From Octopus sinensis (lineage: Eukaryota), in contig NC_043001.1 of the NCBI RefSeq assembly GCF_006345805.1, forward strand, positions 66,712,001 through 66,776,000: DNA of 64,000 bases, read 5' to 3'. Positions within the stretch are counted from its first letter, which is position 1. Every line of letters starts with the position of its first letter. This document shows, piece after piece, positions 1-64,000 of the stretch. The notes beneath the pieces are model-generated. The model ran no database searches, had not been told where the DNA came from, and saw nothing but the letters and a program-made list of their open reading frames with translations. Both the position numbers and the translations under genes were made by a program.

Positions 1-345
1 GATGTCCTTACTCTCCTGTGTCACTCACCACTGATGTCTTTACTCTCCTGTGTCACCACTGATGTCCTTACTCTCCTGTGTCACCACTGATGTCCTTACT
101 CTCCTGTGTCACTCACCACTGATGTTCTTACTCTCCTGTGTCACTCACCACTGATGTTCTTACTCTCCTGTGTCACTCACTACTGATGTCCTTACTCTCC
201 TGTGTTACTCACCACTGATGCCCTGACTCTCCTATGTCATTCACCACTGATGTCCTTGCTCTCCAGTGTCACTCACCACTGATGTCCTTACTCTCCTATG
301 CCACTCACCACAGTCCTTACTCTCCAGTGTCACTCATCAGTGATA
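1..345. repeat. Minisatellite, 32-bp unit GATGTCCTTACTCTCCTGTGTCACTCACCACT with 28-bp variants, ~11 copies, runs off the window start
   Basis: Adjacent head-to-tail units with no spacers, degenerating towards ~345. Confidence 0.95.
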
Positions 346-999
346 TCCTTTATATTTGAAAACTTCAGTGAGACCAATACACTCCCATCTGAACCCAATA
401 AAAAAAAACAAATAAAAAACGGTTAACATTCAACCATGTTTGGTATCAGAACCTCCTATCTAAGCTGTTTGCCCAGTTCCTGAGTTCCACTAAAATCACA
501 CCTCTTAGATCAAAGATTTCTTTTCAGTGATCTTCATTGCAATATCTGTTCTCTAATCCACATGCTTTTAACCGTGGTGTGCCTCGAGGTTTGTTTTGTC
601 TTCCATGCTTTTATGGTTATACATTAAAAACTTTCTCACTGCCACTTTTAACAACATACACATATGATGATGACACCAGCCTTCATTTTCTTTAGCCTCT
701 GTTGGCAAGCATCATCCATACACGTTAAACCTTCCTTGCATTTATCTCTCCATCCATTTATTTTTTCTGCCTCCTGTTCCTGAAAGGGTTGTGGAGGCAG
801 AGTCATCAGGCACCTTCTCCATAGGGTCCTATTAGAAGCAGTTGTCATTACACTTTCTGACTGGATTCCCAAGTATGACTAACTGAGACTAGGGATATTA
901 TAACCATCTCTTTCTTGGTCTACTTCTAAGTCTGTCTTGTGATTCTTTCTTGAGACATTTTAATCATGTGTGCAGTATTGAAGCTGTAACTTCTCAATG

Positions 1000-1450
1000 C
1001 AGAGGGGCTCAACCTGGAGAGACTCTATGATCTTCAAGCTACACACTACGTCAAGTAATGCTACTCTAGAGATCCTTTGGAGGAATCCCATTCCAGTTGC
1101 TTGTGTTCGTTATCATTACCCAACATTCACAACTATAGGCAAGGATAGGCACAAAAACTGGATCGAAGATAGCAAATTTGCTTTTAATATCTGCCAAGTT
1201 TCTTCTTCCCAGGTGGCTTTACTACATTTGAGCACTTTAATTGCTCCGATGACTTCAGCCTCTATGAAGTTAGTTTTGCTCCTAGATGCACCTTGCATCC
1301 ACTAGAGAATTGCATTGTCCCTGGATTTAGGAGATAAGTAAAGTATTCCCTCCACCTCCTAAGGCTGCTCTTCACAGTGTTGAGAAGAACCTCAGCTGAG
1401 TTCTTAATGGTTGGTATGGAACAGGACTTCTTGTTTCAAAGTTGGCAGTT
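1000..1450 (-). mobile_element. Highly decayed non-LTR (RTE-like) RT remnant
   Basis: Minus-strand peptide 'EAEVIGAIKVLKCSKATWEEETW' resembles the LINE RT N-terminal 'EV..AIK.LK.GKA.G.D' motif. Confidence 0.4.
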
Positions 1451-4400
1451 AGTCTGCCAGAATGCTTTATTGCTCATCTAAAGTCAGTCTAGCTTAATCC
1501 CAAAGTCTTCCCATGATTTAACCTTGAATGTTTCTTCTGTCTCTGCTGCAACTTTTTATACCTCAGTGCACAGCAAGCACAAAGGAGGTACTTGTTTACA
1601 AGCCAAGCTTTGTTAGTCTCTTCCTTTGTTTGGATGGCATCTTTAATTTACTGCATTCATGAATAAGAGTTTTGAAAATAGTCTTCAATGGGGAGATGAA
1701 AAACACCTTTTCTTTAATGTCACTGAAGTACACCCACTAAACCTATCAAAAAAAAAAGTGTTATAGCATATTTCCTTTAAGACCCTCAAAGTCTCTATAA
1801 ATTGTACTTATTACAATGTTTGATCTCTCATGGCAACTCCACATGATAAAAACATTACCAAAACTACTTCACAAAGACCACTTACTCTTCAAGACCATAA
1901 AATACTTCAGTTCTTAGCAATTACTATTGGTGTACATTCACATACTGGTACTCAATTACAATGTAGAGAGTAGAGTATATTCACATGCTGATACTCATGT
2001 ATAATGTAGAGTGGAGTACTGCTAATATATCTGGTCAGAAACTGTTATTGTGATACAAAAACCTCCAGAATCACATCCTAAATGAGGTGACTTGGCTTAT
2101 AAAACAATGGCTTTAACACACAGATAGTCTGTTTCTGCTACAACGGCATCTACTTCTCCATCTAGATCTCTTTTGCACACAATGCATATCCGACATGCTT
2201 TTTTTTATTATGGAAAACTGGAAATGAACATCACTTATATGAATGACATTGATAGCTGTTTACAACCATCACCTAGTGTCAAGACAAGGACACAAACACA
2301 TTCATATGCACACATACACATATCCTGTGGGCTTCATTCAGTTTCGATCTTCAAGATCCTCTCACAAATCTTTAGTCAGCCCAGTTTTATAGTGGAAAAC
2401 ACTTGACCAGGGTGCTGTGCAGAGTGAATGAACCCAAAACCACATGGTTGAGAAGTAAGCTTCTCAACCATGCAACAAATGCATGTAAAATGATGATGGT
2501 GTCAACATTTTCTCCATTTATTATTTCTATTATCTTCCATGTGTTTTCTTTTGACTTGTAAGTTTTATAAAATGTAACTTTCAGCATAATTTCAATTCCC
2601 AATTAGGGTGCTTGTACACAGTTGGTAATTAAATTTGGAGAAATGCATAAATATCTCTGCATCAATTCCCCACAGTATTTTCACATCAAATACTGTCCAT
2701 TTTGTTGCTGTAGTTGTTTAACTTCATATCAACATTGATTGATCAAGATCAGTCCAGATGTAACTGCTTTGTCATTTTTTTACAATGTCATGAGTCTTGT
2801 ACTACATTATCCAATATGAATATCTTTAGGAAGAAGCCTTATTAATCAATAAAGTATTTGAAACTATATTTTTTCACATTACTAGTCCTGTTACTAATTT
2901 TTATTATTATTGCCATTAAACAATAACAACAATATCTACTTGAAACTAAAAGCTAGAAACAAAACTTATGTTATTGTTATGAAATCTGAAATAGTCAGTG
3001 GATCTCATATGAATTTATATATTTTATTTCGTTTGATTCAGATATCTATTTGTTACTATAGTGATTTATTATTTTTACATGTTACATAATATGTTTCTTT
3101 ATTACATGTTGTCTTTGCTGCTTGGCAAGTTTTTCAGTTTATCTCATGTTATTGGTGTATAGTTGCAGTCCTTTACAGTTCAAGTCCAAATCCTGCCATA
3201 TTTGGTTGCTAAAATGTAGAACAGACTTTTATATGTTTATGTCAGAGAGGGTTAATTGAAAACCCAGCTATTCTTAACATGAAATAAGTTTGTTTGAAGA
3301 ACCTATTTTATGGTGGATGGTAGTTGTTGAGGGGGTGGGGGAGTCAGTCAATCCTATGAGCTTCTGTTATAAATTTTGAGGAAAGAAGATTAAACAGGAA
3401 GTAGAGGAAGTGCTCTTTTACTCCTACATTTATGTACATACACACTTAAGGGGGCATAAATACATTCATATGTTTGTGTATGCATGAGTGTGTTTATGTG
3501 TGTACAAGTGTGTTTCTGTTTGTACGAGTGTGTACACACACACACACTCTTACATACATAAACACCCAAATATTGGCATCTATATACAGTAGAACATTTA
3601 AAAATTAATTATGTTTTGCTTATGTCGCTCAGCATTTAATTTCTAAGACTTTGATTCCTGACCAAAGCCAGCTTAGTTCCAAGAAGCTCTTTTGATATAT
3701 TTTATGGTTAACCTTCAGTCATTTGGTCTATTATTGCACACTTTGCTTCATTGCAGTCATATTTCCAAAGGGAAGACAACATATGAATAAAGATAAACAA
3801 ACAACTAAGATGAGTGGGTGGTTAGCATAGTTTTAATAGTCATATGGTTGCCATTGTTGAAGTTTACTGCTGTGCCATTTTTATTTTCATTACGTAGGTA
3901 TGTGTGTGTGTGTATTTCTTTACATACACTTTCTTTATTCTATGACAATCCAAAGTTTGTTGTGAGAAGACTTTACATTAGATGATACCCCATTAACATA
4001 GACATTTTGCTATGTTTTGGTTTGTATTTGAAATATTTACTTGTTGTTGTTATTCCACTCAGTCAGACCTATGGCTTATTTTAACTTTCTTCTTTACATC
4101 CCTCCCCTACCCATGATGCTATTTTCTGTCACCCATTACATTTTGAGAATTAAAAAACAAAGAAGATATGTTTATTCTTTTCAGCCTGGGGCCATATCTA
4201 AATCTCTTGTGACCATGACTCTCTTGGAGTCACTGGTAATGTTACTAGAAAAACATGCATGCGCACACACACACACATCTGATTATGTATGTGTAAGAGT
4301 ATGTGTGTGTTTTCATTTAAGAAGGAATTAGGGCAGAACTTTACAGTGGACAATAACATAAACCTGATTTGATAATGTGTGCATCTACAGATACAAACAC

Positions 4401-5556
4401 CCATAGACACATACAAGCACACACATATACACGCATACAGATACATGCAAACACACACATACAGACATTCATATACAGACACAAACACATATATAGCCAA
4501 CACTGTTAAACGAAGGCAGTGAATTGTTAGAATTGTTAAAAACATCATTGTATCCCTTACAGTTTTTATTTTGCTTCTTCATTCTGAGTCCAAATGGTCA
4601 GTTTGCCTTTCATTTTTTTTTTTTTTTTCAGGATCAATAAACTATCAATCTATTTCAGGGATAAGTTCCTCTTTCCCACTCCTCTCTCTTTTCTTTAATT
4701 AGAAGGCCCATCCCTTTATGGCCTGCTGATTTAGTTCAAGATTACATTAAAGAGACACATATCTGCAGAATCCTGAATCACTTAACACATAGCATTAGTT
4801 GAAATTCAGTTGATCACAAATAGTTTGAGTTTTGCGGAGGGGTTTTGTGTCACTTTCTAAGGCATCCTATCTGATAAGTCTTTTCCAAGAGTTTTTGTAA
4901 CTGTTGGTAAGTCTCGGAATATAATTCAATATCATTTTTTAATGTTTTTTTAAAGCTAAATATGAAGAAAGCATTGCTTGTGACTCTGTCAATGGACTCA
5001 ACAAAGGTGATGACAAATGGGAGAGAGGAGTCTTTAGTCTTACAGGGTACACGGTAACCCTTGTGATGTTAGTGCTATAATAAAATACTCTCAGTACATT
5101 CTTTAAAGTGGTTGATGTTTGGGGCAGTATCCAATCATAGAAATCATGTTGTAAATGCAATGTATGAGAAAGATGTGGTCCATGATCCATTCAAGACAAC
5201 AATAATAAGAAGAACTGACTCAAACCATGATGACCTCTGTCCAACCCGTGACAGCATGGAAAAATGGATGTAAAATGACAATACTAATGATCAATATGAT
5301 ATCGACATCATCATCATCATTATTTTAACACTTTGCAAGCTTTGAACAGAATTCATTGAGGCAGATTTTTTGCAGCCAGATGCCATTCTTGTCACCAACC
5401 CTCACCAAATAAGATAATATTTCCCTTTTGCCAGATATGTTCCCAGTCATTAGAAACAAAGGACACTGCTTGTACGAAGGGACATTTGTTGATAGCTATC
5501 ATGTAATGTCATGACAAGGAGACACTAAAACTGTCTGTCTGTCTCTCTCTCACGCA

Positions 5557-5591
<35 letters not shown>

Positions 5592-8500
5592 GCATACATG
5601 ATGGGCCTCTTACAGCTTTTGTTTACAAATCCACTCACAAGGCTTTGGTCAGCTTAGGGCTGTAATAGAAGACACTTGTCCAAGTACCACACAGTTGACC
5701 CAAATTATGTGGTTTGGAAGCAAATTTCTCAACTACATATCCACACATATATATGTAATAATATGAGATTTTTGAAGTAATTAAAATATATTGGCAATCA
5801 TAATTCTATGTGATTCATTGAGTGGATAGATATATTTACTATATCAAACAGTGACAGTCTACTCTGGGTTTTACCCTTGGCTGAACTGTTCATGACTGTC
5901 AGAGCTATTCACAGTTGTATCACCAGTTTTTCAGTTTCTTATTGACATCTACACCCTTCACAGATATGCATTGGTGAAAGATAGACATAATGTAAATGTA
6001 TCTACATAAAGTATTTACACTGTCCTTTTGGTACATATTTATACACTGTACTCTTCTGTATTCATATACTGTGCTCATTAAGTCTATATCATTTGAGTTG
6101 GTTATAGACATCCCAGTGGCATAGCTAGAGGTTGTGCCATCCAGGGCAGCACTTAAGTTTGTTACCTTCCCTTTGTCCCATGCCACCTATACAGATTCAT
6201 ACAGTAGACTCAAATGTGTCAACCCTATGAAAGTGTTGCGAAGAATGGAGTGCCCCCCCCACCAACTACACTACTGTCTCATCCATTAACCCGTTTTTGT
6301 TGTTATTGTTCTCCTCCTCCTTATGTGTCTGCTGATCAAATACCATTCTTTTATTCTGTATATTAGTCCCAGTATTTCTAAAATTCAAAATTGGATTATA
6401 ACCATGATGGGACACCACTTTCAAGGGTTTTACTCGATTATAGTGACTCCCCCAGTATTTAGTTTGGTACTTATTTTATTGACCTCTATTTGTAGGATGT
6501 CACCTAAGATTGGGTTACATCCTTTTAGAGAGTTACAAGACATTTGAGGTTTGTTTACCAAATTTCACCCGTAAGGTATTGGAGCAACCATAGTTATAAG
6601 GTAAACTTCTTAACCACTTACTCACCTTTCTTAATCCTTTTCATATCAACCTATCTGAGTTCAATCCCAGTTGGTCTATTATAGATAACCTCCATTTTTA
6701 TTTTCCAAAAATGTTCGTATTCAAATGAAAACTTTCCATCAGAATTTTTTTGTGACAACATTTTATATTCCAAACACCAGAATGCAAGATGGATAAATTA
6801 ATTATTTTACTTAATCCTTTCAAATTATTGGTTTTGAATCTTATTGGCTATGTATTTCAATAAGAAATGTGTTCCTGAGACAGTTAAATTCTTCCGCAAC
6901 TTATGCAAGTCCTACTTTGTGAAACTTTGGATAAATGATTTCTACTATATCTCCAGTCTTGTGAATAGATTTGGTGGATGGTAACTGAAAGAAGGCCATC
7001 ATTGTGTATTTATGCATACACACACTTGTGCATGTTTGTTTCCTTCCCTTGTTTGTGTGTACATGCATGCGAGTTTGTAATTTGTGTTTCCTTATGTTGA
7101 CGTTACACAACAGTTGTAAACAAGTGCCACTGTATTGTTTGTTTTTAATGTCCTGTGCAAACCTGTCTGACCATGGGAAAATATTCCTTTACTTGGAAAC
7201 AGTTAAAGGCTGGCAACAAAAAAGGCATCTGGCTGTTGAAAATCTGCATAAACACATTTCACCTAATCATTGCAAGCATGAAAAAACTGATATTAAAATG
7301 ATGATGATGATAATCCTTCAACTTCCATCATTGGTAATACCTATGTAAGCAAAAATTAAACAAATCATGACACAAAAACCATCGACTGTTCCAAATCCAG
7401 AAAACTTTAAGAAAAGGTCTGAAGTCTACAGAAAAGATCTTGTTGAACCATTTGTTGCTGACTCCTGATTTGCAGTTTATATTCTATTGTCTGATACACC
7501 ACCATACCTATATCTGATGACTTAACCTCTAAATCCTGTATTCTATTATATGTTTTCCTGTTGTACTTGTAGATGTAGGTATGTCTGGATGGCTAAGAAT
7601 ATTGTGACCTTTTCATGACTGTATTCTTGTTGAAATACACTGCTTTTATTTCAATTAATTTTTATACTAATGAAGAATTTAATAAAATAACTTTGTCATT
7701 ATTAGGTTAATGTTTGTGACATAAATCAGGATTTAGATTTAGATCACTTTAAAGAAAGAAATTTGTACCATAGAATTGGGAAAGTCTCCAATCATAAGGT
7801 CTCAGGTTCAGTTCCATTGTTTGGCATTTTAGACTAGTAGTCTTTTACCATATTTTTTGCTTTAGGTAAAAAAATATTAGCCTATAGTAAACGTTTGCAA
7901 GCCCATTGGTTTAAACATCAAACATCCATCTTTGTCCTACGATGTGTCATTGATTCAACCTAAAAATCAAATTAAAAGTACATATGTCTGTGGAATACTC
8001 AGCCACTTATTCTGAAAATTAAATGACAGATAGCCGAGTTAGTTAAACAACTGAAATAATTTTCTCTAAATTTGACAGATTTATTTGTTTTTATGTCTTT
8101 GTTTACTGTATTGTGTGTGTTCTCTGTTGTGTATGCGTATATGTTCTGTTATGTTTGTGTTGCAGAGCATAAGTGTGTATTGTGCATATTATTTTATGTT
8201 GTGTGCACAGAGGTGGTACCATGGCCAGTGAGGTAAATTTTTAGGTATGGTTATTGATAGTTGAAAACTATTATCCTATAGGAAAGTTTTAAACATTTTG
8301 GACCATTTTGATTGCACCTCAGATTTGGCTGCTATTTCTAATAGGTTGAACCATATATAGAGACTCCCTCTTTGGCTTCAGAAAGTAAGCTTGTTTAGTC
8401 CAGCTTGTCATGGTAAATAAACCCTTGTTGTCCTTAAAATGTTGACTTGCTTAAAAGGGACTCAAGTTGGGATAACATTAAGAAGGCTCTATATCACCAG

Positions 8501-8814
8501 ATGACTCAGTCTATAAGATGTTGAACTGGTTACTCATGGGTCATGAGTTCAAATTTATAGCTGGTATTTTGTTATGTGCCACAGACTACTGTTTTTATAA
8601 TCATAAAACTGCCGTTAAAAAGCCCCTTAGAAATTTGTATTCGATAGGCTAATCTCTAATTTCCTGGGTGCACTAATTTTGTGTTGGTGTGTGATTAATT
8701 TGCTTATAGAGTCTGTAGCTTTGAGGAGACAGTGAAAACACTGTAAAGGTAGTTCTAGTTTTGGTTTCATCATAAACATACCTGGTCCATTCTGGCATAG
8801 TAATATTGGTTCAA

Positions 8815-9195
8815 TGTTTGGCACAAGATCAGCAATCTCAAGTCAATTACATCAGCCCTAGTGTTGAACTGGTATTTATTTTATCAACCCTAAAAGGTTG
8901 AAAGGCAAAATCAACCTTAGCAGGATTTGAACTCAGATTGTGTAGGTGGATGAAATGCTGCTAAGCATTTTGCCTGGCATGTTAATGATTCTGCCAGCTT
9001 TCAAATTTTGGCTCAAGGTCAGCAATTTTGGGGAGGGCTTAAGTCAATTACATCAACCCTAGTGTTCAACTGGTACTTATTTTATTGACCCTGAAAGATG
9101 AAAGGCAAAGTCAGTTTGAACTCAGAACATAAAGGTGGACAAAATGCCACTAAGCATTTTGTCAGCATGCCAACAATTCTACCAGCTTGTTGCCT
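8815..9195 (-). mobile_element. Two tandem decayed copies of SINE family A
   Basis: Repeated 'actggtacttattttattgaccctgaaa..atgaaaggcaaagtc...tttgaactcagaa...ctaagcattttg...ctgccagct' blocks. Confidence 0.75.
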
Positions 9196-10022
9196 TATTC
9201 TGGTGCAGTAATATTAACAATGGAGACAGTACAAAGTGCTAAAAACACTCTAGCCAGATATTCTCAAAGAAAACAGTAATATTGGAAACAAAAGAATGAA
9301 CCAGGATGATCTGATACAGGAAGATCTGTCCAGCCTATGCTGATATCAAAACAGATTTAAAACCAGGGTGTACACACATTATCTCACACACCATATACAT
9401 AGGCATCCACATATACAACAATACATACACAGCACACATATACATGCACACCAATATATATTTGCACACACACACAGTACATACATACACACACACACAC
9501 ACATCAGAATTCTTTATTTTTTTTTAAGATTGAAGAAGAGAAATGCTCTTTAGTCTGGAAGGAGTGTATTAAAATATCTTCTGAAATATTTTTTCAAGTG
9601 GATTTAGTTTTATATTACTGTACCACAGTAAATGATGATATATGGTGACTGACAGCTTTATCACTGGCATCTTACATTTTCTTCACTACTCTTACTACTC
9701 GTACAATGTATACAGTTTTATGTTGAAATATTAATAGAGAAGCAGAGAGAGAAAAGTCATGGTGATGGTTACAGAGGAGCAGTGGTAGTTACAGTGGCAA
9801 CTACTAACTCTTGAAATCCTGTGCTTTATGTTCTGCGTTCAAATACCTTCAAGGTTAACTTTGTCATTCTACCTTCCAGCGTTGATAAAATAAAATATCA
9901 GTCAAGTACTGGGGTTGATGGCATCAAGTAATTCATTCCCTTCAAAATCACTGTCATTGTGCCAGAATTAGAAGCTGTTATTATTATTATTATTATTTTT
10001 AAAGCAGTGAGCTGGTAGAATC

Positions 10023-11394
10023 GGATCTTTTCTATTCTGAAGCCAGTTTTTTCAAATTTTTCCTACTGAACCAAACAATTTGAAACTTCGTATACTGGTA
10101 GAATGTGTCAAAAGTAAACTTAATTGTAAACCAGAATGAAAACGGAATTGTAACTTCTAAGTTTAACGTTGTTTAATAATTAGAATTTTAACCAATGATA
10201 TTCCGTCATTCGGCTTTATTTTATTTACTCCGTCTCGACCACCAATTTCGTGACGTATTAAACATCTTAAATGTAAACAAGTTAGTACTTGCTTTCGTTT
10301 TATTTTTTTTACATAAGTAATGAGAGCGAAAGAGACTAAGAGGAAGCGATTTTATGACGAGGGAAGTTTGCCTTTGAAGTTACCGTCTAGGGGAAGCATT
10401 GATGTACATGTGTGTGTGTGTGTGTGTGTGATTGATGGGGTGTGGGAGACAGTATGTTGTGTAAGTGAAGTGCTTCTGTTAGTGTGTGTGAAGAGACAGA
10501 GAGAGTAATGTGTGAAAGAGAGAGATAACTGAAATTTTTTACTCGGTGTATGTGTATATGTATGTCTGCATGTATGTGTGTGTGTATGTATGTGTAAGTA
10601 TGTGTGTGTGTGTGTGTGTATGTATGTGTGTGTGTGTATGTATGTATGGCCGATTCATCGTAATTACGATGAATCGGCCATAGATACATACACACACACA
10701 CATACATGCAGACATACATATACACATACACCGAGTAAAAAATTTCAGTTATCTCTCTCTTTCACACATTACTCTCTCTGTCTCTTCACACACACTAACA
10801 GAAGCACTTCACTTACACAACATACTGTCTCCCACACCCCATCAAACACACACACACACACACATGTACATCAATGCTTCCCCTAGACGGTAACTTCAAA
10901 GACAAACTTCCCTCGTCATAAAATCGCTTCCTCTTAGTCTCTTTCGCTCTCATTACTTATGTAAAAAAATAAAAGTTTTTTACGGAAATCGACGGAAAAC
11001 TTGTGCTACGACAAGCGAAACTTCGCCGAAATTTAATATTAAAAAAGCAAAGAGCTGGCAGAAACGTTAGCACGCCGGGCGAAATGCGTAGCCGTATTTC
11101 GTCTGCCGTTACGTTCTGTGTTTGTTTACAGTTTTCCGAACGTTAGTACGTCACAAAAGCGCTTTCTACGTCACACTAATAGAATGCAGTCAAGTTTTAC
11201 ACATGAAAACAAACAATCTGATTGGTTAAAATTCGCAGTTTTAATCTACGATTAAAGTCATAAAATAGATTTTTCTCAAATAAACTAGTTCCAACCTGTG
11301 TCTTGTTTTGCTAGACTCTATCAGCATACGAAGTTTCAGATTATTTAGTTAAGTAGAAAGATCTGTGGTCCTGGCTTCAGAATTGAAAAGATCC
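10023..11394. mobile_element. Non-autonomous foldback DNA transposon with an 8-bp TSD (hAT- or Merlin-like), inserted into a SINE
   Basis: TIR GGATCTTTTCTATTCTGAAGCCAG (10023) vs CTGGCTTCAGAATTGAAAAGATCC (ends 11394). TSD GTAGAATC/GCAGAATC. Further diverged inverted motifs inside. The SINE head 'gagctggtagaatc' resumes after the element. Confidence 0.85.
10298..10974. repeat. Long spacer-less palindrome (arms ~310-365 bp), centre 10663/10664
   Basis: Centre GGCCGATTCATCGTAA|TTACGATGAATCGGCC; arms differ only by a few substitutions and microsatellite lengths. Confidence 0.95.
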
Positions 11395-11594
11395 GCAGAA
11401 TCATTAGTACGCTGGACGAAATGCTTAGCAGTATTTCACTCGTTGCTACATTCTGAGTTCAAATTCTGCTGAGATTGACTTTGCCTTTCATACTTTTGGG
11501 CTTGATAAATTAAGTAACGGTGAATCATTGGGGTCAATGTAATCAACTAGTTCCCTCCCCACTGATTTCAGGCTTTGTGCTTTTAGTAGAAAGG

Positions 11595-11632
<38 letters not shown>

Positions 11633-12093
11633 GGCTGCAAGTGTGCAAAATTTTAGCATGCTGGGCAAAATGTTCAGCAGTATTTTGCCTGTCTTTATGT
11701 TCTGAGTTCAAATTCTACCAAGGTTGACTTTGCCTTTCATCCTTTTGGGGGTCGATGAAATAAGTACCAGTTACACATTGGAGTTGATGTAATCAATTAG
11801 CCCCCTCCCCCAAACTTTCAGGCCTTGTACCCATAGTAGAAAAGATTATTATTATTATTAAGGCAGCAAGCTGGCAGAATTGTTAGTATACCAGACAAAA
11901 TGCTTCAGCATTTCATCCGTCTTTACATTCTGAGTTCATATTCTGCCAAGGTCAACTTTACCTTTCATCCTTTCGGGGTCAATAAATTAAGTACCAGTGA
12001 AACACTGGGGTTGATGTAATTGACTAGTCCCCTCCCCCAGAATTTCAGGCCTTGTGCCTATAGTAGAAATTATTTTTATTATTATTATTATTA
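11395..12093 (+). mobile_element. Head-to-tail array of three SINE family A copies separated by (ATT)n tails
   Basis: Each unit: ggcagcaagctggcagaa..ttag..aaatgcttagc..ttctgagttcaaattc..gactttgcctttcatcctttcggggtcgataaa..agtacc..caggccttgtgcc..agtagaaag(att)n. Confidence 0.9.
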
Positions 12094-12400
12094 TCCACAA
12101 CACTTTTGTTCTAGCAGGTATTAATACTGACACTGTACCAAATGAGCGAGCCATATCCAATGTTCAAAGGTCCTTTGGGTCATTCCTTCTCTTTCAACTT
12201 TCTAACACCCTTCTTAGAATCCTTCCTGTTCCTAACAAGGTTGTTTTCTGCAACACTCCTGTCCTGATGGTAATTCCTAGCTTCTCAAGTCAGGCACCCA
12301 ACCTTTTATTAACTGCTCCCAGTGTACCAACCACAATCAGTACTACTTCTAAGTTTTGATTCTCCATAGTTTCCTGATTTCCCTCTTCAGCTCTTTCAGT
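12075..12400 (-). mobile_element. 3' end of an R4/Dong-clade non-LTR retrotransposon (REL C-terminus) with (TAA)n tail
   Basis: Minus strand reads ELKREIRKLW.../EVVLIVVGTLGAVNKRLGA*LEKLGITIRTGVLQKTTLLGTGRILRRVLES*, matching the R4/Dong C-terminal pattern. Confidence 0.8.
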
Positions 12401-13039
12401 AGCAATTTGAATGTATTAACTAAAATAACTGCTATATTATATAAATGATGTGATGTAACCCTCAACATATTTATGGATATTTCAAATGTAAAAGATTTTT
12501 TCTTCATGACCCATTTAGAATTATACTGCAGTATATTTTGGGTCATGACTCATAGGTCTGGAACTGTTAGTCAGAGAGGTTGAATATATGTCCTACAGGC
12601 TGCTTCCAACTCACGGCAGTATTTAGATTGCCCATTCCACCTCAGCTTCATATATTCTGTAAAATGTTTTTCGTTAGAGTTGTGATTACCACTGGTTTCA
12701 AAGAGTCAAATCAGCCCACCTTAGGGATCTTATTATCTCAACCAATGAAAAAGAAGCTTATGAGTCCATATGGTAAGAGATGTTGCTTATTTCCTCTTCA
12801 CTTTGTCTATACATACTGAGTTGATATAACTTTTCAAATATATGTATGTGTTTGTCCTAATGTTATGAACAATGTTGAAGGGTTTTGCAACTAATACATT
12901 GTTTTTTTTTTTCTCAAAAACTATGTATTCATTTTGAAAATTTCTATCTCTGTTCTTAATCTTAGGATTTTTACTTAATTGGGCTATGTTATGTTAATAA
13001 TCTACCTAAACCAATCCATCCATCCTCTCTACCTATCAT

Positions 13040-13130
13040 CTATCTACTCAGTCTATCCTCCCATCTACTCAGTCTATCCTCCCATCTACTCAGTCTATCC
13101 ACCCATCTACTCAGTCTATCCACCCATCTT
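13040..13130. repeat. 21-bp tandem repeat (ATCTACTCAGTCTATCC[T/A]CCC) x4
   Basis: Direct inspection. Confidence 0.9.
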
Positions 13131-14002
13131 TTCTGTCCATCCATCCATCTTCTATTCTCTACCCATCTATTCATCCATACATCTGTCTAATGAAAACAAA
13201 GAGAAAATGTATTACCTTACATAAGTTGTTTAATGATCTTATAATATTTTTAGAGATTCCACTTATCAAATATAAGAAAGAAAATTATCCAAGGGTTAGG
13301 AGAAAGGTGTTGTCAGTGGCTGTCCAGGATTAGTTTATTTATATTTGATAAGGAACATCTTTTCTAAGATGTTGAAACATTAAACAATCTATGTAAGCTA
13401 ATACAATATTTTTTCTCTTTGTTTTTGATATCACCTTACATATTTTGTGTAACTTCTTACCTGTATTGCTCAAAGGTTTTTTTATTTAAAACATAACACA
13501 CACACATACACTCACACAATGTGGATGAAGTTTTTCTACAAATTCCTGTACACAAATTATGCTTTTGAACTTTGCCAACAAAGTTGATTTAATAATATAT
13601 ATTGACCCCTTTATCCATTTACTTTGCCCTACATTCTGAGTAGGCTTTTTAGGAATAATTATCTGGCAACAAAGATCTAGTTTATACTTCTACCCAGTCC
13701 ACAAAGGCCATCATGTTTAACATGCTTGGTGATTATACAATTTAATGAGTGATATCTAAAAGTATATTTCTGAAAGGAGATTGTAAGTTAGTTGTGGATG
13801 ATTCTGAATAGCAATGTGAAGCAGCAGGAAGTGTATGACACTTTTTATTAGGAGTGAGGAATAAAAATACATCTTATCATGAAGAAAAAAGTCATTTATA
13901 TAAGAAACAGCAAAATATAATTAGGAATTTATAATTATACATTCTTTTGCAGAAATATTGCTGTTTTAAGAGACAGTTGTCATATTCACATATCCACAGT
14001 AG

Positions 14003-14268
14003 CATCATCATCATCATCATCATCATCGTTTAGCGTCCGTTTTCCATGGGTTGGACGGGTCAACTGGGGTCTGTGAAGCTGGAAGGCTTCGTCAGGCCCA
14101 GTCAGATCTGGCAGTGTTTCTACGGCTGGATGCCCTTCCTAACGCCAACCACTCCGCGAGTGTAGTGGGTGTTTTTTACGTGCCACCTGCACAGGTGCCA
14201 GACAGAGCTGGCGAACGGCCACGAACGGATGGTGCTTTTACGTGTCACCGGCACGGGGCCAGGCGATG
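14003..14268 (-). mobile_element. 5'-truncated RTE 3'UTR copy with (GAT)n tail
   Basis: Matches the 3' end of the RTE at 17671; motif ctggatgcccttcctaacgccaaccac. Confidence 0.85.
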
Positions 14269-15282
14269 CTTAATTATGGAAATTACTATTTGGGAGGGTA
14301 CTGAAAGAATTGGTTCATTATTTCTATCAATTAAAATTTGCTTTAGGAAATAGCATGTGGTTTCAGGAATTTCTGAAATAAAAATTATCATCTGGAGTTG
14401 GTCTCTCTCAAAGTCTTTGCCAAGGTGAAATTGATATAAAAACAAAACTAGTTATTGTTTGAAAGAGGTGAAACTTTTATTGTCATATATTTATTTTCTT
14501 CCTGTTTGATGCTTTTGACACCAACTTGCTATGACCTTCCTGGTTCTCTGATATAAAGTTGCTGTTTTAAAAACTCCCATTAAAATTCCATGTTAACTTA
14601 CGTTTCATTGATCAGTTTAAAAATTACAAATTTATTTTAGTAAATACATCATTATTTTCGAAATCAATTGAAACAAAGGCAATATATTTCAAGAGAAATT
14701 TGAACAAAAGGGCTAAAAATGATTGGAGGTAAAATGAAAGACTTGATATTACTATGTTAACATGTTCTTTTACTCCATGTCTTCTATCATGTGGGAAAAT
14801 TTTCAGTTTTACTAAAGTTGACATTTCACTATTGGAGCTAGTTTTTTTTATTACTTTTATATTAATTTTTTTTACTGTAGTTTATAATTTCTACCATTAA
14901 GTTGTGAACTGGAAGAAGAGGAATCGGTGATCATCCCAGGCAGAATTATGTTGTTGTTTACCCACAAGTTAACTCTGATTCAACTGATCTGTAGTCAAAT
15001 GTTCCAGTCAGCAACATCATGTCCTTTTAAGAATTTCTAGGAATTCAGTATTCAATGTGTCTTATTTTGCAAAATGTGAGAATGTTATTTGAAAAATACT
15101 TGGTTGCTATTTCTAGCAGGTTGAGTATCATGAAAAAGTTCCCTTGTCAAACAAAACAGAGTTATGTGTTGTTCTGAGATGCTGCAATACAATGACTCTA
15201 TCAAGACTTGAATCCTTGACCATTGTTCATAGTCTACTGTCTCACCGTTGTTATTATTGAGTGCACATATCATCATTATTTA

Positions 15283-15521
15283 TTATCTGTTTCTTTATTA
15301 CCCACAAGGGGCTAAATATAGAGGGGACAAACAAGGACAGACAAACGGATTAAGTCGATTATATCGACCCCCAGTGTGTAACTGGTACTTAATTTATCGA
15401 CCCTGAAAGGATGAAAGGCAAAGTCGACCTCGGCGGAATTTGAACTCAGAACGTAACGGCAGACGAAATATGGCTATGCCTTTCGCCCGTCGTGCTAACG
15501 GTTCTGCCAGCTCACTGCCTT
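15283..15521 (-). mobile_element. Young SINE family A variant with an alternative 3' tail
   Basis: CpG-retaining copy; same head and core as the 11.4-kb copies but tail 'aatccgtttgtctgtccttgtttgtcccctc...gtaataaagaaa'. Confidence 0.85.
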
Positions 15522-17628
15522 AATTATTTATTTATTATCGTTTAACGTCCACCTTCCATGCTGGCATGGGTGGGACAATGGTACACAAAATTTTTTTGTT
15601 TTAAATATTTGGATATCTGCATATAGTGAAAGTTAAGTTTTAGAAATGGTTATCTTTCCCATTTCTAATTAGTGGATTGAAGCAAGTATTGTATTTTGTT
15701 TTGAGAGCACAGCATAATTACTGAAACAAGATGTAAACTTAATGATGTCCAAGTTGTCAAAAGATTAGCTGAGGGACAGGAAACCCAGGCCTTAAATGTA
15801 ACCTTCTGAAATAGCCTGCATTTTGCATCAACAAAAATGTTTTTATTGATTATATACAATTAACTTTATTCATTAAAATATAGTTAAATCACTGAAACCT
15901 CTTACTAAAGTGATTAAATGCAATTACAGTCTTTTTAGATTATATTTGATTCAATGAAATATAAAATAGATTTTTTCTGTCTCTATATCAAGTTTACAGT
16001 TGAAATAAATTTGTATGAAAATAGGTGTTTGGATAAAAAGTTTTGTTTTGTCTCTTTTCAATTACCTTTGAGTTATAGGAACCAGATAAATGGTAATGTT
16101 ACTTGGAAGGGATTTGCACTCAATCGAAGAAGTGGATATCTCTAACCTGTTTACTGCCGCTAGATTATCCCTTATTGTTATAAGAGAGTTCAGTGATATT
16201 TGGTTGTTTTAAAATGCTTTTTGTTGATTTGCCCTAGGTCAAGCTTAGATCCACCAGACTTACGGTCAAAAACATTCTAGCAACAGCCATCCCATTTTTA
16301 GTGGTGTCTAGGAATACAAAATCCAATGTAACCACTCTTTTAAAAGATGGTGGCCTATGATTTGAAGGTGATTTGACTGCTATTTCTAGCATTTTGAATA
16401 CTCATCACAAGGTTCCTACAGACCCTGCGTAGAAATGAAAACCCAATTAAACATTTGAATTCCCTACATTCTTCCCTATCTTAAACCCTATTTTATACTT
16501 TATCAATTGGGCCTTAAACTACACCGTCTTGTGGGATTAGGTTATTGACATATAATATAGGATTAACAGAACCTTAGGTTGGGTGTTATAGAAAGAAAAC
16601 AAATTTACCATATCAATATGTGCTGACATAGCCCTGGAACCAGGTATTTTTTTGTTCCCTAATCTCTTTATTTCAGAAGTACCAAAGTTGTGGAGTTTTA
16701 TGGACAGAAGATATATAGCAATACCACCCTTAGACAAATTTTGTTTGTGTGTCTTACTTACAACATCAGTTTCCTTACAACACCTAATTAAGAATACCCT
16801 TCCCTCCAACTGCCAACTTTGTTAGTTTAATCTTGCTTTTTTTTTCTTTTAGTTTTTTTTCTTCTGGTCCTTAAGGGTTTACTCCTCCCCATCTTGCTTT
16901 GATATTTATATTTAATCTTATCTTCTCCTCCAATGTCTTAAGGGCTCTAGAAAGGTCTCCCTCTTCTGTCTTTATTAAGGTTTCTTATTTTCTTGCCAAA
17001 ATACCAATACAAAAAAAATTGGAGTTTTTGTTTTGATGTGAATATATTTTTGTTGTTTTCTTGACCTGGTTAGTGTATGGATAGATGGATGAGGGGGGAG
17101 AATAACAGAGAGAGAGAGGGCAGAGGGTAAGGGAGACAAGACAGAGAGAGAAAAAGAGAGTGGTATAGATGGTTAAGAGGTATAGATAAGTGAAAGACAA
17201 GTAGAGGGTGAGAGAATGGAGATATGTAAGAAAAAAAGTTTTATTACTGATATTCTGGATGGGGGAGGAGATCACTTGAAGTGATGATGGGTAACAGAGA
17301 GAAGGGATATTATTGATAACCCTACCATCTCTGCACTCTCTTAGTCTTGAATTAAGCAAACTCCTGAATAAAGACATTGCTATGACTACCATGTCTTTTT
17401 TAAGTGTATGCAAGACTACATTGTCATTACATTTTTATAATTCAGTAGATTGAGATTTTGAAGGGGGGGGGGGGTTGTCTGCTATTTCAGGTTTAACAGT
17501 CACACAGTGGCACCCTGAGTAGCCTGAAGATGTAACCTGGGCAGATACTGAATGACCAGAGGATTAACATTGAAACTTCTACACGCTTGCAACAGCCCTA
17601 CCTATCTATAACTTTATGTATTAATTGG

Positions 17629-17670
<42 letters not shown>

Positions 17671-20600
17671 CATCATCATCATCATCATTGTTTAACGTCC
17701 GTTTTCCATGCTAGCATGAGTTGGATGGTTTGACTGGGGTTTGGGAAGTCAGGAGGCTGCACCAGGCTCCAGTCTGATCTGGTAGTGTTTCTACAGCTTG
17801 ATGCCATTCCTAATGCCAACCACTCTGTGAGTGTAGTGGGTGCTTTTTACATGCCATCGGCATGGGTATCACAACTACAATTTCCATTTGATTTTTATTT
17901 TGATGTTGATGTACTTGACTCATTGGGTCCCCTCCAGCACAGCAGGTCACCCTACGATCAAAGCACAGCAGGTTGCTCTACCATCCAAAGTACTTTTGAA
18001 TGGGCTGAGGCTGGTTATGCGAAACTGGTGTAAGATACAGCTGTGAACTCACTTTATTTGTCGGGTCTTCGCAGTCACAGCATATCTCCAAAGGTCTCGG
18101 TCTTTCATCATCTCATCTCATGTCTTCCTGGGTCTACCTCTACCCCGGATTCCTTCAACTGTTTGGGAGTTGCACTTCATCACACTTCATCCATCCATAT
18201 ACATGACCATACCAGTGCAACGTCTCTCTTGCATGCCACATCTGATGCTTCATATATCCAACACTTCTCTCAGGGCGCTTACAACTCTGTCGTGTATGCA
18301 CACTGACATTACACATCCAGCAGATCATGCTAGCTTCATTTCTTTCAAGCCTATGCATGTCCCCTGCAGTCACAGCCCATGTTTCACTGCCGTGAAGCTT
18401 GGCAGTTCGCACACATGCGTCGTACAATCTACCTTTCACTCTGAGCGAGAGACCCTTTGTCATCAGTAGGAGTAGAAGCTTTCTAAACTTTGCCCAGGCT
18501 ATTCTTATTCTAGTGGTAACACTCTCTGAGCATCCACCCCCACCTACTTCTACCTGGAATTCTTCATTATACTCATTGCCAATCCTAACCTTACTAATGG
18601 CCTCTCTGTATAGGCCTGTACAGCCCTTATTAACCATTCGTCAATCTCCAGTTTCTGCATCGATTCCCAGATAAGGGATTGGTGGACCCTGTTAAAAGCT
18701 TTCTCCAAGTCCACAAAAGCTAAGTATAGGGGTTTATCTTTAGCTAAGTATTTCTCCTGCAGTTGTTGAACCAGGAATATGGCATCAGTGGTGCTTCTAC
18801 CTGGCACAAAACCGAACTGCATCTCATCTAAGCAGACTCTCTCCCTAATGAGATGGGCTATCACCCTCTCTGTGATCTTCATCACCTGATCCAGCAGTTT
18901 GTTACCCCTGTAGTTATTTCTATCTAGAGCATCACCTTTACCCTTGTAGCAGTTGACTATGGTACTGCTATACCAGTCATTGGGTATGACTCTATCGTGA
19001 ACTACCTGGTTTACAATGCGGGTGACTAGGCCATAGCCCACGCCACCAGATGTTTTAAGCATCTCAGCAGTGATTCCTGATGGGCTGAGGGCTTTTCTTG
19101 GCTTCATATCCTTAATTGCTTTATCTACCAGGGAGCTGTCTATTTGGATAGCTGGTCCCTCTAGTGGGTCAACATTTGGCAGGCTCTCCACCTCCCATTC
19201 ATTCTCTTCGTTCAGCAGTCTTTCATAATGGCTCCTCCAAGCCTCTTTCTTTTCAGAATCATTAAAAGCAACTGCACCATCATCCATGCAGACACATTTC
19301 TATCCTGTAACGTCACAATTTTCTCTCACACGCTGTCTTGCAATCCGAAATACTTCAGTTCTTTGGTCCTCATGTTGCTGGACATTGCCAAACATCTTCT
19401 TTTCTTATGTATACTTGCCTCCCAGCCTCCCTTTTGGCTACCTGATACAGTTCCCTGCTACCCCCACCCTTCCAGGCCTGTTTCTTTGCTCTGATGGCTT
19501 TGTCTACTGTACTATTCCACCACCATGTAACTCAAGGTCTGGAAGGGACTTTGCACCATCCGCAGACTTTGTCTGTGGCATTCAGCAAACTGTCCTGTAG
19601 GAATTTCCAGCTACCTTCTATGTCTGATGTCTGTAGCTACTCCTCCCTCTCATCAAATTTTTTGATGAAGATGTCCCCAAATCTCTGACCATGTGAAGGG
19701 TTCTTTAGCTTCCAAATCCTTTTTATTTGGATTGGTCTGCTTCTTGGTATCCTTCTGGCCTTGAGCCTAAAGTCACTAATGACTAGCCTATGCTGGGGGG
19801 TACATTCTTTACCCGGGAGGGTCTCTGCATTTAAGAGCAACCCTGTGTCCCGCTGTCTGGTGAGGATGAAATCAATCTGGATAGCAGAGTCCCCTGATTG
19901 ATAGGTTATCAGGTGGCTATCTGGCTTCCTGAAATTAGTGTTGTAGATTAAAAGGTTACATGCATCACAGAAATCCAGTAGCCTAGTTCCCTCATTGTTC
20001 CGGGCATCAATGCCATGGCTCCCGTGTACCCCAGTGAAGATACCAGATTCCTGCCCCACATGCCCATTAAAATCTCCAGTCACAAAAATGAGATCATTGC
20101 CACATGTCTTTGAGGTAGCCTGTAAAAGGGTTTCATAAAAGTGGTCCTTTTGATCATTTGGTAGCCCTGCATGTGGGGCATAGCTGGAGATAATTGTAGC
20201 TGTGCTGTTCTGCAGGACTAGCCTGAGCTTAAGCATTCTATTGCATACCCTAACAACCTCTATGACTTTATCCACCCATTTCTCCGCAAGGAGTATGCCT
20301 AAACCTCCTACACCATCCATGTTACCTTGCCAGAAAACTTTATACCTATGTGCCTTGCCTGCGAGGACCCTAGCTGAAGCTCTTCTCCATTTTACCTCTT
20401 CTATGCAGCATACATCAGCCCGTCTCCTTTCAAGTATCTCTACAATCTCACTAGACCTACCTTTCAGTGTGCCAACATTGACACTGCCAACTCTGAAAAC
20501 TGGGAAGGGAATGTGGGGTGAGGTTTGGAAAGGAGAGATGTTATTCAGCGCCTGAAAAGATGAGTGAGGTTGTCGTGGTGTTCATTTTTTAGGCATGCTT

Positions 20601-21330
20601 CATTTGTTCTCTCTTCTGACGTGACAACATTCAAGTGTGTTAAGATTGTTGCCCCTACTGGAGGTAGAAGCCGATGTTAGCAGCATTGTAAGTATAAGCA
20701 TTATAGTCATCGAATGATGTAAATTTAAGTGGTGTAGCAGAAATATGGATATTCCAGTCAGTGTTAGGTTAGGAGGGAGACAGTTAAAACTGGTTGCGTT
20801 TGTCCAGGAAGATGAGGATTGCAGGTATAATGTAGGGTACCACCAACGGGGAAGGGTTCAGACAGAGAGAGAGGAAACAAGCTGATTCCTACACACACAC
20901 AAAAGCACCCACACATGAACAGCTGAATAGCATTCTCCTTCACTTGATAAGGCCAAGGAAATTTCCTGGGTAGTTGTTGGCAAGTTTCTAGACAGAATGA
21001 AAATGAAACGAAAGATAGCTGGTTAAGTAGGTGGGCAGATAACCTGGTTGTGTCTGTCTCAGTAGAGAGATAGAGAAAGAGAGAGTGTAGGTAATATAGA
21101 GAACAGCACCAGTGAGGAGGGGGAATTGGGAGAAGAGATATCTGGTTGTGATGGTGACAAATTTCTAGACAGAATGAAACATAAGATAGCAGGTTAAGTG
21201 GGTGGATGAGCAGCTGAGCTGGTTGCATTTGTCCTGTAATATGTAGAGAACAGCCCAGTGTTGCGGAGGGGTTGGGAGAATAGACACAGTTAATGGTGGT
21301 GGGAGAAGGGATATCCGGTGTACCTCAATA
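17671..21330 (-). mobile_element. Near full-length, disrupted RTE-clade LINE (APE endonuclease + RT)
   Basis: APE motifs 'VNVGTL','GDFNGHVG','QIDFIL','QHRLV' (about 20500-19637). RT motifs 'NYRG','QFGFVPGRSTTDAIF','AFVDLEKAFNRV' (19287-18550). C-terminus 'KGRLYDACVR..LHGSETW'. (GAT)n tail. Frameshifts and an internal deletion near 18545. Confidence 0.93.
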
Positions 21331-22059
21331 TTTAATTATGTCTGGTTTAGTAACCAATAATTATACACAATATCTGAAGATCACTAATTCATAATCCAAG
21401 TAAGGCTCAGGTTTTTTTTAAAAATACTTTGAATTAAAAGATCTAGTAGTCTCAATTTGAATTTCAAACCTAGGGTCAGGATAAGGTCAACCTCATAGCA
21501 GTTTTTATAGCCATTCAGGATTCCAAATCCTTCTCTCACATTCTTTGCACTCAAAAACTATAGTAACCTAAGAAAATAATGCTAGCTAAGCCTACATACA
21601 CTTCATTTTGAACCATATCAGTGGATGGACCTTGGTTAAAGTTGCATAAATAATCAGTTGAAAGTAACTAGATGCATATGCAATTGTTAGATGTCTATGC
21701 AGCAGAAATCTGTCAGATAAATTTAAAGCAAATATGTTGTATAATTGACTATAGAAATAAAAGAATATGCAGATGTATTAATCTCCATATTCATTGTAAT
21801 TGTCTTAGATATACACTTGGTAAAATATTTATAATCTTGCGAAGCAAACCCCGTATATACCCATTGTTAGTCACAACCCGGATTATAATTGAGTGCTCAA
21901 ATGATACCTGCCTGGATAATCTATACCCGCTTATTCATTATATATATATATATCGATGAAAGAGACTTTGCTGTGGTTCCTCTACCTGCTAGAAATAGAA
22001 GCTAAATCACCTTCAGTACACACAACTGTCTTCACAAAAGACAGGATATATATTAGATA

Positions 22060-22564
22060 TATAAAACTGTAGTTGTGTGTGTGTCTGTCCCCTTCGATTT
22101 AGATTCCTAACTACTCCCACATTTTGCGGTGCAGTTTAACCAAAATCGGGTATCTTATAGTCATGATTCATATCAAGCAAGTCTGAGTATTAGCGCGCGT
22201 CTACGATGAGTCTACGATTTTAAAAATAATTTAACATCATTTTTTATTCCATTTTAATGCATAATTTTTCGTGTGTCGATGGCGGCGGAGTTGGCGTCCA
22301 TGGTCACACCTGCACCTGTTTGCTTCTCTCCCTTCTTCCCTCCCTCGTGAAGCTGTGGGGAAGGGAGTGTAAGGAAATCAACGTCGTAAAGCGTTGTCAA
22401 GGAGACCAGCGTTCTTTTAGAACAACGACTTCATGGCTTGAAGACACCAAAACAGAAATGGCTAAGAAAGCCCGAATTGGCATCTATAAGGGAAGTAACT
22501 CTCTAAAAATGCTTATATAGTTATTTCCCTTACAAACCCGAGCAACGCCGGGCGATACTGCTAG
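22060..22564 (+). mobile_element. Non-autonomous Helitron-like element
   Basis: 3' hairpin CCCGAGCAACGCCGGG, a short spacer, then CTAG|T; 5' ATATATAAAACTG; CpG-rich relative to the flanks. Confidence 0.75.
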
Positions 22565-23540
22565 TATTAGATAAAGTATGCAGTAGGCATAACAAAAATG
22601 TCTTTGATCATGTGTACTTGACCAAGGTTGCATTTGTGCTAAACAACAATAACAGCCAACCAGATTCCCTGCAAATTGCCTACCACCTTAAAGTGACAGA
22701 CACATTTGACAGTGTATCTCAAGAAGTACAATGTCTGAAGAAGAAAAAAAGGATTGTCTGCTGATGGTTGAATTAGACCTGACCTAGGGCTAAATAGCAA
22801 AAACAACAACATTACTTATTTACTTATAATAGTTTGGTTAATTTTGGAAAGAAATTCACATCTTGTTTTGTTTATTATCGTAAACACAGTTCATCAAAGC
22901 CAAATGTAACCTGACATCAAAAGATTCCCCCATCTCTTGTACATAAACTTAATCTTTTGATTAGTTTCATGTTTTATACAGCTGCAGGTAATTTCTAAAT
23001 TAGACATAGGTTGGCTGTTTAAGAACTTTATTTTGCAACATCATAATTCCCTGATTTCATCTCAATGGGTGGTAATTTGGCAATGTATTTTTTACCATCA
23101 CATCCTTGTCGGTGAAATAGGAGAGGCATAAACTGTGCAGAAGCCTGTTATGCCTGTGTCCTTGTCATCTTTGTCATCATCATTTTTACATCTGCTTTAC
23201 CATGCTTTCATGGGTTGAGGTAGTGCGTTGTGGCTAGATGCTCTTGTTGATGCCAACCAATTTTGTTGTCTCTCACATACCAGGATGTAGCATATCTATT
23301 GTAAAAACTGAGATACACAGGGTATGGATACATATGCAGTATGTTGTGTTGGTGGGATATAGCAAAATATTGATGGACCTGGTTGACTTCATATTTTGTC
23401 TGCCTCTGAGACTGGTAACATAAATAAGATAAAGTACTAAGGGAGAAATAATAGAGTTAAATCTCTGAAAATCTTTGACGATTGTGCTCAAGTAAGACTG
23501 CACTGTGATGAGTGAAACTTGTGAAAAATTAAAATACAGT

Positions 23541-23660
23541 GAACAGTAGATACTATCTATATAACAGTGGATATTATCTATATAGAAGTAGATACTATTT
23601 ACATATTAGTAGACACTATGTAACCGGAGGTACTATCTATATAATAGTAGATACTAATTT
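23541..23660. repeat. Degenerate ~21-bp tandem repeat (AGTAGATACTATCTATATA..)
   Basis: About six diverged units. Confidence 0.7.
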
Positions 23661-24100
23661 ACGAGAAACTACCCAAATGAAATTGGAATTTTGTAATGTT
23701 ATTTTATACACTTAGTTTTACATGTTTACATTTTTATCGCCTTCAAAGTACTCTGCATTTGAAGCAATGCATTGGTCTAGTAAATGTTTTGCACTGTTCA
23801 AAACAGTGCTGGAACTCTTGTGAAGTGATGCCTTTTAATGCCTCTGTCTTTTTTTTTTCTTCACCTCTTCCACATCTGCAAATTCTGTAGGACCATCTTT
23901 CATCACCAGTGATGACCTTCAAAAAGAGATTTGAATTTTCTTTAGCCTTTTGAGTAAAACTAGGTAGACGGAAGCTATAGGGAAGCCTGTCAGATGGACT
24001 GAACCTGTAATTCAAGGGTACAGCTTTGTCACCCACTGTGTCATGATGAGTCTTTTGTAAAGGGCACATATAACTGTGGAATACTCCACCACTTTGTATT
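23660..24100 (-). mobile_element. Internally deleted mariner transposase remnant
   Basis: 'KVITGDERWSY' (first catalytic D motif) fused to the C-terminal 'LKGITSQEFQHCFEQCKT..' typical of mariner. Confidence 0.75.
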
Positions 24101-25285
24101 CCAATTCAATGAAAAATGTTGTTCAATTTGTTGTACAAAAGGACACTCATTTTTTCTTTTCTCAGTTTAGTCAGTTAAATACGTTTCCATCATTATCATC
24201 ATCATTTAATGCCTGTCTTCCATACTGACAGAAGTTGGATTGTTCAACAGAATATGATGAGTAAGAGAACTGCATTGTGCTCCAGTGTCTGCTTTGGCAT
24301 GGTTTCCACAGCTGGGCACCCTTCCTAACAACAAACACTTTACAGCATGTACTGGGTCCTTTTTTGTCCCTTTGGTACCAGCACTAGTGAAGTTGTCTTG
24401 TAACCTGCAAAACTGAAGGCACCCCCACCCCCAACTCCTTATTGTATTGATGTGTTATAGTTGAAAGGCAAAGTGAATTCCAATGGAATCTGAACTCAGA
24501 ATGTAAAGAAACTATATATTTTTTGAGATGGTAGGGAGATTTGGTTGCTATTTCTAGCAGTTCCATTAGTTATTTAGAGATTTCACTTTTAGTTAGCTCT
24601 AGCAGCAGCAGCAGCAGTAGTTATTGTTATTGTAATTAAGTAATTACATAATTACATAATGATTTCTTTGTGAAAATCTATTAATCTCCAAGAAATGGGG
24701 TATGACTTTGACACTCTTCTCCAGGGACATTAAACAAAGTGAATTAGTTTCAATGTGATCTTGTAATTAGGCTGTTGTATACTTGATTCACATCACAGAT
24801 TTGGTTCCCCTACAACAGTCTTGAGGTGGAACAATTCTAATATTTCTAGAAATTTAGTAATTAACTCAAAATATTAGACAAATCCTGTAATAGTTGAGAG
24901 CAAAAGTTTGCAAAACCAACCATAAGGATAGTCTTTTTTTTAAATTTTTATTATATAATTTATTTTTTAGAATTATGTTTTCTTGGTTTTCTTACATTTA
25001 ACCCTAAAACTTTACCGAAATCTCCATTTATTTGAAATGTTAAATAAGATGTTCTTTTAAATGAAAAGGAGTTAGTTCTGTTTCATGGAATATCTTAAAG
25101 CAGAAAGTAAGAAATAAGTAAAAATAAATCTGTTCTGTAAGAAGAATTTTGAGTCTCAACATGTGGGTGTTGGAGGTAGTGGAAGGATTCAGTTCTTTAT
25201 AAGGAGGAGGGAATTCAAGAGGAAGTTGTAGTGGGGAGGAGATGATAGCATGGGGAGAGGAAAGGAAACAGTGAAGAAGAAAAAC

Positions 25286-25299
25286 GTTTCCATGGTAAC
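25286..25299. promoter_or_regulatory. RFX X-box motif GTTTCCATGGTAAC
   Basis: Matches the consensus GTTNCCATGGNAAC and lies in non-repeat sequence; function not shown. Confidence 0.45.
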
Positions 25300-26150
25300 A
25301 TACAATTTCAAAAAGGGGTTTGCTATTTTAACAGATTAAATACATCATCATTTGAAGGAACCAGCATTTTTATGACAACAGTTATATTTCACTTAGGAAA
25401 TAGAAGAGAACCTGTGTGTGTGTGTGTATTAACACCCATTTAATATCTGTATATCAACAGACATTATCATTTTGACCTTATTTGGATGTTTATATTTGAC
25501 ACTGATAGATAACTAGGAATTCTGAATATTGAATAAACTTGAACCTGGTAAACTTGAGTCTTAAAAAAGGACAAATGTACTTGGGTCAATTTGTTTAAAT
25601 AAAACTATTAAAAGTGGTGTCCCAGCATGGCCACATTCCAATGATTGGAACAAGTAAAAGATAAAAGAAGCGACCAGATTCCTGTAGATTTTGTCTTCCT
25701 AATTACAGTTCCACCCACAAAATAATAATTTCGAAGAACTTGATACCACATGCTCAGAATGGTGTAGTTAATTTACTCCACCCTATCCAGTATATGAAAA
25801 ATATTCCTATTATTGGTGGATGTGAACTCCGGACCATGGAGGAAGAAACTAAAATACATTGCTATATTGTGTTGCTTGATACAACCACCACCACTACTAC
25901 AACTGTTTATGAATCAGGCACAAAGCCTGCAATTTCCAGGAGAGGGGATAAGTCAATTACATTGTCCCACCATCCCCAATACTTCACTGGTACTTTATTT
26001 TATTGACCCTGGGGAGATGAAACGCAAAGTTAACTGCAATAGCATTTGAAGACAAGCCAAAAGAAATACTGCAAGGTATTTATTCCAATGCTGTAACAAT
26101 TCTCTCTGCTCAAAATGATAATGATAATAATAATGATAAGAATAATAGTA

Positions 26151-26558
26151 GGCGCAGGAGTGGCTGTGTGGTAAGTAGCTTGTTTACCAACCACATGGTT
26201 CCGGGTTCAGTCCCACTGCGTGGCACCTTGGGCAAGTGTCTTCTACTATAGCCTTGGGCCGACCAAAGCCTTGTGAGTGGATTTGGTAGACGGAAACTGA
26301 AAGAAGCCCATCATATATATGTATATATATATATGCGTGTGTATGTTTGTGTGTCTGTGTTTGTCCCCCTAGCATTGCTTGATAACAAATGCTGGTGTGT
26401 TTATGTCCCCGTTACTTAGCGGTTCGGCAAAAGAGACTGATAGAATAAGTACTGGGCTTAAAAAAGAATAAGTCCCGGGGTCGAGTTGCTCGATTAAAAG
26501 GTGGTGTCCCAGCATGGCCGCAGTCAAATGACTGAAACAAGTAAAAGAGTAAAGAGAG
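26151..26558 (+). mobile_element. Full-length tRNA-derived SINE family B (CORE-like central region)
   Basis: A-box-like TGGCTGTGTGG, B-box-like GGTTCAGTCC, 'ccttgggcaagtgtctt' core, tail ggtggtgtcccagcatggccgcagtcaaatgactgaaacaagtaaaagag. Decayed copies near 2.4, 5.7, 37.2, 40.9, 49.7, 50.7 and 62.6 kb. Confidence 0.88.
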
Positions 26559-27790
26559 TAGTAATTGCTTCAAATTTTAGCACATAAGTCATCAATTTTT
26601 AGGTATTTACATCAATCCCAGAACTTGATCAATACTTTATTTTATTAACCCTTGTAAGGCTGAAAGGTAAAGTTGACCTTGGTGGCATTTGAACTCAGAA
26701 CTTAAAGAGCTGGACAAAATCTGCTAAGCATTTTGTTCAATGTGCCAACAATTCTGGCGGCACACAGGCAAAGATGGAAACAAAGAGTCTGTTTTAATTG
26801 ACACCAATATAGGACTAGTCTTGAAGGATAAAAATTGAAGTCAGAACCTTGTGAAAATCAAAGACAAATAGGAATTTGATCCCTTGTTCTACCAATTCTG
26901 TCAATGCACTCAGAGACAGTTTCAATTTACAATAGATTGTGGATTCTTATTGAAGGTGGAGTTAATCGAATGGCAATAAGCTTGATTAGAATAAGAAGGG
27001 GAGTTTCAGATTGTAGCTGTTCAACAGAGAATAGATGCTGTCGGCTTCTCAGTGAAAACAACATGAAATAAAGTGCTTTGCTCAAGGCCACATTACGCTG
27101 CCTGGTCAAGAAATGGAACTCACATCCTTATGATTTTGAGTTTAACACCCTAACCACTTGGTCACATACCTTTATAATGAGTCAGATAGCTGCTTCAACA
27201 TTTCAGGTAATAATACAAAGTGAAAGAAATATTAGTCTGGCCCTAACCTGGTGAGTTATAGCTACAGTAAATACATAATTAGTCCAGCCCTAAACTAGGT
27301 AGCTGTAGTAAGTATAAAGTTACCCTCTAAAGATCTATGAGATGATGAAATTTCTCACTCCTCATTACCTAAATCTCCAGATATCTTATGTGCTGTCATT
27401 TTGGTTAGTTTTCACTCTTTTATTACATCTTCTCCATCTTTTCCTTCCCCAATCATCCTGACATGTTTTACTAGACTCACTCTCTTTCTATATGTCTTAC
27501 CAGTATTATGTCGCCCCCCCCCCCACCATGTGTTATTCCTTCCCTTTGCATGCATCCAGCATGTTTAACTGCCCCCTCCCATCCTCTCGCTAGTAGCCCC
27601 CCCCCCACCGTCTCCTTTTATTCCCAACTGGTGTAGGAAGTTTCCCTGCTGCAGTAGATAAGAATCCCTAGCCTGAGCCTGTCATACAAAAATGTGTGTA
27701 CGTGTGTAAATGTCTATACACATGCACATACCTATCTATCTGTCTGTGTTTATATATGTATGTATATATATATATTTATATATATATATG

Positions 27791-27821
<31 letters not shown>

Positions 27822-27839
27822 GTATATATGTATATATAC

Positions 27840-27887
<48 letters not shown>

Positions 27888-27916
27888 GTATGTATATGTA
27901 TATATGTATATATATA

Positions 27917-28127
27917 CCCCGCCTGGCACCTGTGCAGGTGGCACGTAAAAAGCACCCACTACACTCACGGAGTGGTTGGCGTTAGGAAGGGCATCCAGCT
28001 GTAGAAACATTGCCAGATTAGACTGGAGCCTGGTGCAGCCTTCTGGCTTCCCAGAACCCCGGTCGAACCGTCCAACCCATGCTAGCATGGAGAACGGACG
28101 TTAAACGACGATGATGATGATGATGAT
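27917..28127 (+). mobile_element. 5'-truncated RTE 3'UTR copy with (GAT)n tail inside the TA microsatellite
   Basis: Reverse complement of the 55137 and 14003 copies. Confidence 0.88.
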
Positions 28128-28339
28128 ATGTATATATATATATGTGTATATATGGATATATATATGTATATATATATATGTATATATGTATATATATATA
28201 TGTATATATATATGTATATATATATATGTATATATGTATATATATATATATGTATATATATAAATATATGTATATATATGTATATGTATATATATGTATA
28301 TATATGTATATGTATATATATGTATATGTATATATATGT

Positions 28340-28373
<34 letters not shown>

Positions 28374-28506
28374 GTATATACTTTGATACTTTGATAGGTT
28401 TCGGCCATTATTGGCCCAGGCCATGTCTAACTTAATAGCACCATATATATATATATATATATCACATAATCACATACCTATCTATCTGTCTGTTCATATA
28501 TATATG

Positions 28507-28541
<35 letters not shown>

Positions 28542-28631
28542 GTATGTATGTATATATATGTATATATATATATGTATGTATATATGTATATATATGTATA
28601 TGTATATATGTATGTATATATGTATATATAT

Positions 28632-29137
28632 GATTTTGATTTTGATTTTTCCAGTTTCAGCTCATGAGCTGTGGCCATGCTGGGGCACCGCCATTTGGTT
28701 TGCTACATGATTTTACCTCACAAATGCTTTTTAGCAACTGCCATTTGGTGCATGAGAGAGTTCGATGCAGCTGCCCTCATCTGCACCTCCTGCCGTGAAG
28801 TTGGTTCATCCGGGACACCTGACAGGAAGAGATCCAGTCCTACTTTAAAGACATCCGCATCTACACCATGCAGGTCCCTCAGGTTCTTCGGGAGGATATT
28901 GAAGAGCTGTGGGCCTCTGAAGCCCAGGCTATCACAGTATCTTGTCCTACATATTGATGGCAAATTTGGAGTCCTTGGTACCACGCAGTGGCGCCCGTTT
29001 CTGGCATTTGTGTGACTCTCGATGCCAAAGTTTGGGACAAGTCATTCCAGGATCTTCCAGATATATATTATGGCATATCTTTCTCGCCTACGCTCCAAGG
29101 AATAGAGTTTTAATCTCTTGAGTCTTTCCCAGTAGCT
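28632..29137 (-). mobile_element. 5'-truncated 3' end (~500 bp) of the CR1-group LINE
   Basis: Closely similar to 29871-30380; (AAAATC)n tail. Confidence 0.92.
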
Positions 29138-29215
29138 TATATATATATGTATATATATATGTATATATATGTATATATATATATATGTATATATATGTAT
29201 ATACGTATATGTATG

Positions 29216-29252
<37 letters not shown>

Positions 29253-29331
29253 GTATGTATATATATATGTATGTATGTATATATATATGTATATATGTAT
29301 ATATGTATATATATATGTATATATATATGTA

Positions 29332-29365
<34 letters not shown>

Positions 29366-29381
29366 TATGTATATATATATG

Positions 29382-29413
<32 letters not shown>

Positions 29414-29870
29414 TATGTATATATGTATGTATATGTATATATGTATGTATATGTATATATGTATGTATATAAAAATATATATGTATGTATTTATATGTAT
29501 ATATATATGTATATATGTATGTATTTATATATATGTATGTGTATGTGTATATATATATATATGTATGTGTATGTATATATATATGTATGTATATATATAT
29601 GTATATATATGTGTATGTGTATGTATATATATATGTATGTGTATGTATATATATATATATATATGTATGTGTATGTATATATATATGTATGTGTATGTAT
29701 ATATATATGTATGTGTATGTATATATATATGTATGTGTATGTATATATATATATGTATGTATATATATATATGTATGTGTACGTATATATATATACGTAT
29801 GTATATATATATATATATGTATGTGTATGTATATATGTATGTGTATGTATATATATATATGTATGTGTAT

Positions 29871-32800
29871 GATTTTGATTTTGATTTTGATTTTTCTAGT
29901 TTCAGCTAATGAGCTGTGGCCATGCTGGGGCACCGCCATTTGGTTTGCTACACGATTTTACCTCACGGATGCTTTTTAGCAAACGCCATCTGATGCATGA
30001 GAGAGTTCGATGCAGCTGCCCTCATCTGCACCTCCTGCCGTGAAGTTGGTTCATCCGGGACACCTGACAGGAAGAGATCCAGTCCTACTTTAAAGACATC
30101 CACATCTACACCATGCAGGTCCCTCAGGTTCTTCGGGAGGATATTGAAGAGCTGTTGGCCTCTGAAGCCCAGGCTATCACAATTTCTTGTCCTACATCTT
30201 GATGGCAAATTTGGAGTCCTTGGTACTACGCAGTGGCGTCCGGTTCTGGCATTTGTGTGACTCTCGATGCCAAAGTCTGGGACAAGTCCTTCCAGGATCT
30301 TCCAGATATATATTATGGCATATCTTTCTCGCCTACGCTCCAGGGAATAGAGCTTTAATCTCTTGAGTCTTTCTCAGTAGCTCATATGCTGCACAGAGGC
30401 TATCTTCTTCGTGTAGCTTCGTTGGATCGCCTCAAGTTCTGTGATCAACTTGACACTGGATTGTGACCATAGCTGAGAGCAATAGTCAAAGTGGCTTAGG
30501 ACAAGTGTCTTCCAGAGGACCATCATGGTTTCTTGTTCTCTTGTTCTAAAGGTTCTAAGAATCCATCCAGCCACCCGTCTACATTTCATTGTCAGTTTAG
30601 CAACATGTACATGAAAGGTCGCGTCATCACTCATGTGAATACCCAGGTCACGCACTGATTGTGCCTCTGGGATTGCAATCCCTCCGGGTCCAGTGTATTC
30701 ATTGGGTATTGCATTTAGTTTTGCATGCTGATAGTATAAAGCTTGAAACTTTTCAGCATTGAACTGCATGCTATTCTTTTCAGCCCACTTGTATATTTCG
30801 TCTAGCTCACATTGCAGGTGCTTAGTGTCTTCAGGGTTCTGTATTGCCTGTGAAACTTTTGTATCATCTGCATAACTTGTGATCGTGGCTCTCTGCGTGG
30901 CTGAGGGCATGTCTGAGAGGGCCATTATGAACAGTAGTGGTCCCAAAACAGTGCCCTGCGGAACACCACTCACTATTTGCATGTTAATGGAAGTGGCTGC
31001 TACCACCTGACTTCTATTTTCCAACTATGCCAAGATCACGCAGTTTGTGACATATCATTCCATGATCGACTTTATCAAAGGCCTTTGCAAAGTCGAGATA
31101 TATGACTTCCACATTTGAGTGGTTGAGCAGTTGTTTCAGCACCCAGTCATAGTGTTGTAGGAGCTGAGTTAAGCAGCTTCTTCCTGGTCGGAAACCATGT
31201 TGGGTGTCAGGTATCAAGTCATTTTCTTCAAGGAAGGTGATTAGTTTCCTTCTGACTATTCGTTCCATGACCTTGCTGATGTGTGAGGTCAGAGAGATAG
31301 GTCTGTAGTTCTTGGCCTCCGCTCTGCTACCTCCTTTATGAATTTGGGCATATTTTACCTTCCTTCAGTTTTCTTGGAAGTTTGCCAGCTGCAAGGAAGC
31401 TCTGAAAGAGGAACTGCAGTGGTCTTGTTAGGACTCTCTTACATACTTTTAGGAGGATTGCCAGGAATCCATCGGGGCCAATAGCTGAGTCTGTTTTCAT
31501 TTCATCTATAGCCTTTATTGCATCGTCTTCCTTTATATCGATGTAATTTATCGTCGCCACCTCTGATTTATATCTGCAGTGGTAAAGAAGTCAGTTGGAT
31601 TGCTGATTTGGAAATGCCCAAGGGGTGGAGTGAAAACACTCTTGAATTGCTCATTCAGTATTTCACGTACCCTCATTGGTTTTCCTGTGAGTGTGCCATC
31701 CTTTTCAAGGAGTGGCCCTATCCTACAGTGCACCGTAGCTGTTTCTTTGGCATACCTGTAGAAAGCTCTGGGGTTAGTTTTTATGTTGTCTATAGCCCAG
31801 GCTTCTTTGTCTGCTCTTTCCTTTTCATGGGAGAGTCTCAGACATTTTTCAATTTCCAACAGTTTTATTTTCAGGCGGGACTTTTCACTGCTTTCAATTT
31901 GTTTTTTTAGGCGATTTGAAATTTTTGTACGCCGTCTCATTAAAATTTTCCTCTCTCTGGAGATTTTGTTCTTGTGTACAGTGGCCTTTCTCTCTGGGAC
32001 ACATTTGTAGCATATGGCTTGCATTACAGACATGAATTGTTGAAGTTTCATGCATTACAGACATGAATTGTTGAAGTTTCATGTCGATGTCCGGCGAGGA
32101 GAGACATTCAAGCCAGTTTTGTTTGAGGATCTCTTTCTCAATTTGTTTCCAGTTTGCCTTATTGAAGTTCAAGCTGGAAAGATTCTGAGAGCTTCTTGTA
32201 GGCTGCATGTCCATGTTTTTCTTTGGCCCGTACATAGTCAGCTCTACCATGTTGTGATCCGAGAGTAGTGTCGGTGTCACTTTCACATTATGGATGAGAT
32301 CCATATTATTTGTGAAGCAGAGGTCCAGTGTGTTACCTGCCCTGGTTGGTTGGAGTATTACTTGCTCCATGTTGATGAGGTTCAGGAGGGACTTCACCTG
32401 TCCCTGTTCACCTCGTGTCATTCCTGGGAGAGAAAGGCCCTCGGGCCATCTGACATTGGGTAGGTTGAAGTCTCCCATGAGAAGTACACTTATGTGCTGT
32501 TCTAGTGTGACTAGAACTTCTATTTTTATAAGGCAGTCTTCAAACTTGCCCATATGGCTTGGGGCATCTGGAGGGCGATATGTAGCACACACAACTACAC
32601 CAAGTTGCCTTACATGTACAATTAGTGTGTCACACCCCGAGTTTGAGTATGACAAAAGGACCTGGGGTGTGAGGTCCTCACGGATGTACATAGCAACTCC
32701 TCCATGACTCCTTTCTTTTCTGTCGGTCCGTAGTACAACATACTGTGGTATGTGTAATTCCGCATCCGCTATGTCCGGTTTCAGGTGTGTTTCCGTAAGT

Positions 32801-33536
32801 GCTATGCATAAGGCTTGATTGCATGCAACAAAGTCTCTCAAGAACGGGACTTTTGTCCTGTTACTGTGTGTTAGTAGTCCTCTGATGTTCAGTAGGAGCA
32901 TTGAGGTGAGGTGTATACTGTTGCCGGTGGTGTCCACCTTGGGTCTATTTGCTGTGGTGGTCTTGTGAACTGTGGGTAGTCCCATCTGCGAGCTTGCGTT
33001 TGATGGAGCCAGGTTAGCTGCTGTAAATCTTTTGTGCCATGCACAAAAAAGATTCTTGCTCAGCAGCTGCCCTTTCAACAACACGTTGGCGGTTTGTGGC
33101 ACGCACCACATCTGCGTACAACCGTTTTGGGGCAGGTGGTGCGTGGTCCATCCCTTTTCCTTTCGGTGGTTGGTTTCTGCGGTAGGGTCCTGGATGTGCA
33201 AAACGGCAACCTGCACCTTCCTCTCCATGCCGGCAGGCACCTCTCAGGTAGAACCTACATACCCGTGTGCGCTGCTTGTTTCCATCCTTTTTGGCATATG
33301 GATAGTTAGGTTTGCTTCTATCCTTGGCTGTTTCGTTTTTTGGTTTTGCCTGAGTTTTAGTTTTAGTTTTTCCTCCTTTTTTGGTTCTTTCATCTCCATG
33401 TCCATGGCTTTTGGTGCAGGTAGGAGCACCCGCACTTGGGTTTACCTCCCGGGCAGGTTTCTCACTGGAGTTTTCTTCCTGGGCGTCTACCAGGTGGGGG
33501 TGACCTTTTTCATCAGCGCCCGCGTCTCCATCCTGT
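29871..33536 (-). mobile_element. CR1-group LINE, 5'-truncated in ORF1. ORF1 has a CCCH zinc finger; ORF2 (APE + RT) is frameshifted
   Basis: ORF1 'CRFYLRGACRHGEEGAGCRFAH'. APE 'LNIRGL','LTETHL','YRPP','GDFN','LDLCF','SDH'. RT 'YLDFAKAFDKVDH','SGVPQGTVLGPLLF','YADDT'. (AAAATC)n tail. 31-bp tandem duplication at 32021-32082. Confidence 0.95.
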
Positions 33537-33600
33537 ATGTATGTATATATATATATGTATGTGTATGTATATATATATATGTATGTGTATGTATATATAT

Positions 33601-33748
33601 AACGGTAAGCTTTATGAAAATAGACAAAAGACGAAGGCAGGTTTACGGAAATAAACAAAAGACGAAGGCAGGTGGAATACAAACAAACAATTGTATTAGT
33701 ATGGTGCTCAGGAAATATAAATGAAACAAGTCTTTAACGTTTCGAGCC

Positions 33749-33750
<2 letters not shown>
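33601..33750 (-). mobile_element. Penelope-type terminal (pLTR) fragment starting in the 3' half of a hammerhead-like motif
   Basis: Minus strand TAGGCTC-GAAA-CGT-T-AAAGAC..., flanked by TA repeats; a decayed relative lies at 44700-44830 (+). Confidence 0.55.
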
Positions 33751-33822
<72 letters not shown>

Positions 33823-33948
33823 GTATGTATATATATATATATGTATGTGTATGTATATATATATATGTATGTGTATGTATATATATATATGTATGTGTAT
33901 GTATATATATATATGTATGTGTATGTATATATATATATGTATGTGTAT

Positions 33949-33980
<32 letters not shown>

Positions 33981-34089
33981 ATATATATATATGTATGTGT
34001 ATGTGTATATATATATATATGTATGTGTATGTGTATATATATACATATGTATGCGTATGTATATATATATATATATATGTATGCGTATG

Positions 34090-34122
<33 letters not shown>

Positions 34123-34315
34123 ATATATATGTATGTGTATATATATACATATGTATGTGTATATATATACATATGTATGTGTATGTATATATATATATAT
34201 ATGTATATATGTGTATGTATATATGTATATATATATATATGTATGTATATATGTGTATGTATATATGTATATATATATATGTATGTATATATGTATGTAT
34301 GTATGTATATATATA

Positions 34316-34352
<37 letters not shown>
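33751..34352. repeat. (TA)n/(TATG)n compound microsatellite
   Basis: Direct inspection. Confidence 0.95.
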
Positions 34353-34354
<2 letters not shown>

Positions 34355-35630
34355 TAAGAAAGTTTGTTTGGTAAAGCACGTGGGTGAATATATAAGAAAA
34401 TAGTAAAGTGTGAAAAAACGACAGAAGGCTTAAATGTTAAAAAATATATATATTTGTGTCAAAATGTCTGGAGAATATTGGAAAAATTTTTTTCCTTTCC
34501 TTAAAATGACATAATTTTAAAATTTTTAAAGAAATTACCGGTTTCGCGTGTAGCTTTTCAAATTTCTTGTGACGTTATGTTTATATTGTATGGAATTATC
34601 GTTGTTTTTATTTCCAGGAGATTTCTAAATAAGGGGAGGTAGTGAGTGATTTTTTCCGGTGTAGGGGAGATAATCGCTTAAAAAATTTTTTTTCCCATTT
34701 CCTTGTTAATTTCTCTGTGTCAGTATGTTCGGATGGTTGAGTCTGGGTTTGTACTTTTCAATGAAGAATGTTTCCTTGTTCAGTCTCATTTGTGTTGATG
34801 ATCCGAAAGCACATTGGTAAAATGGGAAGATTAAAAATTGTGGCAGTAGTTGCTTTGCGCATTTCTCGATGTGCTCACTAAAAGGTATCATTCTATATTC
34901 TGGGAATGCAATCTGTTGTCGATGCAGTGTGCATCTGCGCCTGAGTGATAGTCCCGTGGAACCCACGTAGTCTTGGTGGCAGCCCGAGCATTTAATAACA
35001 TAAATTATGTTTTCAGAGGCACAAGTAAAGTTAGATTTGATCTTAAATTTCTGTCCCTCTTTAAAGAAGAATTCTGATCCTTCCAATAGGTTAGGACATG
35101 TTGCACAGTTCGATCTACCACATTTTTTAACTTTGCATCCGTAATTTTAGAAGACAATTTTGCCTTTGTGAGAATCTTTTTAAGTGATTTAGGCTGTTTG
35201 TAGCTTTTAATGATTTGGTGTATGTTTAGAATTTCCTTTAATTTTGGGGTTTTATGAAGTATTGGTAAATTCTGGGTGATGATGGTGAAGGCTTCTTTGT
35301 TTCTGGGGTTGTATGTAGATATGTAAGGTAGTATTTTCGGGGAAGGTGTGTTGTTGTGTTGAACTTTTCTTAAAGTTTCTATGTTGATTTCTGTTGCACG
35401 TCTGATCCCATCCTCTATGAGTTGAGCTGGGTAATGTCTGTCAATCAGGGTGTTTTTGAGTTCTTGCAGTCTAAAGTTCCTGGTATTTTGTTCTGACACT
35501 ATTGTGCATATCCTTCTTGCAAGGTTGAAGGGGATGTTTGTTTTAGTGTGTCTTGGGTGGCATGAATTAAAAAGAAGGTATTGTTTGGCGTCTGTGGCTT
35601 TGTAAAAAATGTCTGTTTCTATTTTAAGGT
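34353..35630 (-). mobile_element. 5'-truncated Penelope-like element (RT thumb, linker, GIY-YIG endonuclease, 3'UTR)
   Basis: 'IETDIFYKATDAKQYLLFNSCHPRHTKTNIPFNLARRICTIVSE' (PLE thumb), then 'FTCASENIIYVIKCSGCHQDYVGSTG..LRRRCTLHR...KETFFI...P.LN' (GIY-YIG); one frameshift near 35115. Confidence 0.93.
34529..34568 (-). ncRNA. Minimal type I hammerhead-like motif (variant core) in the Penelope 3' terminus
   Basis: AAGAAAU-UUGAAAA-GC(UACAC)GC-GAA-ACCGGU-A-AUUUCUU: 7-bp stem I and palindromic stem III; core deviates from CUGANGA. Confidence 0.6.
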
Positions 35631-36511
35631 TAATTTTTCATACTTTTCCTCCTAATCATATTCAAAGACACTATCCCTTAGTGAGGAGTACACTTAACTT
35701 CCTTTATCTTTTACTGAGGTAATTTTTTATCATCAACAATTCAGAGTCTGTCTGTTTTTAATTTAGATAAAGAAAAAATTTTAACTAATTTGAAATATAA
35801 CCAACATAGACATACACAAATATCAGCATCATCATCATCAGTTAGCATCAGTTTTCCATGCTGGCATGGGTTAGATGGTAAGCTAGGGAGCAGTGCCAGG
35901 TCCAGTCTGTTTTGGCTTCATTCCTACAGCTGGATGCCCTCCCTAATGCCACTCAATCCATGGAGCACAAGTGCCTGTAATGTGTCACTGGCATGGGTGC
36001 CTTTCACATGTCATTGGCACCTCACATGTGTCACTAGCATGGGTGCCTCGCACATGTCACTAGCATGAGAGCTTCACGTTTCACCAGCACAGGTGCCTTT
36101 CATGTTTCACCAGCACTGGCCATGACTATAATTCTACATATTTATACATCCACAACCTTGTCACCCCCACCAAAAAAGCACTACAACCCTAGATTTACTA
36201 ATACTAATTAGGTTCTGACTGAAAGTAGTTGTACTTTAAATTAAACTTTTTTATTTGCAAATCCCGAATCTCTGATAATCAGAACATAAATATCTAAGGT
36301 CCACTGAGAAGAAAAAAGTTTACTCTGGAAAAAAAAGAAGAGGGTCTAATCTAATGGAAGAGTTTTGATCACATTAATGGATTAGTGTTATGGTTGAATT
36401 AAACTAATAGACAACACAACATCCATTACTAAGAATCAGTCATTCAATTAATTATTCCTACACAGACAAGCACTTTCTTCATTCTGCCTCTTTCAACACT
36501 ACTACAACACA

Positions 36512-36523
<12 letters not shown>
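35631..36523. repeat. Left arm of an ~890-bp near-identical inverted duplication
   Basis: Reverse complement of ~37300-38187; the same 92-aa ORF appears on both strands. Confidence 0.95.
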
Positions 36524-36544
<21 letters not shown>

Positions 36545-37299
36545 AGATCTAAATATTGTCTTGCAGACTTACCTCTCTTTACCTATGCATTTAGAGGAAA
36601 CTCCCTCCTCCCCAATCTGTTTACTGCCTTGTTGGTATGTCTTGTTTATGTTGTTACTGAGAACAGCTGAAACTAGCAATTGTGGTTGGAAATGGTAGTG
36701 GTGGTGGTGGCAGCAGCAGCAGCATCGTTGTTGTCATCAGTGAAGGTGATGGGTGGTAGTTGATGATATTGTGGGCGGGTTGGTGGTGTGTCAGGATGGA
36801 GTATTGTGATGGCTGTAGGTGGTAGCTGTGAAGAATCTGTGGGTAGAAATGGTGTGGTTGGTAAGGGTGGTGGTGCTGTGTCATGGGGATGTATTTGTGG
36901 GTGATGGTGGTGGTGGTGTGTAGTGATGGAGAGAGTGAACATTATCTGTTTAGATGACTCAAGCAGTTTCCCAGCAAAAAAAAAGCAGGAAAAAGAAGAC
37001 TTCAAAGTTTTACTATTATTGTATGTAAACAGCAACAGTTAAAATGAGAGAGGAGCCTCTACATGTTTAACTGACCTGCTAGAAATAACAGGTAAATATC
37101 ACTCCCATCAACTGTGTGGGTGAAAGCATTGCTGTGAGGTTAAAAGGTTTGTATTGCAACCATATGCTTTGGAGATCAATCCCACTGCATGGTACTTTGG
37201 GCAAGGTTGACCAGAGAGCCTTGTGAGCGAAATTTGGTGGACAGAAACGCAGAGAGAGAGAGAGAGAGTGAGTGAGAGAGAGAGAGTGAGTGAGAGAGA

Positions 37300-38187
37300 G
37301 AGAGAGAGTGTGTTGTAGTAGTGTTGAAAGAGGCAGAATGAAGAAAGTGCTTGTCTGTGTAGGAATAATTAATTGAATGACTGATTCTTAGTAATGGATG
37401 TTGTGTTGTCTATTAGTTTAATTCAACCATAACACTAATCCATTAATGTGATCAAAACTCTTCCATTAGATTAGACCCTCTTCTTTTTTTTCCAGAGTAA
37501 ACTTTTTCTTCTCAGTGGACCTTAGATATTTATGTTCTGATTATCAGAGATTCGGGATTGCAAATAAAAAAGTTTAATTTAAAGTACAACTACTTTCAGT
37601 CAGAACCTAATTAGTATTAGTAAATCTAGGGTTGTAGTGCTTTTTTGGTGGGGGTGACAAGGTTGTGGATGTATAAATATGTAGAATTATAGTCATGGCC
37701 AGTGCTGGTGAAACATGAAAGGCACCTGTGCTGGTGAAACGTGAAGCTCTCATGCTAGTGACATGTGCGAGGCACCCATGCTAGTGACACATGTGAGGTG
37801 CCAATGACATGTGAAAGGCACCCATGCCAGTGACACATTACAGGCACTTGTGCTCCATGGATTGAGTGGCATTAGGGAGGGCATCCAGCTGTAGGAATGA
37901 AGCCAAAACAGACTGGACCTGGCACTGCTCCCTAGCTTACCATCTAACCCATGCCAGCATGGAAAACTGATGCTAACTGATGATGATGATGCTGATATTT
38001 GTGTATGTCTATGTTGGTTATATTTCAAATTAGTTAAAATTTTTTCTTTATCTAAATTAAAAACAGACAGACTCTGAATTGTTGATGATAAAAAATTACC
38101 TCAGTAAAAGATAAAGGAAGTTAAGTGTACTCCTCACTAAGGGATAGTGTCTTTGAATATGATTAGGAGGAAAAGTATGAAAAATTA
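37300..38187. repeat. Right arm of the ~890-bp inverted duplication
   Basis: Reverse complement of 35631-36523; one 1-bp indel seen (~36260 vs ~37558). Confidence 0.95.
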
Positions 38188-38576
38188 TATTTATTGCTCT
38201 TAATTTCAAACTCCCACATCATTCCAACTCAATACACCTTACCCCCACAGACACATGGTGAAATCTGCAAGGAAATTGGTGATTGTTTGTGTTGGCACCA
38301 GTTAGTCGACAGAAGAGTTTATATTATTCCCTCCTCAAAGTGATTGAACTTAAGCTCTTCTCTTATCTTTTGGGATCTTGTCCTTGGACTGGGAGTGAGT
38401 GTCAGAAAGAAAGAAAGAAAGAGTTAAGATTCAGAATCCAAGGAATCCTGTACAGGTCAGTAACAAGTTATTGAATGGAAATAGTAATAAAAATAAATAT
38501 GTAATTGCTGTGAGAAAAGAAATTGACAAATGTTCTGAATGTAGAGGAGAGAGAATAGAAAAGACAAACACATCTG

Positions 38577-38722
38577 TATTACTCTTTTACTCTTTTACTT
38601 GTCTCAGTCATTTGACTGCGGCCATGCTGGAGCACCGCCTTTAGTCAAGCAACTCGACCCCGGGACTTATTCTTTTTGTAAGCCCAGTACTTATTCTATC
38701 GGTCTCTTTTTGCCGAACCGCT
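38577..38722 (-). mobile_element. 3' part of SINE family B
   Basis: Reverse complement of ~26415-26555. Confidence 0.85.
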
Positions 38723-39984
38723 ATTGTCATACAAGAATCATAGTAATAATGAATGAAGTGAGTAGGTAGGTGAGTAGGTATGTGGTTTGTGAGTAGAGGG
38801 GTATAGAGACTGATAATAGGTAGAAGTTTAAGATACAGGCAAAATGATTTATAAGCAGTGTGTATGAGTATTTTAGTCATAAGTTAGCACGTATGTGTGG
38901 AGGGTGGGCATATGAGTAGGTGGGATGTATAGTATGAATCTGTGTGTCAGTGTGCATTGAGGGGGAGGACTAGTGAAAGGAGATGGGTGGTAATTAAAGG
39001 AGAACATAGACAGTTGTTGATGCCCATGTTAGAGGAAATGGAAAAGAAATCATAGCAGATTAGTTCATGATGTTTGAGTGAAGCCAGAATAGAAAATGGG
39101 AGTGGTGGCCTGTGAAGTTGAAATGGTGAGCTACAGAGTTATAGGGGCTGAGGGTGTTGTGATAAATATCATGCAAGAACTCTTTGAAGCAATCTGACAA
39201 ACCTTAACCAGTTTCAACTATGTATTGAGAGAGAGCTGTAAAGAGCTGACAGTTGATGTAGTATATGTCATTGAGGAACAAATGGAGTGGATTTGGAGCT
39301 GCTCAAAGTTGTTAAAATTGAAAGGATATGTATTACATAATGTGAGTGGCAGCAGGAGAAATCAAAGTGGCAGTGGGAGTCTGGAATTTTAAAATATTTG
39401 TGGCCAAGTTTAGCGAAGTAAATGAAACTGAAAATGTCTATAGCTATCTATGGTTTTTAGGTACATATAACTGCAGGATTGATTATAAAAACAAATCATT
39501 CCAAGAAAATACAAAAATATGTTTGGGTATCCTAAATAAGTGAAACAAATTTGTAAATGCTTAAAAGTCACTTATCAAATATCATTACTACAGATTTCTA
39601 AGGTGGTGAGCTGGCAGAATTGTTAGCTAGCTGGGTAAATGCTTAATGGCATTTTGTCCATCCATATGTTCCGAGTTCAAATTCCACCAAGTTCAACTTC
39701 GCCTTTCATCCTTTCGGAGTCAATAAAATAAGAACCAGTTGAACACTGGAGTCGATGCATTTGACTTATCCCCTTCTCTGAAACTGCTGGCTTTGTGCCA
39801 AAATTCGAAGCATTATTAAAGATTTCTCTTTTAATTGCTAAACAGCCTAATTTTTGCACTAGCATCTTAAAAAAGAAAATGTTTCTAATAAACATATATA
39901 TATTTGAAAGTAATTGGAGGTGTCAAGGATGGTGGAAGTAAAGAAGATGGAAAGAGTTAATGAAGGAAATGATCTGTTCCCAGG

Positions 39985-40063
39985 TAAGCAAGGTAGAATT
40001 GATACAGTGATAAGCAAGGTAGAATTGATACAGTGATAAGCAAGGTAGAATTGATACAGTGAT
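39985..40063. repeat. Perfect 26-bp tandem triplication TAAGCAAGGTAGAATTGATACAGTGA
   Basis: Three identical units. Confidence 0.95.
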
Positions 40064-40582
40064 GGGGTTGGTGAACAGGGTGGAAATCAGGGTTTCAAGA
40101 TAATCAAAAAATAAACTGGTGTAGTTAGGGCTCATAACCAATTCAGTGGTATATTAATAGAACTCCTGGGGAAAAAGAAGCACTTTGAAGATAAAGAGAA
40201 GTTTGTTGATGTGGAGGAATGCTAGATAACTGAATTTGAGGGGGTTTGCAACAGTCCAGAAAATATCATCACAAAGGAAGGAGGGGATGATAGTTTAGAG
40301 TTATTTAAGGTCCATATATAGTATATTATTAAATTAGCTAGACATACCATATAACCTGCAACCCCCCACCCCTACAAACCACAAATGTTTTTGTTTATTA
40401 TTTAATGTTATTACCTTTTCTATCCTTCCTTCCTTTGTTTTATCAGTGACTGCATGAATCTGGAGAGCATAGGACTGCCTTGCCATATAGAATCTCTCCA
40501 GATTCTAAGTTTAAACCCCACTGAAGTCAACTTTGTTTTTGACCATCTGTATACCTAGGACTACATTATCCTTTCTTTAAGA

Positions 40583-40728
40583 CAGAGGTGGGCAACATTT
40601 ATTGAGAAGTGGGCCTCATGAGACAGAGTTCATCATCAGGCAGGTTACACTACTAGAAAAAGTTCGAGGTAATTTTTCATTAGTGTGCCACTCAGAAAGT
40701 CCCACGGATAGTAATTTGCCCATGACTT
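40583..40728. mobile_element. Possible decayed hAT-type MITE
   Basis: Ends CAGAGGTGGGCAA ... TTGCCCATGACTT resemble CAGGGGTGGGCAA-type TIRs. Confidence 0.35.
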
Positions 40729-42078
40729 CATTAAGAGATTTGACTGTTAATTCTAACTGGTTTTACTTTGTTTAGATGTATCCTTGTTAGCCTATTACAT
40801 GGTAAAAGACATGATTGTGCAATTAAGAATGTTTCTGGGTTCAATCCCATTATGCAGCATCACTTTGAATGAGTGTCTTCTTTCATAATATCTGATGACT
40901 AATACTTTATGAATGATACTTGGTAGATGGAAACTGTATAGAAACCCATCATGTTTGTGTGAATGTGTCTATATGCACATCAATGTGAGATTGTTGCTAA
41001 ATCAATGTGTTGAACATTAGATATATACTGTAGTCAGTTCAGTACTCCTCCTTAACATGTTTATGGTCAAGGACCAATCTAGAAAATCATCATCATCATA
41101 ATTCTATCACCACCTTCCTTTACCACCACCACCTCCTCCTCCTCATCCGCCCCTCTTCCTCTTCCTCCTCCTCCTCATCATCATCATCAACAATGGTCTT
41201 TCTTTGCAACATATCTTTGTATCCCTGTTTTATCATTCTGTCGACATTTTGCTGTGAAGTGTAAACAAGTATAAATTTGTTTTTATGTGTCACCTGTAGG
41301 TATTAACACTCATATATTACTCACACACACACAGATTAAATATTAACCAAAATACTTGATATATCTGAAGATAATTACCATCAGAGTCCTTTAGAATAGT
41401 TTCCAGATTTACCAAAATTCCTTCACTAAAGATTGGTAATAGTTTTAAAACCCTTTCACTTCAAAGCAATAATGCCAATCTCTATTTCACACTTGAAAGA
41501 AGTTTAGCCATTTATTATTGATCATATTGCTAATAAAACATACTGCTTCCTGTGTGTTTTAAATGATTTTGAAAACTAAAAATTTGGTAGAATTTAAAAT
41601 AATTAGCATTTTAATTATTACATCTCATATTTGGAACAAAATTTAGTAAAAAGTTTTTACATAAAATTATGGTTGAGTGTTTTAATTTAAATACAAACAC
41701 TCTAAAACTGTTTTGTGTTGAAGAACTGGCGGCTGGAGGTGGTCTCTGTTAAACCAGTGTCAGAAGGATTTTATGACTATACTAGACTAATCAAAATTAT
41801 GATATTTCATATTTATTATCCTCCTTCGAAACTAATTTTCAAAATGCTAATTTTTAAGAAGTACTCATTAACAATAAAAGTGAATATTCGAGATTGAACA
41901 ATACAACAGTGTGTGTGTGGTGTGTGTGTGCATGTGCATGTGTGTGTATGTGTCTCAGATATGTGGGTCTCTGGTGGTCCTTGTGTAAGGTTTAAATTAC
42001 ATGCAGTCGACTGAGATATTTATATGTATATATATATATATTTATATGTATATATATATATATATATATATTTATATG

Positions 42079-42110
<32 letters not shown>

Positions 42111-42115
42111 TATAT

Positions 42116-42453
42116 CGCAAACTTACAAGAAAACTGAAGGAAGGTAAAATATACCCTATTCATAAAGGAGGTAGCAGACGGCGGCCAAGAACTACAGACC
42201 TATCTCTCTGACCTCACACATCAGCAAGGTCATGGAACGAATAGTCAGAAGGAAACTAATCACCTTCCTTGAAGAAAATGACTTGCTGCCTGACACCCAA
42301 CATGGTTTCCGACCAGGAAGAAGCTGCCTAACTCAGCTCCTACAACTCTATGACTGGGTGCTGAAACGACTGCTCAACCACTCAAATGTGGAAGTGATAT
42401 ATCTCGACTTTGCAAAGGTCTGTGATAAAGTCGATCATGGAATGATATGTCAC
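42116..42453 (+). mobile_element. Internal RT fragment of the same CR1-group family
   Basis: 'MERIVRRKLITFLEENDL..QHGFRPGRSC..YLDFAK' nearly identical to 31014-31268; preceded by (TA)n. Confidence 0.92.
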
Positions 42454-43561
42454 TTTATTCACTTTAGCACATTTCAAATGCCTTGACAAGCCAAATCTAT
42501 TTATACATAGTAGGTTGTATGTTTAATTAGGTTATTAATTAATCAGTTAATCAATCAGCTTATAGAACAGTTGTCTTCTAAGGCATTCTTCTCAAAGACC
42601 TGAGATTTATTTTAGGGTCAATTACTGATCAATAGGGTCATCCACGGGCTTTGCATCTTCGAAAATGTATGGAATAAGAGAGCCCTTATTTGAAAAATAG
42701 GTATAGGTTAGTGATAAGAAGGGAATCCACCTGTTAAACAGTGCCTCGATAGTTGATACTTCCCATCCATGTTAGCATAGGGAGAAAAGTACAGATGTAA
42801 CCCTCTCCCATTTTAAAGTGTAATAGTTGTATCTGTAGTTCCATTAGTGTTGAGTTGTCTATCTTTGGATGAGTATTTCTTAATTAGATATGTGTCTTTA
42901 ATGAAGTTGTCTGGTGAGTGAATCAAATAGGGGTTAAAATGGATGGTAAAGTGGAATGGGAGCTGTTCTAGCAGTGGTAGAATGAAAAACAGCTTGATAA
43001 ATTGTATAGAAGGAAATACTTTGACAGATTAATAGAAGAAATAAAGATAAAACACATGGAGAATGTCTACACCTATAGCTACCCCTGCAGGTATGTGAGG
43101 GGCAGGAGTATCCTGTGCCAGATGTGTAAAAGTAGAATTACAGTGTAAGTCAGGATTGTATGGAACTGTTGGAAATGAAAAGATTTCGTTCCCAGAGAGA
43201 ATATCCAGGCCTTTGTGAGGCAATGTTTGCTTGTATGGAGAATGTTCAATCTCTCCATGAATGGTTGCTGTTGTTGTTGTTGGTGTTATTGTTTAATCCC
43301 AGGCTTGTTCTGGTTGAGGTCACTGTTGATCAAAAGGCATTCCACTCATGCCCATCTTTATTTCTCGGGATATATAGTATTACATTATTTTGTGTATTTT
43401 TCATTTTTTCAGATGGTAGGCTATTGGGTTAGTTAGAGATTGGCTGTTTAGTTAAGATAAGGGTATTGGTTAGAGGCGGGTTTTGGTTTCAAGAACATAT
43501 GTATACATATGCTCAGATCTGAAGATGATAAGGATTAAAAAGTATTTGATGTTGTAATAAC

Positions 43562-43608
<47 letters not shown>

Positions 43609-43907
43609 TCTCTGAGACATCAGGATGCGGGCCTCGGTGCTTCACTATATCATATCTTGTATTGCTTCAGCATTCTGAGCTCAGATCCAGTTGATGTTGA
43701 TAAAATAACTGCTAGCTCTATACACCATTCAATGCTATCAACTAAATCAAATATACACCCTGTTATATTTAAGAAATGATTTGAACCCAACAGTAATCAA
43801 TATATTATGTTATTTTTTTCTTCAGATTAATCTGTCAATACTCAATGCTAATGAAAACATAATTATTCCACTGATTCTTGTTGCAAAATGCATATATATA
43901 TATATAT

Positions 43908-44101
43908 GTAGGTCCCGGGTTGAGTCGGGGTTAACCACAGTAAATAAGGTACTCAATACATAGCAGAGTAAAGTAATTTATTTTATAGAAGGAGCTTCTA
44001 CAGGACTAGAACTGTTTCATTCAGATGAAATCTTCAGGAAGCTTCCTGAAGATTTCATCTGAATGAAACAGTTCTAGTCCTGTAGAAGCTCCTTCTATAA
44101 A
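43908..44101. mobile_element. Penelope-type terminus in inverted arrangement, containing a perfect 120-bp palindrome (43982-44101)
   Basis: Centre GGAAG|CTTCC; the longer minus-strand arm continues through AATAAA to a TA run. Confidence 0.75.
44040..44090 (+). ncRNA. Type I hammerhead ribozyme (mirror copy on the minus strand at 43993-44043)
   Basis: AGCUUC-CUGAAGA-UUUCAUCUGAAU-GAA-ACAG(UUCUAGUC)CUGU-A-GAAGCU. Intact core, 6-bp stem I, stem III, GUA cleavage triplet; stem II is short. Confidence 0.8.
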
Positions 44102-44671
44102 TGTTTTTTCTCTTTCTCTTTCTTTTTTTAAACATTTACAAGTTCTCTTTCTTTTTCCTTTTCTTTTCAACCATTTACGTCAGCGTCCTTTTTTCAAAAT
44201 TCAGCATTTGACAACACAACGTTTCTCTCTTTTTTTTTTTTACATTTAAACATCAAAGTTCAAAACATACAGAAAAACATTTACCAGAACATTTGTTTCT
44301 TAAATTCGTGCCTGCAACATTTTAGCTTCACAAATTCCCACTATAGTAGCCCAGCTTCTTCATGTATCTCTCTCTGCCCCTGTCCGGCTGTGACTGTCAA
44401 CTTCCTGACTATCTCTCGTCCTGTCATCTCTCTCACTGACTGTCTCTCTCTCTCTAGACCACGCTGCCCTTGTCCGGTGGACGCTCACAATGACCGCCTG
44501 TCTCTCTCTCACTGACTGACTCTTTAACTTAATGCTACCCGTATATATAATGTCGTCCCAACATTTTAATTTTTTAAAACTTTCCGTCACCGTATGGGGC
44601 CATTAATAATCATGTCTTGTCAAGGAGCATGATTATTAATGGCCATAGGCACTGATCTTTATATATATAGA
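44102..44671 (-). mobile_element. Possible 5' part of a non-autonomous Helitron-like element
   Basis: Minus strand begins TCTATATATATAAAGATC; 17-bp-stem hairpin at 44598-44644; no 3' CTAG end seen. Confidence 0.4.
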
Positions 44672-45010
44672 CATATTTTTTCCTATCTGCATCTGTTTTC
44701 TCTCTTCGTTCTTTTCTGTAGAAGAGTGTAGGCTAAGAATGTCAAAGACTCTTCCATTCTTCCTGAGCATCAAATTAATACATTTTGTTTATTGTTTCTT
44801 CACCTGTCTTGTTTTTTTGTACAATTTTGAACCATATAGACATACATACATTCATATATGGTTTGTTTTTGTGATGAGTTATAATATATATTAAATATAA
44901 CTTAAATAACAGTGCTACAAAGGCTAGCAGGCAGAAACTTCAAAGTTACTGTCACTGCATTTGTAAAAGTATAATGCGCACACACACACGCACGCACGCA
45001 CACACACACA

Positions 45011-45196
45011 CTAGTAAGCACATAAATGTGAAACAAGATGGAAAAATGAATACTCAAATACCAGAAGTAGAGTAATATGCTTTATTTAAAAGCAGCAGAA
45101 ATATAACAAAAGCTGTTACTCAGAGTTTCGTCGAATGGGAACGTGAAACTCTGAGTAACAGCTTTTGTTATATTTCTGCTGCTTTTAAATAAAGTA

Positions 45197-45244
<48 letters not shown>

Positions 45245-45288
45245 TACTTTATTTAAAAGCAGCAGAAATATAACAAAAGCTGTTACTC

Positions 45289-45291
<3 letters not shown>
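45011..45291. mobile_element. Penelope-type terminus fragments in triple inverted arrangement with the 3' half of a hammerhead
   Basis: ...GGGAACGT-GAA-ACTCTGAGT-A-ACAGC...AATAAAG on +; inverted copies at 45081-45129 and 45248-45291. Confidence 0.7.
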
Positions 45292-45326
<35 letters not shown>

Positions 45327-48139
45327 GTACATACACACCTTCCATTTAGCTCTCTCTTCCAGAGAGAAGAGAGAGCTAAATGTTATTTCTGTTAACATTT
45401 TGAAAGAGTGAAAAGTAAATTTCAGTAATGTTCTGCTCTGATGGTTTGTTCTCCTTCATCTAGGTTATATAATGAAGGAAACACATGTCAGAGTTATTTG
45501 TTGTAGAGAGTAGGTGTGTTGAGGTGAAAATAAAGTCCCTGGCATAGAGTAGCTACATATCGGCCATTTGATTATAAGTTTGTTGCTTATAGTAAGTAAG
45601 CTAACTTTTAGAGGAACCCAGTTAAATATTTGCAATAGAGCTGTGCCTAAGACACGCTTAAGTGAAACTCAAGTTGTTCTTTACATAAAGTCTGTTTTGA
45701 AAAGGAATTTTTTTTTCTTTGGTGAGATTCTATAATCTCATTCCTCTCACCCCAGTTTGAGTTAAAGGTGGTAGGGGGTCAGATTTAGCAAGAAAAGAAG
45801 TTTTGTTTATTGTTAGAGTTGAAGCATGCAACCAGACCAGCTTCCAGCTTTCTCCACTAAGCACATACATCGGCCTAAAAACACAAAACAGTAACTTGCT
45901 TCTTGTAAACAGCTCAGCCATGTTGTTGAATCTCTTAGAACTCTACAGTGGTTTTCCTTCTTTTTAAATCTCCCACTGATTTACTATTACTACAACAGGA
46001 TTCTTATTCTTTATGAAACAAGAATATAATTTTTCTTTATGTATGGCAAACCCTGTCCTCAATCACACTTTTCACCCACCCACTCCTCATAGGGGCTTAC
46101 GTAGTTGTTTAATGGACCAATGACCAGTCATATTTCTCAATGCCATCCTTTAAAACTCTGGACTTCAAGTACAATACACAACTTAAATGAAGATGGTTTC
46201 AGTGCTGACTCATACAACTATTACACTTCTTGACATGATTTCTAAGTCTCAATCAAAACATATGTGTGGTAATGCGCTTGGATGGCCCCAAATCTTTTGA
46301 TTGTCAAACATCCAACCAAAGGTCCGCTTAAGCAGAGATACTTGGGGTTAACCCTAACAAAAATCTATATCTACTGGGAAATCCTTTTTTTCTATACTGC
46401 CAGTCTCATATGACTAAAGTTTAGCCATGATTATTTTTGTAACATTGGTTTTATTTTGTAGTTTGGTGCTGTATTAGTGGTTAAAAAATATAGGAAGATT
46501 TCAGCTGCTAGCTAAAATGGAATTTATTCCCTCTATCCCAGCCTGCTAGCAGAATTTGATCCTTTGATTTACAGAAGCCTCTGCCACTTCTCTGCCATGT
46601 TATTTGTGTGGTTTGAATATGCATACTTAGCACAATACACCCTCTGTACACTCTCTTAAGCATAGGGTTGTGAAGACCTTTTAGTCTTGTCAAAGACATG
46701 GCATCATGAAGAACCCCCTCCCCATGCCCGTGTGAAGTGGTTGGTGTTAGGAAGAGCATTGAACCATAGAATAATGAAATGTCAATGAAACAAAATCCGC
46801 CAACATGTCTCAGAAAGCATCATCTCTCAAATATATGTGGATGCATCATAGTTATTGGTATGCTATTTAATGAGGTCATGGAACATATATGGATGCTAAA
46901 ATTACCTGTTAGCCAACAGTTTATAATTCTTGTAGATAATAAGGATTACTTGGAGAAAGCCATTTTTGTGGAAGAAACTGTGTTAATTGAAACAATATAT
47001 TATTGATTTTACTTTTTGAAAGTTAAAGTGGACTCTGGTTAGATTTGAGTTCAGAACTGACAGATGTCACTGTAAACATAATATGTAACCACAGACTTAT
47101 CTGTAATTCTAAGGGTCAATGGGTTCTCCTCAAGATTGTGTTGTGAAACTACACATATTAAACTCTTAGTTCTACAGCAGGCATTTATAAGTTAAAAAAT
47201 ATATCAATAATGTAGATTTCAGAAGAGAATACCTCATGCTATTTGTTTATGTTCCCTTATAGCTAAGTTCAAATCCCACCCACTTTACTTTTCCTCTCCC
47301 CAAATATAAAATAAGTACTAAACAAAGTCTTAGGATCAATATAATTAAGGAAAATCTTTGAAGGCGGTACCCCAGTATGACCACACACCAGTGACTGGAA
47401 ACTAGTTAAATATATAGTCAATATATAGTTAAACTATATATTGAAAGTCAGTGAATGTTTCCCTTCATTTTTGTGCGTTCACTGGCTCGAAACAAAAGCC
47501 TTACTTTTCATACAGACAGTAACATTTACTTGCAGTTCACTGCAAAAGCATGTTCTAGCTTCATGTTGCATGATCTTTGTAGCCAAGAGACTCATTTGAG
47601 CAGTGTCATTTATTTCCAGTTTTCCACATAAGTATGTCCAAGCTGGTTGTTGTTTTGTAAACTGGAAGATTATTACCTTACTTAGAAACAAGTCATTGAA
47701 AACAATGACTAAATGTAGTCTTATCTGATGCATGTGGTCATTAAGATGATAATATATATCTTCTATGTTTTATTAGTCCCTGTCATGCTGGGGCACCACA
47801 CCGAAGAATTTTAGTCAAATGAATCAATCTCAGTACTTTCATTGTTTAAGCCTATTATTTCTTTTACTGAACCACCAAGTTATGGGGTCTTAAACACACC
47901 AACACTGGTTATCAAACAGTGTTGGGAGACAATGCCAGGCCAAGGACTTTTGGAAACTGTCCATAATCACCAAACTGAAAATACTCAATAAAAGTCTACT
48001 CAGACTCTTCTTGTTAATGACCAGAATCACTCTCAGGCCATTGATATGTCCTCCACCAACTCTCTATAGCATGTGAAGGTTGGCTTTCCTCTAATCACAT
48101 TGTATTACTGGTTGAGTACAATAATAATATTAAAGGTGA

Positions 48140-48767
48140 TGATGGTTTTGAATTTAGGTACAAGGCCAACAATTTTAGGAGAGGGCATAAGTCAATTATA
48201 TTGCCTCCCAAAAGATGAATGGCAGAGCTTGCTTCAATGAAATTTGAACTCATAATGTAAAGAGCTGAAAAATGCCTCTATGCACTTTGACTGACTCGAG
48301 ATCAATTCCAGCAGCTTTCTGCCTTAATGTTAATGATAATAATAATAATAATAATAATGATAATAATAATAATAATAATAGTTTCAAACTTTGGCACAAG
48401 GCCAGCAATTTCAGGGGGAGGGGCTAAGTCAATTACATTGACTATAGTACTCAACTGGTACTTATTTTATCAACCCCAAAAGGATGAAAGGCAAAGTCAA
48501 ACTTGGCAGAATTTGAACTCAGAAAGTAAAGATGGACAAAATATTGCTAAGCATTTTGCCCTGCATTCTAACAACTCTACCAGCTCACTGCCTTTAATAA
48601 TAATAATAATAATAATAATCTTGATATGAGATCACCATGTCGCGCACATATGGTTGTGATGCATGTGCCTGGTGTACCTTTATCAGACGGGTAGTCATGA
48701 TGGGTATATTGGGCTTCGTATATTTTACCCCAGTGTCACTTTGATGGCATGAACTGCTCTCTCACTC

Positions 48768-48800
<33 letters not shown>

Positions 48801-48990
48801 TTAAAATTTTGGCACAACGCCAGCAATTTTTGTGGAAGAGTAAGTCGATTATATCAACCCATGTTCAACTGGTACTTATTTTATCAACCTTGAAAGGATG
48901 AAAAGTAAAGTTGACCTTGATGGAAGTTGAACTCAGAATGTAAAGAGTTGGAAGAGATACTGCTTAGCATTTTATCTGACCATCTAATAC
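48140..48990 (-). mobile_element. Tandem array of three SINE family A copies with (AAT)n spacers
   Basis: Reverse complement of the 11.4-12.1 kb units. Confidence 0.85.
48620..48800 (+). mobile_element. Short non-LTR 3' end with (TAA)n tail inserted in (TAA)n (Dong-like targeting)
   Basis: ~150-bp CpG-containing insert bounded by TAA repeats on both sides; no coding motif, so clade is inferred. Confidence 0.5.
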
Positions 48991-49380
48991 TAATGATGTT
49001 GATGAGAATGACCCATGAGCCTTGCCAAGGACATGACAACCTTCCTTGTCTTGTTCCTAGTTCACTTCATAAAGTGGTTGGTGATAGGAAGGGCATCCAA
49101 CCATAGAAAACATGTTAAAAGTGAAATGTATAAGCTAGATCAAGGCCTCACCTTGTCTGGGAGGGCATTAGCTCTGGATAAAAGCTGATTTGGTCTATGA
49201 TGAACCAATGCAATCCATGCTAAATGGGAAACTGGATGTAAAAATGACAGCAGTAATAGCCATGGCAGAGGTGACTATGAAGAAATTAAATATTTTGACA
49301 TCTTATTTTATTCTTACTAAATATTTTCTCTTCAATAAATCAATTTAAGAAAATCAATTAAACATTTCCTTCTTTTCCAG

Positions 49381-49487
49381 ATACAAAGAAATATGTGATA
49401 TATTTTTCTTACCAGTGATTTACAAGCAAAATGAATTCAATTTCTTCAAAAACTACTGTAAAACAACATATTGGACCAAATAAAATA
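49381..49487 (+). other. Candidate host-gene exon, possibly containing the start codon (MNSISSKTTVKQHIGPNKI...)
   Basis: Acceptor tttccttcttttccAG; donor GTAAGT at 49488; caaaATG at 49431 open for 19 codons to a phase-0 donor; lies in non-repeat DNA. Confidence 0.45.
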
Positions 49488-49797
49488 GTAAGTAAACAAT
49501 TTTACTCTCTATTCTTCTTCTTTCAGTTTCCTTTGTTCTTTGAACTTTGGTTTCAGAGATTCGAGTAGTTTCCTCACTAATGTTTTTTAATTAGTAATTT
49601 CAAGCATTAATTCTTACATTTAATAGGCACAGGTATGGATGTGTAGTTAAGCAGTTCACTTTGGTATTATGTGGTTAAGAGTTCAGTCTCACTCAATGAA
49701 CACTGTTGACTAGTGTCCTCTTCTATAGCTGCAGCTTGACCAATACCTTGTGAATGAAATTGGTAGAAAGAAACTGGAAGAAGCCTGTGTACACACA

Positions 49798-49842
<45 letters not shown>

Positions 49843-52800
49843 ACACACACACACACTTTTTCAATATACTAAGGAACAAAATGAAATATCCATAGATTTT
49901 AGAGCTCAATTTTTAACATAATGTTAGCTCCAATTTTTCATTACTTCAGTGCAATAGCAATAACAAGTATGATATTGCATTTAGTTTATAATTGACTGTG
50001 ATGACTTTAATGCTGAGAGCAAAACATATTAGAAAAGACAGATAACGCTGTGCAACTCAATTTTTGTCCTTCGGTAGCAACTGTTATTTCTTATTTGCTT
50101 ACTCCTAGAAGGTATGAAAAATGGCTAATATTTTCTTCAGACTTTGTTTGTTACATTTATTCAAACCCTAAAGAATCTTTCTCAACATATAGCTATGATG
50201 CTTCCTACTACTCCTGCTCATGATCAGTGTCAGCCACTAAGGGACATGCTTGTGATTATGATCAAGCAACTGACAAACAAATATTGAGCAGAATATTTGC
50301 TACAATGATATTTCAGCTTCAGAAACTTAGCACTGAATCTGTTCGGTCACATAAGCAAAGTTTAAAGGGTCACGGAGGCAAAATTTGAAAGGAATAGTAG
50401 TCATTTCCTTTGAATTGTAGATAGAAGCAAATAGGACTGACCAAAAAAAAAAAAAATTTTAATCTTGTTACACAGTGTAATAGAAAATGTCATTGATGTT
50501 TCAGAAACTTTTATTTCTTCTATGGCCATTTGAATTACACTCCCAAATGTTCGCAACCAAATCATTTTAAATAATAATTATTATAATTACATATAGGCAT
50601 GAGTGTGGCTGTATGATTAAGTTGCTTGCTTCCCAACCATGTGGTCTTGGGTTCAGTCTCACTGCATGGCATCTCGGGTAAGTGTCTTCTACTATAGCCT
50701 CAGGATAACTAAAGACTCGTGAGTGGATTTGGTTGATGGAAATTAAAAGAAGCCTATCATATATATATGTATGTGTTATTTGTGTGTGTATCCTTCTCTT
50801 GGAATTTCATGATGGTTGTATATGAGCATCATCATACAAGCAAGTTTCTAGTTTTCCCTGGAAAACAGCTAACTTCAGGAAAATTTGTTTGCTTGGAAAC
50901 ATGTGAGGGTTGACCACAGAAAGGACATCTGGTCTTAGAAAATCTGACTCAAAAACTCTGCCTGACCCATGCAAGCATGGAAAAGTGGATGTTTAATGAT
51001 GATGATGATTTAATAAAAAAGAGTTTTATTTGACATGTCATTTTATTAGGAATGTTTTCAAAATATGTCTGTCTGTGCATAGGTGTGTATGTGTATGTGA
51101 GTGACTGAGTGCATATTCTCTTTGTCTTGATGAGTATACTGATTGAAAAGGTGGTTTTGTGTGTTTGCAGTTCTCTAGAAAAACATGTCAAGGTTGTTCA
51201 TTGTTTGATAGTCTGAGCGATTTATTGCCTTGTTTAAAAACAGGAGGGTTGCTAACAAGAAAGGCATCTGGTCATAGAAAATTCTGCCTCAATGAAATCT
51301 TCTGTAAGCATGGAAAAGTACACTTTAAAATGGTGGTGATGATGATGGTACCTGTTAGTAGAGTTGGTAGTTATTGCATTTAAATGAGCTGAAACATATA
51401 AATTATTTCCCTCAGAGATGAAATGTTGTTTGGCTCTGGTTATCCCTGATTGAGTCAGGACTATAAAGACATTCCAGCCTTGACCATCTCATAATTTTTC
51501 TGTATCTAGGAATATTTTGTTCCATGTATTCCTCTCTTGTCAAGGAATTAAGGTATGATTTCAGTGAATTTGGCTGCTATTTCTAGCAATTTCAATAACT
51601 ATGTAAAGGTTTTTTCATTGATTTATCCACAGTTGAGTAATTGCTATTGGTAAAAAGCCATTAAGAAAATAGAGAATCTGCTCCAAATATTTTGAGTTCA
51701 AATCCTGTCAACATCAGCTTTGCTTTTCATTCTTCAGGGATCAATAAAATTTATAGTGGTCTGATTCAGTGTAATTTATTATTCCTTTCCTCCTAAAATG
51801 TAAGGACTTGGGTGTATTGTAGAAATCAAGAATAAGAGAAGTAACATTTCTATTAGAGTTAGAGGAGAATGGAAAAGGAAGTAACTGAGAAAACTATTGA
51901 ACTGGTGATTTGACAGTTGTTGAACAAAGATCATATGTTGAACAGTTCAGACTTTTGTACAGCCTTTAATGATACATTATTGTGACATGGACATTGAAAA
52001 ATAGTTCAGTTTTAAGGAATTTGAGAAGTTGGTAGACCAAGAATCAATTAGGAGCTGGCTGTCATTTTGTGTACGGGTTAAAATGGGGCACAGCCAACTA
52101 TTTATTGCAGAGAAGGTATATAATAACAAAAATATGACTGTCTATCAGACTTCCCACCTATAGAGACAGATAATTGTTGAGTATGAAAGACTCAGGTTGA
52201 TGTCTTAGTTGTAGAAGACTTGTTGATTATCTCCAAATGAAGTCTGACTGAGCTGATCAATGGTCAAAAATGATCAAACTATGACCATGTTGTCTTTTTC
52301 TCAAACATTACAACTATATTACCTAGTGTGTTCTTCCCTTTTCAAGACAATAGGATGTAATTTGAAGATGACTTTGATTTAACTGGGGGGTTTTCTATGA
52401 AATCAACCTCCTTTGCTGGAGTTGGTTCTTTGTTATTATTTTTGTTTCATGTTGTCTGAAATAAAATAATAAAAAATTCTATATGAATCTTTTTTCAATG
52501 ATGAACAAATGTCAATTAATTACTTGCAACATCTGTCTTATTTCCCCTTGTCGAGGATGGAAGTAACGAGCCATTAAAACTCTAATGTGAAACATCTGAT
52601 GGGAAGTTGTTATCAACATCAGTTCATCATCCAACACTGTTAGCTCTTTACTTTTCATAAAGTAAATAAATGAAAGGTTTTAAGTATAACATATTTCATT
52701 TCACATGACAACTGTTTAGTGTTGCTTTATTAGATTTCATTTATTTAACCCTGAAATATTGAGTTCACAAAACAAAAATATCCTCTACTTGATTTTTCAC

Positions 52801-53042
52801 ATGAAAAACAAATTAATTTAAAAACTTAATTTCTCCAATTTATGCAAAAATATTGTCTAACATATTTCCACCCACACAAACTGAAAAAGATTTCTGTGTA
52901 GCTGAAACACCTGCTACGTTTTGTTAAATCTGCTACAGATTAACTTTTCTCTTGGTTTTCCAAGGCCTCAGTTACCTCCCTTAAGTTACCTGTCAACCAA
53001 TTTGACAATTATATTTTTATGTAGTTATCATCATCATCTTAA

Positions 53043-54126
53043 CCCTTTCGTTACCAAATCGCCCAAAGCCGCCCGAAAAAAGTTTTGGTTAATGTGACCA
53101 AACCACCCAAAGCCGCCCGAATTTACCTATTCATATTTAAATGAGAATATCAGAGCAAATCTCTTTAGTACATTCGTGAAAACACGTGATTATACTTCGT
53201 AAACAGTTCATCTACAGTTTTGTACAACGATCGACGTGTAATTTTAATTCCCTGAATTTTGGCAGATTTTTTTCCCCATTTTTTTCGGCATCAATTTTTC
53301 TTCAACTTTTAAAATGGATAGGAGTTTCATGTTATCAAGCATTGATTCCGAATTGGAAAATTTGTGAAGCAAATACTGGGTACTGTTGTGGATTTAGTTT
53401 TTATACAGGGAAACTAATGTTAGTCAGCATGGCTTAGGGTATGATGTGGTCTGGAAGTTATTGTTTGAAGCGATCAATGTGGAAACAAACTTACGCAAAA
53501 TGTAAACAAACACAAAATGGGGCTTCAAATTTCGGAAAATTTGTGAAGCAAATACTGGGTACTGCGTGGATTTAGTTTTTATACAGGGAAAATAATGTTA
53601 GTCAGCATGGCCTAGGGAACGATGTGGTCTGGAATTTATCACTTCCATACCATAACCAGAGCCGTATATTAATTTTTGACCGATATCTTTAGTTCGGTCA
53701 AACTTGCGGTGGATTCCAGTATTTCACTTTATTCCACCTTTATGGTACACCTGTTGTGCATTAAATTCAACTGATGATATAGTGATGTGCACAATTCTTC
53801 TTTATCAAAATTTTGTTGCATACCCATTTGAATATTAGCTGATGATTCATTTTCTATGGTGATGTTTAAACAAAATTTTAATATTTTTACCTTTTGCTCA
53901 ATTTACCTGGATTTACCTGTAATTAAAGTCTCTTTGAGACAAAAGTTATGCAATAGAATTGATTAAGAACCCTTTCTTTAATTATGTTCCAAATATCACA
54001 TTAATATGTTGATAAGTAAAAAAGTTACAGTTATTTAATGAAACAAGCCTAGATTCATGATTATTTTAGAATTTAATTGAAATTCATGAGGGGTGTATTT
54101 TGGTCAGAAATATAGTAACGAAAGGG
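53043..54126. mobile_element. Non-autonomous piggyBac-type element
   Basis: TTAA on both sides; 12-bp TIR CCCTTTCGTTAC/GTAACGAAAGGG; internal ~100-bp direct repeat (~53355 and ~53534). Confidence 0.9.
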
Positions 54127-54792
54127 TTAATGTCTGCTTTTTTATGATCACATGGGTTGGACAATTTGTTGAGGCAAATTTCTGATGACTGGACACCCTT
54201 CATGTTGCCATTCAACCCTTGTTTCCAAGCAAATTAATATTTCCTCCTAGACTTGTTTTTATGGGGGATTGGAAACAAAGAACACTGCTTGTATGATAGT
54301 GAGTCTCACTTACAACCATCATGTGATGTGAAGACAAAGAGACAACAGCACACACACATACCCATAAATATCATCATTAGCATTGATTAACATCTGGCAT
54401 TAGTTGGACAGTTTGACAGGAGCTGGCGAATCAGAGGACTGCATCAAGCTCGAATATCTGCATTGATACAATTTCTTTAGCTGGATATCCTTCCTAACAC
54501 CAACCATTTCACAGAGTGTACTGGCTGTATTTTATGTGACACAAGCACTAATAAGATCACCGAGTAACTTGCAACACAAGGCTCCTCAATTGAGTTAGTG
54601 GATGTTATTGAGGGAGGTGACTTTACACCAGCTGATGATTAGGTAAAACCGGTGTGTTGCAGTAGAAGTGATACATGGCTAGAAAAGGCGAGAAGATAGT
54701 GGTGAAGAGGTGTCAGAGTATACTTTCAAGTTACAGAAAAGTGAATATAATCAAAGTGGTCCAGAGCATATATTTATACACGTGTGTGTATG

Positions 54793-54823
<31 letters not shown>

Positions 54824-55136
54824 TTCACACATACGCACGCTATAAAGTGGTTGATATAAGGAAGGGCATCTGCAGACATGTGCACAATACAGTCCTTGGG
54901 TCCATTGGATCCTGTCAAACTGTCCAGTCTATGCCAGCATGGAACATGGATGTTAAATGATGATGACACATAGACAGGCTACTTTTATCTCTACCAAATT
55001 CACTCACAATCCAGATCTATAGAAGAAGACATTTGTCCATCTTTTATGTTGTCTAGCTATCAAGAACTAATCCTATTTTAGATTTTATTTTACACAATTC
55101 CCATATATGTCAGTATTTATATTTATTGAATTTCAC

Positions 55137-55490
55137 ATCATCATCATCATCGTTTAACGTCCGTTCTCCATGCTAGCATGGGTTGGTTGGTTCGACCGGG
55201 GATCTGGGAAGCCAGAAGGCTGCACCAGGCTCCAGTCTTATCTGGCAATGTTTCTACAGCTGGATGCCCTTCCTAACGCCAACCACTCCGTGAGTGTAGT
55301 GGGTGCTTTTTATGTGCCACCTGCACAGGTGCCAGGCGAGGCTGGCAACGGCCACGGTCGGATTGGTGTATTTTACGTGCCACCGGCACGGAAGCCAGTC
55401 GAGGCGGCGCTGGCATCGGCCACGAGTCGGATAGTGCTTTTTACGTACCACCAGACCAGGGATCCTGGCTGGTTCAATTCGATTTCGATA
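55137..55490 (-). mobile_element. Young 5'-truncated RTE 3'UTR copy
   Basis: (CAT)n tail on +; three internal 'tttta[c/t]gt[g/a]ccacc' repeats; CpG retained. Confidence 0.88.
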
Positions 55491-57399
55491 TATTGTTAGG
55501 ATATATTTTGTGTAACTATCAAAATTCAAACCTCAAAGTCTTCCATTATTACATGTGAGAATCACAAACTGTTTACTGTCAAGGTATAGAGATGTGGTCA
55601 ATATCATTCTTTTGGTCTTTGTCATGATGTCACTATGATGCCAGTATCAGGATATGAACCCCTAACCCTTCCACTTGGACCCTCTTAATTCATCCATCTG
55701 CAGATCCCCTATTTGTTCATTTATTTATTGAAATTATAGTTTTAGAATATTGTTGTGAAATTAATTAATATTTAGTGAAAAAAGGGGTAAGAATCTTCTG
55801 TGTGGTTGCTAAACCTGTTAGAAACAGCAGCTAAATATCCCTCAAATTGTACCCATCCATGTTACATTGGATAATGATACATTGGAATGTTACATTGGAT
55901 AATGTAGTTAGTTACACTATGTTTAAAAAAAAAGATGGAATGGTTACAGTTGAAGAGACTCATGCAGAGCTGAAGACATCATAGGTCTGCTGGATCAAAG
56001 GACCTGGAGCTAAACAACCCCACCAAATAAAAGGCAACAAGCCATAGAGGAGTTTTATGTGGTCACTTGTCTGCCAGAAATAGCAACCAGATCTCCCATA
56101 AAAGATAGCTAAAAAGAAAAAAAAAGGAAAGACAATTTGGATAATGTAGATGCAGGGTGTGTGGATAACAAATAAGAGGTGGTTACTGTTGAAATTCCTT
56201 TGATCATAGACCTACTAGATTAGGGCATAGCTTTGGGTATAAACAACAACAGTAATAAATTTATTTTCCTTCTATTGCACATGTTGCATTCATTGGTATA
56301 AAGTCACTCACCAACACATTCCAGCTTCTGGCCCACATACATATTGTCTTCTCTCTTTCCTGTCATTACAGTAATGGTCTCTGTTCCACCTAGATGGTTA
56401 GTCACATTCCACCTTCACTCATGTGTCCTTGGCCCACTTGTCTTTCCACCTTCCTTCATCCATTTCATGTCACCTATCCAGGCCCTATCTCTCCTCACCA
56501 GAATGCCATTGCCTGACAACATTAAAGGCATCAGTTACATCATTTGGAGTGGGTCTGTAAAGGCCACTGTCACTGCCCCTTCCTCCACAGACCTTGCTAG
56601 TAAAAACATAAAAAAACAAGACTTTATAAGTGACTTTAGACAATAAAAAAAATGTAAAATAAATATCAAGGCAATGAAGATGATGATTTACTCTTAAAGT
56701 ACAACATAATATATTTCTTGAGATCTGAAATAATCTACTTATGGATTAACCACTGAGCTATAGTTCCTCTTCCACATGGATTGAACATATTGTTGCAGTC
56801 TAACTTAGTTCTTATTCCAAGTTTCTGTCCCATAAGAAGAGTTGGAAACCACACCTCACTTGTATGATTCATTTCTGTTACATTTCCTGTGGTTGAATGC
56901 TCTTCTTATTGTCAACCACTTCACAGCATGTACTCAGTATGTTTTTGATCATGATCAGACTAAAGAGTCCTCTGTGTCCTCTCCATTCATACACCATCTG
57001 CTTTGTATAGTAGTGTACTCAATATGTTTTACAGTGGTACCAGCACTAGAGGGATTGTCTTGTCCCCAGCATGACTAAAGAGTTCTCACTGCCTTATGTG
57101 CTTGCCATTTATTCATCAGCACCATCAGATTTTAATAATCTTGTTTAGATAAAATCCACTTTAATGTTCAGTCTAGACTATTATATTTATAGTTTGTGGA
57201 TGTTATTTTAGACATCTGTTTCTAAATCATGAATGTAATTGTTGATTTTACTTCACATGGACTATATTAAAACACTTTTGTTGCTGTTCATTATTTATCA
57301 ACATATCAGGATGATGTTAAATAGAGAAGCACCACATGCAGCTTGTCAACAAAATAGACTGATATTTTATTATGTAAAAGGTGGCAGCAGTTGTTGTTG

Positions 57400-57845
57400 C
57401 TTCAAATTTTGGTGCATGGCCAGCAATTTCAGGATGGTGGGATAAGTCGATTACATTAATACCACTGTTCAACTGGTACTCATTTCATTGACCCCAAAAG
57501 GATGAAAGTTAAAGTTGACCCTGGTGGTATTTGGACTCGGGACATAAAGACAGATGAAATGCCACAAAGCATTTTGCCTTGTGTGCTAACAATTCTGCCA
57601 GCTCATCACCTTGATGATAATAATAGTAATAGTAATAATTATAATCCTTTCTACTATAGGCACAAGACCTGAATCTCTGGGAGAGAGGGATAGTTACATT
57701 GACTCCCAATGTGCCTCTGATACTTACTTTATTGACTCAGAAAGGATGAAAGGCAAAGTTGACCTCAGTGGAATTTGAGCCCAGAAAGTAAGGACAGATG
57801 AAATACCACTAAGCATTTTGCCCAGCATGCTAACAATTCTGCTGA
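57400..57845 (-). mobile_element. Two tandem SINE family A copies
   Basis: Same core as the other arrays, with a (TAA/TAG)n spacer. Confidence 0.8.
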
Positions 57846-60800
57846 GTTTCTTTGCTCTAGGTGTCAGGAAGACACTCAACAAGAAATAGCAACAAGATAG
57901 CATTTTTTTAGTCTTATTTCTTAAAGTTTCTGTAGTATTAGGATGTGATTGTGTAGAAGATGAATAATAGTACTGAATGGTGATTATGTTGATGTGTGTT
58001 GTGTTATAGTATTGGGTGGTGATTGTTGTATTATAATACTGAATGATGATTATTTTGATGTGTTGTGTGGGGTGGATTGTGTTGTATAGTATTATGAGGT
58101 GATTAAACAGAATGCATATAGGGCTGGTTGTATTTGTACTTATTATGATTTATTATAATTCTATAATATTAATCAGGCAGTTGTCTGCTGAAATTATTGC
58201 AGTAGGTTGGCTGGATTATATGCTGTGTAATATTTAGTTTTATCTCTCTTTGAATTCAAATTTCAGTCAGATCAGCCTTGTTTGTAATACATTTAGGTCC
58301 AATGGACCCTGTAGAACCTATGTTTATAGGAGTTTAAGTCAATAGATTGTATTACCACTTCTTGAAGATGCATGGCCCTGTACCAGTATAAGAAATGATT
58401 AATTATCATACATTTTAACATCAATTTTGGGCTATTTTAGATCTTATGATATCAGTGTTGTTGATCTGATAAAATGTTGGGTCAGTGCTATTTAAGTAGA
58501 TCTGTGTTATGGAGATAATCAACCAAATATTTAGCAACAACCTACATGTCTACTTACTCATGAATAGGTAGATGCATGATAACTAGTCTGTTGGCTTTAG
58601 CGCATCAAACAAAAATATATATATATTTGTTTATGTTCTAGTTACATCCATGTACATCAAGCTCAACTTAGCTGTTCCACCATCCAAGATTGATGAAATT
58701 ATCTCCTGGTAAGGTATTATGGTTGAAATAATTGACTGAAGATGGTACCCCAACATGGTTTCAATCAAATGACTGAAAGGAATAAAACAATACTTTGATG
58801 TAGTAGAATCTACCAAATTCTTGTCCCTAATGATCTAAATAAAGGTTTCAGTGTCACAAATCCTATTTGCTTTTTGAAAACCAATAATATCAATTAACCA
58901 TTGATGACTACATCATTATAAAACCTCATTAATTTACTTGAATAAGATAAATTACTGATTCTCATGTTGAATGAAAAAGTGTTTTATTTATTTAACTAAT
59001 TTGACTGGTGATGTTCACTCATTTATTATTAAAATATTTTAATTATTAATTTCTAATAGTGCCACAGGACCACATTTAAGTAGTGGTGGGGTAGTATTGT
59101 TGGTTATATGCACCCCAGTACATGACTGGTATTTTATTTAATCCACTCTGGAAAGATGAAAGGGAGAGTTGACCTCGGTGTGATTTGAACTTAGAACATA
59201 AACAACTGTAATTGATCCAAGCTCTCTAACAATTCTGCCAATACCCATAGAAGTACCATTCCTGTGTCCATATTTAGAATTGTGATATAACAATTAGAGC
59301 AACATTATTAGCAAAATTGTGTGTTTTCTTATCATCATAATTTTGACAATGTCTCAATAATTTATGCCTAAACAATACAAGATGACAGGAATATTCTCTT
59401 TTACACTTTGTACTTTACATAATTTCTTTTGACTTTCTCTACAATACAATAGAACTTTGGATTATTTTCTTTTGTTGAATTAGTCAACATTAATGGAATG
59501 AAAAGAAATATCTGTTTTGATTTATGTGGTCTTCATCTTTGCCAGCAGACCTCAACATTAGAAGTAGTTAAAGGTTTAGAAGCAGCATGTCAGTTTGTGA
59601 TATAACATGTTTTAGTTTGATCTCTTACTATATTACACACTGTATGATGTGAGATTTGGTTGTGTAAAGTACATACAGTACTGTAGTCAGAGTATTGTAC
59701 CATTGGTTGCACAGAGTATTTTGATAGGGGTCTGAGTCTATTACTACTATGCTGTTTTCTGGTCACCCAAATACTTAGAAATCTACATGTCTACTACTCC
59801 AGAATAGGCAGATGCATGATAATTGGTCTGTTGGTTTCAGTGTATCAAACAAAAAAATGTGACCAAAGCAGACAAGATTGAATCAGATGGTGTAGAACAG
59901 TTTTGTGGTAAAGATTTATTAAACTTGATTCAGTTTATAAAATGATGAAAGTTTATGGTATGGTTTGACTTTGAGACTTCTGCTGGGACTTCTTCTATAG
60001 TTTCTATTTAAAGACTGAAGTAAAATAGTTTTGTTAAGATATAATCTAGAGAGGTATAATTAATTTAAGAGTTGTAGTGTCTGTGATAGTTAGAAATAAT
60101 AGTTACACTTAGAACCTGTGCATTATTATTTAAATAAAACTAGATTATTTTTGTTGCATTCTTAGTTACATTGCATAGCACCTCAATGTGCAACAACACA
60201 TTGTTGTGCCATGAGATGTAGCTTGGTGTACCACAGTACAGATGGCCTTCATCATTATCATCATCCTAGCCACCACTACTACCACCACTATAATCATGCC
60301 CAGCATCATCATCACCAGTTTCACCACCACACTACCACAATCATCAGCATCACCACCATCATTTAACATCAATTTTCCTCATACTTCTTTGAGTTTATAT
60401 ATTTTAGGTTTCTGATAATATTTTCTTGTTAATAAATTCCACATTATTAAAGTTAATGTATGTCAGACCTTACTGCAATATGACTCCTACACACACATTT
60501 ATGTCTTTATAGAGTTTTGTTTGTTAAAACAGTTTTCTCTGCTAAAAAATGGGCATGTTTTTAAGTCTCTACAAACACTTTGTTTTTTGATGACACAGCT
60601 GCAACTAATAAACTTGGCGAATGGGAAAATATTTTTTCATTTAATAAACATTTATGAAGTGGGACCACTGAAGTAAAGAAGAGGAGTAGGTGCCATGAGT
60701 AAAACAAAGTTGGAAACTGCTGATTTCAATCTCATTCGTTGTATAACAAGGATAATTGAAACATCAGTGTAGTAGTTAACATGTCCTCTTTAGTTCTTCA

Positions 60801-61343
60801 CTTTGTTGTCTCTCACAACTAATGACACCTAGTGGGAAGGTAAAGAATTAGGTAATGAAGTTTATAAAAAGTAATCTTGCCGAAAAAAAGCATATGTTAG
60901 TACTAGATGACTGTAATTTCAAGTGATTATTAATCATTCATAATTATTTTCAGTGGCCACCAGAGAGATAGAAAGTAGAAATTACAGATTAAATTTTACC
61001 ATTTTCATAACTTTCATCTCTGACAAATTTATATTTTATTTTTAGAACTTTGATTTAGTTATTACAGAATTCTACATCATTTTATCCTTCTTCTTGAAAG
61101 CATTATTTATAGTAGATTTTTCTAATCCTCCAAATATCTTCTGAAAGAATCTTTGGTAATATAGAAATATCCTCCTTACATGCTGAAGCAGTACCATAAG
61201 AGATAAGGCCCCTTGAAAACGAATGTTCTGGGGGATTAGATGTCATTAATTTTGGTACTACATTATTTTATTAATGGTGATAACCATTCTTCCTATCTCC
61301 CTTTGGTTTCTTCATTTTAATTTCCAATTACCTTTTGTTGTTG

Positions 61344-61427
61344 CCATGATGGACCGTGAAGTCTGGCGTAGCATGGTAAATTCCATTGTCTTGACCACGG
61401 TCGAACAATGATGATGATGATGATGAT
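61344..61427 (+). mobile_element. Very short LINE 3' end with (TGA)n tail
   Basis: Encodes ..MMDREVWRSMVNSIVLTTVEQ* ('DR..WR' LINE C-terminus); flanking TGTTGTTG duplication. Confidence 0.65.
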
Positions 61428-62671
61428 GTTGTTGTTTAGCATTAAACCATTCCTGATCAAACAGGTTTATGGTCAAAAACATTCTGGCCATGACCAATCA
61501 GTTTTTTCTTCTTTTTTTTTTTATCAGGCATTGTGTATCTCTTCTTTTATTATCCAAGAGTTTAACAACATCAACCAATAGTTCTCCGAGTGCATAGTCC
61601 TCAAGTACTTTTGATAACCATGAGTTTTATCTGGATTCTGAAACACCCTAAAACATGGCGTAACCAATTATGTCTGTCAGATTTATCTTCACTGCTAACT
61701 TTTTTACTATTCTGATAAACCAAAATTTCTATCAATGTAGCACAAAACATTGTAAATGTGTTATTAATTAACTTCTTTGATGTCCGTTAACATTAAACCT
61801 ATCTTACTGACTAAAACTCTTATTATTTCTGCCTATGTTTTATTCCAACCCCCTCAACTACACTTTGCTGTTTTAACCCATTTATATATATTATCTAAAT
61901 AAATCCAAACTTGGTAAAAACATACTTTCAATTTTCTCTGAAAACATTTTATTTCTTTTTTCCTTTTAAATCCTTTTGCTTATTTCTTCTGTTTCTATTT
62001 TCAAATTTCTCTTCAGTCTTAAAATCTAAAAACTTGACAGTCTTCTGTTAATTATAATTTTTTTTACTCTATTATATTTATTTTGTGACTTTTAAGGAAT
62101 TTCAATCCATTTTTTTTTATTTTTAAAGTATGTTGACTTTACTTTATAGACTGTCCCAGCTATTTGATCATTTTTCTTTTTGTCTTTCTTTACTCTTTCA
62201 TTATTAGCAATTGTTTCTTTTTTTTTTTTCATGTTACCCATTTACATGCTTTCTCCCTCCCTCTATCCCTTTCATTCTCTGTAGCTCTCTCTCCCCTCTC
62301 AACTCACAATTCAGCATAAACTCAATGGAATCTATATGAACTCAAAATAAAAGCTGATTCAATATCCAACTAAATTTTATCTATTCTTAAGGTTCTTAAA
62401 ACTGAATGTTCCCCATATCTGTGCACTTCCATTTCATGTCCAGTGACTTTGCAATACACTTAAAATTTAGTTTCAATTTCTTATGGGCATTCTTTAGGGT
62501 TAGATATGTAGCCATGCCTGCATTTATACACCTAATAGGCACAGCACAGCTGTGTGATTAAGGAGTTCAGTCCCACTACATTACACCTTGGGCAAGTATC
62601 TTCTACTATAGCCCTAAACTGACCAAAGCTTTGTGAGTGGATTTAGTTGACAGAGACTGAAATAAGGCCAT

Positions 62672-63162
62672 CATATCATCATCATTTAACATCCATATTC
62701 CATTCTGGCATGGTTTGAATGGTTTGTTTGGATTCAGTGAGCCCAAGGATGGTACTGTGCTCCAATGTCTGCTTTGGCATAGTTTCTACACCTGAATGCC
62801 CTTCCTAATGCCAAGCACCACTTTACAGTTTGTACTGGGTGCTTCTTTTCATGCCACTTCACTATTAAAGTCATTATGTAGCTTGCAAGTTTTCAAACTC
62901 TAGGAGATGAGGGCACTGCATCCTCATGTTATATAGGGGTTATGGTATGAGGGAAGAGGTTGGGGCAGGGCAGGTTCATGTTGTAGAGGAGCTACATGGT
63001 AACTCACTTTTAGGTGAATGAGTGAAAATGAATTAGTGGTATCCCCAAAGAGATATGGGTGATGTGTCCAAGTGCATCTTGTGTAGCAGTTGTAGTAGTT
63101 GGGGGTGGTTGCAAGATTGTATGGGGGTAGAGATGTGAGGAGAGTATTTGTTATACATAAAG

Positions 63163-63202
<40 letters not shown>

Positions 63203-64000
63203 CAGTTTTACTGCAATGGGTAGATTTTCATGAAAACTTTATATCGTTAGATGTCCAGGTCCTTTGTCATTTCTGCTGCAAAGCTCAAGGTTCTGAGGCC
63301 AGCCTTCGCCACTTCATCCCATGTCTTCCTGTGTTTTCCTTGTGTACAGGCTCCAGCTGCATTTAGTAATCAGCACTTCTTAGTACATCTGTCCTCGTCC
63401 ATACACATCACATATCTGTACTAGCACAGTCTTCTTTCTTGTATCTGATTTCTCTTATAGTCTTTCCCAACACTTACTATGTCATTCATGCACACTTAAA
63501 TTACACATCCAGTGGAGCCTGCTCACTCCATTTCTTTCCAGTCTTCTCATGTTCTCCGTGTTCAAGGCCCATGTCTCACTACCATGCAGCATTGCAGTTC
63601 TAACACAAGTATCATACAATCTGCTTTTCACTCTGTGAGAAAAGATCATTGTAGCTCTCTGAACTTTTTCTATCTTGTTCTTAATCAGGCTGTTATTCTT
63701 TCAGGGCAATCACTTTTTTTTTGCTGATGACGTCTCCTCAGTTACAAAAACTTTCAACTAATTCTAGTGAGCTATTCAGGTATTCAAGGGATTCATTTTT
63801 GGTGTGTTCATGGAACATACTGTTCCAGTCCATCTATCACATATGAAGCTTATATTTTCTGCTAGTTTGTCTGTGATTCTGCTACATCTCTTCTCTATCC
63901 ATAGTTTACAGTGAGTGCAGCATATGGAGTCTATACCTATTCCTTTTCTGCATATCAAATAAAGCTATTTCCCTGAGGGTACCAGGATCCTGTCTTTCCT
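62672..64000 (-). mobile_element. Old decayed RTE-clade LINE 3' half, runs off the window end
   Basis: RTE 3'UTR at ~62680-62860; homology to 18100-18500 at 63300-63700; Cys/His cluster 'CRKGIGIDSICCTHCKLWIEKRC..FICDR'. Confidence 0.75.

What the first reader, a model, noticed from the sequence alone, without database searches (positions are those of the whole stretch)
28381..45291. Several different Penelope-type termini sit next to (TA)n and break or invert inside their hammerhead
Seen: HHR or HHR-half motifs of different sequence at 28381-28442 (-, weak: GGCC-AATAAT-GGCC-GAAAC), 33601-33750 (-, starts in stem II), 34529-34568 (-, complete variant), 44040-44090 (inversion point in stem I) and 45130-45165 (starts in stem II). 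All belong to inserts adjoining TA microsatellites. Inference: the ribozyme fold fixes where reverse transcription stops or folds back. This would produce a class of tiny non-coding, TA-targeted palindromic ribozyme inserts mobilised by GIY-YIG elements like the one at 34.4-35.6 kb.
Basis: partly seen in the sequence, partly recalled or inferred. Interest (0 to 1): 0.75.

Follow-up and report, generated by a model that had tools for sequence, protein, structure and literature searches.

The report
Penelope stumps stop at transcript start
Four of the five sites are leftover tail ends of four different Penelope-type jumping-gene families sitting in TA repeats (the fifth is the tail of an unrelated LINE), and the mirror-image stumps of one family pile up at one base that is likely the capped start of the element's RNA rather than a point set by the ribozyme's fold.

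Summary
Observation partly confirmed; interpretation partly supported. Site 28381 is no hammerhead but the 3' tail of an APE/RT LINE. The other four (B, C, D, E) are 3' ends of four Penelope-like families, each tied to its own GIY-YIG-type endonuclease; D and E are Hydra-type, so the element at 34.4-35.6 kb is not their parent. TA targeting is strong. D and E form head-to-head stumps of one long-tail and one short arm (41 of 42; 40 of 44). Their 5' ends are not uniform: 53 of 78 D arms and 46 of 67 E arms reaching the outer edge of stem I stop within 10 nt; few stop at the cleavage site. In D a TATA box lies 29 nt upstream of that base and an extra G often precedes it: likely run-off at a capped transcription start. 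Family B has a similar wall about 75 nt upstream of its ribozyme, family C none, so the fold does not set the stop in general. E remains open. The architecture is published; the start-site reading was not found in my searches. The scan's own unchecked notes report the same reading in two other genomes.

The parts
28381..28442 (-). Site A: 3' end (hairpin plus short tandem tail) of an APE/RT LINE; not a hammerhead
   Evidence: L151 and L136 continue upstream into an RT matching the window's own LINE (E 8.6e-24 and 1e-12)
33601..33750 (-). Site B: 5'-truncated 3' end of a Penelope-like family, cut at -15 in loop II of its hammerhead, TA on both sides
   Evidence: parent ORF with RT and GIY-YIG in L263; 7141 exact 21-mer hits
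34355..35638 (-). Element C: 5'-truncated autonomous-type Penelope-like copy (RT thumb, zinc-finger linker, GIY-YIG, 3' UTR, tail)
   Evidence: 764 exact 25-mer hits
34529..34568 (-). Complete predicted minimal type I hammerhead of C with U3-A8 core pair and palindromic stem III
   Evidence: same core in 25 of 37 matches; variant described in PMC4209133
43908..44043 (-). Site D long arm: from the wall base (-45) through a complete predicted hammerhead to the tail end (+90) at (TA)n
44040..44101 (+). Site D short arm: from the same wall base through a second complete predicted hammerhead to the short end; arms overlap by AGCT (44040-44043)
   Evidence: 2778 exact 19-mer hits
45024..45129 (-). 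Site E long arm (tail type), 5' end in GAAA of the hammerhead
45132..45194 (+). Site E short arm, 5' end inside the catalytic core, 3' end at (TA)n
   Evidence: 754 exact 32-mer hits
45247..45291 (-). Extra short E arm between two TA runs
   Evidence: sequence only

Best explanation
Sites B-E are truncated 3' ends of four separate Penelope-like retrotransposon families inserted in (TA)n, and the tiny D-type palindromes are likely made when two copying reactions, one from each of the family's two 3' start sites, run off the capped 5' end of a short uncut RNA that begins at the first base of the ribozyme and are then joined head to head. Shown: family structure, two fixed 3' ends, long-plus-short pairing, the wall of 5' ends, the TATA box at fixed spacing, the excess G, the TA preference, the linked endonucleases. 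Inferred: (1) the endonuclease cuts both strands of (TA)n and each end primes reverse transcription (shown in vitro for an anole Penelope-like element, PMC11167929); (2) a promoter in the 3' UTR/pseudo-LTR starts transcripts at the wall base; (3) the extra G is a copied cap; (4) the two cDNA ends anneal by microhomology, and because the D transcript would begin with the self-complementary word AGCT the commonest product is a perfect palindrome. The ribozyme marks the spot only because it lies at the start of the transcript; its helices add microhomology for a minority of joints. For B (one-armed copies, wall at an initiator-like word) the same run-off is likely; for E the wall is softer and its cause is open; C shows no such product. 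Site A is a LINE tail.
For: Position-unbiased samples picked by a pattern 3' of the cleavage site. D: 42 paired insertions and 23 unpaired arms; 41 of 42 pair a long and a short arm; 53 of 78 arms reaching -37 end in -46..-37 (7% expected from the rate inside the ribozyme); 4 of 107 end in -9..0; 10 of 42 are the perfect AGCT joint. E: 40 of 44 long-plus-short; 46 of 67 end in the same window. Long and short arms stop at the same place though they start about 70 nt apart (D 26 of 29 and 25 of 28; E 16 of 20 and 24 of 29), so the stop is set by template position, not by length. First 100 of 4342 D matches, sorted by eye: 59 continue upstream, 21 are perfect-palindrome arms, 20 stop at -45 otherwise, and 16 of those 20 have G at -46 (p 5e-5 at a base rate of 0.35, 0.006 at 0.5); 5 of the 16 cannot come from the partner arm; L357 has the extra G on both arms; in copies that continue, -46 was G in 1 of 31. 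(T/C)ATAAAT(A/G) found in 28 of 42 upstream contexts, at -29 in 24, -30 in 3, -28 in 1, while the spacer differs between subfamilies. B: about 33% of 3092 copies reaching -105 end in -105..-113 around TCAGATC, about 0.3% in the next 8 nt (estimated from two 100-row listings); its ribozyme starts at -33. C: 33 head-to-head spacings run 156-5788 nt, 4 at or below 310. Endonuclease upstream on the same strand: D in 4 loci, E in 2, B in L263. Ribozyme mutants did not change insertion in vitro for the anole element (PMC11167929). Pseudo-LTR promoters: PMC2377424, PMC3846280; cap-derived G: PMC9341517.
Against: No RNA 5' end was observed: only contigs of runs guessed to be RNA were available. 11 of the 16 G cases can also be read as the partner arm's own last base. 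E has no TATA box at -30 and no extra-G signal; its wall coincides with the end of an extended stem I, a U-run and a TTAA palindrome, and several arms stop at -49 to -61. B's wall is blurred by TA microhomology, has no TATA box, and its initiator match is a recalled consensus. In D the wall is exactly the first base of stem I, so a fold effect cannot be separated from a start site within that family. The 68% figure holds for the D subfamilies caught by my pattern; in the wider listing 41 of 100 arms stop at the wall. Arms of one insertion are not independent, so the binomial values overstate significance. One D arm ends at the predicted cleavage site (1 of 166) and one carries 7 A-to-G changes (1 of 185): cut or double-stranded templates are used at times.
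Confidence: 0.7

Rival explanations
1. The ribozyme fold sets the stop: once RT has copied the 5' strand of stem I, the cDNA can fold on its own copy of the 3' strand, or the structured RNA/protein complex stalls RT, so copying ends or switches there.
For: D and E walls lie at the outer edge of stem I; some joints use helix complementarity (D -32/-23 three times, 7-nt overlap; E L321, 8-nt overlap between stem I strands). E lacks TATA and extra G.
Against: No wall at the ribozyme in C or B (6 of 29 ends inside it, wall 75 nt upstream). Simple fold-back on stem I predicts -45/+1 joints; 0 of 42 seen in D. It does not explain the TATA spacing or the extra G. Predicted folds are no more stable than shuffles (z -0.1 to -1.1).
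Confidence: 0.17
2. The palindromes are a self-propagating non-autonomous class (retrozyme- or SINE-like) copied whole from master hairpins.
For: Recurrent identical joint (10 of 42); one D copy with clustered A-to-G changes suggests a double-stranded RNA served as template; non-autonomous hammerhead derivatives of Penelope-like elements are published (bioRxiv 10.64898/2026.07.22.740005).
Against: Joints vary widely; the perfect joint occurs in five sequence variants with both arms sharing the variant (15 of 16); nearly every pair is long-plus-short with TA at both outer ends; tiny arms lack the TATA box; no tandem arrays of units; long copies carry an endonuclease.
Confidence: 0.07
3. Junction clustering comes only from short self-complementary words (AGCT, TTAA, A/T runs) that let two randomly truncated cDNAs anneal.
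For: Many joints overlap by 1-9 nt; C joints also show microhomology.
Against: 77 (D) and 91 (E) arm-pair cells offer 4 nt or more; nearer palindromes such as CTAG at -11 gave 0 perfect joints against 10 at -45; arms stop at -45 with partners ending at -23, -39, -41, -43 or +34.
Confidence: 0.06

Closest known systems
Hydra-clade Penelope-like elements (Craig et al. 2021, PMC8557442; passages, section 11, supplement rows read)
   Same: C-terminal endonuclease with CxCx5C linker and CxxC/CxH motifs (D; decayed in E), canonical-type hammerhead in the 3' end, insertion into (TA)n, inverted 5'-truncated copy with a tail at one end.
   Different: D and E ribozymes differ in sequence from the listed Hydra-1_Obim motif; tails here are about 68-70 nt, not 30-40; the passages read report no wall of 5' ends, TATA spacing or extra G.
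Neptune-type endonuclease-positive Penelope-like elements with minimal hammerheads (PMC8557442 passages; Cervera and De la Pena 2014, PMC4209133, parts 1-2 of 4 read)
   Same: C (and B, first cysteine not seen in L263) has the Cx2-5CxxC linker and two cysteines in the GIY-YIG core; minimal hammerheads with palindromic stem III, an extra base before stem II (B) and the U3-A8 core (C).
   Different: B copies are one-armed (0 of 29 inverted); B's core has U in place of A6. Clade given by motif only, no tree.
Anole Poseidon element PAc in vitro (Frangieh et al. 2024, PMC11167929, parts 1-2 of 4 read)
   Same: Two internal RT start sites bounding the tail; both DNA strands cut and extended; AT-rich target; ribozyme cleavage not needed.
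   Different: The part read does not treat how 5' ends are joined or where they stop; here genomic copies give that distribution.
Adineta vaga Penelope insertions (Arkhipova et al. 2013, PMC3846280, passages read)
   Same: Inverted pseudo-LTRs, palindromes at the head-to-head joint, TATA box and initiator in the pseudo-LTR.
   Different: That paper proposes self-priming on an antisense template; long-plus-short pairing and the extra G on both arms here point to two primings on a sense, capped RNA.
Animal non-LTR retrozymes (bioRxiv 10.64898/2026.07.22.740005, part 1 of 5 and passages read)
   Same: Short non-coding sequences with type I hammerheads derived from Penelope pseudo-LTRs.
   Different: Retrozymes are defined as tandem units; D and E are head-to-head stumps with coding parents.

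Membership tests
Endonuclease-positive Penelope-like elements | RT plus C-terminal GIY-YIG-type endonuclease upstream of the terminus | tested here: met
   B and C: RVT_1 above cut-off, GIY-YIG below cut-off (21.2 and 16.1 bits vs 22.6). D: endonuclease in 4 loci, RT piece in L253; E: endonuclease in 2 loci, no RT seen. D's endonuclease had no Pfam hit; its label rests on motifs.
Endonuclease-positive Penelope-like elements | Inverted 5'-truncated copy with a tail at one end only | tested here: met
   D 41 of 42, E 40 of 44; C. Not seen in B (0 of 29).
Endonuclease-positive Penelope-like elements | Type I hammerhead in the pseudo-LTR | tested here: met
   Motifs conserved within B, C, D, E; cleavage activity untested; Rfam gave no hit.
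Endonuclease-positive Penelope-like elements | Partial-tandem full-length copy with 5' pseudo-LTR | tested here: inconclusive
   No upstream pseudo-LTR in L263 or L265-L268; these copies are 5'-truncated.
Hydra clade (D, E) | CxCx5C linker, CxxC and CxH motifs, no CCHH | tested here: met
   All in D. E: CxxC seen, CxH read by eye, linker decayed; 36% identity to D.
Hydra clade (D, E) | RT motifs (RWK, DKT) and phylogenetic placement | not tested
   No full-length RT recovered; no tree built.
Non-LTR retrozymes | Tandem units each with a complete hammerhead, no coding parent | tested here: not met
   Head-to-head pairs and linked endonucleases; one two-unit tandem in L350.
Hammerhead ribozyme / Penelope terminus (site A) | CUGANGA box, stem I and III, Penelope parent | tested here: not met
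   Box absent; upstream is a LINE RT. The CR1/L2 label is recalled.
Capped Pol II transcription start (walls of D, B, E) | Capped RNA 5' ends at the wall | not testable with these tools
   Only contigs were served; indirect signs in D.

The most novel reading that the evidence does not exclude
Hydra-clade elements start their RNA exactly at the first base of the hammerhead, so the ribozyme is a cap-removing switch at the transcript's 5' end; each palindromic stump is a fossil of a dimeric twin-priming reaction in which both cDNAs ran off the capped, uncut RNA, which would explain the long-unexplained junction palindromes of Penelope-like elements, with occasional re-copying of edited hairpin transcripts.
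Probability: 0.4. Interest if true: 0.65.

Novelty: new member of a known kind. Interest (0 to 1): 0.42.

Why it matters
How Penelope-like elements form their inverted ends and what their hammerhead does are open questions in the papers read (PMC8557442, PMC3846280, PMC11167929). Thousands of young genomic stumps give a base-resolved record: two 3' starts, one 5' wall, almost no ends at the cleavage site. If the wall is the capped start, it favours twin priming on a sense, uncut RNA over antisense self-priming, and one CAGE or 5' RACE experiment can test it. The elements themselves are ordinary members of known clades.

Tried and rejected
Rfam scan: no hammerhead hit, only microsatellite-driven miRNA matches. 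Minimum-energy folds: not significant, not the hammerhead fold in full. Pfam on the window's own GIY-YIG and thumb pieces: nothing at 1e-3. First clade guess for D and E (Nematis, recalled) dropped after testing Hydra motifs. First B pattern was subfamily-specific (8 hits). The B listing excluded the templated base at its first position and so hid long copies; the complementary search corrected this. A's TA count (26 of 28) is biased because the query held TA flank; not used. Arm ends at -100 or beyond in D and -235 or beyond in E are partly subfamily divergence from the reference copy and were pooled as long. Duplicate records from overlapping loci or local duplications were collapsed before counting (D 45 to 42 pairs, E 45 to 44); one B locus (L207) gave no row. 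First check for 3' ends at the cleavage site was not anchored and was redone. No RNA holder listed on record; contigs of guessed-RNA runs show no starts. The bacterial promoter scan does not apply. Supplement search for the four ribozyme words gave only chance matches in the 5 passages shown. No long ORF in 7 kilobase-long D loci. Literature searches for the start-site reading; none of the listings showed it; subscription papers (such as the 2017 report on dimeric Penelope hammerhead variants, recalled) and the bioRxiv supplements were not seen.
Full report
Setting. The window lies in a 2.7-Gb animal genome; its repeats look cephalopod to me (recalled, not tested). I call the five sites A-E and give positions relative to each predicted cleavage site (0).

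Observation. A descriptor scan finds three complete type I hammerheads in the window, two back to back at D and one at C; shuffles gave 0.15 per window. Rfam has no hammerhead hit. Site A lacks the CUGANGA box; its 30 fetched loci end in a short tandem tail and two continue upstream into a LINE reverse transcriptase, so it is a LINE 3' end. B is a simple 5' truncation at -15. C is intact. D inverts at AGCT, the first four bases of stem I, leaving both ribozymes whole. E is broken inside the core on both arms. Family 3' ends abut TA in 66 of 67 (D), 60 of 76 (E), 26 of 28 (B) and 40 of 41 (C) cases against 5-13% background.

Parents. B leads upstream to an ORF with RT and GIY-YIG; C is itself coding. 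D has an endonuclease upstream on the same strand in four loci and an RT piece in another, E in two loci that are collinear over about 2 kb. D shows the CxCx5C, CxxC and CxH motifs that define the Hydra clade; E's is 36% identical to D's; C's and B's are 34% identical to each other and show no significant match to D's. So each stump has its own coding family, and C is not the parent of D or E.

Junction map. I picked copies by exact patterns lying 3' of the cleavage site, in genome order (754, 2778, 7141 and 764 hits), and fetched flanks for most of the first 100 D and E hits and the first 30 of B and C. D: 42 paired insertions, 41 of them one tail-bearing and one short arm; 53 of 78 arms reaching -37 end within -46..-37, 4 of 107 in -9..0, and 10 of 42 insertions have the perfect AGCT joint. 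E: 40 of 44 long-plus-short, 46 of 67 in the same window. Long and short arms stop at the same place. C has no wall: 33 head-to-head spacings of 156-5788 nt, one mapped arm ending inside the ribozyme and none between -5 and -262. B is one-armed (0 of 29 inverted); 6 of 29 ends fall in the ribozyme, while about a third of 3092 copies reaching -105 end within -105..-113 and about 0.3% in the next 8 nt (estimate), about 75 nt upstream of the ribozyme. The D palindromic joint also shows as loose ends in contigs of two independent public runs, one of another organism, so it is not an assembly artefact.

What the wall is. In long D copies a TATA box sits 29 nt upstream of the wall base in 24 of 42 contexts (28 of 42 within one base), across subfamilies with different spacers. 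Of the first 100 of 4342 D matches, 59 continue upstream, 21 belong to perfect palindromes and 20 stop at the wall in other joints; 16 of the 20 have G just before it, five not explicable by the partner arm (sorted by eye), whereas continuing copies had G there in 1 of 31. L357 has the extra G on both arms and L358 repeats the first 15 bases, each time behind a G. An untemplated G is the known mark of a copied cap (PMC9341517, passages), and pseudo-LTRs hold promoters (PMC2377424 and PMC3846280, passages). B's wall lies at TCAGATC, an initiator-like word (consensus recalled), with no TATA box. E has neither TATA nor extra G; its wall meets the end of an extended stem I, a U-run and TTAA, so it stays open.

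Mechanism. Inferred from these counts and from the anole element's behaviour in vitro (both strands cut and extended, two internal RT starts, ribozyme cleavage not needed; PMC11167929): both ends of a cut (TA)n prime cDNA, one at each start site; on a short transcript from the pseudo-LTR promoter both run to the cap; the ends anneal by microhomology. In D the transcript would begin with self-complementary AGCT, giving the perfect palindrome. The joint recurs in five ribozyme sequence variants with both arms alike in 15 of 16, which fits repeated new formation. Against the reading: no RNA end was seen; many G cases are ambiguous; in D start site and stem I edge coincide; one arm ends at the cleavage site (1 of 166) and one looks A-to-I edited (1 of 185).

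Known and new. Inverted truncated copies with a one-sided tail, TA preference and hammerheads are published for these clades (PMC8557442; PMC4209133). The wall with TATA spacing and extra G did not appear in my searches or in the passages read. I had noted this reading before finding that unchecked notes of the scan report it in two other genomes; other notes on this genome describe the same two-armed stumps and gave me the Hydra lead and PMC3846280. They are not independent support. Verdict: new members of known Penelope-like clades, with a testable inference about how the inverted ends form; interest 0.42.

Noticed in passing
window 35631-36530 and 37290-38187: A near-perfect inverted copy of about 900 nt of host DNA (identical blocks of 630, 50 and 211 nt) starts exactly at the 5' break of element C and ends in a (TC)n(TA)n run; either templated during insertion or an assembly artefact.
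   Followed up: partly
L296:930-1180: One D arm with 7 A-to-G changes (1 of 185 arms), as if copied from an edited double-stranded RNA.
   Followed up: partly
L350:2560-2950: Two-unit tandem of D whose upstream unit ends exactly at the predicted cleavage site (1 of 166 arms); a weak hint of cleavage in vivo.
   Followed up: partly
L200 near 1500: Chimera: E hammerhead to +9 joined to the B 3' part from +2, close to both cleavage sites.
   Followed up: no
family B hammerhead (L189, L121-L128): Core has U in place of A6 in the common forms; activity unknown.
   Followed up: no
family D hammerhead: U-U mismatch at the base of stem II is kept across subfamilies while loop II varies.
   Followed up: no
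window 10646-10682: Perfect short palindrome inside inverted TG/CA microsatellite arms; perhaps another fold-back stump.
   Followed up: no
window 44583-44660 and 44715-44830: A further hairpin next to TA, and a decayed relative of family B on the plus strand.
   Followed up: no
window 28631-29138 and 29870-33530: An APE/RT LINE and a near-identical copy of its 3' end, both ending at TA runs: TA arrays here also collect non-Penelope elements.
   Followed up: partly
window 8199-8344: U4 snRNA-like match just below the Rfam cut-off (42.8 vs 46 bits).
   Followed up: no

What the first reader, a model, noticed from the sequence alone, without database searches (positions are those of the whole stretch)
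34353..38187. Penelope 5' truncation is fused to an ~890-bp inverted copy of nearby downstream DNA
Seen: PLE coding sequence stops at ~35630 and is immediately followed by the reverse complement of 37300-38187. This copy ends at a (CT)n/(TA)n run at 36523, and (TA)n also borders the other PLE end. The PLE frame (..KINLKIETDIF) runs into the junction TAATTTTT, suggesting microhomology. Inference: the nascent cDNA switched template to local genomic DNA, so the insertion created a long inverted repeat with an ~780-bp spacer that would form a long dsRNA stem if transcribed.
Basis: partly seen in the sequence, partly recalled or inferred. Interest (0 to 1): 0.7.

Follow-up and report, generated by a model that had tools for sequence, protein, structure and literature searches.

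The report
Penelope insertion capturing its host intron
A young octopus jumping gene (Penelope type) sits fused to an 893-base mirror copy of the DNA just beside it, likely because its copying enzyme jumped from its own RNA onto the host gene's unspliced transcript; such accidents are known for human L1 elements, but I did not find one described for Penelope elements.

Summary
A 1,286-bp 3' fragment of a young, TA-targeting Penelope-like element (PLE; 34353-35638, minus strand) is fused through an 8-nt microhomology to an 893-bp inverted copy of 37297-38187. The copy has no substitutions and two 1-bp gaps, and ends at (CT)6|(AT)10.

Of 174 other insertions of this family, 138 have a second, inverted PLE arm running to the far (TA)n. 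Only 2 carry a local inverted copy (8 and 56 bp). This locus is a rare variant in which host sequence takes the second arm's place.

A PHLDB1-like gene on the + strand has its ATG exon, with a splice acceptor, 11 kb downstream, and the region is CpG-depleted, so the site is likely in a 5'-UTR intron. The captured piece is host-sense and co-oriented with the PLE, as a reverse-transcriptase jump onto nascent pre-mRNA would give (about 0.45). DNA-templated routes (0.40 together) and an assembly error (0.10) remain open. No read or contig confirmed either junction.

The event class is known for L1; I did not find it reported for PLEs. Moderate interest.

The parts
33749..34352 (.). TA/TATG microsatellite array at the PLE 3' end (target; inferred primer of first-strand synthesis)
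   Evidence: other copies shown also start on (TA)n
34353..35638 (-). 5'-truncated 3' fragment (1,286 bp) of a roughly 3,983-bp Penelope-like element; 5 substitutions and 9 gap columns against a full-length copy
34353..34387 (-). 35-nt PLE 'tail' between the two fixed end points (family positions 1 and 36)
   Evidence: inverted second arms end at position 36 in 124 of 138
34706..35637 (-). Remnant ORF (RT thumb, CxxxxCxxC linker, GIY-YIG-like endonuclease) split over two frames
   Evidence: same protein in intact 793-837-aa frames of sibling copies
35631..35638 (+). 8-nt microhomology TAATTTTT shared by the PLE and the reverse complement of 38180-38187
   Evidence: chance 0.00019
35631..36523 (-). 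Derived inverted copy of 37297-38187 (host-sense when read on the minus strand, co-oriented with the PLE)
   Evidence: orientation
36524..36544 (.). (AT)10A, far half of the target microsatellite; joined to (CT)6 with 1 nt shared
36524..37296 (.). 773-bp spacer (original flank)
   Evidence: covered by contigs of all 4 runs laid
37251..37308 (+). (GA)n tract in which the copied segment ends
37297..38187 (+). Source arm (ancestral position, inferred)
49381..49487 (+). ATG-bearing exon of a PHLDB1-like host gene, preceded by a polypyrimidine/AG acceptor and followed by GTAAGT; implies an upstream 5'-UTR exon

Best explanation
This is one recent Penelope-type insertion into a TA microsatellite in which the element's reverse transcriptase, after copying 1,286 nt of its own RNA, likely jumped at an 8-nt match onto the unspliced transcript of the host gene that likely spans the site, and copied about 890 nt of it. 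The steps are: (1) the endonuclease breaks the (TA)n and the left 3' end primes cDNA at the tail site (inferred from family anatomy); (2) the cDNA end TAATTTTT pairs with AAAAAUUA at 38180-38187 of + strand pre-mRNA (microhomology shown, RNA template inferred); (3) synthesis runs back toward the break and stops in the (GA)n tract (end point shown, cause unknown); (4) the new end is joined to the far (TA)n with 1 nt of homology, as in single-arm siblings (junction shown, pathway inferred). The captured host piece fills the place of the family's usual inverted second arm. The product is a 5'-truncated fragment that cannot encode the enzyme, plus an inverted repeat that would fold into a duplex of about 890 bp in the host pre-mRNA.
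For: 8-nt microhomology, P = 0.00019. Zero substitutions between arms and a young PLE arm, 0.35% from its nearest long sibling, fit one event. A + strand PHLDB1-like gene begins coding at 49431 in an exon with a splice acceptor. CpG o/e is 0.27 around the insertion, against a median of 0.82 for 174 sibling loci, 11 of which are under 0.3; octopus methylation marks bodies of expressed genes (PMC9476566, passages). The CpG peak at 44 kb, between the site and the exon, is a repeat family. The capture is co-oriented with the element, the orientation given for RT template switching (PMC13174262, passages). 890 nt exceeds the DNA-templated L1 cases I read (52-220 bp in PMC10191854; typically under 250 bp and within 15 bp of the site in bioRxiv 2024.08.27.596794), and PMC10191854 reports one L1 co-insertion of nearby precursor mRNA. 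Same-orientation jumps occur within this family's insertions, and 12 of 36 siblings without a second arm join straight to (TA)n with little homology.
Against: No transcription start or 5'-UTR exon was found, so transcription across the site is inferred. The copy crosses no splice junction and has no edited bases, so nothing in it proves an RNA template. Both junctions can be read as either the priming or the closing step. The family's usual second arm appears to be primed from the far DNA end (44 of 118 second arms are longer than the first by over 50 nt), which favours a far-end start. The two other local copies (L145, L201) lie in CpG-normal DNA (0.82, 0.93) and look DNA-templated. Orientation alone has a 50% chance match. 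No listed contig bridges either junction.
Confidence: 0.45

Rival explanations
1. Fold-back by the far DNA end. The right-hand (TA)n 3' end, instead of priming on PLE RNA at position 36, snapped back onto its own resected strand at the (CT)n tract, copied 890 nt away from the break, and then annealed to the PLE cDNA through the 8-nt match (snap-back synthesis-dependent end joining).
For: It uses the strand that normal 5'-to-3' resection exposes (established knowledge; snap-back model in PMC5728401, passages). It mirrors the family's architecture: 138 of 174 insertions run TA-arm-junction-inverted arm-TA, with overlaps of 8 nt or more at 7 of 88 insert-free central junctions (BLAST overlaps, rough). 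L145 looks like a minimal hairpin version.
Against: Only 1 nt of homology at the supposed priming site, unless the target already carried (CT)n, which 34 of 3,054 TA arrays do. It needs over 1.6 kb of resection and 890 nt of synthesis, well beyond the L1 fold-backs I read. It does not explain the likely gene-body location or the sense orientation. L145 could be a pre-existing TA-centred palindrome (similar ones).
Confidence: 0.23
2. One reading: the first-strand cDNA end invaded + strand genomic DNA at 38180-38187 (a D-loop, or the strand displaced in a transcription R-loop) and was extended toward the break.
For: Same microhomology and polarity as the best explanation. The + strand is G-rich over 36545-38600 (509 G, 301 C), which would suit an R-loop (inference). 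cDNA pairing with nearby DNA is the model cited for L1 templated insertions.
Against: The + strand of the right end is the 5'-terminated strand, normally resected or still paired. Reported cases are short and lie next to the site.
Confidence: 0.17
3. Assembly or library artefact: the inverted arm is a misjoin.
For: The arms differ only by homopolymer gaps. No listed contig bridges either junction, and the main contigs of a run under the same sample code (X2) differ from the window at 36077, 36192 and 36987 and run on past the arm end.
Against: The junctions look like family-typical products (8-nt microhomology; join to TA). Fold-back read chimeras are perfect palindromes and do not return to the forward strand after a spacer (recalled). 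The tool states that contigs drop rare variants and show presence, not absence. X2 may show the other haplotype.
Confidence: 0.1
4. Two separate events: an inverted duplication formed first and the PLE later inserted, with a deletion, at its edge.
For: TA-associated young inverted repeats are frequent in this genome.
Against: Most of those match other surveyed loci, i.e. are repeat families. The duplicate ends exactly at an 8-nt match with the PLE, and both parts are nearly undiverged.
Confidence: 0.05

Closest known systems
L1 insertions with foldback inverted duplication of the 5' flank, and one with co-inserted nearby precursor mRNA (Nam et al. 2023, PMC10191854; section 11 and passages read, figures not seen)
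   Same: 5'-truncated retroelement fused to an inverted copy of sequence from its 5' flank; the pre-mRNA case matches my preferred mechanism.
   Different: Human somatic L1; foldbacks are 52-220 bp (4 cases). Here a PLE, 893 bp, source starting 773 bp away, TA target.
L1 templated insertions (bioRxiv 10.1101/2024.08.27.596794, passages; PMC11702581, section 7 and passages)
   Same: Local genomic sequence copied into the insertion junction; inversions and inverted duplications at the reciprocal end.
   Different: Typically under 250 bp and within 15 bp of the site; ascribed to DNA templates; different element class.
C-terminal EN+ Penelope-like elements with a CX2-5CxxC linker (Neptune/Nematis type; PMC8557442, passages) and the PAc mechanism (PMC11167929, first two of four parts read)
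   Same: RT followed by GIY-YIG-like endonuclease, 35-nt tail, two fixed RT start sites, inverted 5'-truncated second copy, AT-rich targets.
   Different: At this locus the inverted partner is host sequence, not element. Clade not fixed by a tree; no hammerhead found.
Host-sequence capture by Adineta vaga Penelope elements (PMC3846280, passages)
   Same: PLEs carry captured host DNA spacers and an intron-containing host gene; microhomology-mediated 5' joins; template jumps proposed.
   Different: Those captures lie between pLTRs or moved in trans; an inverted copy of the insertion's own flank is not among the passages I saw.

Membership tests
EN+ Penelope-like element | Single ORF with RT | tested here: met
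   Siblings have open frames of 793-837 aa; Pfam RVT_1 30.3 and 29.7 bits, cut-off 29.6
EN+ Penelope-like element | C-terminal GIY-YIG endonuclease with CCHH motif | tested here: inconclusive
   Pfam GIY-YIG hit at residues 694-741 is below cut-off (14 bits, E 0.064); motif IIYVIKCSGCHQDYVG with downstream His residues is visible; reading it as the PLE motif is from recall
EN+ Penelope-like element | 30-40-nt tail at one end | tested here: met
   Ends at positions 1 and 36; 124 of 138 second arms end at 36
EN+ Penelope-like element | Partial tandems and inverted 5'-truncated copies | tested here: met
   Tandems in L115, L182, L189; 138 of 174 two-arm insertions
EN+ Penelope-like element | Hammerhead ribozyme in the pLTR | tested here: not met
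   No hammerhead among 56 Rfam matches on 3 loci; a minimal-core pattern scan printed nothing. Degenerate forms could be missed.
Neptune/Nematis clades | CX2-5CxxC linker before the endonuclease | tested here: met
   KKCGRSNCATC in window and siblings; feature defined in PMC8557442
Neptune/Nematis clades | RT phylogenetic placement | not tested
   No reference set fetched; no tree built
Retrotransposition-coupled templated insertion | Local copy joined directly to the element's 5' end, of the same age as the insertion | tested here: met
Retrotransposition-coupled templated insertion | Empty allele lacks both element and duplication | tested here: inconclusive
   Contigs of 4 runs show the source end unbranched; the empty junction itself was not read
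RT template switch onto cellular RNA | Captured RNA in the same orientation as the element | tested here: met
   Host + strand sense is co-oriented with PLE sense (rule); conditional on the site being transcribed
RT template switch onto cellular RNA | RNA hallmarks in the capture (splicing, editing) or proof of a transcript | tested here: inconclusive
   Capture crosses no exon junction found and equals its source; no RNA reads were laid

The most novel reading that the evidence does not exclude
Penelope reverse transcriptase jumps in cis onto the nascent transcript of the gene it is invading, so insertions antisense to active genes can write long intronic inverted repeats of host sequence, ready-made dsRNA in an animal with heavy RNA editing.
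Probability: 0.4. Interest if true: 0.58.

Novelty: new variant of a known kind. Interest (0 to 1): 0.38.

Why it matters
PLE insertion steps after priming are not yet shown experimentally (PMC11167929). Rare aberrant products like this one constrain how the second end is resolved. If the template was host pre-mRNA, it shows PLE RT can switch onto a cellular RNA at the target, a route to host-sequence capture that has been seen in rotifer PLEs but not explained. It also gives a sharp genome-wide prediction: long captures should be sense-strand and in transcribed loci. As a single, likely neutral and rare event (no capture over 100 bp in 174 siblings), its direct biological weight is small.

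Tried and rejected
Read validation. Four runs of contigs were laid on 35300-37240; none of the listed pieces bridges either junction, which proves nothing with contigs. One X2 contig runs 169 letters left of 36554; I laid four runs on 33480-33760 to place those letters and failed, as that stretch is a very high-copy repeat. Depth ratios were too noisy to use.

Further candidate captures. L167 looked like a flank duplication, but the duplicated piece is another repeat family. L164 is low-complexity and ambiguous. Most other young inverted repeats in 1.42 Mb of non-PLE flank match other surveyed loci; L190, L191 and L199 matched none and were not resolved, but none is joined to a PLE 5' junction. 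Longer linkers between arms match the element itself or are T-runs, not the flanks.

Host gene. Pfam on 300 of 339 short window frames gave only sub-cut-off noise and missed the 19-aa ATG exon. The gene was found from flanking stretches (60 of 142 frames scanned). The Atlas held neither exon. The PDB gave no match for the PLE protein.

A compound (CT)(AT) target as a discriminator was rejected, since it would help either direction.

Literature searches for a PLE flank duplication listed nothing that describes one. The library lacks most subscription papers, and I did not open supplements; figures S9-S10 of PMC11702581 and Extended Data Fig. 9g of PMC10191854 may hold closer L1 analogues.

Full report
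Observation. The arms are 35631-36523 and 37297-38187, 893 columns with no substitution and two single-base gaps in A-runs. The spacer is 773 bp and begins with (AT)10A. Contigs of 4 public runs show no indel against the left arm at those two sites (table 4), so the gaps are most simply consensus errors in the right arm and the arms are effectively identical (inference). Other copies of the element match the window up to 35638 and then go on as element sequence, which makes TAATTTTT an exact 8-nt microhomology; random joins reach this at 0.00019. I did not see those letters, but the shared pattern fits the right arm being the ancestral source.

The element. The genome (G000, 2.72 Gb) is an octopus, judged by the host-gene matches. 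The family is young and abundant: 3,144 first-look candidates, with most scored hits 98-100% identical, and 354 exact tail-on-TA matches. The unit is about 3,983 bp. Siblings keep open frames of up to 837 aa with RT, a CxxxxCxxC linker and a GIY-YIG-like C-terminus, i.e. Neptune/Nematis-like by PMC8557442 (passages); no tree was built and no hammerhead was found. The window copy is a 5'-truncated end that cannot encode the enzyme.

Survey. I fetched 180 ten-kb regions: the first 100 of 354 matches, 67 of the 100 listed, and 13 of 55. Six were dropped as second views or tandem duplicates (L066, L095, L099, L114, L135, L175), leaving 174. Each region holds 2.5 kb on the 3' side and 7.5 kb, including the insertion, on the 5' side, so more distant sources are missed. 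In 138 of 174 the tailed arm is followed by an inverted PLE arm that ends at a (TA)n (138 of 138), at position 36 in 124. This agrees with the two RT start sites and both-strand extension shown for PAc (PMC11167929). Arms of one insertion are about three times closer to each other than to other insertions (0.005-0.007 against 0.018-0.019 substitutions per site, 99 insertions with enough overlap). In 44 of 118 simple cases the second arm is the longer by over 50 nt, so it is not a copy of the first. Of the 36 others, 12 join straight to (TA)n, one ends in an assembly gap, and two carry an inverted local copy between PLE and TA: L145 (8 bp, right flank, hairpin-like) and L201 (56 bp with one mismatch, left flank; best scored match elsewhere 85%). 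None of 174 has a local copy over 100 bp. The window locus is thus a rare variant in which host sequence occupies the second arm's slot.

Host context. Exons of a PHLDB1-like gene lie on the + strand: the ATG exon at 49381-49487, then exons over about 260 kb downstream. The ATG exon has a polypyrimidine/AG acceptor, so an upstream non-coding exon should exist. Unmasked DNA from 20 kb before the window to 20 kb after it has CpG o/e 0.20 overall; around the insertion it is 0.27, against a median of 0.82 for siblings, with 11 of 174 under 0.3. Octopus methylation sits on bodies of expressed genes (PMC9476566). The CpG peak at 44 kb is a repeat; the one at 53 kb lies beyond the ATG exon. The site is therefore likely in a 5'-UTR intron; the start site was not found.

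Mechanism. Two directions give this product. If the first-strand cDNA led, its template had + polarity: host pre-mRNA or + strand DNA. If the far end led, it folded back on its own resected minus strand. The junctions cannot separate these, since each may be the priming or the closing step. I began by favouring fold-back, because of strand availability and the family's far-end priming. The host gene changed that. An RNA of the needed polarity is likely made at the site; the capture is co-oriented with the element, as RT switching predicts (PMC13174262); 890 nt suits a processive RT and exceeds the DNA-templated L1 cases I read; the far junction resembles the 12 direct TA joins; and an L1 precedent exists. 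Against it, transcription is inferred, the capture has no RNA hallmark, and the two short sibling captures lie in CpG-normal DNA. My odds are pre-mRNA switch 0.45, far-end fold-back 0.23, cDNA onto DNA 0.17, artefact 0.10, two events 0.05.

Validation gap. No listed contig bridges either junction. The main contigs of run X2, filed under the same sample code, differ from the window at three sites and pass the arm end unbroken. That fits a heterozygous or polymorphic insertion, and it also fits an assembly error; contigs show presence only.

dsRNA. If transcribed, the arms would form a duplex of about 890 bp with a 773-nt loop. This was not tested. It is not rare in kind: 27 of 118 simple two-arm siblings make inverted repeats at least as long. 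What differs here is that the duplex is host sequence.

Novelty. Inverted flank duplication and local capture at retrotransposon 5' ends are described for L1 (PMC10191854, PMC11702581, bioRxiv 2024.08.27.596794), and host capture is described for rotifer PLEs (PMC3846280). My searches listed no PLE case of this form; PMC9977147 passages did not describe one, and PMC5625713 was seen only as a listing. Verdict: a real feature of the assembly, a new variant of a known kind, interest 0.38.

Noticed in passing
window 49381-49487 (+); L219:7099-7221; L220:5783-5965: First coding exons of a PHLDB1-like gene; the whole window is CpG-depleted like a methylated gene body.
   Followed up: yes
survey loci, e.g. 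L104, L134, L155, L186, L210 (ends near family position 220-222): In 25 of 118 simple two-arm insertions both arms end within 10 nt of the same position (shuffled mean 2.5, maximum 9), several at a palindromic 4-mer; it suggests a shared RNA end, a stall site or self-priming.
   Followed up: partly
L201:2326-2382 and 2959-3014; L145 (oriented positions 2758-2785): Two short inverted local copies at PLE 5' junctions: 56 bp from the 3'-side flank and an 8-bp hairpin around (AT)6.
   Followed up: yes
L045, L049, L056, L089, L124, L125, L128, L168, L179, L189, L197, L216: A subfamily with a fixed internal direct duplication (family positions 339-387) near the 3' end.
   Followed up: no
window 28400-33535 (-): A LINE with a CCCH zinc-finger ORF1, endonuclease and RT, interrupted by TA arrays; a 339-bp piece recurs inverted at 42117-42453 at 96%.
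   Followed up: no
window 33602-33748: 147-bp piece of a very high-copy TA-flanked repeat, present in 26 surveyed loci.
   Followed up: partly
window 10298-10974: Young palindromic MITE-like element, arms 97% alike, 40 scored genomic matches at 97-100%.
   Followed up: partly
window 18000-20600 (-): Decayed LINE with endonuclease and RT domains.
   Followed up: no
window 43982-44101 and 45075-45291: Short perfect palindromic repeats beside TA runs, members of repeat families seen in other loci.
   Followed up: no
L167 (oriented 2400-2504 and 4602-4705), L059, L063: This PLE family nested inside inverted-repeat insertions of other TA-associated repeat families.
   Followed up: partly
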